Positions 1 to 64,000 of a stretch of DNA of 64,000 nt are shown here, in pieces. Both the position numbers and the translations under genes were made by a program. Below the pieces are notes generated by a model. The model searched no databases, was not told where the DNA came from, and worked only from the letters and a program-made list of their open reading frames with translations. Every line of letters starts with the position of its first letter. Positions within the stretch are counted from its first letter, which is position 1. The DNA is from Trichosphaerium sp. ATCC 40318 (Eukaryota > Protista > Tubulinea). The DNA lies in assembly GCA_038496445.1 (NCBI GenBank), contig JALMLS010000471.1, forward strand, positions 124,001 to 188,000, read 5' to 3'.

Positions 1-872
1 GGTCAGATCTTCCTTGTTAAAACACTAGAGGTGTTCAAAGTAACAAACATGATGATCATTCCAATTGTTGCTGCTATTGTTGGTGTAGAAGTTCTAGTAC
101 TTTCCCTATGGACTGCGATAAGTACAGGTCGTGCAGAGCTTCACGAAGAACAACCATTTATTCTTTCAGACGATTATTATGGTTGCTCTAATACAACAAA
201 GGATACAATATTCTTTGTTATTCTCATGATATTCAATGCTGGCGTTCTTCTATACGGCCTATACTGGGTCTACAGAATATGGAGATTGAAGGCAGTGTTA
301 TACAATGAATCAAGGTACGTCAGCTCACTGTAGTGAGCGGTTTTAATTGAATGTTTTTATTTAGGTCAATCGGATTCGCTGTTTACACTTTGACTTTTTT
401 TGTTGTGATCATTATCATCATCCAAGTACGTTAATTATTTTGGACTACCTTTTATGTACATGTAGTTTATACTTATTAAGTGATTGTTTAGGTATTTGGG
501 ACCGATAATCGTGAGATAGCGTTTATTCTAAGATCATTGTGTATCATTCTTGGACCTTTTATTTCAGTCATGGCTTTACTTTTACCAAGAATGAGATACA
601 TGGTACAATCACAATCAGAGATTTCAACTACAGACACCTCTGCTGTCAATAGTAGATCTCTCAAGCTAGTAAGGTCATCACGTGCTGTGAATGGAGAAGT
701 GAATAATGGCAATTCAGAAATGAAGAATGATATGGAGAGAATGAAGAAACGAATTGACGAATTAGAAAAAGCACTTGCCAAAGCAACTGAAGGAACTCAG
801 GAGACGACAAGGGAAGACGCTTCTATTGACTCGAAAGATGTAGTATCTAAAAGTGAAGACATCAGTGTCTAA
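1..872 (+). CDS. Class C (GABA-B-like) GPCR, 3' part (TM region and C-terminal coiled-coil tail); truncated by window start
   Basis: Spliced ORFs 31..333 and 537..872 with hydrophobic helices and the class C motif 'YNESR'; near-identical to 4498..5400. Confidence 0.85.
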
Positions 873-1857
873 ATCTTCATCGAACACTACAATTGGTTTG
901 CAATAAAAAGCAGTTTAGAATGTTATCAGTTTTACGGTATCTCAGGCACATACAACACTTTTTTACAATTTGCTAAAGTTTTTTTTGCCTATTCAGTGCA
1001 AGTCACGTTGTACATGCAACGTTAAAAGTCTTCTAAACCATCTACTAAACCATCTACTAACTCACAACATTTTGTATCTTTTTTTTTTTGCTTCAAACAC
1101 TTTTTACTAGAGCTAGATTGTATCATATCTACGCGTATTGAATATTGTAGCATTGTGTATCCAACCGCACCTAAAATAACATGATGATGTTCAGTTCATG
1201 AATCCAAGACTCAACGGGCTCTGTGAGAGTCCGAGATGTAACACTAAATAGCGAAAAAATTGTGTAGAATAGACCGTACATGCCATTCCTCTTGTTATAT
1301 CCTCCGTTACAGTAATTAGTAAACTCAATGAAGCAGGCATAGTTAAGTATCCTGGTTCTACACCGAATCTATCTTTGAACTCAAAGAATTGAACAGAAAT
1401 TTAAGGGCATTCTCGTACATTCTCTAATTTTATACCATTGGCAGTGCTTTCCACAGTCACATGTTTTAGAAAATTACCATTCTGTTAACTGTACTTTAAA
1501 CGCAAATGGACTCCTAGAAAACTCTACAATCTGGTAAGCGTGTGGGCCTGCCTTGCATCTGTTTTGATGTTTGATAAAACTGCCTTTATAATTCCTTTGT
1601 ATGCCACAACGACACTGTTACTTTGTGCCATAACGCTTCTATCCTTAGTTGAAAAAATATTTGGCGGCAAAAAGTACAAAAAAAGTCGAAATTTCGCATA
1701 ATTTGTTTTGGGATGTCGGAACAAGTACCGCACAGTGTTTAACGGCAAATAAACAGTGGTATTTTGTGAGAAAAAGTCACGTCGTTGACATTACAAAAGA
1801 TCGTAATAAAATAGTACGAGATTGATTTGATCAAAAACGACAAAGTGATAAAGTGAT

Positions 1858-4800
1858 ATGAAAGCTCTTCTTGCTCTAGTATTGTTTCTACTATCGTTCG
1901 GAGTTCTTTGCAGAGCTCAAAACAGAACTACATTCCGTATAGGAAGCGTATATCCAGCGGAAGGGACTATTGTTCGTTTAAGCAATCTAGTACTTGATGG
2001 ACAGCGTATGTGGAGGGATAGAGTACGCAAATTTACAGTTTCGTAAACACGTTTTCATAAAACTTTTTTTAATTACCGCAAACCAGTACTTTATCAAGTG
2101 CTCCGTAATAAGGATGTCATCACTTCAAAGACATATTTTTCGGAGTTGTTTTGATTGAAATAAAAAGTGATGGAAAAGTTTTGTCTCGGCTATAAATGAC
2201 CTTTTTATAATGACACCGTTTTTTAGGTCAACGCCTTGGGAGGTCTTAAAATAAATGGCGTCAATTATACTGTAGAATTGCTAGAAAGAGGTTCAGGCAC
2301 GTAACTCACCCTAAAACTATTGAATTTACAGCTAATGGCGTTGTTTGCTGTCTTTTATGGAAAGAAGAAGATAATAATTTACAAATTGAATTTACAGCTA
2401 CAGGCGTTGTTTGATGTCTGTTACTGTAAAACATATATTAATGTACAAATTTGTAGGTGACAGCGGAGAATCTGTTGCTAATACTACGTTGGCTGTAATA
2501 AACGAAGGTGTAGACTTTTTATTTCTGGTAAGTTTTTTTGAAAATTTTTTTTTGATCACGTGATCATGCGCTCATTTGTACTAAGCCATTGTCAACTCAT
2601 CTGGGATTGAGTGGAGCTATAGTAGCGAACGATGCGAAAATAAACTCACTATTACGTAAGTAAACGACAAGTAACACCCAGTTGTCATGGTTTTCTTTTT
2701 GAGTTCGCATTAATATTATTCTAACTCTTTTACTAGCTGCGGCTGCAACACCTACAAATTATATCTGTGACGAGAATATGGCTTATCCTTGCAAATTTCC
2801 TTATGGAAGAAGACTTGACTATACTTCGGGACTTATATTACCAACAGTACAGTTCATGACAGAAGCTTTAAATCTACTTGTAATTCAAAATGCTAAAACT
2901 ATTGCAGTTTTTTATGAAGGTAAAAGTTTTGGTTTTTTTTTGCTTTCGTATTTGCTTGCTTCAGCTGACATAAAGCCTACAGATGGTGCCTATACAGAAT
3001 CAATTGCTCAAGGGTCTTTGAGGCAAATAGAGTTTTTGGGACTCGAAGTTGTGTACTTTAAGAGTATCCCGTTCTCTTCAAATGAAACTCTCCTACAACC
3101 AAATATAGAAAACATGATCAGAGAATTAAAAGACATACAACCAGGTCTATTTTCTTTTTCGCCTATCCTACTATCCAGTGGCTTACCAAAACCTTAGATG
3201 TGCTTCTTGGTGGAACTTTTTATTCTTGTGTTGCCTTAATGAAAACAGCACGAGCGATGGACTTCAATGCAAAAGTAATTTTTACTTGTTTTTTTTATGT
3301 TGTATTAACTTGATTCCGTAGGCTTATCTTCTCTCAAGTCCCTGTATTCTTGATAAAGAAGATGTTAGAAATAAGTTTGGATCAGACGGGAAATATATAA
3401 TGAGCACAGGCGCACTGGTAAGGGATTAAGAGTATATAACTTCTCAATATACTAGCTTCTTACTTTTGTTTTATTCTAGTGGGACAAAAGACTTCGTAGT
3501 GATAGATACGATGAAAGAGACGAAACAGTTCGCTTCCACCATTTCATTAGTGACGGAAATACAACATCACCACTTATTTTCAATGAAATGTTCAAAGATA
3601 GATTCGGTGTCGACCCAGGATACTATGGTGAGGCCTTTATTACATGACATTTGTTTGATGGAGTTTACTAATCACTGTTATTTTAGGTATGATTGGATAT
3701 ACACAAGGTTACATTGTTCAATACGCATTAGAAGCTGCAAAGTACATGCTTGTTTTTGATTTCAAAAAAGTTTCACTTTTTGTTGTTGTCACGGATATTC
3801 GAGTTTATTTACGCATATTTAATAGTTCTTTTGACCGCGATGATATTCAGAATACCATAAACGCTATGGATATTACAGGTTTTTGTGGGGAGTTTGAGTT
3901 TGATAGATTTGGACAAAATCTGGGTAGAAATGGGTTGACGTATCAATATGATGAAGACATTGTTGATCAGATCGTTGCTCCATTATTTGCTGCTACTGGA
4001 AGGCTGATATATCCTGCTCCAAAATGGAATGAACGGTACACAACTTATGGGTGGTACAGTACGTATTTCATGCTATCAACAAATAATTACTTACAAGGCT
4101 AATACTTCGTAACAGAGTACACAAGCGAGATAGTTATTCTATGCCTTGTTGGCGTAGCAATCATGACTACTTTCGCACTTATCCTATGGGTGTTAATATA
4201 TCAGAATAATAGAGTTATACGCGCCGCACAGCCAGTGTTTGTTGTTCTCACTCTGGTAAGTCTTGACCTCATTCTAAGTTTGACTCGTTTCTGTTTCTCT
4301 TATTTTTGATTTAGATTGGTACAATCATCATGTATTGTTCGGTGTTTTTCTGGACTCTACATACAGACGATATTCACTGTAACCTCGCAAGATGGTTCAT
4401 AGCAGTAGGTTTTGGTGTACGGGTTCAGTTTTAATACTCTCATACTAATCAGTGATAGTTGACATATGGTGCGTTGTTTGCAAGGATTTATAGGATTGGT
4501 CAGATCTTCCTTGTTAAAACGCTGGAAGTGTTCAAAGTAACGAACATGATGATCATTCCAATCGTTGCTGCTATTGTTGGTGTAGAAGTGTTACTACTTT
4601 CCTTGTGGACTGCGATAAGTACAGGTCGCGCGGAGCTTCGTGAGGAACAACCATTTATTCTTTCAGACGATTATTATGGTTGCTCTAATACAACAAAAGA
4701 TACAATATTCTTTGTTATTCTCATGATATTCAATGCTGGCGTTCTTCTATACGGCCTATACTGGGTCTACAGAATATGGAGATTGAAGGCAGTGTTATAC

Positions 4801-5400
4801 AATGAGTCGAAGTACGTCAGCTCAGGCTGTAGTTGGTTAGCAATTAATTGATTGTTTTTATTTAGGTCAATCGGATTTGCTGTTTACACTTTGACTTTTT
4901 TTGTTGTGATCATTATCATCATCCAAGTACGTTAATTATTTTGGACTAGCTTTTATGTACATGTAGTTTATACTTATTAAGTGATTGATTAGGTGTTTGG
5001 GTCTGATAATCGTGAGATAGCGTTTATTCTAAGATCATTGTGTATCATTCTTGGACCTTTTATTTCAGTCATGGCTTTACTTTTACCAAGAATGAGATAC
5101 ATGATAAAGTCACAATCAGAGATTTCACATACAAATACCTCCGATGGCAACAGTAGAGTTCTTAAGACAGTAAGGTCATCGCGTGCTGTGAATGGAGAAG
5201 TGAATAATGATATGGAGAGAATGAAGAAACGAATTGACCAATTAGAAAAAGCCCTTGCCAAAGCAACCGGAGGAACTCTGGAGACGATAAGGGAAGAAGT
5301 TTCTATTGACTCGGAAGATATAATATCTAAAAGTGAAGCAAAAGAACCAAAATCATCGACAGTGTCTCGAAAAGCATCGAACACCACGATTGGTTTGTAA
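1858..5400 (+). CDS. Class C GPCR with periplasmic-binding (Venus flytrap) ectodomain and 7TM domain, multi-exon
   Basis: Signal peptide MKALLALVLFLL; 'FRIGSVYP', 'VNALGGLKING', 'ITGFCGEFEFDRFGQN', 'LIYPAPKW'; 7TM motifs 'VIRAAQPVF', 'YGALFARIYRI', 'YNESK'; coiled-coil tail. Confidence 0.88.
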
Positions 5401-6060
5401 AAAAAAAAGCAATTAAGAATACAGAATTTTTTGATTTATTTCCTAAATACTGATTACTACTACAGCACTGTATGTTTGTACATCCACAAATAATGTATCT
5501 GTTTTAGGGTACAGCACGTGCGAAATTTTGTTGACAGTACTGCAATGGTAATGTCGCAGTTTTCTTGAAAATAAACCCAAGCCGATCACTTTCATTGGCT
5601 GTAGTAGCTAGCTCACTATCCTGCTTAGCTTTAATTAGTACACTTACATCTAGTAACATGTGATAATTATAGAGCAAGTTAAAAGTACGGTAATTGTTGC
5701 TTTTTTAACTATTTGGGGAGCTGCTACAGTAGCTACCACAATTTTTCTTGCTGGAACAATCACGTGATTGTATTTATTACCACTTCAAATTGTGCACAAT
5801 GTAGATCTGTGCGAACTAGCAAGAGGGCAGCAGCGGGGCGATTGAACACAACCAGTGTATACTTTTTTTTTTCGACCGTTTCAAGACTTTTACCTGATAC
5901 CGAAGTATTAAACCAATCTATGCGCGTTCATCATTTACTCGAACATAAAATAACAACAAATAATAGTGAAGTGCTTCTGTTTCCAAAAAAAATAAAAAGT
6001 CAAACTCGTTCCTGTAATTCAGTTAATTGCAAGAATTATTAATTCTCACACAAAGCAACA

Positions 6061-6345
6061 ATGTCAACGATTACAGTCAAAGTAATATATGAAGGAAGAA
6101 AGTACAAAGTATTGGCTAATGTAGGTGATACAATGAAAGAACTTGCTGAAAAAACAGAAAAAACTCTGGAATCGAAAATACAGTATGTTGCTGTGAGAAT
6201 AAAAAGGTACGTATTGTACCGTTTATACATACAACACTAATTGTAGCGAAGGGTGGAGAGGGTTGATAAAAGCACTACCGACGGAACCATAGACGATACA
6301 CTATCACGGAGAGATATAAATAAATCATTCGTGGCCTACGACTGA
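6061..6345 (+). CDS. Small ubiquitin-like/beta-grasp protein (putative, 2 exons)
   Basis: MSTITVKVIYEGRKYKVLANVGDTMKELAEKTEK fits the beta-beta-alpha start of Ubl folds; GTACGT donor near 6207; acceptor choice uncertain. Confidence 0.4.
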
Positions 6346-7050
6346 ATTTTCAGATGAAACTTGTTGTGTTCACAATAAAAGAAAGACACTTTTACGCACG
6401 CCTTTGACCTGTGTTTTTACTAAAATCTCAAAGGGAGTAAGTACCCTTTGACTTTCCAAAAAAGAATGTATTGAAGTGTATGCGCCATAGGTACCACAAT
6501 GCTTCAACTGCTTGAACTTAGGGTTTGTAGCCAAGAAGCAAGTTATAGTCCCCATTTTATAATCGCCAGTTTTAGTACTTGGGTTACAACTTACCTAATC
6601 CTGCTCTCCACATCCAGGCAACTATTTTAAACAGTTTTACCGCTCGTACTTTAGTACACATTCGAATATAGTTATGTAGTTTATTGTTGGCAAAGTTACA
6701 CGACAATCCTAAACACTTCCAGTAGACAGAATCCATTGGATTGGATTTTCGTCCATATGGGGCAGCCCATACGCCGGCCATCTTATATTTAGAAATACAG
6801 TGTCATGATAATAAAACCTTAACAGTTAGATCTCACAGAATGAATAATTAAGGTTCGGCCAAAAAGCAAAGAGCAAGATACTGTAAAAATCTTGTTTGAA
6901 TGTTGTTCTAGTTGGCTTATTGTTATTGTATACTAGTACTTCATTGCTAGGAGTAATTGAGTGTAGCTAGATATATTCTGTACAGTACATACATTACATC
7001 CTACAAAGAACAAGACACCAATAAAATTTTGCCAACGAAACTAAAACAGT

Positions 7051-8192
7051 TTATAAGTTCAACTTTTTCGCTACTTCTACTTCAACATGTTGTTTTCTAT
7101 CATGAGGTATACTAGCATCGAATAATCGAAACTCTTGAGATACTTCACGAAGAAGTGTGAATGCTATAGTAGTATCCAAAGTAGATTGTAACTCTTGTGT
7201 AATATCCTCTTCTTGTCCGAGTGTCAAAGTCAAATTGAAATCTCTTTTTAAAGCTTTTGTAACAGCAGTATCAATAAGCTCCCATTTACCTCTCCATGTA
7301 CTCGTAATATCTAAGCAACCACAATATTAGCAGTTGATATAAATACAAAAAGAAGAGAAACATATTCTTCATACCATCTGAGGTTTCACGCTCAAAACGC
7401 CACGTGGATGATATTGGATCAAGTCGATGACTTGCAGGGAAGTCAAAGGTACATTTCAGTGCCATTTTTTCTTTCTCCATTTGACCAACGTGTAACAACA
7501 ATAGAGCGTCTTCTTCATGTTGAAGCCTATAAGAGTGCCAAAGAGCTACTGTAGAACCTTTCCTTTGATAAAGAGAGTGAGGACTGAAACGGTAAAGAAA
7601 AACAAGAAAAAAATAGGAAAAGTAGATCCGCTTTTTGCCACGTGTTGGAAAGGTTTGTTCATGGATTTCGTACTTGAGTAGAACACCATTTTGAACAACT
7701 ACAGGTGGTAAAAACTTTCTCATTTTTGTAGACTCTTGAAAAGAATCCATGCCAAAATCGACGATTTTTGCGCGCTTGAATCCGCTTGTAAAGTCATTTT
7801 CTTCAACAACTTGTTGAATTACGTTTTTATGAATTGCTAACGTTGTATTCTTTTGTGACTCTGTTAAAGGCTCCCACGCCTCTCTTGGTTCCTTTTTAAA
7901 GTTGATTTTAGGTATTTGAGCCTCCACTTCGGGCGATATGACAATATAATCTAAATATGCGTTAAAATGATAAAATTACGCCTTTTAACGTTGTTTATAG
8001 CGTCTTAATACTGTTTTATCAATAAAACGAGTTAAATCACCTCTAACCTTTCCAAGATATCTTAATAGGTACTACTTGAGTAGTACATGTTCTGTAACGT
8101 TGTGTAGGGCGATTATGTGTTCTTTTACTCTTTAATCTTCTTCCAGGTGCTATTGTTGGTGTAATAGCACTTTGTAAGCGTAAAGCATACAT
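7051..8192 (-). CDS. Hypothetical multi-exon protein
   Basis: ORFs 7286..7927 and 7051..7233 plus upstream exon-like sequence; no recognisable family. Confidence 0.4.
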
Positions 8193-8559
8193 CAGTAGCC
8201 GTTTTGAAAGTCTTTGACGTACTATGGACGAAAACTTGTAAAAAAGTCGCCAAAGCTAACTTAATATGTGATAGATTATTTCAGTTCAAGGTGCGGAGGA
8301 TACAGCAAGAATCACGTGTTACATTGACGATGGGCGGACCAATACTACCCGGCTGGTACCTTTTGCATAATAATCTGTAGACACTGGTTTGGCTTCAAAA
8401 AGGAAGTCACGTGAGAGTGATAGCACTGGCTATATTTGGAGTTTATTCAACATACTGCTGAAAAGTGCAACCTACGTGTGGTAACTTTATCATGACACCA
8501 CGTTACTTTGATTAAGTGGTTCAGCCACACCTTTCTTTGCAATTGAAGTTGTATAAACA

Positions 8560-9621
8560 TCAAAGTTGATTAACACATTTCAATGCCTGGATACCTTCAT
8601 CTGTTACATGGCTACAACCTTTGAGACGAATATTATGAACGCCCTTGAGTGCTTTAATACCTTCATCTGTAACTAAATTATCAGAAAGATCTACGTGATA
8701 AGCGCCAGCAAGAAATTTGATTCCTTCATCTGTTATCATTATACAACCATTAAGATGAATAGTGTGAACACAAGAAAGAGACTTGACACCTTTATCTGTT
8801 ATGCCAAAACACCAACGAAGATAAATCTCGGGAACACCTTTGAGTGCTACAATCCCTTCATCTGTTACTGAAGTATTAGAAAGATCAATGACATGAACAC
8901 CAGACAACAACCTGATGCTCTCATCTGTTACACCTTTACAACTGATAAGATGAATAGCATGAACACCTATGAGTGCTTTGACACCTTCATCTGATACTGA
9001 AGTATAATTGAGCTCTATAGTATGAACACCAGCAAGTGCTTTGATACCCTCATCTGTAATACCTTTGCAACTGTTGAGCTTAATAGTATGAACTCCAGCA
9101 AGTGCTTTGACACCTTCATCTGATACCGAAGTATAATTAAGGTCTATGGTATGAACTCTAGCAAGTGCTTTGATTCCTTCATTTGTAACTAAAGAGTAGC
9201 TAAGGCCAATGGTGCGACGTGATACCTTCATCTGTTACATCACAGCCACAAAGATAAATAGTATGAACACCCTTCAGCACTTTGACGCCTTCATCTGTTA
9301 CAGCAGTACTACTAAGGCTAATAGAATGAACACCAGGAAATAACTTGACCATAGTATCAACAAGAACGCCATTATTACCAACAATATGGATTGTTGTATT
9401 TTTTAGAGTACTGGCATGTTTTATGACCGCTTGTGCTTACCTAAGGGTCGTAATTCTCACAATTTTGTACCCAATGACATCATGAATAAGAGAGGCAAAG
9501 AGATGGCATGTTTGACAAGCTGCAAACCTCGCTTTCGTTACTTGACGTAAAATATGCGCTATGATCTCTGTAGGAAGATTTAAAATGCTGTTTTGCGCAC
9601 TTCAGTGGTGTTAACAGACAT
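8560..9621 (-). pseudogene. Intronless F-box/LRR gene, disrupted
   Basis: F-box 'ILNLPTEIIAHIL'; in-frame TAA near 9437; deletion/frameshift near 9220; about 10 LRRs 'GVHTIxLxxCxxITDEGIKAL'. Confidence 0.8.
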
Positions 9622-10135
9622 CAGAACATTCTACTGAACGTACTTGATTGACGAGGTTATTTCATTTTCTGACATTAACACAAGGTGTTAGTGTTAGTTA
9701 TACTCTAAACCAGCCGCTGTTTAAAAACTAGGTCAACATAGGTCTTTGCTTGTTTAATTTTGTCTTGTTTCTGAAATGAACTTTGTTTTCTAGATTTTCG
9801 CACATGACAGAAAATAGTTCGAGTAAATAAATTGAATTGACATTCATATGTGCACTTGAGTATTAAATATTGTCGAGTATCGATACAGTGAGGTGTTTTA
9901 CACGTAATTTGAGACTATTGACGAAAGGCGACTTTAGCATCGTACAGTAAACTTCACGACTAAATTAGATGCCCTATAGTTGACACAGAATATACTAATT
10001 AAATAAAGCACCAAATGGTACACCTTTGCACAAAACCATCGATTTTTTTATTGGTGAAGAAACAAATTGAAAAACGTTTGATCAAAAAAAAAACACAAAA
10101 CCCTTTATCGCTTTCTTTATTCACGTGATCAATAC

Positions 10136-12215
10136 ATGTCACGTGATCTTATTTTTGTACTTCAAATATGTCAATTATTGGTTTTCGTGGTAATGTCTCG
10201 AGGTACGTATATAGCCTTATATCCACACGTCACGTGTAGCTTGTTTTTGATTAAAATTACAAAGGTCAATCTTTCTCAGCAGCAGTTTCAATTGAAATCG
10301 AAATAAACACGTGCGAGGATGTACAAATAGGACCGCCTGGTGCTTCAAACGAAGGATTCGCTTTGATACGATACACTGGCGATTATGCTACCGGTACGTT
10401 GATTCTAAAGCACGAACGCTCATGTTTCACCTTAACAGGCAATATTATAAATGCTCAAATAGTTTTTACTGCTTCTCTCTCAAACACCGAACCAATATCT
10501 GGTTCTATACATGAGATGATAACAGACTGGTCACCAAGTACAACTTGGGCGTCGTATCCGAATAACGGACCAGGTAAACCTTGTTTTTTTTTGTGGAAAA
10601 TATTTAATTTATTTTACTCCGCATTTGGATTAACCATAAAGCGAATAGTTGCCGGTATTGATTATGTTGATGACGCCATCACAACATACTCTGGAATTTT
10701 AGCCGGTCGGAGATTAGCAGTAAACGCTACCACACAAGCAAAGAAATGGAAGGATACCAGTAATCATGGTTGGCTGTTTAAAAGCAGTGCGTCGTTTTTG
10801 AAATATTCAAAGCGATTTTTTTTAATCACGTGTTTAAGGTAGTGGGAATGTCCATGATCATTTCTATTGGTGTGACGCAAGCTTTATAGATTTTAGGCCA
10901 ATAGTTACCATTGAGCATTCCTTTTTAGGTCTTAAAGTTGTAGTACACACTTATGAAGATCCACGCACGTGCTTTTTAAAAAGTAGTTTAACTTACGCAT
11001 TGTTTAGTTGGTAAACAAGGTTACCCGCCTCCGTATATCGCTTATACACGCCTTTGTGCCTTTATTGGAGGGGTGGACGGCTTTGAAGACCGTGTGGCAG
11101 AAGCTTTGAAGGAAGGTTATATGCTAATGAACGGCCGCCTTGTTGCAACCCAACAAGTCCCTCCTATCAACAACACAATAAGCAAGTTGATTTTTGAGTC
11201 AGCTATCATTTTAACATTCACCTAGCCGGCTTTTGTTTGACTGTACCTCCTGGACTTAATACAGAAACATTAGATATCGGACTTCGGTACATCTCAGCTG
11301 TTGTTATTGCAGCTGACAGAGAGTAGTCAGAAAATAATAAATGTGAGGTGGGAACCGCTAGAATACACAACGAAGCTTCCAGATGAAATTGGTATGAAAA
11401 TAGATATTTTCTTCAGTCAAGCATTCCAAGTGTTAGTACTTACTTTGTTTTCAAGGTTGTCAAAAATTTGGTTGTGAAAATAGTACGGTTGTTATAAACG
11501 GTACTTTAGAAGGCGAGATATTAGGACCTTCGAGTAGCATCGCAATCGTCAATGATGTTGTAATTAATGGAAACTTCAACGTTCAAGGTAAGTTGTGAAG
11601 GATTCATCATTGGTGAACTCATACGATTATTAGGATCGATCACTATCGAATCCAATGAGACTATCGTAACAATAAACGGATGTATAGCAGCTACTGAAGG
11701 TATCAAAGTAAGATTAGATAACCGAACATACGTGGATGGTGAATCTGTGACACAACTGTTCACACTGTGTAAATCACTAGTACGTTGATAGTTCGACACG
11801 TGTCACTTTTTTTATGTCTTGTGTAGAACGCAACTGTTGAGTTTATTGGTGGAACCACATCCGTGCGTACTAGCGTTTTGCTGTAGTATCTCTAATAACA
11901 TGATAACAGAATGCATGCGAGAGAATAGAAGCAGTTGAGACTTCTAATGAACAAGGATTTGCTTTAGCAATATCCATCAATTCAAATGATTGCCGAAAGG
12001 CAGACGGAGTTAACTTGAATGTTGTAATACTCTCAGTAGTAGGAGGTGTTGTACTAGTATCTTTGATAATCGCCTTAGTTCTGTCTGGTCATAGGTATGT
12101 GACATTTTCTTTCACTCATGATATATTAAACAGTCATAGATTTTATCACCAAAGAAGATTCTCGATTACTGAGGTTGTTGCTAGAAGTGAAGCGACAAGT
12201 AGCAGCGTGGTCTGA
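10136..12215 (+). CDS. Type I membrane protein with N-terminal DNRLRE/CBM96-like domain (putative), multi-exon
   Basis: Signal peptide MSRDLIFVLQICQLLVFVV; 'IHEMITDWSPSTTW' and 'VNATTQAKKWKDTSNHGWLFK' resemble DNRLRE-domain motifs; C-terminal TM 'VVILSVVGGVVLVSLIIALVL'. Confidence 0.55.
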
Positions 12216-12837
12216 AATTATTTGGTATGATAGAAATGTATACACCAATAAAATATATTGAGTACGATTAAGCTATCATAGTTTGATAAACTTTTTACTA
12301 CTGTTTTTTTTCGCTTATACTATCATTATTGATGAAACTCCTTAATTATCAATTGCTACTAAATTGTTATAATAATAAAATCGAACTCGATAGACTACAA
12401 AGGACAAAAGGACAAATGACGAACGGAGACGAAAGTTATTGTAAGTAATGTATTCAGATAGGAACTGTTCTCATGTTAAGTCATTACATTGTCAAGTAGT
12501 ACCTGATGAATACACAGCGAATCTTAGCGAATCTTGCTATGACCTTAATAGGATGACACAATAAAAAATCATTGTTAGTATCAACCTTTATAAATGTTAT
12601 TTATACCGGTGAAGTAGATGAAGCGTAATCAGTCCTAGTGTCAAGGTACTATCCAGAAGGTACATGCATACATGTACCTCCTGTAGTCAAAACTGCCTGA
12701 ACGGAAGGATGTTGGTTAAAGTAGTGGCACAAAAACAAACACCACTGTAATGATTCAATGCTTTATATTTTTTGGGGTTGTACAGCTGTAAATTAATCTA
12801 CTGTTGGTGTAGTATTAACTCAAGGGGTTTTGTATAT

Positions 12838-13412
12838 CTAACCAATACTGTTTGGGAACCTCAATTGAATCTTGGAGTAATTACCAAGTCCATTTTCTTC
12901 AACTGTTTTGACAAAGTCAAGAGTCTTTTTCATTCCATTTTTATCGACTCCCCAGAGCTTTTGAGCCTTTGCGTTACCTAACAAGAAGTGTTAGAATCAT
13001 CGTAAGACCTTTTTAGAGTTTGTAGAGTTGCAAACGTTCACAATCTTTGATTTTGAGCTAAAAACGTACCAGTTTGCTCTATTAGTTTATCTACAACGAT
13101 TTGCATCGGGTCCTGTGGGGAAACGCGTACTTTGTATGTAGCGGACGTTTGCCATTTTGTTGCAGCGAAAGCTGTAACACAGAGTTAGATTACGCGTTTC
13201 TGATGCGTTTTGCAAAGAAAGAAGCTGTTAAAGAGCGAACAAGGTAAAAACACCATAAACCACGTAGTAACAACAACGTACGTGCAGCCCATCCACACTG
13301 AACGCTAAGAAGAACCTCTGGTTTTCCGTCTGTCCTGGTCTCTGTATTAGCACCATTCGAAGCTACAGTATAAAAGGGTACTCGTGCCTGTATGATGCAG
13401 AGCCAAGATCCA
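12838..13412 (-). CDS. Small ubiquitin-like domain protein (putative, multi-exon)
   Basis: Spliced reading 'TYKVRVSPQDPMQIVVDKLIEQTG-NAKAQKLWGVDKNGMKKTLDFVKTVEENGLGNYSKIQL'; 5' end uncertain. Confidence 0.5.
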
Positions 13413-13761
13413 TTGTTGTTTCTTTTACAAGTTAATTGGTCTTGTTTTCGCCCAAATCTGCGAAAATTCGTCTTTTTTCACTACATTTCTGACGTGTGAC
13501 CACTAGTGCGAACTGTCACGCCTCCAATCAATCCCAAGTATTTACTACAGTCAACAAGCATTGTCTGATACAATACGCGCCTTTTTTTCAACGTCTCGCG
13601 AATATTCGGCTGAAACTCTTAATTTCTACTCTATTATCCCTCAGAGCTAGTTTCCTAACGTATACTTGCGCAACACAAAATAAACAAACTTTAAGTGTTC
13701 ACTGAAAAGAATTGACACAAGTGTCAAGTTCGATTGTTTCATAAATCGTTGGCAGCCACAC

Positions 13762-14526
13762 ATGATGAACGTACCTAATGAAGTTTGGTATGCTATAATA
13801 CACACTATAGATGATAAAGAAACACTATTGGCTTCAGAAAAAGCTTGTACAGTCTTCTACGATGCTTCCAATTGCAGCTCTTTTTGGCAAAAGCACTTTT
13901 TCGAAAAAAGAGAGAAATCAACTCTTTTTTGGTCACTGCCTACAGCTAAACCCAACAAAGACGAAACATGGCGTGGATTATTTATTAGAACAAATAAAAC
14001 CGAATGTGTTAAAAGATACAGCAATGCTCATGGACTTACACGTATTCCAATTGAACAAAAGGACATGCCATATTTTTTTCAGGCATATGAACTCATTCTG
14101 CCTTTCAACCATCGAGTAAACTTTACCTATATGGAAGTATATAGTTTTTCCTATGCCAATGGACAACTAATGGATTCATTAACACACCTGACAATCGTGG
14201 TATTGTCACTACGAGCAAAAAAAAAGTGTTCAAAATTGACAATCGATTCAACTTTACAAGATATAACAATAGCTTATAAAGAATATCACGATGAAATAGT
14301 ACCTGCACTTCACTTAATTTTAAAGGCGTTTGAAAGGAAAAGAGGCAATTCACGTGGTACAAACTGTGAGAAACAATCCTTGTTCGAAACAGGATATCAT
14401 ATATTTATCGCAATATTAAGAAGTTTGTTCCCAACTACAATCTTTGGTAGTGATGTTGTTCTTGATGATTTTTCTGAGTATGCGATTGTACCTATACCGG
14501 AATTGATACCCCTCTCAAAGCCATAG
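13762..14526 (+). CDS. Intronless F-box protein
   Basis: 'VPNEVWYAIIHTIDDKETLLASEKACTVFYDASNCSSFWQKHF' F-box-like N-terminus; 254-aa ORF. Confidence 0.7.
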   Translation: MMNVPNEVWYAIIHTIDDKETLLASEKACTVFYDASNCSSFWQKHFFEKREKSTLFWSLPTAKPNKDETWRGLFIRTNKTECVKRYSNAHGLTRIPIEQKDMPYFFQAYELILPFNHRVNFTYMEVYSFSYANGQLMDSLTHLTIVVLSLRAKKKCSKLTIDSTLQDITIAYKEYHDEIVPALHLILKAFERKRGNSRGTNCEKQSLFETGYHIFIAILRSLFPTTIFGSDVVLDDFSEYAIVPIPELIPLSKP

Positions 14527-15000
14527 ATGATAAACCATTTTCTGAACATAAAGAGAAGAAGTTGTAGAAATAAAAACCAATAACATTTATTCACATGCAC
14601 TAAGTACCACAAGTACTGTTATTAGCAGTTACCAGCAAGAAAGTTCACTATTTAGCAGCTAATTTTGTTTCACAACGGATTTAAAACAGAGCACCAAAAA
14701 CGTGAAGCTACGAACTTCAGCCCAAAGTGTTAAAGGCATTTGAACCCTTCCCATCCTTTGAAGAATAAATAAAGAAGTAGCAATCCTGTGGCTTACATCT
14801 TCTTTTTACTGTTTACCCACAAATAATCCTTATTACAATGATATATATAAGGAAGTATGGTTTATTTAGATACAAGTTATTATGGCTTCTCTTTTAGGGT
14901 TTATTTTCGATCATTTCAGATATTTGAAAAGGAGTTTTAATAAAATCCTTTGATGGTCCTCCCTACGCAACAGTGTTATTCTCCACAGGGACTATAGACT

Positions 15001-18000
15001 TTATTTGTCTTTTCTTTGGTTGATTGAAGCTCTTAGCAAGGTTTGTTCTCTTTGTGTGGTTGAGTTTCTACAAAGAGTTAAAAGACATCCTGAGGAATAC
15101 AGGCTTTTTTTTTGAACAAGAAGACATACTTGTTGAGTGTCGTATAAGACTTTCTGTGTTGATATAGTTCCTATCCATTCATCTCTTAGTTTTTTATTTG
15201 GTGTATGAAATACTTCAACTGCATGACCACTAAAGTTGGACAGGCAAAGACCATGCACTATACAATACTTAGTATTTTAAATTTGTTTTTTTACGGAATT
15301 AAAATTGTTTTGGGTTGCGTACTGTAGTCTTTGTTCGTTCTGGTATTCAGGGCAGATGTCTCTTTCATACTATAATTTACGTCAATAGTTGTTACAAGGG
15401 GAAAAGACAAAAAAGTATTGGACGAGGAGTGAAATTACTATCTCTCTAAAATGTTGGCTAAATTGCCATTTTTTGAAAGACTGTACCGACTGGTAGTACG
15501 TCAGTTTTTGTAAAAAAAAATTGATTTAAAGTATCCTCTGCTTTTGTAAATGAAGTCATGACCTTGAGGTACAAGATATTCTTACTGAGGTGTTTCAAGG
15601 AAAATGTTCTAAAATACCAAAAGAGTTTTTTTTTTTTCAAAATCACGTGCTTATGAAGCGCCAGTCGACTTTTTTCTACCAATAGATCTTTCCCACGACG
15701 TGTTCCCCATACAATCAGGTCGTTAAATAAAATTAATGTACACTATAATCCTAATATTAGAAACGGAATTCAAAGGAAGAAAAAAATAATAAGATACAGT
15801 GCTGTTTTTGACGAAGTTTGTACCTCTGAAAATTCATCTAAGTTGTGTTTTTTCCTTTTTTTGTTTCCTTTTATCTCCTTTACTACTTTAGAATTCATAA
15901 AGAACTGTGCTTCTGAAATATAATATCGGCCAAGGTTCAAGAACGACTTTGTCTAAAAATTTGCTTCAGAAAAAAAAGATTGCACGTAATCACATAAAAT
16001 GTGCTTAATCACGTTCTTGTCACGTGATAACCCAAATTTACCTTTGGTACAAATCGTTCGTATATACTTTGAACCATCTCCTTAGCATCATGCTCTCGTT
16101 TCTTTTCGTTAATGTACTCAGCAATTTCAGATACAGCAGAAAACGCGTTTTCAAGTGCAGTATGATGTTCACTTGGCTTTGGTGTATGCTTTAAAATCTC
16201 CTTAAGGGATTCAATGAGATCAATAAATATTTAATAATATAGCGGGTACTTGTAGTAGTAATGTGTATCGAGGAATCCGCTACATGAATGTCAGAAGAGG
16301 CGCCAACGGAAGTTAAAACAAAAAAATTTAAAAAAAATTTCGCAACAAACGTTTATATTATCCATAAATAATGTATCAGTACTAATACTTACTTGAACAG
16401 GTTGTATTAAAAAATCCTTGATATCTTTTTTTTTCGCTCTGGGTTCTCTCTTGGAGTTCTAATCAAAAAAGAGTTAAGCTGATGAGTTAAAAAAAAAAGA
16501 AAAAAATAACTTGTTTGTATGTACCGCAATGAAATCCCTAAAAAACGTATTCTTGGTCAAAGATTGTCCCAAAGCTGCATCTGCGCGATCAAAGTGATTA
16601 ACATAATCAATATATAACTTCATAGAAGGAACCTACAGTTCAATCAATACTAAACTAAAACGTCGAAAAAAAAAGACCGAATAATTCCTATCAAGGTTTT
16701 TGATTTTACGTCGCGCAATAACGTACATAACGAGCAAAAATGGCAGGAACACGTTTCTCTAAGTCATGATCACTATGTGCTGCCGACATATCATAAAGTA
16801 ATCCCTTATTCAAGGAGTATATTGGTTCAAACCCATAAAATATCGTTTCGACAGTATCATCAGAAATAGACCTTGGGCCAACCCCTGGGAAATGTTTCGC
16901 GGCTAAATTGTAACTAAATAAGTGCACGTGTGCCTAATCCATACATACCCTTTAACGGGAGATAGTATAACTATAAATCAAGTGAGAACAAAATTGTATT
17001 TTCCTCAAACAAAAAAAACAATAAAATAATTTTGTTTAAGTTGAAAAAAAAAGGCCTTACCTCTCTCAGTAGCGTCAAATCATTAAAATAAGTCGTCTCT
17101 GTCTTTAATAACTCTGATAATATTTGTTTCCTCTTATCAGCATCTCTAATTTTAACATCAATACGCAATGCTTAACCCTCTAAGGTGAAGAATAACTTTG
17201 AAAAAAAAAACGTTACAAACTGCACACAAATGATCATACTTTTGTTTTTCTTCTTCAGTTTGAGGGTTTGGAACAACTTTTGATGCTCTTGTCGGATTGA
17301 TACTAGTTCTCATTGTAACATTGCTTGAACGCCCTCTGCTCTTTCTTAAGCCACCCTGCTTCCGTGCAGAATTCGCAGTTAATGATTCTTCATCTTTTTT
17401 ATCCTCACCTTTTACAAGCGCGACTAACTGCTTTGCTATAATAAATACTCGACGCATTGATACCTAAAGTACATTAAAAGAATATACACAACCAATACAA
17501 CAATAGATTACGTGCCCCACACGTTTCCCTTTTGAAAAAAAAAATCAAAAAAAAAAAAAAAAGCAGAAAATCGATATTGTTTTGACGGTTTTATTCATCA
17601 CGTGATTTATCACGTGGTATGGGTATAGTTTTTAAAAAATAATAATATCACTGTACGTCAAGAATTTGTGAGCTGTCTGGTGTTGCGACGCTAGCTGTAG
17701 CAAATAATCGCTCTCTACTCCGTTGTATTATACGAATCGTAGTTTGCTTTAAAAACTCTCAGCAAAGTGAATACACTACAAAAAAAAAAAACTTGGTTTC
17801 GTACTCTAAGGTTTGTTTCAAGTCTTGAAGCATCACTTCTAGCATAGTTAGCATCTATACCCTTCATCCTATGGCTTAGATTCTGAAATTGCTTTAAATA
17901 ATCTGCTGCTTCTTTTGCTGTTTTAATAACAGTGGTCTTAGCATCTTCTTCAGGTTCTGTTGATATCGTTATTTGGTACAGCTTGTTCGTTAGCGTTATT

Positions 18001-18083
18001 AATCTATGTATACACTTTAAGAATTGCCCTCTAGCATCGCTAGTGGGTGGTTGACGAATTGGAGATGGTTCAAAGCTCGCCAT
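15001..18083 (-). CDS. RhoGEF (DH-PH domain protein), multi-exon
   Basis: DH motifs 'RKQILSELLKTETTYFNDL', 'KDFLIQPVQ-RIPRY', 'ILKHTP...LENAFSAVSEIAEYINEKKRE'; PH end 'TPNKKLRDEWIGTI'. Confidence 0.9.
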
Positions 18084-18584
18084 GACGGGTTACACCCACG
18101 TGGGGGCAGGAATGATTATGAAGAACATTTTTACGTTGAACCAAAACGACAATAGCAACACGACCTCGATGCTCATGGCAACGTATAAGGGCCTTGTAAT
18201 ACTACTACGTTGAATATCACGCATGAGTGCTAGTAGATCTTTTTAAACACCTGTAGGAGCCATAAAATACGTAATCTCCGCTACAAAACAGCGAACTACT
18301 TATTTCTAAAATAGGCTCAAGCACGTGTCATAAGTGACAAAAAAGAATGCGCTAGAACGCTAGTTAGCGATTGGACACCTCGTTAATACATCTCCAAACA
18401 AATTACGGCATATATACAGCGTACAACCGCGTGTTCTTTACGCAAGTGAAAAAAAGCGGAAAAACTGTTTGACAAGCCATTTTATCTTTAATTGTTTTTT
18501 TACATGGGTAAAAGACTATTTTCATGGTACAGTAACGTAAATGCACCGCAAAGGCGCTGAATAAAAAAATTCTTCAATTTGCGA

Positions 18585-19958
18585 TTACTCATCGTGTATC
18601 GCCTGGTTTAATACTCCAAATGGTTTAAACACCCATGTGTGTTGTCTAGCATAAAGTGTTAATCAATTACAACAACTACATTCCAAACAAAAAGAAAATG
18701 CCTTTTAGGCTTGCAAAACCACGTTTAGTACGTACCCAATCTCTCTCACGTTGCCCCACGAAGGCTTTAGGTTCAGTAGTGCCTTGTTTTGTAAAGTCCT
18801 TATCAGCATAAATAAGTTGGTACATAGCCTCCCTAACGTTAGGGTACACCACGTCATGAATAAACTGAAGTTCTAGAGGTGGGAACTTGTTGTATAAGAA
18901 TAATTTGTCCCAATGATGTTCATACATCTCTAAAGTGACTCGTTAACGAACAGAAGAACCAGAAGACAAGAAAGAAGTGGCAATCGGCCTGTTTGAAAGA
19001 ATGACGAGAGAAAAAAAAAGAAGCACGTAAACGGAAGGCTTCTACGTACGGTAAGAGTCCATTACGTGATCTGGGTTTAGATGGTTTTTACCTTGACCAA
19101 CGCCAATATTCAAGTAAACAACACCCTATCAGAACAGTGTTTAATGGAAAAAGTGTCAAATGAAGAAATGTTTTCAAAAACACTTCTAGATGCGCTTACG
19201 TCTTTACCAAATGCCCCACCAGTATCGCTACGCTCAGCACGAGCCTGTAGGGACTTATTGACGTGTCTAAGTAAAAAAAAACGTTATTAGCTTGAACACC
19301 TTCTGTTTGAAGATCTAGCGCTTACGTTGTGCCGTTAGAAATGAGTACTTCGCCAAGAGGTATGCTGTGATCATGTACAAGCCAGACATTTCTTGATTTT
19401 GTTTGATCTGAGTATTTTGAAAAAGCGCCTCTATGAGTTCTCTCTAAATCTCTCATCGAGTGGTACATTGAACGCGACTAGTGAAATTAGAGAAAGGCAA
19501 TTATCGTTGTATGGTCCTGTTGAAGGCCTGGGAACGCTTTTAACTTGTTTTTTATACGTACAAGCACATAGTCGGGTGTTTCAGCGTATTGAAGGCAATT
19601 CTTTTGGTCGTCAACCCAAGAGAGGTTGTGGTCCCTATGGAAGTTATATTATAGCGTTGGATGTGCTACAAACGCACTTTGTGAAGAGATCAGCAACATA
19701 GTGCCCAATACTATGGCGCGAGCGTGGGTATACATAAGAGCCTATTCCAATAAACTAATATGACTAGTAAGCTCCCAACGTTTTCTATAAACTTACGCAA
19801 ACACGGGTTCTAGCACCAACTTTCAATGGATAACGCGCATGCGGGTGTGGGATAGTACGTGCAATATTGATGTACTTTGGAATTGATTTCAAAGCACCTG
19901 GAGGTGCTGGTGGTTGATTGTCCAACATCGAGTTTCTAAGTATACGAGAAACACGCAT
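18585..19958 (-). CDS. Divergent peptidyl-tRNA hydrolase (Pth1-family) homologue, possibly mitochondrial; multi-exon, missed by ORF track
   Basis: Spliced translation gives 'FIGIGSYVYPRSRHSIGHYVADLF', 'VWLVHDHSIPLGEV', 'YLNIGVG', 'FLYNKFPPLELQFI', colinear with Pth motifs; basic N-terminus MRVSRILRNS; 3' end uncertain. Confidence 0.7.
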
Positions 19959-20117
19959 GGTGAGCTATTGGTGAATACCGACAAGAAATACATTTGTTGA
20001 CTTTTCTGACACAGCAAAACGTGTATTTAACACAGCCAGTCAGCATTTTACGACGGTACATATTCGTATCACGTAGTACAAAGCACGCGGCGCTCTATAA
20101 ATTTTAAAACCAATAAA

Positions 20118-23100
20118 ATGCGCCCAGCAATGCTTTCACAGTATATTATTGCTGTTTCCCTTGTTTTCCTAGTTGCCTTGCCCTCATGTCTTGGTAATGA
20201 CGCTGTACACTGCAGGTACGCGTAAACGCATTTTCTCGCTTACTTAGACGTCTAGTGGATTTGTCAGACCTTCTAAAGATGTACAAGCGTACGTTTTGTT
20301 AAACTTTACAAAACCTCATCTAAAACTAGCGCCTTGAGCGAGAAAATTGACTTCTCGACTGTTCAAGTACATTTGAAAACGTTATTGGGAAAAATCAAGT
20401 ATTCAACTGAGTGTGCGCCTAATGGGTATTACATAATCCCTGTATACGACAGTGGCGATTACACAATAGAAGTAGAGTCTGAAGGGTGGAATTTTGGTAC
20501 GTGGCGTTGCTCATCTCAATATATCCTGAAACGTTATTTCTCGCGTAAAAACAAACGCATACATCATTGCAGACTTTAATTATCAAGTATTGTTTGCTCC
20601 GCTCTTATTTTTTTAATATAGAGCCAAACACTATGAAAATCGTAGTAGATGATACATGTAATGATGGCAAGCAAGCTAACTTTAAGCTCAACGGATTTTT
20701 CCTCCAAGGTTCCTTATCTCACGACTCAGCAACATGCAAAAACACTGTACGGAGACTTACTGACATGATCAATTGTATTCAACGCGTTTTTACTGTCGGC
20801 TAAGCTCGTGTTGTCCCTTTTTTTTTAAAATGAATCAAAACCTCTAAAAATGCTTTAGAAAGGTGCTTTGGCTGATGTATCAACTCAATTCAACCTTAAA
20901 AAGGATAACAAAGTTCTACAAACAGTGAACGTCAAAGAATCCGGTGAATTCGTTTTTAGCGACGTAGCGCCAGGCAAATACGTTGTTGAGGCTTCTCATC
21001 CTACCTACGCCTTTGAAAAATCAACCATGGCTGTCACTCAAGACGTTGGAAGACAGACTATCGGTGGTTTTAAGATTACAGGATACCGTGTATCAGGACG
21101 TGTTCAAGAGTCTGGTAAACCAGTATCTAATGTCAATTTCCTTCTGTACACAAAAGAGAAAGGAAGAAAAGTATCTTGTACGCCTAAATTGGGTAAAACA
21201 GGTCTACCTTCTGATCTACCACCTTCACCTGCATGCCGTGCTGTTTCAGGAAGTGATGGTACATTTTCTTTTGAAAGTGTTCCTTGTGGATCGTATTCTA
21301 TCATCCCATACTACAAAGGTACTTTGAGAGTTGCTTTTTTTTTTTTTGGATTTTGGTGCGAAGTTTGTTGTTGACCTTTTATTGTGTTAGGTGATAGCAC
21401 TACATTTGATGTAGTACCAAAAAATCTTGTTATTAATGTTGATAAAAAGTCTGTTGCTATTGAAGATGACTTTAAAGTTGAAGGGTATGACTAAGAAGTA
21501 ATTTTTTTACATTTTTTTTTGATGCATTTCGAAAAAAAGTTTTTTGCTTCGCTTTGCCGTGTCTTCGTTTGGGTTCTTTGTGTTGTTTGTGTTTACTCTT
21601 GTTAATAGATTTTCTGTCACTGGTGTTGTATTAGATAATGATGGAAATGGTGTATCAGGTGTTAAAGTATCTCTATCTGGTGCACACAACGCTGTCACTA
21701 ATGATAACGGGTAGGTTAAAATACCTTTTTACCTTTTTTATTGGCTATTCAAGAATAGCTTTAGTACCTCATATTTTGGTACATAAAATTGTGTTCTAAC
21801 GTGTGAGTAGTGAATACAGACTTGAGAAGGTATCTTCAGGAAACTACGATCTCACTGGAAGGTATTAAATCTCAATTTCTTCAAAAAACACTAAAATGCT
21901 GACTCTTTTTACCTTTTTAGCAAATCCAACTATGAGTTCGCTGAGATAACTGATATTTTTGTCTCACCAAATAATCCTACTCCTCCAGCACTTCGTGTAG
22001 TAGAATATAAACTATGTGGACGTGTCAAGATCAAACAAGCGCCATCAACAGTAGAGAGCAATAATCGTATTGTTACTCTTTTGAACCTTACTTCTCCAAA
22101 TCAAGACCAACAATTTCACTCTACAACTGATCCACATGGATACTATTGTTTCTCTGTGCCACCAGGCAGATATCAACTTCGTCCGATTATTGCAAAGGCC
22201 GAGAAAGAATCAGGACTTTTGTTGACAGCAACAACTTTGACTGTTGAAGTCACAAACAAACCTGTACTTAACGCCGACTTTGAGCAATCTCTACTTGGTG
22301 TTAGTGGTACTGTTGAATGTATCGAAGCGCCATGTGATCCAACTATATCTCTCAGCCTTCAAATGGTTGACAAAGATGTCGACTCTCGGTACTTACTTTT
22401 CTGTCAACTTTTTTTTGATTAATTTTTATTTAGTGTAATTACTGGATTGAGTCCTGCTCTTGAAGGTAGCAGCAAAGTTTCTTACTTTACTTTCAAGGTA
22501 TGATAATTTACAAATCACGATGTTTGAAATCAATTATCACGTGATCTAACTTTTTTATAAAAGGATGTATTGCCTGGAACATATGTTGTAAAAGTAAACC
22601 AAAAATCATGGTGTTGGAAAAAAGAACAGATTCAAGTTGTCGTCAAGGATAATGATGTAACAAACTTATCTTTCCAACAAACTGGTTATGTACTATCTAT
22701 CACTTCTCCACAAGATGTTAGCATGGTATCAACAGTACAAGATCAACCTGATGCAAAGGAGAAAAAGAGCATCAAAAAGTATGTTGATTTTGGGATTTTA
22801 CTCCTGACTCCTAACTCGACTCCTAACTCACGCTTTCTTTTTTTAGAGGACTCAACAAAGAGTGTTTGGCTAGACCTGGTATTTACAAGCTCAAACCTGA
22901 GGGTTGCTACAAGTTCCAAAAGGATGACTTCACATACGATACAACGGATCCTAGACCAATTTCTTTGGTAGTAAAAGCATACAAGGTAACAGCAGCAAAG
23001 AAATTGTCTTTTTACACTCCAAAGTGAGCTTTCCCGTGAGACCAATTCTTTTAAAGATAACATGACCTTTTGTCAATAAGGAACAAGGCCCAAAATAGAC

Positions 23101-25594
23101 ACCATCTCGCATGTCTTGAATGAACACGTAACTTTTTTTTTTGGTTTCTTTTTTTTTTTGGAAAAGAAAAAATTATACGACGGCTTTTTCACGTTACTGT
23201 TTCTTTCTTTTTCTTTTGCTGTTACTTGAACTTCATAACCAGTATGGTCTTATTGTGGACTAACCTTTATCTACACAAACGTTATGACCTGCAAGTATAC
23301 TAACTATGAATAGGTTGTTGGACATATCTTAGCTTCAGAGAAGAGTAAAGTGCCAATGACTGTCGATATTTACGATTTAAAGGGTAGTGATAAGGATATA
23401 TCCGATGAATCTGTTCCTACTACAGTAGGTGTTACATATTCATCAAAAAAAGGAGATAGCTTCAAATATACATACACATTCTGGGCTTCTCTAAATGATA
23501 AGAAATTGGTTGTTCCAAAGCACAAAACGTTCTTCTTTTATCCAAGAAACACAAGCATTGTCGTTGATAAAGAGTCATGCCCTGAACCTCTTACACCTAC
23601 TGAAGCACGTCCTGGTCTTTATCTAACTGGTAAGATCATACCAGCGCTCAAGGACGTTAAGATCGATACATTCATATCTGATACTGAAGATCGTATTGCT
23701 GATACTGTAACAAGTGGTGAAGACGGTAAATATACTGTTGGACCTTTGTATGATGATAAAGAGTATACTGTTATTGCAACAAAGCCTGGGTACGACTTGA
23801 AACTCGACAAGAACAGGAACTTTATTGCATCCAAGCTAGCAAGTGTTTCCGTCAAGGTAAGTCATAAACTTCTTCACTTTTTTTTTATTTAACTTTCGAA
23901 GTCATTGTCCTCGTTGTGCTTATGTTTGTTTTCTTTAGATTACAGAGGGTTCAGAACCTCTTGTAGGTGTATTAGTTTCTCTGAGTAGTGAGGATTACAG
24001 TAAGAATAGTAAAACTGATGAAACAGGAACAGCATTTTTTGGTGATCTTGTTCCTAATGATTATTACATTGCACCTGTATTGAAGGAGTATTTATTCACT
24101 CCTAAAGGAAAGGTACGTAATTTCTTTCATGTTCCATGGGTTTCAGAAGTAAACCTGCGGCATAAAGAATGGTGTCTTGTTTCGTTCATTTTTTTTTTCA
24201 ATACCAAATACTTCATTTTCTTCTCGCTTATGTGATGTAGTCTGTTGATATTCAAGCTGGTCAAGATAGTGTAACAACTTTATCTGCTGAGCGTGTTGCA
24301 TACAGTTGCTTTGGAAAGATCAGATCTTTGAATGGTGCAGCTGAGAAACGTGTACGGAATGAAACAAAAAAACTTGGATGGTAACTGTTTTGCTGATTTT
24401 TCTTGTTCTTTTTTAGGTTGTTGTTGCTGCTATTGGAACAAGCGATACTTCACTCTATGAAGAGACAGTCACTGACAATAACGGAACATATCGTATCCGT
24501 GGTTTGATGCCTGGTGAAACATACGATATACAGATTTCTCCTTCTGTTAAACAAGTAGGTCTTTTTCTCTTTTTTTCTTTTTTTCTATTCAAGTTTTTCT
24601 TCGATGAGTCTGTCATTTCGTGTTTAATGGTAATCCTTTTTTAGATTGAAAGAGCACAACCTAGTAAAAAAGAGGTTGTTGTATCAAAGGAGGATATAAT
24701 GGATGTAGATTTTATTGCTTTTAGAAGAGTTAATAAGTATGATATCTCAGGACGTGTTTTCTTGAAGAATTATACTGCACGTCGAAGAAAAGATAATATT
24801 TGGGGTCAAGGTGAACATCTAGATTCTATCAAAGTAGAGCTCTATAATAAAGATCAACAAGAGACTGTTGCTACTATTGATTTGGGACCATCAAACTACT
24901 TTCAGTTCACGTACGCCTATAGTGTTTTATGTTTTGATTTTTTTTCTTCCTCCAAGAAGTCTTCGTTTTTCAATTCTTTCTAAAGCTTGCTTTCACCTAC
25001 AATGCCATGTAAACATCTGGTAATGAGAATAATTTTTATGAAACTTTGAATTTTATCTAACCAAATCACGTGTCAAGAAAAATATCGCCGTGAAAAGCCA
25101 AGCCGGACTTTTTTTTTTTTTTTTTTACCTTCTTTTGTTCTTCTCTTATAATTTCTGTTGTAGTGCGCTTTCACCAAAAAAATATATTGTTCGTGTGACT
25201 TCATCATTATCAAAAATGCTTTATAATCACAGCAGTGTTGATATCCAAATTGATGATCCAGAATGGCCAAGAACACATAATGATATCAACTTTTGGCTTG
25301 AACCTGTTGATACAGACCAAGAAATACCAACACAATCTTTATTTGGTGTTGTGTTTATTACATTCATCGGATTAGCATTCCTATCAGGACTCAATTTTTC
25401 AAAGGTAACCTCCAAAGCCCTAATTGGTCTTTTTTTTTTTTCCTTCATTCACTTTCTGTTTTTTTTCTTACAAACTTTCTCATCTTTAGGCTGCATCTAT
25501 TCTTGGTAGTGGATTATGGCCAATATGGGGACAAGTAATGCGTTTATACAGGAATATTACAGGACAAAGAAGAAGGAGAAAAGGAAGGAGATAA
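20118..25594 (+). CDS. NOMO: Nodal modulator (NOMO) ER membrane protein, many exons
   Basis: Signal peptide; 'KYSTECAPNGYYIIPVYDSGDY', 'SGSDGTFSFESVPCGSYSIIPYY', 'DPHGYYCF', 'WCWKKEQI', 'GKYTVGPLYDDKEY'; C-terminal TM and basic tail 'QRRRRKGRR'. Confidence 0.93.
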
Positions 25595-25677
25595 ACAAAA
25601 AAAACACGTGATATGAAAAATAAAAAAAAAATGTCAAAAAAACCCCTGTTGTAATAGTAACCTCCCTATTCTTTTCG

Positions 25678-28600
25678 GTGACAGGTAATATGTCAACTTC
25701 TGTCAATTTTTTTTTGTCAACTTTCTGTGAACCTGTTCTCAACCTCTTCAGCTGTTTTTTTATTATTAACAAAGCATATCCTGCGAAGCGCATATATATG
25801 CTTAGGTTGAAAGACCTTTAATATTACGTTTCATGAAATACCTACAGTAATAATTGCTGACACAAAAAGTTGACAGAAAGTTGACCAAAAAATCAGTAAG
25901 TAGTTGGTAGAAATGAAGCCCTGAACCACAACTAAGCTATTTAAAAACAAACCAAGAACTTCACCGTTTATATATATACTACAGGCGTCTCATCAGCTAC
26001 AAGTAAACGCCACAATAGAGGAGGAAATGAAGTTTATTAAAGTTTGGTAGCAAGGTATTTTTTCATTGATTTTTTTTTGATTATGATTGTTTTATTCTTT
26101 CGAAGCTATGAGCAAAGTTAATAGCTTAAATTTACCAAGATTCTAACCTTTAATGGCACTGTAAGGCGTTGGTTATGTTGAAGGCGTTGTTTTTTTTCTT
26201 TTTGGATTCTTTTAGCTTCTTTAGCTTCTCTTGCAGCTTTTTGTTGTGCTTTTAATTTTAGCAGCGGAGTATTAAGCCGTTTCACTAAACAACATTATAA
26301 GCAAAAATTAATGTAGCATTAGCACATGCACCGCTTTCTGATTTTCTCAGCTTGCTCTTTGTGCCTCTTCTCTGTGACAGCTTTGGGAGTGCCAACAGGT
26401 ATTCCTTCTACTGTACGCATGCCATCCTTTAAGCTGCACTTTGCATAGTTTGCCAGAGAAGAAAACACAACATCACAAGCTCGCTTAGTAGTACCCTCAA
26501 ATGTTAACACATTCTTGACATCGCAGTTGTTGCCCTCACTGATATTATTCGTTCGACAGTGCTCCCAAGGCGTATTCTTAACAGTCCAAAGAGCCCAAGT
26601 AGATGGAGGAGAGCTAGTAAAAAAAAAAGTTTAAAACGAAAAGTAAGGAAAAAATAAGAAAAAGGTTGTGGTATGAATTATGTAGTGTACTCGGTTATTT
26701 CGTTTGCAACCTCAATGTAAGTATTAGCTAAGTATTTAATAAATTGTTTGCAGTCATCGCTCTTCTCAATCACTTCTTTTTTAAAGGCGTGCCATTTACG
26801 ATAGAATGCTTTCTCATTTTTTTCGTATATCAGCTCAGAAGAAACAAGCTTACACCATCTATTCTCTTCTTCACGCCCTTCTTTTTTCAATCCTAGCCTT
26901 GCTCGCCTTCGTCTATGAGCTTCTGCTATATGGTAAATACACTGGGCTATTTTTAAGGGTCCCAGTACATTTGTAGCGGCTAAACAAATATTACTAGTTG
27001 TAAAACAAATGTTGGCAAAAAAAGTACCTCTTTTCATGTTTGTCTCTCCGTCAGTCATCAAACGCTCAAAAGGAGCACCACATACACTCTTTAGGTGCAT
27101 AAACGCGTATTCATACTCTGCCAGTGTTTTATTCTTCATAATGGCGAAGCTAATACAAGTTCCTTTGGTGTAGTGTTCACCAACAGCCTTTACCCAAAAA
27201 AACAAAACCTAAAGTAAAATATATGAGCTAAAAAATCTTGTTTACTTTTACTACACGTACTTGAGCGTTAATATCCGCAATGCCAAAGGTGCCATCAACA
27301 AAGAGGACACTGGTATCAAGGTTGCGTATTTTTTTGTCACAATCTGGCTCGACAAATGATATTACATCATTTGTGGCTTGAACAATTCTAGATGATTCAG
27401 GGTACATCATCCGAATGTTTGAGTAAACCTGTGGGCATGTTAATCCAAGCATAATAAAAAACCAATACCTCATGGTGCATATCCTTTTCGTGGTGCACTC
27501 TACGCGCCAGGTATGCCATGTTATTAGCGTTAGGTACCTCATAGCCATTAAGAGGATCTTTAGATTCATCTTGTAAAAAAGCTTTATACTAGTACATAAA
27601 AACAATTGGTGATAGATGCTGATGTCATTTTTCGTACCACACTTCGTTTTGGTATTTTGCATGCCAGATCTTTTTTAATGCTAGTTTTTGCGCCAGTTCC
27701 AAGTTTTAATTTATGAACGGGAATAGGGAGGCACTGTAGAGAATGCCCTAACAATTTTGGTTATTTTAAACTTCAATTAAACTGTTGTTGTTTATAGTAC
27801 CTTCTGTTTGTCTGATATCCAACACTTGAGCATGTTCAGCGTCTTTACCAGCTCTTGAGACAATCTGTAACTTAGCTGTACAAATCCCGCGTCTTTTGCA
27901 ACGGTAATACCATGTAATCCCTTTGTGTGTGTTTGCATGGCGTATGTGACTATATTGTCGAGCCCACTTTTTCTCTTTTGAACAATAAAAAACAGGGTTG
28001 TTTCCTTGGTTCCATGCAAGCAGCTTGACATTACCTATTGATGGTATTGCTGGCCGTAATGGTGGCTCATTAGCGTCCAACATCAAACACAAATAGTAAG
28101 TATGGCTTGTTAAGTGATGTAGGATCTTTCAAACGCTCATAACACAATGTTCAAGGCTGTGTATACACTTCTTGAAGTTGTTTACAGATTTTTGTTATAC
28201 TTACCTCCCATGTTACAAAAAAGTAACTATTGATATCTCATGGTATGTTAGAAGCACTGTAGACATATTTCACCAATTGTAAAAAAGTATGGGGCAAAAT
28301 CAAAAGATAATAAAGTAAACCATCTCGCAAGTACCTACACTATGCTTTTCTACGCGCAAAAACTCTCTTACAGTACAATATGCTGCTGTTGTGAAATAAA
28401 AACCTTAAACGGGTTAAAAATTTGCAAAATGCATCACTATGTACTGTTTAAGGTGTAGTAGTACATACCATGTGAGATACGTGTAAAACCACATGGTACA
28501 TTTAAAGCAAAAAAAAAACCCAACACGTGTTTTTTCTAAATCGGGCATCACTTTGTATTTTCAACTCAAATACGTTGTTTCTGGCTGTGCGTGCTGAAAA

Positions 28601-28678
28601 TAATTTTTACAGCATTTTGTAACAAAGTTGACAACATCGTAAATATTGACAAAAAAAGTTGACAAAGTTACTATCACG
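25678..28678 (-). mobile_element. Mutator-like (MULE) DNA transposon, about 3.0 kb
   Basis: Direct repeat TTCTTTTCG at 25669-25677 and 28679-28687 (TSD); imperfect TIRs GTGACAGGTAATATGTCAAC versus reverse complement GTGATAGTAACTTTGTCAAC; subterminal TGTCAA/TTGACA repeats; internal transposase. Confidence 0.92.
26211..28211 (-). CDS. MULE DDE transposase with introns
   Basis: 'LFVDGTF' (D1), 'LMTDGE' (D2), 'QCIYH' (CxxH), 'FIKYLANTYI', 'RTNNISEGNN' (E); N-terminal 'YYRCKRRGICTAKL' WRKY/FLYWCH-like zinc finger. Confidence 0.9.
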
Positions 28679-28728
28679 TTCTTTTCGGGTTGCCCTATTT
28701 TTCCGCTTGGTAGCATACGTACTACTTC

Positions 28729-30420
28729 ATGCTTGAAGAGAAGTAGCTATCAAATCACAAGGTGTTCATATTGTTGAGCTTGCTGACCGCTGGCACTATC
28801 AAAGGCATCGCTCATATGTAATGCGGTTTGCGGACAAACTTAAAGAAGTTAAAAAGTCAACAACGTTAAGCTTAGCGCATTGTTAAGTGTTATAAGACAG
28901 CTGCGAAATGTTAAAAGCGAGGCTCGGACGAACTGATTCGATAGTTATAGATGTACCACGAGAGTTTGTTCTACTCAGTACAGTTTTAACAGCTCAATTG
29001 GAGCAAATTGAAAGTGGAGAGACAGAAGATGATTTTTTGATTATTTTACAATACGCGAAGGGTTTAAATGGCTTGTGAGTCACCACAACGAATCAATATC
29101 ATCAATCTACGATTCAACTTACAAACTACCTTCTGAAGAGCGTGGTAGGCGCTTAAAAGTCGTACGTCCTAAAGCTGTTACCTTTCCAACGCGTTAAAAC
29201 GTGCTCTAGCCAAACTACAAAACTGACTCTCTCAGAGATATGTCTAATCTTTTTTTGGATAGATAAGCGAAGCAGCTGTTTGTTGTGACTACTTGGACTT
29301 TTCACTATCATCTCTTGCCGAAAACGTTACGCGCATGCTACAGCTCGAGGGGTATGATATTGAAGATAGCTTGATTATGCATTGTTTACCTACATCCTTT
29401 TGTTCGGAAGCTATCCATTCGGCTTGGGAAGGACGTACGTTTTGATTAATTATACGGTATTTCTAACGATGGCAAGGTTGGTTTGGAATACTGAGAAGCC
29501 GTGGGACACGTGAAAAGCACTTAACTTCTTACGGAATAATAAGCATTTATGGGCTCTTTTTTCAAAGCAGTAAACGCTACTGTACAGGTTCTGTAACTTT
29601 TACTTTAAATGTAATTGATTTCATAACACTGGGTGCTATAGACAACTACGCTGGAATCATTGTTGCCTAAGAATATTTAAGGAAACATCTGTTGGATGGA
29701 ACTGCCGAGCTAAACATAGAAATTATAGCAGCTTGTTCTCCATTCTGGAGTGAATTGACAGTGAATGAAATTGTAGAATTGGAAAATCAAGGAGGAGACA
29801 ATAGATGTCTTGGCAATGTCATTACTGACAACATATCATCCTTTGCTCATCTCAAGGGTTTGGTAGAGAAAGTGCAAAGTTCCGACAAAGTGATAGCCAG
29901 AAAAATAAAATGTGACATCATATACAACCTATCTCGTTCGGGAGGAAACAATACTGCCTTAGAACAAGTTATTGAGGTAGTAAAAGATGTGACACCTTCA
30001 CGAACATGGAATATTATTAACACCTCGGTGTTTTCGTGAAGGAGCTTGTAAAAGTGGTGTATTTGTTTTTTAACTTTGTTGTTTTTAGCGAAGCTATTAC
30101 CTGTTCCTTCAAACGCGTTTTCGTTCTCTAGATTACTGATGCGCGTTTTAGCTTCTCTTTCGTAGGAGGCTAATTCATTCGCTATTTATTGTTAGAGATG
30201 TATGAGAGCGATAGAAATGTAGTAGGATTACTGTGTTTGATTAAATTAGCGAACGGTTGGGTTTCCCGTTGATTTCGTTGTACAAGCGCTTGAAGCACTT
30301 GAGTCTTCCACGTAGACATCGTCAGTGGACGTGGAAGCCAATCTATGAATAAAAAAAATAAACGACTTAGACAGCTTGTTAAGGAACCACTAATTTGGTC
30401 TTAGACGCTACATTAGAACT
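28729..30420 (+). pseudogene. Degraded gene with helical region and C-terminal Smr-like motif
   Basis: Residual ORF 29692..30039; 'HVDIVSGRGSQS...KRLRQLVKE' near 30310 resembles the Smr 'IxTGRGxHS' motif; many stops. Confidence 0.35.
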
Positions 30421-31741
30421 GTTTAGCGCAAATAGTTGTCCTAGTAGACTAGGTACGAATACTGTTTCTTATGAAGTGCACGTGACTTTTCTTTGTTTTA
30501 CACCAAGCGTCATGCATGTAGTTTTGATAAGTCGCTGTCTATTGTCGTACCAGTGTATTGTCTGGTGCCTTTAAGGGTCTAAAACTTCGTACTTTCAAAG
30601 TCAAGCTGTTTATTTTTAACTTATCTGGAAGTACATCTGGTTGAGGTCACGACCCGAAAACAACGCTGCATGCAGAAGCTATTAAAGCCATCATCTAGGA
30701 ATGCCTTCAGAGGTCCGATATGAAGGGCATGGTATTAAAGTAGCCTAAATCTTGTGGTAAGGATTTACATCAAAAAATAGATTTAAACCTAAGTACAGTT
30801 AGGTACAATTCTGTGCGGATGAGAAGGAGAAAAAATGTTAAGACGGGAAGAATTGAAGTACTAAACGACCTCCCGAAAACAAACGTAAACATAACGTCTA
30901 TAGTGATTCCACAAGTTACAAGATGAAAGTCAGCAAAGGTTTAACTTGTCAATTCAAATAGGCACGCTACTTTTTTCAAAACAATGCAACCAAGGGCTCG
31001 CTTTAAACATTGTCTAATGTTGAAGCTTGTTGTACAAAGCCCGTTGAGTATTCATTGGGTGCTGTTATGTAAACAGCTTTGTATATCGTTGCGTTAGTGT
31101 GGTATTGTTTGAGCTTTCTTGGTACACCAAAAGGTAACATAAAATTCGGCTACGGAAAGTCGTCCGTAATTTAGTTATTTGGTGCTATTGCAGGGCAAAC
31201 CGACCTTAGAAGAACGTAGTTAGAGCAAAGCATCTGCGGGTGGAACGTTCGTAGCAACAACAGTACCGGATAGCACGACCGCAACAGCTTGATCTAATTA
31301 TTTTGAAGAAATTGCTCTCCTGACAGTGTTTAGAAGCTTTTGTAACATCGTGCCAGATGCAACCTTCGTTGTAGAAAACATACGAGGAGTTTTTGCGAAC
31401 GGAGCAAACCGTTATGTCAAGCAATGTGTACGTTAAACATTCTATTTGTCAAAACACCTTTTACATTGTACCCAACAGCTTGTACATCAATAAACGACGG
31501 AGTCTTAGCCTGTACTTTTTGTTTTTGAGGATTCTTTAATGTTCACAAGATAAACTCACCTGCATGAAAGAATGAAAACATGCTGGATGTAAGATAAATG
31601 ATGGCTTCTTTACTGGCAATGGAAGGCTAGTTTTGTAGGAAAAAAACAGGAATAGTAATTGACACAAAGTCACGAATCACGAGGAACTTGAAGTGAAAGG
31701 TGAAACGCTCTTACTCACTCACTGAGTGAACGGTTGCATAT

Positions 31742-34128
31742 TTATTCAACAAAAGGACCCCAGTATCCGTTATACTTGCCAAGAGCATCTTCACATGCTT
31801 TTGGTGATACCTTACCTCTGCGAGGGCTAAATACTGATGCTTGAGCTGTTTTTAGGTGGGCATGCATTTCAGCAAGTACTGTAGGTTCCTGACTTGCCAG
31901 ATTAACGTGTTCAGTTGGATCTTTAAATCAAAGTCAGTCAAAATTGAACGAATTGTCGTTTACCATTCTTAATATTGAAGAGGCAACCGCCGGTTCCACA
32001 TGGCAGATGGTGGGCTTCTGATTGCCAGTCTGTAGTAATGTTAGGGTACTGTGGACCCGTCCAAGAATCTTGACTTATTGCACCAACAAGGAGCTATAAA
32101 ATTTAGTTCATTACTTTACTAAAGTAGCTGTTACCTTCCATTCTCCAACTATTATGCCGTTAACTATTGTAGGTGTCATACTACCAACATGCGAGGGAGG
32201 ATCTGGACTTCCCAGGGGAATTATATTACGTGGACTTGTCGTAGTTTGTCCGGATAAAAGAGGCCACATGTTGAAGGAGTCGATTGGAGGTAATTTTGCT
32301 ATACAAAGCTTAGAAAAGACTAATGACTTAATGTTACAGTTACCTTTAGCAGCTTTTTCATCCGTAGGATCAACACCTGCTATAGCACAGAATGTAGCAT
32401 ACCAATCCCATCCACATATGTATCCTTCTTCCTTAGTTCCTCTTCGTTCTTTTGGAATCTACTTTGTTTAAACAATAGTACAGAATCTCGAGAATTTGAT
32501 TTTGTATGCGTACTAGACCTCCAGATACAAAGGCGTTGACTCTTACGCCTCCTTCAAAATTACTCAACTTTCCTCCTCTGAGTGGCCAATTATTACCTCC
32601 AGCAGAACCTTACAAGGTGTTAAAATCAAGCTAGAAAAAAAGACCAGTGTGTTGTTTTTACCATTGTTATAGATTGGTCCTCCGTTATCTGATGACATTA
32701 CAATCAATGTATCTTCAAACATTCCTTTTTCTTTTAGCTTATCTACTATCATACCAATACGGGAATCAATAAAGTTTACCATAGCCTGTTTAAATGTCAC
32801 AATACGAAACTACAGGGAAGAGAAAGATCGCGCACGTGGTACATTTGTCTTGGTTTTTTGTCGATAAACGAGAACTTGTCGACGTACTCTTGAGGTACCT
32901 TTGAGTATATTGGTGAATAAAGGCATTCTTAAATCATGGTATATTACCTGTAGAGGTTCGTGAATAGAGTGAGGTGCCCAGAATAGGAAGAGAGGGGTTG
33001 AAGGATCATGATTATCCACAACGTCAAAAACATATTGTTCAAATAACTGATCTTCGTAAACGCAATCGCTTGCTTGATTACTCTGACTGCATGTTTTTGG
33101 ATTAGTAAGTGCACGTGCTGGCTCATCGGTATGCCACAAATCTACAATATCTTCGTTTGAACACCGACTAATGTTATACCTGCAGTACCATTAGGAATAA
33201 CACGTGTAACAAAGTTGCAAATATCTACTCAAAAAGCCGCCGACTCTTTTTTTTACACAAGAACGTACTTCCAGTAGTCGTTATCGTGGTGAAAGTAATG
33301 AAGACTTGTTTGATATCCTCTTCCACGAGGAGAATGGTCAGGTGTTGCCTACATTGTAGAAGTTAAATTCAAAAGTTTGTACTTGTACGAAGCTATACCA
33401 TGCCAGCGTCCCTAGGATCGTTTAACAGTTTGATACTTATGAACTATTCCGTACCATTTCCCCGCCATGTGAGTAGCATAACCGGCACTCTTCATCTTTT
33501 CAGCAATGCCCGTCATGTTCCTTGGAATGCCTTGAAAACCAGAAACAGGATCGGTAGCATTGTAGAAGGTTGGTGGGATATTTAACACATTGACGTGGAT
33601 AGGATTTCTTCCTGATTGTATAGCAGAACGGGTTGGAGAGCAGTACTATGTCAATTGGTTTATCAAAAGCAAGAAGAAAAACATGTGCGCAAAAAAAAAG
33701 AAAAGCATCGGAAAAGTAGGGCGAAAAGTAACATACCTTGAACACGTAATGTCTATCTAATTCTATGCCTTCAGCAACTAATGCATCCATGTTAGGTGTC
33801 TGAACCTCTTTAGTGGGTGGGTCCCTATTAGTATGACGTTAGCCTTTGACATGATAAAGTGCTAGCTCGCTGGTAATAACAAATCTTTGTAAAAAACAGC
33901 AGGTAAGAAACTACTAAAAGTTGCCCAACGTTTGGTTTTGGAAAGGGTTTTTTGGAAAGGGTCACAAGAAAAATCCGTTTTGATAAAACACTACTGTACG
34001 TACCTGTGGTAACCAACATTGGCCCAACCGTAGTCGTCTATCAAAATGAATACCACGTGCGGTTTTGGAGGCTTTTGAGCATAAATTGACAATACCACCA
34101 GTGCTAATAGAACTAGTACGACACGCAT
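31742..34128 (-). CDS. Secreted arylsulfatase (S1 family, ARSB-like), multi-exon
   Basis: Signal peptide MRVVLVLLALVVLSIYA; 'PHVVFILIDDYGW'; formylglycine motif 'CSPTRSAIQSGR'; 'GYATHMAGKW'; 'MSSDNGGP'; 'NFEGGVRV'; ends 'YWGPFVE*'. Confidence 0.93.
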
Positions 34129-34138
34129 TTTTTTTTTG

Positions 34139-35693
34139 ATTCCGCGATTGCTTGTGCTGTGTTCGAAAAGGTCGATTGATTTTCACGCTTAAGTCCAAGC
34201 TATTCAAAATCGTTTTATTTGCTGAATAACGGTAAGGTATATTGATCTACACATTTTCAAATTATACTCACATGATAATCAATCTGGAGTTAGGGAAACG
34301 TTCTACAATAATTTACTGCTTAATATCAATCAAAAGCTAGGGATAAAAGTTCTATTTTTTTTAGCGATTGATCAGTTGGCACTTGAGGTGCAGTAACGCT
34401 GCTTGATGATTGATATAGCCTCAAGTGTGTTCATATGATTACATACTAGTTCTTGTTAGACACAACCTTGCTCTGGTAGCAAGGTTTGTCGTCAATCTAC
34501 CTCACAGAATTATATATCAGTGGTATTTATTTCTTGCTGGGGATGCTCATATACACCGCTAACGTACTGTGCAAGGTGCTGACATCTTGTTAATTATCAA
34601 ATACTGCATAACAAAAAATGTAGAGATCTAATAGTAGGTTGGAACTTTGTTTTTGGCTCTATTCGCGGAAAGAAATGTAAGGCCTTGAGTTACTTGGAGC
34701 AATAATGGATAATGGTAAAATTTACTACTGGTACAACTTGCACTGAACACTGAGAATACACTGAAACAGAAAAGAATAAATTAAACAATATTGAGTAGAT
34801 ACTCTTGAAATCTCTTTGTTCCAGATATAACAGAATATCTACACTTGATTTGAACCACAATTCTACTGCTGCAAAAGTCTCCGTTTAACTGGTATTGTCC
34901 GTTTCAGTCAAGCTGGGCATTAACATGTGAGTTTTGAAATAAAGGAAATAAATTACATCCTGACCACTCCTGCATATCCAAATCATGAATTTCTGTGGCG
35001 TTTCAATTGAGCAAGCGATTAAATACTATAGTGAGAACCACAAAGAAGCTTACAATAACCTTGTTGTTGAACAACCTCAAATATTCGTAAAACACATGAA
35101 AAGGATTCTAGATCTCTCAAATACGCGTCTTGTACAACAACTTGATGATTTTATTCTGAAATCAAAGGATACCATCGCTGATAGGACAACTAAAGCGACC
35201 AATGTAACTTCATCACAACGGCGTCTGAATACGAAAATCTCCTTATAATTCCAGTACAAATCCAAAGAAAAGTCCTTAAGAAATCCTTCAAGAATTTCAA
35301 TGTAAATCCTTTGAAAATTCCAATGTAAATTCTTAAAGAATTCCATACAAATTCCAAGGGAACTAAGGAAGAGTTTTTCCGGAAAAAAATCCTTAGGAAA
35401 AATTAAAGGAATCCTTTATAAATCCCATTTTGATTTTACTACTGCTGCTCAATGTCGCCACTGTAAGAGGTCCGGTAGTCCGAGTGATAGGGATAAAGGT
35501 AAGGTTTATTATACGTCTTAATTACATGACTTAAGTACAAATATAGCATCCTTACATTCCGCGATTGCTTGTGCTGTGTTCGAAAAGGTCGATTGATTTT
35601 CACGCTTAAGTCCAAGCTATTCAAAATCGTTTTATTTGCTGAATAACGGTAAGGTATATTGATCTACACATTTTCAAATTATACTCACATGAT
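34139..35693. repeat. 138-bp exact direct repeat (34139-34276 and 35556-35693) flanking a 1.28-kb segment
   Basis: ATTCCGCGATTGCTTG...TACTCACATGAT is identical in both copies. Confidence 0.9.
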
Positions 35694-36500
35694 TTCTTTC
35701 CAATTCGCAAACAGTACGAAATGCCAAAACAGTGTTTGTTACTTACGGAAATTAAACAAGGCACTAGTAACAGCGCACAAAGAACAAACAGATATTCTTG
35801 ATCTCCCAGCCGAAGTAATTTCAAGCATTTTAAATCAAACACGTGGGATTTCAAGATTCGCTGTTGCTCAATCATGTCGTGTGATGGCTGATATCATTCA
35901 CGATATTGTTGGATATGAGAAAGTGTGTCTCTCTTCAGCAAAAGATGTTTTGAGGATTCGAGAGTACAATGGCATCAAGAAAAACAGTGTGATTAGCCTG
36001 ACATGCACACAGACACTGACCGCTCTTCTCAATGGCTGCCGCAAAGTTAGTTTATCTCGTAGGCTTGATGTCACCCCAGCCGATATAGAAGCACTTGCAG
36101 GTGTTCATACAATTGATTTATCTGAGTGTCCACGTGTTAACAATAACTATATCAAAGCATTAAAAGGTGTTCATACCATATATATTACTGATGAAGGTAT
36201 CAAAGCATTGAAAGACGTTCATAGCATTTGCCTTTATGGAACTTCAGTTACAGATGAAGGCATTAAAGTGCTAAAAGATGTTCATACAATCAACCTGTCG
36301 TACAAGAGTCACAGATGAGGTGTCAGAGCATTAAGTGGAGTTCATACTATTTTTCTTATAGCTAATTCAGTGACAGATGAAGGTTCAAGGCACTAAAAAA
36401 TGTGCACAAAATTAGCCTTTTCAACTGTCAACTAGTTACATCATGAAGGCATCAAAGCATTAAAAGATGTTCATACTATTTCACTACCTTTGATGTTACT
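35689..36500 (+). pseudogene. Intronless F-box/LRR gene with 3' frameshifts
   Basis: 'ILDLPAEVISSIL' F-box; GVHTIDL-type LRRs; LRR-coding sequence continues out of frame after 36318. Confidence 0.75.
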
Positions 36501-37290
36501 AAGGTTCCAACAATCCAGTTCTTTTGGGTTGCCTTAAAGTACAGAATATGATCTAGTTTTTACTACTTTACTAATTCCTGTTTAGAGTAGGGATGATACA
36601 GGGTCAAATTGAAGCTTACAAAGAAACTTTATGAGGAGTTTATCAACGCTACACCAACGTATTTGGATATTCCATTCATATCAGTACCTGAAAGTATTCA
36701 GCCTGCTATATTGGCAGCATGGAGAGCAAAGTGGAGACAGAAGGAACATTTGTACGGTTTAAACTGGTACGTCGGGGTTTTTCTGTCAACATATCTGACA
36801 ATTAATTGTAGGGGAATTTTGGATACGCTCAATTTAGCATACATATAGTACTAAAACTATAAGCTTACCGATTTCTTGTGAGTCTTATGGTAAAGAGCTC
36901 AGCCTTGTAATAAGTTCATAACAGGATACCACTTGTATTCACATACGTGCTTTTAAGTCCAACTGTGTTCTTGTTTGTCTTGTTCCTATGTCGATTATGC
37001 TCTAAAAATACATTTGATTTCTTAGTCTTTTTTTTTAAGCCGAAAGGCCCACAATATCGGACGCACGCGCTACAGAAATCGAGTAAAGTAATAGTAAAAC
37101 GACATAAAAACTGTGAGCTAACATCAGTAGTGTATACCTCAAGTGTTATTTGGTGGGCGTGTTTAAGTGTGTTGACTTCTTCGTTTCATAGTTTTTTCGC
37201 TTTATTGTTTCTGTTTTTACCTTGCGCACGTGGAACTTAGCATTCCGAGACTATTTTTGGATTTGATTATCTTCATTAACGCCAAACGAA

Positions 37291-38138
37291 ATGTCTACAG
37301 AGTTTCGAGGATCCATAAATCAAGGAGCATCATTACAGTTACCACCAGAGACATTAGCACATGTTTTTAGTTTTTTATGCAAAAGCCAACGCATCAAGGC
37401 TTCTATAGTCTCCCATTTGTTTAATGACATTATTCGCCATGTTGTTGGATTAAACGAGCTACTTTTGAGATCATCAGTAGATTGTCGATTTCTAAAGGGA
37501 AGTCCCTTGCTAAAGAGCACGGGTATTTACTTTGGCATTAGACTCAAACTATCAACAGACGACTTAGCTTGCCTTCAGGGCGTTCACACGGTTAGCTTTA
37601 CAAGTACAACTATAATTGACGAAGGTGTCCTTGCGTTAGTTCCAGGAGGAGAACATAACATCCACACGATAGACTTGGGATTCACAGATATAACAGACGT
37701 TTCATTGAAAGCTCTCAAAGGCGTCCACACGATTGATGTTTGGGGTTGTTCGAAAATTACAGTTGAAGGCATTAAGGCACTCAAAGGAGTTCACGAAATT
37801 ACACTTGGAAACCCAGACAACTCATGGCTCAAACACCTAAATAATGTACACACGTTCATCTATTTGGTCGTCAAGTGCGTGATGAAGGCATCAAAGAACT
37901 GACAAATGTTAGAAATCTACAGTTAACACGTACAGTAAACATTACAGACTCAGCCTTTAAGAACTTGGTAAATCTCGAACATCTTAGATTGTTGGATTGT
38001 TATAAGATAACAAACTCTTGTTTACAGTATTTGACATCTTTAAAAAGTGTTGAAATCGTTAGAGGTACTAAGATAACAAAACAAGCTGTTGAAACATTAG
38101 GTATAAAATGGGTTAAATCAAAAATACATATACGTTAA
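37291..38138 (+). CDS. Intronless F-box/LRR gene with one frameshift near 37855 (pseudogene or sequencing error)
   Basis: 'LPPETLAHVFSFL' F-box; LRRs continue in overlapping ORF 37875..38138. Confidence 0.7.
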
Positions 38139-38319
38139 ATAAACAGGTTGTAAATAAGCGGAGACATTTATGTAATATCACTGAATTCAGGTTTGACCTT
38201 ACAGATCGCTTCTTTTGTTAGCGCTAAAACTAGTTTTTCGATATTTGTGGAGCAAAAAATCACGTGCTTGTTAATATTAGGTCAAACCCTTCAATGAATT
38301 TTATTGTAAGATTCTTCAG

Positions 38320-38558
38320 GGGCTATAGTTTTGTCCGAATTTTCCGAAAACAAAAATTCGAAAGTGTAGAAAGATGCAGTCCACTAAACTAGAAAGCGCC
38401 TGGTTCACTTACGGTCGGGTCCTCGCTGTGCTCGGAACTAGAACCCCACCTTCGCTCACATATAGTGATCCATTGGTGGGTATAGGCATTCGGTTTTTGT
38501 ATCGAATTCTATTTTTTCGAATTTTCTCTTTCGAAAAATTCGGAAAAACGTGGGTACG
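38320..38558. mobile_element. MITE-like element, about 239 bp
   Basis: TTCTTCAG direct repeat at 38312-38319 and 38559-38566; subterminal inverted repeats 'GTTTTGTCCGAATTTTCCGAAAACAAAAATTCGAAA' and 'TTTCGAATTTTCTCTTTCGAAAAATTCGGAAAAAC'. Confidence 0.7.
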
Positions 38559-38682
38559 TTCTTCAGTCACCTTCAATAGTATTCGTAACGAAACACTCGT
38601 AATTGATTATAATCTTATCATACTTTATTACCGTATCGACAAAATACTCTACAACGGTTTAATACTCAATGTACATAAAAAT

Positions 38683-39708
38683 ATGAACTCAAATAGCTCA
38701 TTCTTTGATGAGATACCCATTGAAGTAGTAGTTAACATTCTACAATTTGTTTCCGAGCTTTCTATTCATTCATTTGTCTGTACATCATATTTACTATTCG
38801 ATATAGCAACACAACACTTGGGATACGTAAATAAGATTGTACTAGAAAAGAGAAAACAGCTGAAAAAAATATTCAACAAGTTCCATCATTTAATCAAGAC
38901 AGCAACAATTCATATTCAGTTTCGTCTCAAACAAAGTGACTTAAAGTACCTCAATGGCGCTTATGCTCTCCAACTCAGAAATGTTAAGAAGAATATTGAT
39001 TTCACAAACTTTAAAGTTATTAATGGTATTACCTTTACGCCTAGTAATGGTAGTAATGGTGATATAAATGATGATCATCTGTTGCAACTTGCTGGAATAC
39101 ATAAAATAGGATTGTCTTTTTCTTTTGTAACAGATTATGGTATTAAAGCATTATCTGGGGTTCATACAATTGATTTAACCGGTTGTGACATAACAGATGA
39201 TGGTGTTAAAGCATTAGCTGGAGTTCATACAATTCATTTATGCAGTTGTCAATACATTACAGATGATGGTGTTAAATCATTGGCTGGAGTTCATACAATT
39301 GGTTTAGCTTGCTGTAAGATTACAGATGATGGAATTAAGGCATTGGCTGGTGTGTATGAGATTGATTTAACCTGGTGTTTACAAATTACAGATGATGGTG
39401 TTAAAGCATTGGCTGGAGTTCATACAATTGATTTAAGTGGCTGTACTCAGATTACAGACAATGGGTTCAAAGCATTGGCTGGAGTTCACACAATTAATTT
39501 AAGCAGTTGTGATGACCTTACAGATGATGGTGTTAAATCATTGGCTGGAGTTCATACAATTGGTTTAGCTTGCTGTAAGATTACAGATGACGGAATTAAG
39601 GCATTGGTTGGTGTTCACTCAATTGATGTAAGTTATTGCCCTCTTGTTACACAAGCTGGTCTCAAAGTACTAGCTGGCACAAAATACATTCGTAACAGCC
39701 ATTCTTGA
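38683..39708 (+). CDS. Intact intronless F-box/LRR protein
   Basis: 'FDEIPIEVVVNILQFV' F-box; about 9 LRRs 'LAGVHTIDLSGCTQITDNGFKA'; likely ATG at 38683. Confidence 0.88.
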   Translation: MNSNSSFFDEIPIEVVVNILQFVSELSIHSFVCTSYLLFDIATQHLGYVNKIVLEKRKQLKKIFNKFHHLIKTATIHIQFRLKQSDLKYLNGAYALQLRNVKKNIDFTNFKVINGITFTPSNGSNGDINDDHLLQLAGIHKIGLSFSFVTDYGIKALSGVHTIDLTGCDITDDGVKALAGVHTIHLCSCQYITDDGVKSLAGVHTIGLACCKITDDGIKALAGVYEIDLTWCLQITDDGVKALAGVHTIDLSGCTQITDNGFKALAGVHTINLSSCDDLTDDGVKSLAGVHTIGLACCKITDDGIKALVGVHSIDVSYCPLVTQAGLKVLAGTKYIRNSHS

Positions 39709-40189
39709 CAGAGATAACTTAATTGGTAGCAGTTCCTACACAAACCAAGAATGTGCAGAACTATTATTTGTCAAGTGATACAATGCAACAAAAAGAGAAA
39801 CACCAAGTCTCATAGTTATGCGTAGGTTTAATTATGAAACAACAGCAAAGAGAAATTACTACATCCAACATTAAATATGCTTCATTGAAAGTACTTTAAC
39901 TTGTTGTTAAGTCAGTGGAGTTGACATTGAAATTGAGTTATTACAATTTAACAATAAACCACTTTTCAAAAAAAGGTACCTCCTGATAAGTACAAGCACG
40001 TGAATTTCTGGTCCTACCCTCATATAAAGTCTACTCCATAAGTAGTACATCGCTAGGCTAGTTTGTGTACGCTAGTGGGTTGCCTGTATGCACAGACCAT
40101 CTCGAAAACTAGCTTTTGTGCTAACAAAAAAATTAGCGCTATTTCAGGTCAAACTCGGTCCTGTAGTTATTTAAAGACTATCACACGCT

Positions 40190-40892
40190 ATGTCACTAGA
40201 TCACGATAGCTTGATAATAATATTCAGCTATATAGAGCCAAATGAGCTCCTTTTAGCTTCGATTGTCAATAAACACTGGAATATGGTTGCTACAAGCAAC
40301 GATATGCGTAAAACTTTACATATATGGCCTGTTGTTCTAAAAAAGACTTCAACGAGTTGGCTTTGCTCTTACGCCCATTATTATTCAATGCTCTTTTATG
40401 ATCATAGCTCCGAAGCTGTTTACTACCGTTTAACTCGAGATCTCAAAGAAAGTGCAAGGCAAACTTTCTTTATAACACTTAACAGAGACGGAACCTTTGT
40501 ATACAATACATATATAGACATGAACTGGCACACGGGTACCATTACTAAAGGTATCAGGAGATAAATACCTCACAGTGCTACTAGTAGTTATGGAATTCTT
40601 GAAATACTAATTAAAAAAAATAGGCACGTGGATATTGTCAAGGAATAAAAAAGGGTGGGCAGTAAAAACTCATGAAAAGGAAACAAGAGATGAAGTGGAT
40701 TACTGGGATAGCGAAGAAGATTTTTCTGAGAATGAAGCTGATACAAAAGAGCCTGAAGTTTTCAATAAATGTAATAATCACGTGACCTATACAGCCGTGA
40801 TAGATGAGAATAATGAAAGAGTTATGGGATTGATAGTGCCTTTAAAAAAGAAAGACAAAGACAAAGTTGTAATGAAAAAAAGCACATACTAG
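40190..40892 (+). CDS. F-box protein (2 exons)
   Basis: 'LDHDSLIIIFSYIEPNELLLASIVNKHWNMVA' F-box; intron about 40550-40623. Confidence 0.75.
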
Positions 40893-41369
40893 TAAAATTG
40901 CAACTCAGTACTCTACAACAATAGTCAATATTTCCAAAAGTGATAAGGCAACTATGTCGGTTTCTTGTAAGTATTACTATATTTACTGCTTTCGTTTGCT
41001 TCACGAGGCTGCTGAGAGTATAGTAAAGTTGGAACTGTAAGTTCTTTGGATGCTGGATATACAAGGAATCTACATTACAAAACACTTATGCTGCTTCTAA
41101 TAAGCACAATAGAGTAGTGCCAAATATGAAATAAAACCACCCAACAATGGTACCAAATAGATTCATACGATTAATCACAATTTCAAACATCTCACCTGTA
41201 CTGACATTAACAAAACAGTTCATAAAAAAACGCTGCAGGGAAACAAACCGGAACCCAACAAGAACTTATTTAAACAGAACTTTAAAGAAAGGCTCTAAAT
41301 ATTACATGTGTAAAAAAGCATTTATATTAAAGCCAGCTTATGTCAATAGCAATAAGACTACAACACTTC

Positions 41370-42341
41370 TATTGTAATCATATTATTACCATTCACTGAC
41401 AGACAGCTAAGTTTTATGACGGAGTGACTTTAGTCTAAAACCATGTTGATAAATCTACTCCTTTGACAGAAGAGTGCTAGAAACTCACTTTCTAGAAATT
41501 AAAGTACAACACATGTTCTCTAACTTCAGATTTATTGTTTACAGAACTCTTGAAGGTACAAAAGTATCCACTGCTACCCGTTGTGATAGTTTAGTATGCA
41601 ATTCGATATGTCCTTATTGCTTGTATTGTACGGAAGCAAAGTTCTAGTGTCGTAAGCTAAGCTAGGTAGCGGATGTTCAATTGACATTGAGTCGAGGGTG
41701 TCGTCAAAATGAACGTATGGGGCTGATATGATAGGATGGTAACAGTACGGCATCACGTGATCGAACTCGGTATTCAACAGAGGGTCCTCGACTAGTTCAG
41801 ATACACTCTCGAATCCTACAACTTGTAAGCAAAAAACTATATTCTAGTTGTTAGTTGTTGGTACCTGCTTGTTTAATTTGAGTAAGCTGTCTGAAATCAG
41901 TAGGGTTGAAGTCTTTAGTCATATCGGCGGGTCCTCCAGGATGAAAAAATACCACCTCGTTCAAAGCTATCCCATCAAACGTAACTTTTTTAAACTCTTT
42001 TCGTTTTTCCTAAAAAACCATAAGGTGTATGAAACTACAACTGACACCCAAGTACCTTCATACTTGATCTGATACCATAATTGTATGCATTACGTATTGT
42101 AGATCCGATTTTACCGTAGCTTAGTAAATCCTGAACCTGCTGGTCGTCGAGATAGATCAACCAACCACCAAGTTGTCCAGTTTTAAAACATACCTAATGT
42201 GTGTTAGTTTAATAAAAGACGGGAGCTACACGTGATTTTCTGCTATGGCTTTAGTTTGCTTGTACGTACAATACAACGCTTTGAATAGCGTCTATGCTTG
42301 CGGGATTCTGAAAGAAATTGGAGAAGAAAGTTAGCTGACAT
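41370..42341 (-). CDS. Divergent HSF-type DNA-binding-domain protein, paralog 1
   Basis: Spliced 'FLLQFLSESRKH...WLIYLDDQQVQDLLSYGKIGSTIRNAYNYGIR...NEVVFFHPG'; shared C-terminal 'PLPSLAYDTRTLLP'; 3' end approximate. Confidence 0.55.
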
Positions 42342-43625
42342 GACAAGTGTTGGTAGTTATGTTTGGTCTCAACAGAACTTAACAAAAAAACGGTCTTGTG
42401 GAATTCCAGACTCCAACACATAAAACTGTACATCCAAGGATTACAAAGACATTATAGTGGCCATTCACATACACAAATTAATCAGCTAACTAAAAAAGGT
42501 TAAGTGAACAAAACATCAACAAACAAAAAAAACCCGTAAATAGTTTTATGCGTGAACAAGATTTAACATAAAGTGGGAGATATATGGGGACTGCATGGTA
42601 TTAATAAGAATACCAATGATCTTTTGTATATGAGAAAAAAGTCTCTGTCCATAGAGCACCTTTTACACGTTGTCATTTTTTTGATGACCGCATTTATATT
42701 GCAGTAGTACCGTTATAAATACCGTGTTATAAATACTTTTTGGCAGTATTTGTAGAATTCTTAACAACAACAAAACGTACTTGTTTTTATTCCTTATCCA
42801 AAATCACGTGTCATCTGTAGAGTTAAGAGAAGTACCGATTTTTTTTCTTGAAATTATAAGCATCCGTTGTCAGTTTTGATAGCGCGATCATCGGAGACTG
42901 GTGCATCAAAAGATGATCAAAAATACATCTCTTTAAAGCCGTGCATACGCCTGGCACGTACAGTGATCTCCATGAGAACCGGTGAACACAGAAGTGATAC
43001 AACAAAAAAACTATGAAGGATAATTGAAGAAACAGAACATCTCTTTACGCTAGTTTACGCAGAACACAAGAATTAACGTTAACATATGCATTAACTTGTA
43101 GTACTAACCACTAATGGAAATATTATTAACTACTAGCGTACTGGGAATGATAACGATTGGTCGTTACGATAATTTACAACCAGTAATATTTACTCTTTGT
43201 TTCGAACAGTGTTCGAACGTTGCCTTGCCCCGACACACGCTCTAATGCCGACATTTGAGAGAAAACATTGGATATGGTCGTAACAGCCGCAAGTTTCGTA
43301 CAAAAAAGGTAAGGAGAACAGTTCCCAGTTGTGATATTAATGAATGAAAATGCGTGTACTTTCATCTAGCGTGTAAATTCTTCTCCTGGCTACGCTAAGC
43401 AAATGTGTAACCACAAGTTATGCTGCACCAATGATGTAAAAGGCACGTGATAGTATTGTAGCGGTAAAATTTTATTGTCGGACTATTACATCGCGAAGTT
43501 GCGTGTGTTAATCTAGCTGGCTTCGCTGTATCATATTCACAATTAACTGGACTCTTAATAAAATGTTCATGGTGTAACTACAAAAAACGTTTTCAGGAAA
43601 CACGAGGAATGGTCAAACTGTTAGA

Positions 43626-43873
43626 CCAATCCTCAATCCCAACAAACTATCTGGGAGGAAAAGAACACTGTCCCTGACCATAGCTCTGGCGCAGAGCAGG
43701 CGTGTGTGTGGTTTATTTACATAGAGCGACAGGGAGTGCATTGAAACAAATAAAAGAAATGGGGGTTAGATCAGACCTGTGCCAATCAATCAGCAAAGAC
43801 GATCTGGGAGGAGAGGAACACATCTGTCCCTGACAGATAGCTCTAGCGCAGAGCGAGCGTGTGTGGTTTTTTT
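43626..43873 (+). repeat. Two diverged GC-rich tandem units (about 156-bp period) with conserved hairpins and T-rich ends
   Basis: 'CCAATC...ATCTGGGAGGA...TGTCCCTGAC...ATAGCTCTrGCGCAGAGC...GTGTGTGGTTT' at 43626-43714 and 43782-43873. Confidence 0.8.
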
Positions 43874-43981
43874 ACCCATATCAATCCTCTATCCAAGGTT
43901 GATAGTCAAGTTCGTTCTGACCAAACGTCTGAAATGTCTTCATGTTCAGTCATAAATGATAGGGACACTCGCTCAATATTC

Positions 43982-44760
43982 TTTTTTTTTTTTTTTGAGG
44001 TAAAGCTGGTTTATTAATAAAACCTCAGAATGCATTGGTAGGACCAACAGCAACTAGCGGTGCTTGTACATTTTTACAATATTATACTTTTTTTTTCAGG
44101 TTTTTAGTTTTTCGTGTTCGTGCACTACTCCACATACGAGCTGAGCCATACTGATCGGTTTCTTGTACGGACTGGTGTGGATGGTGCCAACCTTGCCTCA
44201 GGCACTGGTGTGCCATCAAGAAGGATGTGAGAGATCTCGTGACCCACTGCGAACGCCCCGTCGTTGTATTGAAGGCGCTAAAGAAGAGCTGACGGATTTT
44301 TGTATGCTCAAAAGGCGTGAAGTCGTGACTGTAATTGGGATCAAACACCCAATATTCTATGTTATCGTTATAAACCGCCCAAGGCGGTGACTTAATGCTG
44401 TCATTGATATTGACTGCCAGCAAATAATATTTCTTGAACCTAAACCGGACTTCCTTTGAAGTCAAGGGTGTACCATCATACTTGATATCATTACGTACCT
44501 TCCATATAATGGACATGATGATTGATATAGCCAGTAGCGCTGATACATCTCTGTCAAAGCTAAAGAGAGTATCCAGGCCCCACGTACCATCTAACAAAAC
44601 TAAGTAAGGTCCTCCAGCAGTGTGGCAATCGCTTGTGCTGGTTTCCACTCCCAAAATATAACCTCATGTTTTTCATAAGGCCTAGCCATGATCCTGTGAG
44701 TAACAGAGCACCCGCATAAGGTAACGCCATAAATTATCTCTGGGATGATTGCACCCTTTG
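43982..44760 (-). mobile_element. 3' fragment of an L1/Tx1-like non-LTR retrotransposon with poly(A) tail
   Basis: ORF 44082..44654 has 'SIIWKVRNDIKYD' (IWKxRN motif of L1-type ORF2 C-termini); minus-strand AATAAA near 44010 then A15 (43982-43996); 5' boundary approximate and no TSD found. Confidence 0.7.
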
Positions 44761-44779
44761 ATGCACCTAAGTGAGCCTA

Positions 44780-45859
44780 CTATATACTTGTAATCGTACA
44801 ATTTAAAACATCAACCACTGAGAGCTTTTTTGCCGCATAGCGTTTAAGTGGAAGTCAACATGCTTGTTTCAAACAAATTTGAACAAAGCTAAAGGCTTAG
44901 AAATAACTTATTAATAATTTATTATTTTAACAAGAAGCAGTTACCAATCTCGATAGTTTACTGTCATGTTTGAAATATCTAAATTCCCTGCATCATTTGG
45001 AAGCAAAGTCCTTGTGTCGTATGCCAAAGTTGGTAATGGATACTCACTATGATCTGGTTCAACTACTCTTTCTTCTGTATCGTCCTGAGAAGAATTGAGG
45101 CTGCTATAACCATGATCTGTTGTTGTAGATGGATCATCTGAGTCTATAGAGGAATCAAGGGCGTTGCTAAAATTGACTTGTGCTTCTGATAAGATAGGAG
45201 GTAAGAAATTACTTGAGTCTCTGTTTTGATGCGAGTGGTTTGTTTCGTACACTTGTGGATTCTCTGTTATTTGTGTAACGCATTTAAAACCTAATCACGT
45301 TGTCAGAAGGTTGTTTTTTGAGTTTGATTTTAGCTGTACCTCGTCGTATATAGTGAGTTAGACGTTTGAATTCATTTGGATTATAGTCTTTTGTCATATC
45401 AGCAGGGCCTCCAGGATGGAAAAATACAAACTCGTTCAACGTTACTCCGTAAAACTCAACTTTTTTAAATGTTTGACGTCGTCTCTAAACATGAAAGATA
45501 AGAACAAGCTGAGCAGTAAAGTTGCTAAAATTCAAAGAACACATGGTAAAACCACCCAAATACCTCCATACTTGATCTGATACCATAGCTATACGCATTT
45601 CGTACTGTAGGTTCGATATCACTGTAATTTAGTAAATCATGAAGCTGTTGGTCGTCAAGATAGATCAACCAACCGAATTGACTTCCATCTTTAAAGTACA
45701 CCTAGTTTACTGTTTAACTTTGGGGCAAAAAGGGATATCACGTGATTAAAAATATTTTAGGTTTTCAAGTCTAATACGTATGCTTACTACACAGCGCTTT
45801 GAATAACATCTGTATTTACGTGCATATTTAAGAAATTGATGAAGAAATGTTCTTGCCAT
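44780..45859 (-). CDS. Divergent HSF-type DBD protein, paralog 2
   Basis: 'MARTFLHQFLKYARKY...WLIYLDDQQLHDLLNYSDIEPTVRNAYSYGIR...NEFVFFHPG'; same exon layout as paralog 1. Confidence 0.55.
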
Positions 45860-46199
45860 GGTCTCTCCTGGTTTTCTTTTGTTGAATAAGTCAACTACAC
45901 TTAATGTGCACATTAACGGGTTACCCAAACCGTTTAAAAAAGCCGTGTATATTTTTTTGGAGTACATGGCCATCACTTTATAGTGCAGACGTGATATCAT
46001 AGGTGTTATCAGATCATGAAAAGCAGTAAAAACTGTCCATTGGCGTTAACAAGATTCATTGAAAGAAAAAGAAAAACCCTTGACCCTCGTTGTGATTTTG
46101 GGTATGTGCACGGCTTACTTGATAGGTAAGAAAAACTTCGCTCAATTAAATAGACATTTTGGAAGTATTTGGATGGGATTAAACTTTGATGTATTTGAG

Positions 46200-47105
46200 T
46201 AAAGTGATTTATTTGAGTACAGAATTTTACAGAATAAATTAAAGGTGGTTGTAGACACAAGCGAATGAAGTGGTCGGTGTTACCCATTGTAATAGTGTAA
46301 TATAGAGTTCGATACGTCTCTGTTGCTAGTATCATGTGGAAGTAAGGTATTGGTATCGTATGCCAGTGGCGGTAGTGGCGGGTGACAATCAGTTGAGTCA
46401 GTGGTTGAAGATTCAATTGACATCTCATCTAAGTCCACAGAAGAATCGATGTTGTTACTAAACGTAACACGTGCTTCTGACAAGATAGGTGGGAAATAAC
46501 ATTGTTGGCTTCGAGCGCAGCGTTTTTTGTATGACAACGTACGATCCTCGACTACTTTTGTTACGCTTTTGAAACCTACATTCTTTTAGAAATTTTCTTG
46601 AAATCATGTTTGTTTACCTGGTTGGTTAAAATGAGTCAGTTTTTTGAATTCGTTTGGATTATAGTCTTCTGTCATGTCATCAGGGCCTCCAGGATGGAAA
46701 AATACAAATTCGTTCAATGTGATGCCATCAAAAGTAACTCGCTTAAACTCTTGGCGTTTTTTCTAAATGTTTAAGATTCACAGAAACTGCGTAAAAACAG
46801 CACAAGATACCTTTAGAGTTGATCTGATGCCGTAACTGTAAGCATTGCGTACAGTAGATTCAATATCACTATATCTTAACACTGCTTGAACCTGTTGGTC
46901 GTCAAGATAGATCAACCAACCGTCAAGATCTCCATCTTTAAAAGATACCTTTGTAACTGTAAGTGTTATTAACGTAGTAAAAATAGGACTACACGTGATA
47001 AACTAAAGAATTATACGGTGGAAATACACGTACGAGGCAAGGCGTAGAATAGCGTCTATATTTCTTGGCATGTTTAAGAAACTGTCGAAGAAACGTTGTT
47101 GACAT
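46200..47105 (-). CDS. Divergent HSF-type DBD protein, paralog 3
   Basis: 'MSTTFLRQFLKHAKKY...WLIYLDDQQVQAVLRYSDIESTVRNAYSYGIR...NEFVFFHPG'; 'PLPPLAYDTNTLLP'. Confidence 0.55.
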
Positions 47106-48653
47106 CAAAGTTGGTGTACGCAATATTAGCCTAACAGTTACTGAACTTAACTGGTAGAATGTGCAGTCGATTGTAGTATATTCGCAATACCCATAATTCT
47201 TCATGGAGGAGGCTACCAGCAGCTTTATTGCCAGTAACAAAGATAGACCTGTTTCAATAAAAGTAAATAAATAGCGAATAATATTCGCTAACCAAAAAGA
47301 ATATCTATGAAACTTAAAACCGTACAATACAAAGACACATGTTAATATCAAACAGTTTATACAACATAAATACTTACATGGAAAAAGGAGGATCACGGAG
47401 GGGTAGTGTACACAAGTGCCACAAATTATTATCTTCTTTTCAAGAAAAATACAAAATGGGTCCAAAAGACGCTAGCGTGCGTTCCAATCATCAAAGGGTT
47501 CATAAACCTACCTAATAAAGTACAGTACTACTGGTACATAAATGCACACTATCTCAAAAGTGTAAGAATTTCCGGTTAACAGAGAAACACAGAACGTAAA
47601 AAAAATTTGTTTCTTCACACGTGGTACGAAAAGCTATGTGTCTACTGACAAGTTTTTGGAGGAAGTACCTTTTATTTTTCCTTTAAAACCGACACCCATG
47701 TTGTTAAATACTTCGTTATAGACTAGCTGTGGATATATAAATAGAAGAGTGTCGTTGCGTTGATCACGCGATATCATTCCACATAAGCACAAAAAAAAAG
47801 AACGGGCATCATTAATGCGTATACTACGCACGTGGGTAAGTATTGAGCTTATTTTAGTTTTGTTTAAGAACGAGCCGTCTTTTTTTTTGTGTTTCCACTA
47901 CAGTGTGCACGTGAATGTACCATAAAGAACCAAAAACCGTCATAAAACAACATTTTTAGTATTTTTATGTTTTTCATAGCATTGGACTTCTATAGTGCCG
48001 TCTTTTTACCCGATCTGTAAACTTCGAAGCAATTGTATGTTGACGCTTTGACAATTCTACTTGGCTTAAACAGTGAAAAAGAGAACTCTTGAACTTCGTG
48101 TCTAAGTTGTTCATACATGCTTTTCCCTATCACCCTGATATACACGGTTACACAATAATAGCTACAAGTTCTTTGCTTTCGTCATCAGTGTTCAGAACTA
48201 ACAACGCACAGTGCTTGCAATATCAGGTATTGTCGGAAAAACAGAAGTTAAAAGAAATTCCATAGTGAATTGATTTTGGAAACATTTTAAAGCAACGCAC
48301 ATTTCTTTGTATACTGTAACAAGATACGTTTAAAACAAAAACAATTTTGTACGCTATTATTAAAGCATTTTGATTCGACACTGCCACAACGCAGCACCTT
48401 TATTACCATCTTTATTACAATACAAAATACAAAAAAATCACCATCTCCGAAATCAAGGTTAAAAAGAGGACACTGTTCCATCTGCATCAAAAGCTCACCT
48501 CCATAGAATGGATAATCAGCACATTGCAGCCATACCGGATCGCCACCAAGGATTTTCGTATCCTACGCTATCCTGTACTATTTTAACTTCGGTCAAGAAC
48601 TCGCAAAGTCCAGAGAAGTCACCAAGTTTTTTGTAAATCTTTGTATTGAGTCT

Positions 48654-51002
48654 ATGAATTGCGGTTATCACATACCCAATACTAACATAAAGATACCCAT
48701 CATAGCATATGCAGATGATATAAAGTTAATAGCAAACTCATACAAAGACTTGATAAAGATGTTCAATAAACTCCAAGAATGGTGTAGATTTTACGGTATG
48801 AAAATTAATGAGAAAAAATCTGCATTTTCCTACGTGTGTAGATCTGACCCGTCAGCTCTCTTTCCCCCTCCCAAAGCAAACAATAAACACATATCATTCC
48901 TAAAACCAGAGGAGTCATATAAAGACTTAGGGATTTTAATTAACCTAAGACTAGACAATACAGATCAAACAACAGAAATCAAAAGAAGACATGCCAATGG
49001 TCTATCTTTGATCCGTTTCAAAGGTTTCAACGCAACTCAAAAAACTACAATAATCAACCGCGTTATTAACCCAGGTATATCATTCGTAACTAACGCAATG
49101 TTCATTAACCCATCAGTCCTAAAAAAATGTGATAATAATGCTGCAGACCTTCTAAGATCAGATGCAAAAATACCTTGGAAACTTAAACCAGAGAGAATCT
49201 TTTTGAAACATACCGGTCTCGGCCTGGAACCATTAGTTGACTTACAAAATGCAGGTTTTATCAGCAATTTGATCTCTAACGGCATGAATAGTACAAACAA
49301 CTTAGCTAAACAAATCACAAATGCAAGCATACGCTTAGCCCATCAAAAATTCCACCCAAATCATATGATATGCCAAGCCACACAAATTTGTAAACAGCTA
49401 GGAATAAAAATCATACATAAATCTGATCGTTCAATTCATAGAACAGAACACACAATTAACAGAATGGATAAGCAGACTTTTGAATCAAACTGTAACAAAG
49501 TACAATCAAAATATGTTTTGGCTACCGACGGTTCAGTAACATCTAAAGGTGCATATTTCTCAGTTGTACTTAACACGATGATGAAATTTAATCGTACAGT
49601 TTTATTTGAACAAACATCTACAAATGCAGAACTGGAAGCAATAGAACTTGCACTCAAATTAGCTCCCTTAGAAGTAGACATCATGATACTAGTAGACTCC
49701 ACATCAGCAATTAATGGCATCGAAAACTGGAAAGACAAACCTATAAATATACAAAGGAAAGTTGATCATGCTCATACACTAAATCGTATTCACCATCAGC
49801 TAAATATGAGAACTGGTTCAACCACATTTGAGTGGATCCCAAGCCATACAAAAACAGATAAACAGAAACGTAACAGACACAACATTGTGCAAAGAATAAA
49901 ACAGATTGAAGAAAAGTACTCCAAAAAAACAGCATCACTTTTTATACATCTAAATGACATAGCGGATAGAATGGCAGGTATATCAAAAACTGCAGTAATT
50001 CCGTCGAAGAATATACCTATAGGAAGTGAAGATTGGGTTATAACAAAACCGACAAAGGCGATACAAGGAAATTTATTCAGAAAATTAAAATCCATTCAAC
50101 ATGAAAAACACGTGTTAAGCTTACAAAACAATGCTTTTGACCACGGAAGGACCAGAAAAAACTTAATACTTTCATTATCATCCTACACACCTATCACACA
50201 CCTTTCAACCCCAATCAAGCTTTGGCTCCTAAAAGTAAGAACTAACACACTACCCCTTAATGAATTTCAACACAAACGCAGTAAGACCAAAGGTCATGTC
50301 CAAGCATATCAACTTTGCAATCAAATTAAATACCCCAATGATTATTGTACTCTATGTAAACAAAAAAACACTCAGTGTACAGAAAATTTTAATCATTTTT
50401 GCACCTGCGAGAACATAAAGTCTAAGATAGATATCAAATACCACACAAATAGAATAATACAAGAATTTCTAGGTAAAAATAAAGATACAAAAGATCCTAT
50501 AACATTATACAACGAACATGCAGGTGGAAACAACTTATTTTGCAAATCTAAGTGGCCAACCAAGAATAAAACTAATCCAACATACGACCAAATAGAACTT
50601 GCGAAACTCGGTAGCTCCATTACAATTAAAACAAAAGATTACAATATCAAACCTTGGTACTTAACCAAAAACAATTCCAACCCCACAAACTTCAGAGGCT
50701 CACAAGGATATGTCACAAAAGAATTCATAAGCGAACTTAAAGAGAAAACTGGTACAAACAAAACTAATTTAATCAACGCCCTAGCTAAACGACTGAACCA
50801 CATGTACATCACTTATCTATATAACAAATACTGTACTAGATGCCTAGAAACCCACACCTTAAAAAAATCAAAAGGTCAACATGTACCGATGCACTACGTA
50901 AGATGGCAAGCCAAAGTCATACGCATGCGTCAATTCCTACCAATCACAAATGCAATACCTCTTTTTCCCAACACAACTAATACTAATACGGTAATCACAT
51001 AG
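48654..51002 (+). CDS. Non-LTR ORF2 C-terminal part: RT (YADD onward), RNase H, zinc knuckle
   Basis: 'IIAYADDIKL', 'GMKINEKKS', 'YKDLGI'; RNase H 'TDGS','AELEAI','VDSTSA','WIPSH','NDIADRMA'; 'CTLC...HFCTC'. Confidence 0.92.
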   Translation: MNCGYHIPNTNIKIPIIAYADDIKLIANSYKDLIKMFNKLQEWCRFYGMKINEKKSAFSYVCRSDPSALFPPPKANNKHISFLKPEESYKDLGILINLRLDNTDQTTEIKRRHANGLSLIRFKGFNATQKTTIINRVINPGISFVTNAMFINPSVLKKCDNNAADLLRSDAKIPWKLKPERIFLKHTGLGLEPLVDLQNAGFISNLISNGMNSTNNLAKQITNASIRLAHQKFHPNHMICQATQICKQLGIKIIHKSDRSIHRTEHTINRMDKQTFESNCNKVQSKYVLATDGSVTSKGAYFSVVLNTMMKFNRTVLFEQTSTNAELEAIELALKLAPLEVDIMILVDSTSAINGIENWKDKPINIQRKVDHAHTLNRIHHQLNMRTGSTTFEWIPSHTKTDKQKRNRHNIVQRIKQIEEKYSKKTASLFIHLNDIADRMAGISKTAVIPSKNIPIGSEDWVITKPTKAIQGNLFRKLKSIQHEKHVLSLQNNAFDHGRTRKNLILSLSSYTPITHLSTPIKLWLLKVRTNTLPLNEFQHKRSKTKGHVQAYQLCNQIKYPNDYCTLCKQKNTQCTENFNHFCTCENIKSKIDIKYHTNRIIQEFLGKNKDTKDPITLYNEHAGGNNLFCKSKWPTKNKTNPTYDQIELAKLGSSITIKTKDYNIKPWYLTKNNSNPTNFRGSQGYVTKEFISELKEKTGTNKTNLINALAKRLNHMYITYLYNKYCTRCLETHTLKKSKGQHVPMHYVRWQAKVIRMRQFLPITNAIPLFPNTTNTNTVIT

Positions 51003-51013
51003 CATTTGTTATA

Positions 51014-51070
51014 ACAGCCAACCCAAACGCTTCGGCGTAGCCCTTTGGAGGCTAGAGGTGGGTTGGCTGT
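51014..51070 (+). other. Structured 3' UTR of the LINE (three-way junction)
   Basis: 12-bp stem ACAGCCAACCCA/TGGGTTGGCTGT encloses CGC-TTCG-GCG and TAGCC-CTTTGGA-GGCTA hairpins. Confidence 0.8.
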
Positions 51071-51611
51071 ATAAAGATCGTTATTGACTTTTTTTTTTTT
51101 TTTTTTTTTTTTTTGTAAATCTTTGTCGATTCTCTTATGCCCATTCTAAGGTTGGTCCTGTTGGGTGTTTCAACGCATTTGCATACCAAATTAACGCCCG
51201 GTTGAAGGATTACAGCGTTTTCTCCTTCATCAGCTAAACAGCTATCCTCGTCATAAAAAGGTAGAGCCAGCGTCACTGTATATCTATTGCGCACGTGCGT
51301 AGCTGTTTTCGTTATTTGAGTTCATTTTAAAAATAAAACCTTCTCTCTTATTAATCAATCACTAAACGCACAGTGCGCACGTGAGTGTATCTTGAAAAAG
51401 CAAAAACTTGAAAGCGTTGAAAAGTTTTATCATTGTTGGCGTAGACTGCCAAAGTTTGCTACGTTACGATATTCTTTCTGACATCCTACGTTCTAACCGC
51501 GAAGCATGGTAGACAGCAGAAAAGACAATGGCTTACACGGTCAGCTACAATATTTTATATATGTCGTTTTGTAAAACGAGTAATACAGGAACAGGAACAG
51601 TAAGCAAGTAT

Positions 51612-52977
51612 TTATTCGGCCTTAGCCGCCTCTTGTTTTTTTTTTTCATCTGCTTTTTTATTTGCTTCCACGCGCTGTTTGGTTATCAATCCACAATCAC
51701 GTATTACTTGTTCCCTTTCCTCCTCGGAGTTACAACGTTCCACTACGTCTGTATGTCCTTTTTTGTAATGTGATCTACGGCTGTAAACTCTGATGAGCAT
51801 GTCACAAATCTCTTCTTTCGAATTAACATTCTGGATATAACCAAAGTAAGTCCCAGCACTGGAGAAAGCCAATACCAAGGTGTATTTCAAAATACCGTTA
51901 TCTAAAAGTGAGGTAGATTGTTTTATCTTTAACTGTGGGATAAACACATTGCTATTGCCACAGTTGAATTCGAAACTGGTTACTATGTTGCTTGTTTGCT
52001 TAGTGATATTGCACTGATAGTGTGATGCGTTTTTGGTTGGGAAATACACGGTAATTTCTTTGCGATGTTTACCACATGCTTGTGGAACGAATTTTTTCTC
52101 CTTATGTAATAATTTAGTTGGTCGGAATACGTTTGAATAATAACCATACTGTACTGGCTCTACATTGAGACAACATCATCGCAAAAATCCAGGTGTACAC
52201 AAGGGGTAAAGGGAAATTTTGCATTGCTTCTACTTACACATCAGTGGTTCTTACATAATGTTATGATTTTTGGCATACCTTTGTCTGTTGTGGACTTACG
52301 TGCGTTTACTTTGCTACACTGGTTTGGCTCAACGACCATATCATCGCTCATCACTGTGGCGGAATAAGATGGATTCTCAAAGCCGCGATATTTTGTAATT
52401 CCGTCGTATGGGTCTATTTCCATATGATCATTGTCAAAATGATCTACCACACGTTAGGTCTAATACTTGAATGTATTCCTTACCTCTAGCTTCGTTTTGC
52501 TGCGATGCCTGGAATTGTTCTATAATATCTGCAATTGCGTGGTTACCGAAGGAACGAGCTACCATTCGTAGAGTCTTATATTCGTAGTCTGACAAAAATT
52601 TGGTTCCTGTTTTTTTAAGTAAGACCGTAGACAACTAAATGACACTCTGTCATACCTGCGTTCAACAAACAAAGAACAATGTTTTCGTGGCCAATTTTAG
52701 CAGCTAAGTGTAGCGGTGTTTCCCCTTGTAGGTTTTGGGCGTTTATATCTAATCCAAGTCTCACAAGTTCCTCAACAGAGCGTTCTTTCCCTTTGTAAAC
52801 AGCGAAGTGCAGTAGTGTTTTTAACCCTATTTTTCGAATTAAACTAAAAGGGGGTTATGAACCCAACGTACGACTATCGGTATGGAGCTCAAGGTCTTCT
52901 CGGGGGTTCGATTCAACAATTTGCTCGATCTGTTGTAGATCTTCAAGCAGTATCGCCTCATTTGCATCTTTTCGCAT
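51612..52977 (-). CDS. Ankyrin-repeat protein, multi-exon; downstream part appears disrupted
   Basis: 'KTLLHFAVYKGKERSVEELVRLGLDINAQNLQGETPLHLAAKIGHENIVLCLL'; stop at 52241 precedes further coding-like sequence (51612..52049). Confidence 0.7.
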
Positions 52978-53026
52978 AGTTAATAGAAAGTATTGGCTGT
53001 TGTCGTACCCAGGCGCGCAATGCTCA

Positions 53027-53254
53027 TGTTAGTCACGTGATATGGTATAGTTAAAAACAACTTAAAGGCAAGCCGGTTCAGAAAATGCGTTCGAAAATGT
53101 GTGAACACGGTTCGCACCTGTTCGAAAAAAATTACTTATGTTTTTGTTAGTCACGTGATAGGTATAGTTAAAAACAACTTAAAGGCAAGCCGGTTCAGAA
53201 AATGTGTTCGAAAATGTGTGAACACGGTTCGCACCTGTTCGAAAAAAATTACTT
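53027..53254. promoter_or_regulatory. Divergent promoter containing a tandem duplication (about 118-bp period) with CACGTG and TTC/GAA motifs
   Basis: Lies between ATGs at 52977 (-) and 53292 (+); two near-identical copies at 53027-53137 and 53145-53254. Confidence 0.65.
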
Positions 53255-53291
53255 TTGTTAAACGTTCGCATCAAACGTACAACACGTCGTA

Positions 53292-56200
53292 ATGGCCAAT
53301 AACTATGGAGGTGGGGTAATACCCATTAACTACGGATCTTTTGATCAATATGCAAGCGTCAAGGGCAGCGACGCAATACATACATTTACAAATTTTTTTG
53401 GCAGCTGCTTTAACCCAGTCATGCAGTATCAAAACCCTCTTTATGTTACGCTCTTGGTAAGACTGCTAGTATTCTTAACACTTACGCGGGTTATGTAGCA
53501 GAAAGATGACTATTCATCCTGGTTAGCAAAGCTAGATTTTGTACCCGAGTTTAGCGACAAGTTAACTCTACGCCATAACGGGGAGACAATCAGTACGAAA
53601 ATTGTTTTTTTTCTGTTTTCTACGGATTTGAACGAATAGAACCGTATTTTTTTGAAACCTTTTTTTTCACTTTTTTGAAAGTCTCGTGACCATTTTGATC
53701 AAAATAGTTGTCTTTTCAGTACTATATCTGATTTTATTTTAGCTTCTGTTGATAAAAGGTTTAACAGAGATGGCGTGGCAGTGTTCGACAAGTTGCAACT
53801 GGGTACTCCGTTTGTTGGATTAACGCAATTAGTTGATTTCGCTTTTAAGGACTTGCTACTTCTGCAAACGGACATCGTGGGGCATCACGTTGCAAGTTTC
53901 GTTTTTTTGTATATGTACGCTTCTTTTTTAAAGATATTTTGATAAAACTAAGCGAAATAGAACGAAGCAGGAGGTGCAACGACTGCGAAAGAGATTAATA
54001 TCCAGGCTAATATGATATGGACAGGTTTGAAAAATACAAGTTAAAATTGTTTTATTTTAACAGACTCTATCGAAAGGACTATACCCAGAAATCAAAAGTA
54101 TTGCACCACACGAAATAACCGTAGATTTGGTAGAAAGAGGTTTACATACTAAAAGAAAAATAGCTTTTTACAAGTTGTGTAGGCGGTGCAATTATTGGTA
54201 CCGGGTTTCCGCCACCATCTAGAGTGTACTTTATAGATCAAAAGCTTGCCCTGCTGGACTATCAAACTGTAACCCACACTAGCTCAGAGTTAGTTCATCC
54301 CGTAGTAATGCCCGTAAGGGGAGAACCATGTACAATATTCGCAAGAGTGATGACATGTATGAAGTAATATTGTGATTACTTTACTGACGTATGTAGGTAA
54401 TGGCGCGAGTAATACTGTTCCCATACGCTACAGACGTTATGAAGATAGGAAAGCTAGCCAAGAATTAGACTACAGTACATCTTATCAGCAAGATGAGAAT
54501 GTTATTGCGGCGTTGAACAAACTAAATCAACACGATGGTTTTTCATATGAATACACGGTTGGTACCCTTGGTTTTGCCGGTGCTAACAGAAGTAAGTGTT
54601 TGGTTAGACTAGTCTTTTATATACTGACATGACTAGATGGTGACACCGCGTTACATTTTGTAGCAGCACATGGTACAGTTGAAGATGCAAAGAAACTATT
54701 ATCTGATGGAGCGTATCTTGAAGCTACAAATGAACGTGGTGATACACCGCTACTCTGGGCTTTGACAGCGCAAAATGAAGCTGTTATTAGTTTCTTGATT
54801 AAGCAAGGTTTGTTCAACAACTGTATGTTATGTCGTCTTATGATTACACAGGAGCATCTGCGGAAGCTAAAAACAAGGACTCTCTTACGCCTATCAAAGT
54901 TGCACAGATATATGGACAAACATTGGTTACAACAAAAGGTACAACTACATAAATAATAATTGTTTTACAAACGTTACTATCCCACTTGAATACCCTTCTC
55001 ACAACGCTAGAAAACGCCAATCTCGAACAGAAAATAGGGCACAGCGATGTAGGTAAAGCATTACTTGTTGCAGGTAAGTTCCATGTAGCTACTACTTGTT
55101 CTCACTTCTTTTAGCATATAAGGGGGACTGCGAAGTTGTCTTAAAATTAATCAACTCAAACGCAGCTATTGAAATTGTTGATGAAAGTGGATATACCGCT
55201 GTATTGCACGCAGGTAATGTAGCAAGATCGCAATCCTTGCCGTTTATTCACATTGGCTTTAGCAAAAAACGGACACGTTGACATTGTTTCATTGCTGATC
55301 AAAGCAAGTGCCAACATTGACGCTGCTACCAAAGACGGAAAAACAGCTTTAATACATGCAGGTAATATTACGAGATAACACAACAACTCTCACTACCGCC
55401 TTAGCGTTCAACGGACATAGAAAAATTGTTTCAATGCTGATCGAAGCAAGTGCCAACATTGACGCTGTTACCAACGACGGAAAAACAGCTTTAATACATG
55501 CGGGTAATGTAGCAAGATCGCATTCATATCATTTACTCATATTGCCTTTAGCTAGCAAAGGACACATTGACATTGTTTCAATGCTGATCAAAGCAAGTGC
55601 CAACATTGACGCTGCTACCAAAGATGGAAAAACAGCTTTAGTACATGCAGGTAATATTACGAGATAACACAACAACTCTCACTACCGCCTTAGCGTTCAA
55701 TGGACATAGCGAAATTGTTTCAAAGCTGATCAAGTCAAAGTCTAAGATTGAAGCTGATACAGATGTGGTTAATATAGGTATTTATCAATCGTAGCTACGA
55801 TCAATTAACCTATTGTAGACAATGAAACATTGTTTAATTATGTTTTGAAAGCGACTGGAGTTATTTTACCCACTTCAACACTGTGGCAAGAGTTTCTTCT
55901 TGTCATACTAATCAAAGTAATCTCTAATGAACCCAGATCTGTTGAATTGTTTGTTACTTTCTTGGAGCATGCTCCAAGTGGTCAACAATGTTACAAATTA
56001 TGGGAAGCGTGCGCTTTGTTGAGTAGATGTGGCCCCCAAGAATTGAAATCTAATCTTGAACAATGGCTAAAGTACTTGGTACAACATCAAGCTGATTGGT
56101 AATTACTAATCATTTTCAACAGCCAAAGTGTTCGTATTTTAATTTGGCGATGGAAAAAGGGATTTGTTCCTTAATTTGTACATTTGAGGCAAAGCTCATA

Positions 56201-58179
56201 CGCTCCCCGGTAAGTACAACAATTCCGTTAATTTAAATGACACTTATTAGGATTTTTGGTACTGTGATGGAAAGTTAATGCAAGGAATCTTGAATGACCT
56301 TCCAAATGATATGTGGAGTGCAATGGATAAAAGCGAATTCAAAGAAGAATTTTGCGATGCTGGTAGAGCGAATTTGTTTTTTTATTATTGACACTAGCTA
56401 AAATACTCGCAGGATTAAAAAGTAAAAACCCGTGGGAGTTAAATCCGCGATTGTATTTTTCGAACAACTGGCAAAGAGCACATACCACGTGAGTACTTAA
56501 TAATATATTTGTATGATTAACATGTTCTAAAGTGGTACGAGTCCAAAGGCTACACATTTTAGAACCTTGAATCTTCTGGATTCAAATGATAAAGTGGCTA
56601 AGAGGGAATTGGATATCCTTAGACAAGAGATGTCGAAAATGCACGGTTTTGAAAAATACAATCTTGTAGAAGCTACTCTTGTTTACAATGATACCTTGAA
56701 TGAAAGCTTTGGAAGATTCAACAGCCAATTGAAACAGAGGCACAGGTACCTGAGAGTTTATTACTAAATCAAACTAAACATAATAGACTGCTACCAAATG
56801 TGTTAAGTAAACAAGATTGGGAGAAAAACAATTATAACAAAACAATTTACAAAAAGTTTGAAGCCGTCCTGGAACAAAATAGTACTGATACCTATGACAG
56901 TTCTAATTACGTAATATTAAGTAAATCACAGACTATTAATTTGGCTTTTAGTTACCCGTCGCATTGATGGCCCATGGAACAACTGAAGAAGCTGCATACA
57001 GTATTGCAAAACTTGGTTTTGCAACTTTGTGTGTGTTGGATACTGGTTTCTATGGTCAAGGCATCTACTTCACAGTACGTACAAATAATATCACGTTCTA
57101 TTCACAGCTTTTTGTAGCGGAATATCCAATATGCTAGTTTACATGATTGTGGAAGAACCAAATACAAAACACTTATATTGAGTCTTGTCACTCCTGGCAA
57201 TGTTTACCCTGTACATAAGTAATAATTCATAGCTTTGTATTAACGATAACAAAGGTAAAGCCAGCTGACAATTTAAAAGGAAAGCCAATAAAACCAGGCT
57301 ACCAGAGTCATTACACATTGGTAGATCACAAGGGCAGACCTATCTCAGAACGTAAAGTCACTAAAGCAGTATGCGATGAGCTTGTTGTTGCACAAGGTAC
57401 ACTCAATGAAATTGTATCTACACTAAACATTTTGTCATCAGATGCTCAAGCTGTCCCTCGCTATATCATCAAACTTGCACGGAAAGAGGTTACAAGCAAA
57501 GCGAAAAATGAAAAAAAAATAGGCAAAGAGACAAAGAAAGGAGAAAGTAAAAAAACAATCAAAAAAAAAATAGACAAAGAGACAAAGAAAGGCGAAAGTA
57601 AAAAAATAGGCAAAGAGACAAAGAAAGGAGAAAGAAAAAAAATAATCAAAAAAAAAATAGATACAAACAAGGGAGGTAAAAAAATAGATAAAGAGACAAA
57701 GAAAGGAGAAAGTAAAAAAACAATCAAAAAAAGAAACCCCAAGAAAGGAGCTAAAACGACAAAGAAAGGCGAAAACAAACGAACCAAAAAACATCAAGAT
57801 AAAGATTCAGATGAATTCTCTGATTCTTTTGAAGACAATTATTTTAGTCTGCGGTACGACATTAATTGCATTTGGTTATCAGAACTTATACGCTACTAGA
57901 AAATTGTGGAATTCCTATGTGGACTCAAGTGATAAAAAGATACTCAATACCTCTCATGAAATAGAATTGCGAAAAGTAAAACGTAAAGTTGCGCAGCTAG
58001 AGCATAGCAATGCAACTTTACGTCAAACCGACACAAAGCAACGTCAATACACCTCACGACAGATTTTGAACTTATCACTAGCTGTCTCTAAACTACAAGA
58101 GAGCAATTCCATGCTACTTGCCAAAACAGCGTGGCTTGAAAGTATGAATGTAGGCAACTCCAACCATATAATAAACTAG
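53292..58179 (+). CDS. Multi-domain protein: N-terminal domain, IPT/TIG, ankyrin repeats, PARP-like ADP-ribosyltransferase, Lys-rich repeat, leucine zipper
   Basis: IPT 'PEIKSIAPHE...GGAIIGTGFPPPSRVYF'; ANK 'DGDTALHFVAAHG', 'DGKTALIHA'; ART 'AHGT', 'GFYGQGIYFT', 'DELVV', 'QAVPRYII'; heptad C-terminus. Confidence 0.75.
57487..57790 (+). repeat. Coding minisatellite (KKIG/DKETKKGES repeats)
   Basis: Repeated AAAGAGACAAAGAAAGG(A/C)GAAAG units; absent from the paralog at 62870-62920. Confidence 0.85.
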
Positions 58180-58333
58180 TTAGAAATGCAAAAATTCTAA
58201 TTTCTCTCATCGACTTTATTTCTATGATCCTATCAACTACATTTCTTTAGGGTTGCTACCCCCATGTCTTGTGAAGTTCAAGTATTAAACCGCAACTGGG
58301 TAAAAGTCATAAGCGGTATTCATTAATCAGATT

Positions 58334-58503
58334 CAACACTGCCACAAAGCAGCACCTTTATTACCATCTTTATTACAAAATACAAAAAAATCACCATCTC
58401 CGAAATCAAGGTCAAAAAGAGGACACTGTTCCATTTGCATCAAAAGCTCACCACCATTGAAAGGATAATCAGCACATTGCAACCACACTGGATCGCCACC
58501 AAT
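58334..58503. repeat. About 170-bp dispersed duplication of 48378-48549
   Basis: 'CACTGCCACAA...GGATCGCCACCAA' is shared at high identity. Confidence 0.85.
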
Positions 58504-60909
58504 GACTACAAAGACGTTCTCTTGTTGAATACAAGAAGCCACTTGGTTGCCTGTGTCAAGATAATTTGTACAGTGGAATACAACGTGTTGGTAGATTGTA
58601 GGTGCTCATGAACGTATGGACAATGTCAAAGAAAGCAAGATATCTTCATGTCCTTTCTTGTAATCTGAATAGAATTAAAAAAAACGGTTTGTGGTTTGAG
58701 CACGTGTTCCATATTTTATCAGTTCTAAGTCCGTCAAACGGGAATTTTTTGCTATGGTTTGGGTCTAAGCAGCTCTGAAACACTATTAAACAAACATACA
58801 GAAGTGAAAACGCTAAATAAGGTAAACTGCCTACCTGTTGAATTATAATTCTGCGGAATAGTACGCCAAACACGCTTATGCGTAAACTAGGTAACACATC
58901 TACTTCAAGCTTTCCAATAAGCGCCACAACATAAATTTGTAGCAGATGCTATTAAACGGGTTCTTGTTAGATTGAATGGTCATATATGCGATTAAGATGC
59001 TGTGTACCGGGGTTTGCAGTCTTTAAACTGTGTTGTCTATTTTTGACGCCTGGTATTACTTACTATTTGTACTAGCACCTCTTTGTTTTCAAGTTTCTGG
59101 TACATTCGTATTCTCTGTGAACAATGTGACTTGCCATCCAGACATTACCTGGCACAACACTTGACATTTTCAAATGTTGAAGTTGTTCTTTGACATGTAG
59201 AATGTCAAGTAAGTATTAATCTAGTGCTAGCATTAGTATTTACCCTGTGTAAACAACATAACACCATCTTGTTGTCATATTGCAGTGTCTAAGAGAGGTA
59301 CTGTAAAAAAATTATATCCTGTCTCTGGGTACACCTCAAGGTTTGAAATATCGTCTCTAAAAGAACAATTGGGCAATGTGAACTCTAAATCATTACTTAG
59401 TAATTATATTTGTAACGTGAAAGGTAGGTAATGTTTCAACAAAAAACCAAAGTAAGTGCCATCTAGTTGTCAATCTATTTTGTTTTCGTTTAGTATCAAT
59501 CACATGAATCTAGTGCTATGGTTAGCGCTCATTTTCGTCCCTGTAGAGACTACAAACACCAAATACTAACAATTTTCTGAACAGGCAAACTAAGCACAAG
59601 CTTATTAGAAGAACCGGCACTTTGAGCTTCTCAGAGGTAGCAGTAGTAAATCAACTTCCCAAAACCCACAAGACCCGCCTTATGACTAAGAAAGAAGGCA
59701 AGAAAGAGGTGGAGGAAGAAGAAAATGATGTAGTGGTAGACGAAGGCGTATTTCTACGGGCATTTATTACCAACCCTATATCCATCTAATAGCGCACCCA
59801 CTTATTTTTAGGTTTTTTGCTTATTTCGTGCTAGTGTTACAGTTACCCTTGTGTATTATCCCCACCCCTATCTCCCTTGCTCAACCTTGTTGTTATGTAC
59901 TAATGTTGTGTTGTCCTACAGTACACAAACTCAGAACAATCGTTTATCAGCAAGGAAAGGGCATCTACAAGTACATGTTAACCAACTGCAATCTCAATCT
60001 CGGATGGACAATTATACGCCCCAACTCAAACTCCAACCCCAACTCTAACGTGTTTGAAATAGAGCACAGATTGCAACTGGTAGTGGCGATATGTTATTAT
60101 ACCTTTGACATGCTGCACTATTTGAGTAGTGGAAAACAAGTAACTCTCCTGGTACATGAAGGAGCACATACGCATGTATGCTTTGCACTAAATCATCAAT
60201 TGGGTTTTAGCTACTTGTATTTGACACTTAGGTGTAACAGACTAACGAGATACTAAAGTTGATGTGTCTAGTTCTACTTCTCTACTTCCAAACAAATATG
60301 GCCAAGTCTGTGCTTTGGCAACCCAAATCCAATAGTAAATAAGGCACATGCTTGTTATTCATGACTCCCTTTAGAACCAACAATAATACTACAAGCATTG
60401 TCTATTCCTGGAATTATCTCATTTTGGATAGTAAATGCAACTCGTATGGAAGCACAGCATATACCACATTGTTTACAATATGCAACTGTACATTGTTTTA
60501 TTTTACCTTTTTTAAGCAACCACAGAGGCACCTTACAATTGAGGCTTAACTCAAAGCAAAGCTTCCAAAGCCAAACGGCAATACCCCCAAAAATTTTAAG
60601 TTTTCCAAAGAGATTCAAAAGCAACTCTTGGGCACGCTAACCTGTCTACACGTTCTTTTTTGAGTTTAGTGAGTAGCCGGTATTTCTTAAAGGGTTTTTT
60701 GAGTTTGCCAGGTAAGTAGCAAGACACCTCTACACGAGAGATTAAGTTAAAATGTTTTTGCATTTTTATAAAAAAGGCTAACATCCATGCCCATTTGGAT
60801 GCATATTTTTTGCATTTTCGCCACTGCTAGAAACAGCACAGTAGCACTATAAAAGAACAACAGAGATGATTCCAGAAGCTTTTAATTAATAACAGTGAGT
60901 TTGGCTTAT

Positions 60910-61478
60910 TCAGCGTATTTCCATATCATTGTCAAAATTATCTACGCCACACGTTAGGTCTAATACTTGAATGTATTCCTTACCTCTAGCTTCGTTTTGC
61001 TGCGATGCCTGGAATTGTTCTATAATATCTGCAATTGCGTGGTTACCGAAGGAACGAGCTACCATTCGTGGAGTCTTATTTTTGTTGTTTAACAAAAACT
61101 TGGTTTTTCCTGTTTTTTTATGTAAGACCGTAGACAACTAAATGAACTCTGTCATACCTTCTTTCAACAAACAAAGAACAATGTTTTTGTGGCCAATTCT
61201 AGCAGCTAAGTGTAGCGGTGTTTCCCCTTGTAGGTTTTGGGCGTTTATATCTAATCCAAGTCTCACAAGTTCCTCAACAGAGCGTTCTTTCCCTTTGTAA
61301 ACAGCGAAGTGCAGTAGTGTTTTAACCCCTATTTTTCGAATTAAACTAAAAGGGGGTAATGAACCCAACGTACGACTATCGGTATGGAGCTCAAGGTCTT
61401 CTCGGGGGTTCGATTCAACAATTTGCTTGATCTGTTGTAGATTTTCATTGGGTATTGCCTCATTTGCATCTTTCGCAT
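60910..61478 (-). pseudogene. Truncated duplicate of the ankyrin gene (1-nt deletion just after ATG; lacks the downstream part)
   Basis: High identity to 52430-52977; ATGCGAAAG versus ATGCGAAAAG; could be a homopolymer error. Confidence 0.6.
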
Positions 61479-61573
61479 AGTTAATAGAAAGTATTGGCTG
61501 TTGTTGTACCCAGGTGCTTAAAGCTCATATTGCTTGCGTGATGGTATAGTTAAAACAACTTTAAGGCAAGCCG

Positions 61574-61586
61574 TTCAAGAATTTTC
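61574..61586. promoter_or_regulatory. Canonical three-unit heat shock element (TTCaaGAAttTTC)
   Basis: Exact TTCnnGAAnnTTC match in the divergent promoter; function not shown. Confidence 0.4.
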
Positions 61587-61723
61587 GAACAGTGTATGTG
61601 AACCTGTTCGAAAATATGTGATCCTGTTCGAAACGGTTCAAAAATGTGTGTGAAAACGGTTCGCACATGTTCGAAAAAAATTACTTTTGTTAAACGTTCG
61701 CATCAAACGTACAACACGTTGTA

Positions 61724-63271
61724 ATGGCCTTTAAATATGGAGCTTTTGATCGATATGCAACCGCCAACGAGGGTAGCGACGCATTAGAAATAAGCACAAA
61801 TTTTGCTGGCGACCGCTTGAACCCAAACACTCACAGTTGGGATAGATATCAAATCACGTGCGTATATTAATAGTATTGTAAAATTAACATGTGGTTATGC
61901 GAAAAGTGGTGCAGGTCCAAAGGCTACACAGTATAGAACCTTGAATCTTTTTGATGCAAATGATAAAGTGGCTAAGAGGGAATTGGAGATCCTTAGACAA
62001 GAGATGTCGAAAATGCACGGTTATGAACAATACAATCTTGTAGAAGCAACTCTTGTTTGCAACGATACCTTAAATGAAAACTTTGGAAGATTCAACAGCC
62101 AATTGAAAGAGAGGCAAAGGTACCTGAAAGTTTATTGCTAATATAAACTAACTAAACATGACAGAGAGGAACCAAAGCTGTTCTGCAAACACCATTGGGA
62201 GAAAAACGATTATAATAGTACAGTTTACGAAAAGTTTGAAGCCGTCCTGAAACAAAATAGTACTGATACCTATGACAGTTCTAATAACGTAATATTATGT
62301 AATTCACAGAGTATTAATATGGTTTTAGCTACCTATCGCATTGATGGCCCATGGAACATCAGAAAAAGCAGCGTACAGTATTGCAAAACTTGGTTTTGCA
62401 GCTTTGTGGACAGAAGATGCTGGTTATTATGGTCAAGGCATCTACTTCACAGTACGCACAAAACAATATGGCATCCTATTCACTTTGTATTTTCCACTGT
62501 AGCGGAGTATAAAGTATGCCTGTTCATATGACCATCCAAGAACCAAATACAAAACACTTATTTTGAGTCTTGTCACTCCTGGCAATGTTTATCCTGTACA
62601 TAAGTAACAATTATATCTTTGTATTAATGATCACAAAGGTAAAGCCAGACGACAATTTGTACGGAAAGCCAATAAAACCAGGCTATCAGAGTCATTATGC
62701 ATTGGTAGATAGGAAAGGCATACCTATCACAGAAGATAAAGTCACAGGAGCTGTATACGATGAGCTTGTTGTTGCACAAGGTACACTCAATGAAATTGTA
62801 TCACCTAAACATTTTGTCATCAGATGCTCAAGCTGTCCCTCGCTATATCATCAAACTTGCACCAAAACCGTTCAAGCGTAAAAAAACAAAAAAGACAAAG
62901 AAAAGGAAACAAACTAAAAAAGATCAAGCACCAGAAACGGCTAGCACAAGTTCAGATGATCTCTCTGATATTGAAGCTGACGATTTTAGTACTAAGCGGT
63001 ACAACATTAATTTCATTCTTTTGTCAGAACTTATATCGCTACTAGACAAATGTGGGATTCTCATGTGTATTCAGCTGATGAGGAACAATCGAGAGACAAT
63101 GCCACTCTTGCAATAGTGCAAGAATCAAACCATGAAGTTGAGAAACTAAAGAAGAGCAATGGAAAATTAAAAGAATACATTATGAACTTATCAAAAACTG
63201 TCACTATCCTACAAGAGAGTAATGCCACGCTACTTGCCAAAATAGCGCACCTTGAAAGTATGGTCAAGTAG
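61724..63271 (+). CDS. Compact PARP-like ADP-ribosyltransferase with C-terminal leucine zipper (short paralog)
   Basis: Exon 1 splices in frame to the ART region; 'AHGTSEKAAYSIAKLGF', 'GYYGQGIYFT', 'YDELVV', 'QAVPRYII'; 'LSKTVTILQESNATLLAKIAHLES'. Confidence 0.8.
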
Positions 63272-64000
63272 CTTCAATGTAGGCAACTCCAATCAATAAT
63301 AAACTAGTTAGAAATGCAAAAATTCTAGTTCCTCTTACCGCCCTTATTTCTAGGATCCTAACTAGAGTGAGTATGATAACACATAAAAAAGATTTTAAAA
63401 TGATAATAAAATACTGTTTGTGAAGTAAAATTGGTTGAACGGGCAGCACAGTTTTTGCACAAAGTTTACAATTTGTCAAAATTGTAGAAATTCGCAAATT
63501 TGCTACTTTTACTGCATATTATGGAATCTTTACAATGCTATTTCTCATCAATGCAATCATTGTTGTACTATTGATAGTGCCTCATAATATAAAATATACT
63601 ATAAAGTACTGTGAAGTAGTGAGAAATTATTTCGTTAATGCAGTGGTGAGAAAAGGTATTGCCAGTGCTGCCAATTTATTTTTTACCTTGTAATTTTAGG
63701 TATTTTCGCAAATTCTCTAATTTTAGGCAATTAGACAACCTCTCGTTCTCCTATTCCTACTCATTCATATTAAGAAACCTTACACAATTGAGAGGAAGAC
63801 TACAACGTCTAGTGGCTCTAGCGCAGCCCTTGATGTTGTTGTTTACTAGCCAACAAGAACATACAAGTTTAAGTGCATTACATGATAAAATTTTTAAATC
63901 CTCGTAATTGGAATTTCAGTATTTAGGGTGGGTTTGTGGGTTTCGTTTGATTCGCTGCTCGCCATCGTTAATCGTGTGTTACAATTCTATTTGTTTCAGA

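Follow-up and report, generated by a model that had tools for sequence, protein, structure and literature searches.

A 5′-truncated non-LTR retrotransposon copy with a sense-strand T tail behind a structured 3′ UTR

LINEs that combine an APE-type endonuclease with an RNase H domain include the Tad1, I, Ingi and Nimb clades, whereas the EhLINEs of Entamoeba use a restriction-like endonuclease and have no RNase H. For an Aedes aegypti SINE with 'changing tails', a 2004 Genetics paper by Tu, Li and Mao reportedly connects 3′ tandem repeats with homopolymer tails by way of slippage retrotransposition. For the non-poly(A) tails of LINEs such as the I factor, with (TAA)n, and UnaL2, with (TGTAA)n, template slippage has been described (PMC3747384). 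Recognition of the 3′ tail can be stringent (PMC4176376), and the tail repeats are thought to aid both priming and template slippage (PMC3747384; PMC4176376). T-rich ends have a precedent in Entamoeba, which the original prediction for the present locus named and which is real: the T-rich 3′ tail of EhLINE1/SINE1 has been modelled as bonding to an A-rich bottom strand (PMC1635306), and EhLINE1/EhSINE1 prefer T-rich insertion sites (PMC2996970). Literature searches, within the terms that could be searched, turned up no LINE described as ending in pure poly(T), which does not prove that none exists.

The window (the whole 64,000-nucleotide stretch of Trichosphaerium sp. ATCC 40318 DNA that we analysed) contains an insert of 2.46 kb that displays hallmarks of target-primed reverse transcription (TPRT), namely a target-site duplication (TSD), 5′ truncation and the absence of terminal repeats (Table 1). 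The TSD, TTTTTTGTAAATCTTTGT, is identical over 18 bp in its two copies, with no extension of the match to either side, and starts with TTTTTT as originally predicted; six T at that position have a chance frequency of ~0.005 against the background of this window. The prediction that removing the insert restores a reading frame also held: excision in silico produced a 107-codon open minus-strand frame running through the junction (...RESTKIYKKLGDFSGLCEF...), and only 0.7% of the stop-free runs in the window are as long. Because a Pfam search with this frame returned no match, we regard its status as a coding exon as likely rather than certain.

Table 1. Features of the insert and its target site (positions in the window).
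Feature	Position	Strand	Basis
TSD, 5′ copy, starting with T6	48627..48644	+	identity to 51109-51126
5′-truncated remnant of ORF2, with the C-terminal part of the RT, an RNase H, a CCHC motif and a C-terminal region	48645..51002	+	translation; Pfam RVT_1
YADD box of reverse transcriptase, aa 22-25 of remnant	48708..48719	+	translation; RVT_1 profile match
RNase H domain, aa 271-446	49455..49982	+	relative's Pfam match, alignment, model, Foldseek
Zinc-knuckle-like motif C-X2-C-X12-H-X3-C	50346..50408	+	invariant in family alignment
3′ UTR, 86 nt, structured	51003..51088	+	fold; same architecture in L002
T tail, sense strand, 20 T beyond TSD (26 with the TSD's T6, to 51114)	51089..51108	+	sequence
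TSD, 3′ copy	51109..51126	+	identity to 48627-48644

The insert is open from its very first base to a stop at 51000–51002 (785 codons, or 782 counted from the first ATG at 48654). Because this frame starts at the junction, ~20 codons before the YADD box, the copy is 5′-truncated and dead on arrival: it is cut inside the reverse transcriptase (RT), of which no more than the last third is left, and both the endonuclease and ORF1 are missing. To call the 782-codon ORF intact is misleading, since it is an open frame but not a whole gene; the proposal that the insertion is recent fits both the perfect 18-bp TSD and the 785 codons that are still open.

In the protein, Pfam detected only the C-terminal part of RVT_1 (aa 16–79, E 1e-9, covering profile positions 146–194 of 205), and this match together with the YADD box confirms an RT of the non-LTR type. 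HMMER returned 285 matches to the ORF protein, the best of which were RT–RNase H proteins; an exact-protein look-up found no record. The + strand RT–RNase H ORF of the original prediction is borne out by four lines of evidence for an RNase H that follows the RT: the relative P0002 (46–48% identical) matches Pfam RNase_H at 1.7e-11, the D..E..D..H..D motif residues align with those of relatives, the predicted structure is confident over the domain as delimited in Table 1, and Foldseek gave a probability of 1.00 to the RNases H of E. coli (RNase HI) and HIV, with all of its matches confined to this part of the model. The zinc-knuckle columns (C307, C310, H323 and C327 of family alignment A1) are invariant. 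The C-terminal 340 aa are mostly helical in a model that is too poor here (pLDDT below 50) to judge the presence of a restriction-like endonuclease. RLE-type LINEs (R2, EhLINE and the dual-endonuclease Dualen/RandI) carry such an enzyme, of the PD-(D/E)XK kind, behind the CCHC motif; in this region Pfam gave no match, and inspection by eye showed no PD...D/E.K motif.

The lineage of RT–RNase H–CCHC non-LTR elements to which the copy belongs is small and rarely sampled. Its nearest relative, L002 from a metagenome contig, is 46% identical over 627 aa, and in a tree of very divergent sequences (SH-aLRT supports from a quick search) the window copy was joined first by P0002 (91), then by P0003 (86) and then by L030 (94). 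Two other family members, L003 and L031, are represented by contigs or copies that stop before the 3′ end. The 5′ part of the element is absent from the window copy and from its close relatives (L002, L003, L030 and L031), but the distant full-length relatives P0007, P0011, P0012, P0015 and P0024 carry an Exo_endo_phos domain upstream of the RT, and in P0015 and P0024 the match runs without a break from the RT across RNase H as far as the CCHC motif. Judging from these full-length sequences, the family's endonuclease is probably of the APE type. Within the window, no further family copy was found with a 24-mer allowing 3 mismatches, with tblastn of the ORF or with patterns combining the conserved 3′ UTR box and a T run. 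Elsewhere, a protein word search returned one distant match and, with the family alignment, P0002 alone; a metagenome scan with the protein alignment gave no confirmed match, and no copy was found in genome and viral collections. Scanning the metagenomes with the conserved 3′ UTR pattern produced 23 matches, all of them chance occurrences that have no tail and lie in unrelated DNA, most of which looks bacterial.

The 3′ UTR of the window copy folds into an 11–12-bp closing stem around two small hairpins, one of them with a UUCG loop (MFE −32.6 kcal/mol, z −3.8). Behind this fold, and still within the 3′ UTR, come a conserved CTGTATAAA box and a 13-nt spacer, which lead to the T run. L002 has a 3′ UTR of the same plan (z −3.1), the same box and a 12-nt spacer, after which comes (TTTC)6. 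Between the closing stems of the two, 7 of 10 pairs are unchanged, 3 are compensatory and none is broken; for this comparison each sequence was folded singly and the conserved box served as anchor, because MAFFT/RNAalifold misaligned the stems. An Rfam search with the 3′ UTR gave no match. A conserved stem-loop directly upstream of the tail is characteristic of stringent-type LINEs, and the Drosophila I factor with its (TAA)n, the eel UnaL2 and the zebrafish ZfL2, with tails of the (TGTAA)n type, share with the window element both this arrangement, which here includes compensatory changes between relatives, and a short-repeat tail other than poly(A). The likeness is one of 3′ UTR and kind of tail and may not extend to the clade (I, L2 or other). 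The conservation and folding of the 3′ UTR imply that recognition is specific and not of the tail only, unlike in the relaxed L1 type, and would give this region a role in retrotransposition.

The sense strand ends not in poly(A), or in any A run, but in 26 T (51089–51114), the longest homopolymer of the window. As had been predicted, 20 of these T lie past the TSD; all 26 would do so if the true TSD comprised no more than the 12 bp that follow T6, as the T run leaves the exact boundary ambiguous. In the clade that spans the window copy and L030, all three visible tails are G-less and T-rich (T26 here, (TTTC)6 for L002, (ATCT)n for L030), whereas the more distant relatives outside it end in A-rich runs, poly(A), A13 or (TTAC)n. 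This support from relatives comes from two contigs, L002 and L030, which show no visible 5′ junction or TSD, so that microsatellites at the target are a conceivable source of their repeats. Because L002 has the T-rich (TTTC)6 at the equivalent position after a covarying 3′ UTR, the T run is best read, from sequence comparison, as the element's own tail and not as a post-insertion accident. It differs from the tails of the I factor, UnaL2 and ZfL2 in that its unit is a single T, which makes it a homopolymer and the complement of the poly(A) that is usual, and in that its sister tails are pyrimidine-only or G-less.

We consider it reasonably probable that the insert is a recent, dead-on-arrival copy from a stringent lineage of RT–RNase H–CCHC elements, in which a short spacer of fixed length separates the structured 3′ UTR fold from a tail of pyrimidine-rich simple repeats, here collapsed to T. 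We read the T tail as an uncommon form of an already known type of tail and not as a new mechanism. The tails of the lineage would then form a series: the sister element has (TTTC)n, the next relative (ATCT)n, and the window copy, by collapse, pure T. Repeat-to-homopolymer slippage of the kind that we propose for (TTTC)n versus T(n) is what the Aedes aegypti element is reported to show, but that element is not a LINE and has poly(dA) as its homopolymer. Alternatively, the family may have no T tail and the run may be a one-off, produced when the T6 of the target was lengthened by untemplated addition of A to the primer when TPRT began or by later replication slippage. The run does adjoin the target T6, a single copy was seen, and non-LTR RTs are documented to extend without a template (PMC8857657). 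However, the 5′ copy of the TSD keeps exactly T6, the TSD is perfect over 18 bp, the 785 codons still open leave little time for slippage to gain 20 T, and a T-rich tract occupies the same position in the sister element; we therefore think a one-off unlikely.

If the T run is indeed a collapsed repeat tail, the element's protein would bind the 3′ UTR fold, the bottom strand would be nicked after an A run (5′-...AAAAAA/C), the A-rich 3′-OH would prime reverse transcription by pairing with the RNA's U run, and a second nick 18 bp away would generate the TSD. Tail length would be set by slippage or reiteration on the repeat, and the simpler origin of the tail would be a templated simple repeat, copied or re-extended by the RT. 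The predicted priming by an A-rich 3′-OH agrees with a TSD that starts with T6, as expected for pairing to a U run, and an A-rich nicked strand on a U run is probably the priming geometry. L1-type elements likewise show variable 5′ truncation, a TSD of ~10–20 bp and a homopolymer tail able to pair with the first bases of the TSD complement, but the tail here is T, not A, and the nick would fall behind a run of A, in contrast to the consensus 5′-TTTTT/AA of L1 (PMC8565326). Unlike the EhLINEs, the family studied here possesses RNase H, and an APE domain is present in its full-length relatives; no sequence relationship between the window element and EhLINE1/EhSINE1 was found.

The original prediction tentatively traced the T run to an RNA with an untemplated oligo(U) end, which Pol III-like termination or a terminal uridylyltransferase would have produced, so that TPRT would be a true mirror image of that of L1. 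The purity of the run and the T6 at the start of the TSD speak for this origin, but it is unsupported and in our view improbable, because neither uridylation nor Pol III termination can make the (TTTC)6 and (ATCT)n found at the equivalent position in the sister elements. In addition, the 14 internal runs of at least four T in the 2.4-kb sense strand would stop Pol III, and uridylation is reported to restrict rather than enable human L1 retrotransposition (PMC6191937). Similarly improbable is the bolder form of the idea, in which an APE-type lineage would have inverted the L1 priming code, nicking after A runs and using a genuine 3′-terminal oligo(U) from a non-canonical 3′-end pathway; were it true, host U-tailing, which is restrictive for L1, would license this element.

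Two other explanations place the T run outside the element. Non-LTR elements that target microsatellites reportedly exist (Kojima and Fujiwara 2004, cited in PMC3747384), and a LINE inserting specifically into T or pyrimidine microsatellites would leave a T run that is target DNA; the flank of L002 is indeed seen on one side only. Here, however, the 5′ flank has just the T6 of the TSD, so the same repeat does not occur on both flanks, and the empty-site frame reads AAA AAA as two Lys codons and would be broken by a 26-A run, which makes a microsatellite target very unlikely. We give still less credence to an assembly artefact, whether a misjoin or a wrongly read homopolymer. Homopolymers of 26 bases are prone to errors in length, and the one sequencing run that matches the stretch, a salt-marsh metagenome, covers the insert with a single 193-bp contig (identical to 49609–49801) that lies inside it and contains neither junction nor tail. 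But an error alters the length of a run and not its existence, and a misjoin would not give a perfect TSD, a frame-restoring excision and a coherent element structure.

From the one T-tailed copy examined, T tails may be general among the copies of this family in the genome. In that case, the family would be a case from nature in which TPRT uses a homopolymer tail but swaps the pairing roles, an A-rich primer acting on a U-rich template, in an element that has RNase H and probably an APE endonuclease. The series of T, (TTTC)n and (ATCT)n would also show how a repeat tail becomes a homopolymer tail and how tail, 3′ UTR recognition and nick-site preference co-evolve. Annotation pipelines that seek poly(A) would mis-orient or overlook T-tailed copies. 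Two other T runs in the window, at 25109 and 25430, lie in polypyrimidine tracts of + strand introns and are not element tails.

The LINE insert was bounded by two target-site duplication (TSD) copies whose identity ended at 18 bp on both sides, and its terminal T run was the longest homopolymer anywhere in the 64-kb window. When we rebuilt the empty site by removing the insert and one TSD copy, an open minus-strand frame of 107 codons spanned the junction, and only 0.7% of the stop-free runs in the window were as long. The original prediction had described this structure correctly, in that the 18-bp TSD, the 26 T and the frame-restoring excision were all recovered. An assembly error could have altered the length of the T run, but not this structure. 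The restored frame is likely an exon, short of proof because it had no Pfam match; no paralogue of it was found within the window.

Features of the insertion and of other parts of the window
Feature	Position	Strand	Remark
TSD, 5′ copy	48627-48644	+	18-mer TTTTTTGTAAATCTTTGT, exact repeat of 51109-51126
TSD, 3′ copy	51109-51126	+	18-mer TTTTTTGTAAATCTTTGT, exact repeat of 48627-48644
Insert between TSD copies	48645-51108	+	2,464 bp
Open frame	48645 to stop 51000-51002	+	785 codons from first base of insert
Match to salt-marsh contig	49609-49801		identical over 193 bp
Untranslated stretch after stop	51003-51088	+	86 nt
CTGTATAAA box	51065-51075		L002 equivalent at about 2077-2087
T run	51089-51114	+	26 T, the last six being the start of the 3′ TSD copy
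Host frame split by insert	48519-48644 and 51127-51321	minus	107 codons once restored
Predicted poly(A) LINE	43974-44654	minus	T15 on +, i.e. A15 on minus, with AATAAA upstream on minus
T18 run	25109-25126	+	polypyrimidine tract, 3′ end of short intron, + strand gene
T12 run	25430-25441	+	polypyrimidine tract, 3′ end of short intron, + strand gene
444-aa ORF	38374-39705		resembles F-box/LRR proteins

The insertion is fresh, because its TSD is perfect and its 785 codons are free of stops, and it is also dead. The frame that had been called an intact ORF is not a whole gene: with a YADD box at codons 22-25 and a Pfam RVT_1 match covering only model positions 146-194 out of 205, the copy is truncated inside the reverse transcriptase (RT), with most of that domain, ORF1 and the endonuclease missing. 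Only two family copies had a visible 5′ end (window 48645, and about 3119-3130 of L031, another family member), and both began ~15-20 codons upstream of the RT YADD. This shared start may be due to chance, to a favoured site of truncation or pausing, or to initiation within the element.

Downstream of the RT remnant lies an RNase H domain. The window protein itself received no Pfam call for it, and four lines of evidence support its presence: P0002, the nearest related protein (46-48% identical), matched Pfam RNase_H with an E value of 1.7e-11; the catalytic D, E, D, H and D positions aligned between relatives and the window protein; the AlphaFold model was confident at amino acids 271-446; and over this region it matched RNase HI of E. 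coli and the RNase H domain of HIV at a probability of 1.00. The family alignment revealed an invariant C-X2-C-X12-H-X3-C motif further downstream, followed by a poorly modelled, mostly helical C-terminal region of about 200 amino acids in which we saw no sign of a restriction-like endonuclease, the structure model there being weak. An exhaustive HMMER search returned 285 matches, with E < 1e-30 in only three; the family is rare in public data. The more distant P0015 and P0024 matched unbroken from the RT via RNase H to the CCHC motif. Because the RT is preceded by an Exo_endo_phos (APE) domain in distant relatives (P0007, P0011, P0012, P0015 and P0024), the element is most likely an APE-RT-RNase H LINE.

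We built the case for the T run as a tail on the 3′ ends of relatives, together with the one T-tailed copy. The metagenome contig encoding P0002 (L002) extends beyond the stop codon, and its 3′ UTR folds like that of the window element, with a long closing stem enclosing two small hairpins (fold z-scores of -3.1 and -3.8 for L002 and the window, respectively). Anchoring the comparison on the common CTGTATAAA box left 10 comparable closing-stem pairs, of which 7 were identical, 3 were changed on both sides with pairing kept, and none was broken. From this box, a spacer of 12 nt in L002 and 13 nt in the window leads to the tail, which in L002 is (TTTC)6, at the exact position equivalent to T26. 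The gene directly downstream of that repeat (L002 2168-2278 and onward) has short introns, and its beginning partly matches the fungal Zn(2)-Cys(6) cluster domain (E 0.001); (TTTC)6 therefore adjoins ordinary host DNA, and the host of this sister element is probably a fungus. The box includes TATAAA (UAUAAA in RNA), which resembles a variant polyadenylation hexamer; the T-rich tract would in that case occupy the place of a U-rich downstream element.

The sense tail was (ATCT)n in L030 (29% amino acid identity to the window protein, from the same metagenome as L002). Among loci with about 24-25% identity, it was (TTAC)n in L001, A-rich and (AAAT)-like in L028, A13 in L029, a long poly(A) in L027, and ambiguous in L032. 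When the RNase H-CCHC region was used to build a quick maximum-likelihood tree, the window element grouped with P0002 (SH-aLRT support 91), then P0003 (86), then L030 (94), and the A-tailed elements fell outside this group. All visible tails within the window element's small clade are G-less, T-rich simple repeats, which is the main argument that T26, seen in a single copy, would be the element's own tail rather than an accident. Three observations speak against a one-off lengthening of the target T6 by untemplated addition or slippage: T6 is unchanged in the 5′ TSD copy, the insert is young, and the sister element has its tail in the same position. A preference of the element for T or pyrimidine microsatellites as targets is at odds with a 5′ flank of only T6 and with an empty site that restores an open frame.

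Repeat tails other than poly(A) are established, as is recognition that depends on the 3′ UTR. In stringent LINEs the element's own 3′ tail RNA is recognised by the ORF2 protein (PMC4176376), and template slippage at initiation has been tied to terminal repeats, for example (TAA)n in I and (TGTAA)n in UnaL2 (PMC3747384). Like stringent LINEs, the window element has a conserved, covarying 3′ UTR directly upstream of a short-repeat tail, and its family may combine stringent-type recognition of the 3′ RNA with slippage, the repeat unit being reduced to U. The bottom strand of the target, 5′-ACAAAGATTTACAAAAAA/CTTGG, would be nicked after A6, leaving an A-rich 3′-OH that would pair with the U run of the element RNA; extension from this primer would yield the observed order of T tail, then TSD beginning with T6. 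Because T6 occurs at any given position in the window with a frequency of about 0.005, its place at the start of the TSD is suggestive of A-rich priming, for a single case. The boundary between tail and TSD is ambiguous, as a nick on the other side of A6 would give a 12-bp TSD and a 26-T tail. The Pol III-like termination or uridylation originally proposed found no support: neither could have made the sister elements' (TTTC)n and (ATCT)n tails, and the sense strand of the insert contains 14 runs of at least four T.

For Entamoeba EhLINE1/SINE1, which also favour T-rich sites (PMC2996970), it has been proposed that a T-rich LINE tail bonds to the A-rich bottom strand (PMC1635306). No LINE described as ending in poly(T) alone turned up in our literature search, whose terms were limited. 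The unusual points here are that an RNase H-bearing, probably APE-type element ends in a homopolymer of T and that its close relatives use other pyrimidine-rich units.

Two other long T runs in the window lie in intron polypyrimidine tracts; introns in this genome thus have long sense T runs as an ordinary component, and such runs are not to be confused with element tails. At the second LINE that had been predicted, at 43982, the A15 follows AATAAA on the minus strand, and the adjacent 190-aa minus-strand ORF had no Pfam match and only a weak Atlas lead, at 0.87, to RNase H-like/zf-RVT proteins. Judging by short repeats of the CAATATT type, found at 43974 and again at 44077, the retro-insert there might be only about 100 bp long. 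The window's 444-aa ORF resembles proteins common in giant-virus records.

No further family copies were found in the 64-kb window or recovered from the protein, metagenome, genome and viral collections searched. Among sequencing runs, only one held part of the stretch, as a single mid-ORF contig of 193 bp in a salt-marsh metagenome, and the organism, or the element, therefore occurs in salt-marsh habitat.

Follow-up and report, generated by a model that had tools for sequence, protein, structure and literature searches.

Tankyrase (PARP5a/b, PARP clade 4) carries N-terminal ankyrin repeats, an oligomerising element and an H-Y-E PARP domain, and in all three respects it is resembled by a predicted gene, here called copy 1, in the 64,000-nucleotide stretch of Trichosphaerium DNA that was analysed (the window). 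Tankyrase has 15–18 ankyrin repeats, compared with eight in copy 1 (PMC2964712), and it has a SAM domain, which copy 1 lacks, having instead a leucine zipper C-terminal of the catalytic domain. Copy 1 has in addition a TIG-like domain, a helical linker and a lysine-rich tail. PARPs have recruited ankyrin repeats repeatedly, and the combination of the two has several independent origins (PMC2964712, PMC4245714). Clade 1A PARPs, such as Dictyostelium ADPRT3 and C. elegans PME-5, likewise have N-terminal ankyrin repeats, but in these proteins WGR and PRD precede the catalytic domain, whereas Pfam gave no WGR or PARP_reg match in P0001, a homologue of copy 1; the ESM-Atlas gave faint leads to PARP_reg and ARTD15_N, with scores of at most 0.67.

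PARP12, PARP10, ZAP and PARP15 (PARP clade 3) are mono-ARTs with the triads H-Y-I/L/other. The family of copy 1 differs from them in retaining the triad Glu, and the zinc fingers, WWE and macro domains of clade 3 are absent from it, as judged by Pfam on P0001. An IPT domain followed by ankyrins is the order of NF-κB p105, CAMTA and Spt23/Mga2. Copy 1 resembles NF-κB p105/p100, CAMTA and Spt23/Mga2 in that ankyrin repeats follow an IPT/TIG domain, which in copy 1 is probable; it differs from them in that no Rel-homology N-domain, CG-1, death domain, IQ motifs or membrane anchor were detected, and in that an enzyme forms its C-terminal half. None of the literature surveys consulted describes a PARP in which a TIG-like domain and ankyrins occur with a leucine zipper at the C-terminus. 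Copy 1 is a PARP-family variant with a new domain architecture and a putatively tankyrase-like working, and not a demonstrated transcription factor.

Gene model and relatives

Copy 1 runs on the + strand from an ATG at 53292 to a TAG at 58177–58179 in a spliced frame without stops. In the curated model, 25 exons encode 1196 aa; the coding sequence of 3.6 kb contains no stops or frame breaks, its splice sites are all canonical, and 21 of the 24 introns are 40–52 nt long with the ends GTA..YAG. The interval 53292–58179 had already been proposed in the initial annotation, and it was borne out by the stop-free spliced frame between the same two ends. A spliced path alone is no evidence of a gene, since GT..AG pairs are common. 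Automatic chaining split the N-terminal exons too finely or joined them wrongly, so the junctions there were set by hand and are uncertain. From the ankyrin exons to the TAG, the exon structure is established at the sequence level, and the splicing of exons 1–6, together with the presence of the TIG part within the mature mRNA, would follow from the model.

The relative P0001 is colinear with the copy 1 model, with 56% identity over 417 aa, and spans nine of the predicted junctions. It is encoded by the transcript contig L001 from another sample, in which ankyrins, linker, PARP domain, basic/acidic tail and zipper occur together. At least seven ankyrin repeats and the PARP ORF lie on this one contig, with the frames open on either side of a 10-N gap; L001 is 5'-truncated and joined over that gap, and it says nothing on TIG in relatives. 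From the ankyrins onward, copy 1 is a single predicted gene. The linker, PARP domain, basic/acidic tail and zipper, with ankyrins upstream, make up what the comparisons define as a conserved family, present in at least one other sample. When the 86-aa linker exon was compared with a library of 1.84 billion representatives, P0001 and one other protein, P0002, were the only matches. We rejected P0002 as a relative, the match being spurious and repeat-driven. The search with P0001 returned seven proteins; this genome was not among their sources, and TIG occurred in none of them. The ankyrin ORF of L001 retrieved generic ankyrin proteins only, all lacking PF01833. Two scans of metagenome contigs, one with a PARP exon of the window and one with the P0001/P0003 alignment, revealed no relatives.

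The initial annotation had placed an IPT-like part, ankyrins, an H-Y-E PARP domain and a zipper in this order in one colinear spliced gene. The last three stand as proposed, and the IPT-like part is probable only. A different reading is that the TIG-ankyrin and PARP blocks are two genes, or that in the main transcript exon 1 is spliced directly to the PARP exons, giving the layout of the neighbouring copy 2, where exon 1, PARP and zipper form a viable unit. We give this reading very little credence. The introns from the last ankyrin exon through the linker to the PARP exons are 41–50 nt long with the phase kept, and therefore leave no space for a promoter or terminator; the TIG-to-ankyrin intron is likewise only 45 nt. 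Moreover, the transcript of the relative holds ankyrins and PARP jointly, and the linker exons that copy 2 is missing are conserved in P0001.

Ankyrin array, linker and catalytic domain

Exons 7–14 (54637–55777, + strand) encode the ankyrin repeats, as placed by the Pfam Ank families and the exon table. Pfam matches of the exon ORFs were at 2e-08 for Ank and 7.9e-11 for Ank_2, and eight repeats were counted in the spliced model. Each of repeats 4–7 is encoded by a single exon of 99 nt in phase 1, and repeat 8, also in phase 1, by one of 84 nt. Tandem Repeats Finder detected tandem repeats with a period of 142–147 bp in the region, and two introns match over the stretches compared. As reconstructed from these repeats, the array grew via duplicated exon-plus-intron units.

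The ankyrins are joined to the PARP domain by a family-specific, putatively helical linker of approximately 180 aa (exons 15–18; 55819–56488, + strand), whose identity to the N-terminal region of P0001 is 44–56%. AlphaFold predicted helices, at low confidence, for the linker part of P0001, and no Pfam domain was found in the linker exon or in that part of P0001. The contrast with tankyrase drawn in the initial annotation held, in that Pfam on the linker exon and on P0001 gave no SAM in the region separating ankyrins and PARP domain.

The PARP/ART catalytic domain was placed in exons 19–23 and the 5' part of exon 24 (56533–57488, + strand) by Pfam, profile alignment and a homologue model. In the exon-by-exon Pfam scan, exon 56952–57134 alone gave a weak PARP match (PF00644; E 0.0085, 16.1 bits vs the cut-off of 26.7), whereas P0001 scored 30.9 bits, above the gathering score of 26.7. 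When the family profile was compared with solved structures, the catalytic domains of PARP12 (E 1.9e-08, with HGT and YG-G-YF aligned) and PARP10 (2.2e-06) were the best sequence matches. The ART fold was tested on the model of the homologue P0001, not on the protein of the window: AlphaFold gave a pLDDT of mostly 70–90 for residues 170–415, and the catalytic domains of tankyrase 1/2, PARP12 and PARP10 were on top of the Foldseek matches in the PDB, with a probability of 1.00. The sequence identity to tankyrase is only approximately 15%, and the family profile scores higher against PARP12 and PARP10.

All three positions of the H-Y-E triad that had been claimed for this gene were recovered on the + strand. 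The His lies in '..MAHGT..' (56973–56975), with HGT aligned to HGT of PARP12, and the Tyr in 'GIYFT' (57066–57068), with YGQGIYF aligned to YGKGSYF of PARP12; both were placed by the PARP12 profile alignment. The Glu, in 'DELVV' (57378–57380), stands directly before the stretch aligned to 'FVIFE' of PARP12. The C-terminal half of copy 1 holds a divergent predicted PARP domain with an H-Y-E triad.

N-terminal exons, leucine zipper and the DNA-binding question

Exon 1 (53292–53456, + strand) encodes the start codon and a 55-aa N-terminal segment common to copy 2; the ATG is conserved there along with the sequence on either side. The donor of exon 1, GTAAGA at 53457, is uncertain, as is the junction with exon 2, for which several options were enumerated. 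Exons 2–3 (53682–54024, + strand; 53682–53895 and 53968–54024) encode approximately 91 aa of unrecognised fold. In held-out codon log-odds, the chosen frame of exons 2–6 scored best of six, and three ORFs of at least 60 codons were counted there vs 0.9 expected (P 0.04); the coding support for exons 2–6, as judged by these statistics, is modest.

The probable IPT/TIG domain (54077–54437, + strand; approximately 92 aa) comprises exon 4 (54077–54139), exon 5 (54183–54356) and the start of exon 6 (from 54397), with two introns of 43 and 40 nt in phase. Taken singly, these exons gave no match in Pfam and PDB sequence searches. The motif pattern P-x-I-x-S-I-x-P ... GG-x-I-I-G-x-GF ... SN-x-V-x-I-x-Y fits, and PF01833 is present in 85 of the 100 ESM-Atlas clusters nearest to exon 5, where the score of 0.85 is a lead only and the recognition value of 2205 falls below the 2300 mark. 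On account of the motif pattern and the nearest clusters, copy 1 probably carries an IPT/TIG domain.

Downstream of the catalytic domain, on the + strand, lie a lysine-rich low-complexity region (57489–57790), in which Tandem Repeats Finder detected 36/87-bp tandem repeats, and an acidic Asp/Ser/Glu patch at the end of exon 24 (57791–57853), with the donor GTACGA at 57854. The acidic patch is kept in copy 2, P0001 and P0003. A 46-nt intron (57854–57899) joins the frames to exon 25 (57900–58179), which encodes a coiled coil and then a leucine zipper, and ends with the TAG at 58177–58179; the junction is the same in copy 2 and agrees with P0001/P0003 ('..RKLW..'). A candidate transmembrane segment, 'MNSLILLK..' (57811 onward), was rejected as an out-of-frame reading through this intron. 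The zipper, L-x6-L-x6-L-x6-L at 58066–58146, has 4–6 heptads with an Asn at a core position. The initial annotation had seen a leucine zipper, and its heptads are indeed present in copy 1 and conserved in three relatives (copy 2, P0001 and P0003). Matches to the zipper part of bZIP models were found in copy 2 (bZIP_1, 18.1 bits vs the cut-off of 27.6) and in P0001 and copy 2 (bZIP_2, 16.2–16.3 bits vs 22.3), and Pfam gave no bZIP match in copy 1. We rejected the zipper as a bZIP, as the matches were below the cut-offs and restricted to the zipper, and as the part upstream of the coiled coil is acidic and not a basic helix for DNA contact.

The segment encoded by exons 2–3 had been put forward as a STAT/Rel/p53-like DNA-binding sandwich. 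The RHD-N, STAT and p53 DNA-binding domains are about twice the size of this segment, the Rel-homology DNA-binding domain being approximately 170–180 aa. Ahead of the TIG domain, copy 1 has approximately 146 aa at most, of which 55 are exon 1, common to copy 2, which has neither TIG nor ankyrins; the approximately 91 aa specific to copy 1 are therefore too few for an RHD-N, STAT or p53 DNA-binding domain. Single N-terminal exons were without match in Pfam and PDB searches. Exon 2 had no ESM-Atlas family either, with low recognition, and single-sequence AlphaFold predicted for it low-confidence helices and no beta-sandwich, a result that is uninformative and not refuting. With Pfam, the Atlas and AlphaFold, no RHD-type N-terminal domain that would place copy 1 among Rel homology proteins was found ahead of the TIG domain. 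The proposed sandwich is accordingly not upheld.

These results bear on a reading of copy 1 as a transcription-factor-like PARP, in which the N-terminus and IPT would together make up a DNA-binding module like that of Rel, NFAT or STAT, dimerised on DNA by the zipper and masked by the ankyrins as in p105. The order of IPT and ankyrins, shared with p105, CAMTA and Spt23/Mga2, is consistent with it, as are the probable TIG domain, the predicted dimerising zipper and the lysine-rich stretch. The shortness of the segment before the TIG domain and the lack of a recognised family there argue against it, as do the exon 2 prediction (a weak model), the sub-cut-off, zipper-only bZIP matches, and the acidic patch between the basic repeat and the coiled coil. 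We hold this reading to be quite improbable. Since copy 1 has no supported N-terminal DNA-binding domain and its zipper is not a bZIP, to call it transcription-factor-like is speculation, and it does not, on present evidence, represent a novel type of transcription factor.

The tandem copy and the proposed working

Copy 2 (61724–63271, + strand) is intact and has eight exons and 409 aa, comprising exon 1, PARP, a short basic/acidic tail and the zipper. Its blastn blocks are 82–84% identical to copy 1. The junction alignment showed that copy 2 is devoid of 53418–56485 of copy 1, a 3.07 kb in-frame deletion by which exon 1 is fused to the end of exon 18. The alignment indicates that TIG, ankyrins and linker were deleted from copy 2 in frame. 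Domain architecture is thus changing in progress at this locus, where tandem paralogues differ by the clean in-frame loss of the recognition half, and the growth of the ankyrin array by exon-unit duplication is a further sign of ongoing change. The pair forms a natural experiment on the contribution of recognition modules to an H-Y-E ART domain.

The dN/dS between the copies was 0.56 in the PARP part, 0.8 in the tail and approximately 2 in exon 1, the last from few sites; the values of 0.56–0.8 could instead reflect relaxed constraint on one decaying copy. Copy 1 might itself be a decaying or unexpressed duplicate, with N-terminal exons that are free of selection and a TIG domain that is an exon-shuffled remnant. 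The high dN/dS, the weak coding signal of exons 1–6 and the positions at which copy 2 and P0001 agree and copy 1 differs are in line with this. Nevertheless, the unbroken 25-exon frame with its canonical splice sites, as well as the intact triad and zipper, make decay of copy 1 unlikely.

Our favoured reading, which we consider reasonably likely, is that copy 1 is one gene for a modular ADP-ribosyltransferase of approximately 1196 aa with tankyrase-like logic. From the N- to the C-terminus, the protein would consist of a short unstructured or unrecognised N-terminus, the probable TIG domain, eight ankyrins, the helical linker, the PARP domain, and the lysine-rich, acidic and zipper parts. Target proteins would be recruited by the ankyrins and possibly also by the TIG domain; the zipper would dimerise or oligomerise the enzyme, which is the role of SAM in tankyrase; and the ART domain, which retains the catalytic Glu, would ADP-ribosylate the bound targets and itself. 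The rapid divergence between the tandem copies, together with the ankyrin exon duplication, would suit a recognition module that is adaptable and specific to the lineage, with a possible link to stress or conflict.

A further-reaching proposal, which we advance tentatively and regard as rather doubtful, is that TIG and ankyrins are a variable recognition head and PARP and zipper an oligomerising effector, together a protist ADP-ribosylation sensor-effector system with a logic like that of rapidly evolving antiviral PARPs. Quick remodelling would then have proceeded via ankyrin exon-unit duplication, in-frame loss of the head in copy 2, and divergence at a dN/dS of up to approximately 0.8. A variant in which the head binds DNA too is less likely.

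Only in copy 1 is the lysine-rich repeat of the tail expanded; copy 2, P0001 and P0003 have a short version.

Gene structure and continuity of copy 1

The window is eukaryotic DNA with a G+C content of about 37% and very short introns. The gene under study (copy 1) was curated by hand as a model of 25 exons and 1196 amino acids, and its spliced frame runs without stops on the + strand from the ATG at 53292 to the TAG at 58177–58179, in agreement with the extent proposed in the initial annotation. The introns are 40–52 nt long in 21 of 24 cases, 72 nt in two and 225 nt in one, and most of them start with GTA, end with YAG and contain a branch-like YTRAY motif. Since GT..AG pairs are frequent, a spliced path alone is little proof, and the support for the gene is its exon-encoded content together with independent sequences.

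Three lines of evidence favour a single gene that extends from the ankyrin repeats to the stop codon, as had been suggested for a colinear reading: (i) the introns separating the last ankyrin exon, the four linker exons (exons 15–18) and the PARP exons are 41–50 nt long and keep the phase; (ii) a 2604-nt transcript contig from another sample (L001, JGI sample 3300016894) encodes at least seven ankyrin repeats upstream of the homologous protein P0001, the two parts being joined across a scaffold gap on a contig truncated at its 5' end; and (iii) the window contains a tandem paralogue, copy 2, with an intact ORF (described below). Between the two ORFs called on L001 there is nothing but a stretch of 10 N, and both frames stay open as far as this gap. 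The N stretch (737–746, with 'catcat' on each side) is an assembly artefact, through which what is probably a single ORF has been called as two genes. In copy 1, the IPT/TIG part is joined to the first ankyrin exon via a 45-nt intron.

Catalytic domain and C-terminal tail

A search of 1.84 billion representatives with the 86-residue linker exon retrieved P0001 (590 amino acids). The spliced model and P0001 are colinear, with 56% identity over 417 amino acids spanning nine predicted junctions; the acceptor at 57255 was set from this comparison. A single copy 1 exon by itself gave a weak Pfam PARP match (E 0.0085), and P0001 scored above the PARP gathering score (30.9 vs 26.7 bits). The AlphaFold model of P0001 contains a confident ADP-ribosyltransferase (ART) domain, whose best PDB matches were tankyrase 1/2, PARP12, PARP10 and ZAP (probability 1.00, approximately 15% identity). 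With the family profile, PARP12 was the best sequence match (1.9e-08); HGT aligned with HGT and YGQGIYF with YGKGSYF, and the Glu of 'DELVV' directly precedes the stretch aligned with PARP12 'FVIFE', the expected site of the third triad residue. The H-Y-E triad is present in full on the + strand (His 56973–56975, Tyr 57066–57068, Glu 57378–57380). Pfam found no SAM, WGR or PARP_reg domain in the copy 1 exon ORFs or in P0001.

The catalytic domain is followed by a lysine-rich stretch with 36/87-bp tandem repeats (57489–57790, +; Tandem Repeats Finder), an acidic patch, a 46-nt intron (57854–57899, +) and a coiled-coil exon. The repeat expansion at 57513–57732 in copy 1 is recent, and it is absent from copy 2 and the homologues. 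A transmembrane-looking ORF from 57811 was rejected as an out-of-frame reading across the 46-nt intron. The final 30 residues form a textbook leucine zipper of the pattern L-x6-L-x6-L-x6-L, in which one core position is occupied by Asn. The heptads, which number four in copy 1, six in copy 2 and six in P0001, bear out the zipper noted initially, and a further homologue, P0003, has one as well. Pfam bZIP matches were below the cut-offs and span the zipper only; membership in the bZIP family was rejected on these grounds, and the zipper is a predicted dimerisation element, not a recognisable bZIP.

Upstream domains and classification

Pfam detected ankyrin repeats in the copy 1 exon ORFs (Ank 2e-08, Ank_2 7.9e-11), and the spliced model contains eight of them in exons 7–14 (54637–55777, +). 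Repeats 4–7 are encoded by one 99-nt phase 1 exon each, and repeat 8 by an 84-nt exon of the same phase. Tandem Repeats Finder reported units of 142–147 bp (55210–55740), each an ankyrin exon plus intron, and the introns at 55362–55404 and 55651–55693 match over the stretches compared. The array has therefore grown by recent unit duplication and is expanding at the DNA level. The near-identical repeats vary mainly at the two residues before and the two after 'GH', the former being classic ankyrin surface positions.

Exons 4–6 (54077–54437, +) quite probably form an IPT/TIG domain, judging from motif pattern and ESM-Atlas neighbours. They carry the motifs expected for this fold (P-x-I-x-S-I-x-P, GG-x-I-I-G-x-GF, V-x-F and SN-x-V-x-I-x-Y), and of the 100 ESM-Atlas clusters nearest to exon 5 alone, 85 carry PF01833, a lead with a score of 0.85 and recognition just under the tool's mark. 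The initial proposal of this domain stands to that extent; Pfam and PDB sequence searches with single exons as queries gave no match to it. The junctions producing the domain have weak GTTT donors, yet their introns are of normal length (52 and 43 nt) and correct phase.

At most about 146 residues lie ahead of the IPT/TIG domain. Exon 1 (55 amino acids) is common to copy 2 and fast-evolving (dN/dS about 2 on few sites), and its junction with exon 2 is ambiguous, with several splice options. For exons 2–3 (about 91 amino acids), the chosen frame gave the highest held-out codon score; these exons showed no Pfam match, no Atlas family and low recognition, and single-sequence AlphaFold returned a low-confidence helical model that speaks neither for nor against a sandwich. 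The DNA-binding domains of Rel, STAT and p53 proteins are about twice this size. The Rel/STAT-like DNA-binding N-terminus suggested earlier is unsupported, because the segment is small, the exon 1 junction uncertain, the family searches blank and the model uninformative; Rel family membership was likewise rejected.

The most likely working model, by analogy, is that copy 1 follows the logic of a tankyrase: targets would be recruited by the ankyrins, possibly together with IPT/TIG, the zipper would oligomerise the enzyme, and the H-Y-E ART domain would modify the targets and itself. Unlike tankyrases it lacks SAM, and thus falls outside their clade; since it also lacks the WGR and PRD of clade 1A ankyrin PARPs, it is not one of these. 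The ankyrin–PARP combination has several separate origins (PMC2964712, PMC4245714). In our literature search, IPT/TIG, ankyrin and PARP catalytic domains did not occur together in any paper, and copy 1 can be regarded as a new domain-architecture variant within a known enzyme family. Only seven relatives were found in a 5.8-billion-protein collection. P0003 is a paralogue of P0001 (53% identical) from the same sample, which makes the family multi-copy in that sample as well.

Copy 2 and neighbouring repeats

Copy 2 (61724–63271, +; 8 exons, 409 amino acids, ORF intact) consists of exon 1, PARP, a short basic/acidic tail and the zipper. Identity between the two loci is 82% for 60916–61825 vs 52415–53417, 84% for 61855–62921 vs 56486–57554 and 71% for 62951–63360 vs 57806–58232. 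There is no equivalent of 53418–56485, and the reading frame passes from exon 1 directly into the last part of exon 18. The relative's transcript L001 includes both ankyrins and linker; copy 2 is therefore most plausibly a derivative that has lost 3.07 kb in frame compared with copy 1. At some PARP positions copy 2 resembles P0001 more closely than copy 1 does; the stretch 'RSIKYACSYD', for example, is the same in copy 2 and P0001. The copies differ by a dS of 0.21, and dN/dS values of 0.56 (PARP part) and 0.8 (tail) suggest weak constraint or diversification.

A small ankyrin-repeat gene on the opposite strand lies head-to-head with each PARP copy (52415–53000 and 60913–61524, both −) and was duplicated together with it; the neighbour of copy 2 matched Ank_4 (4.5e-12, Pfam). 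Just upstream of the copy 1 ATG, a 117-bp unit is present twice at 97% identity (53027–53259) and holds 12-bp 'GTTCAGAAAATG' sub-repeats; this shared intergenic region is presumably the promoter. A 76-bp stretch just downstream of copy 1 (58330–58400) is 91% identical to 48372–48447 and is probably a dispersed repeat fragment.
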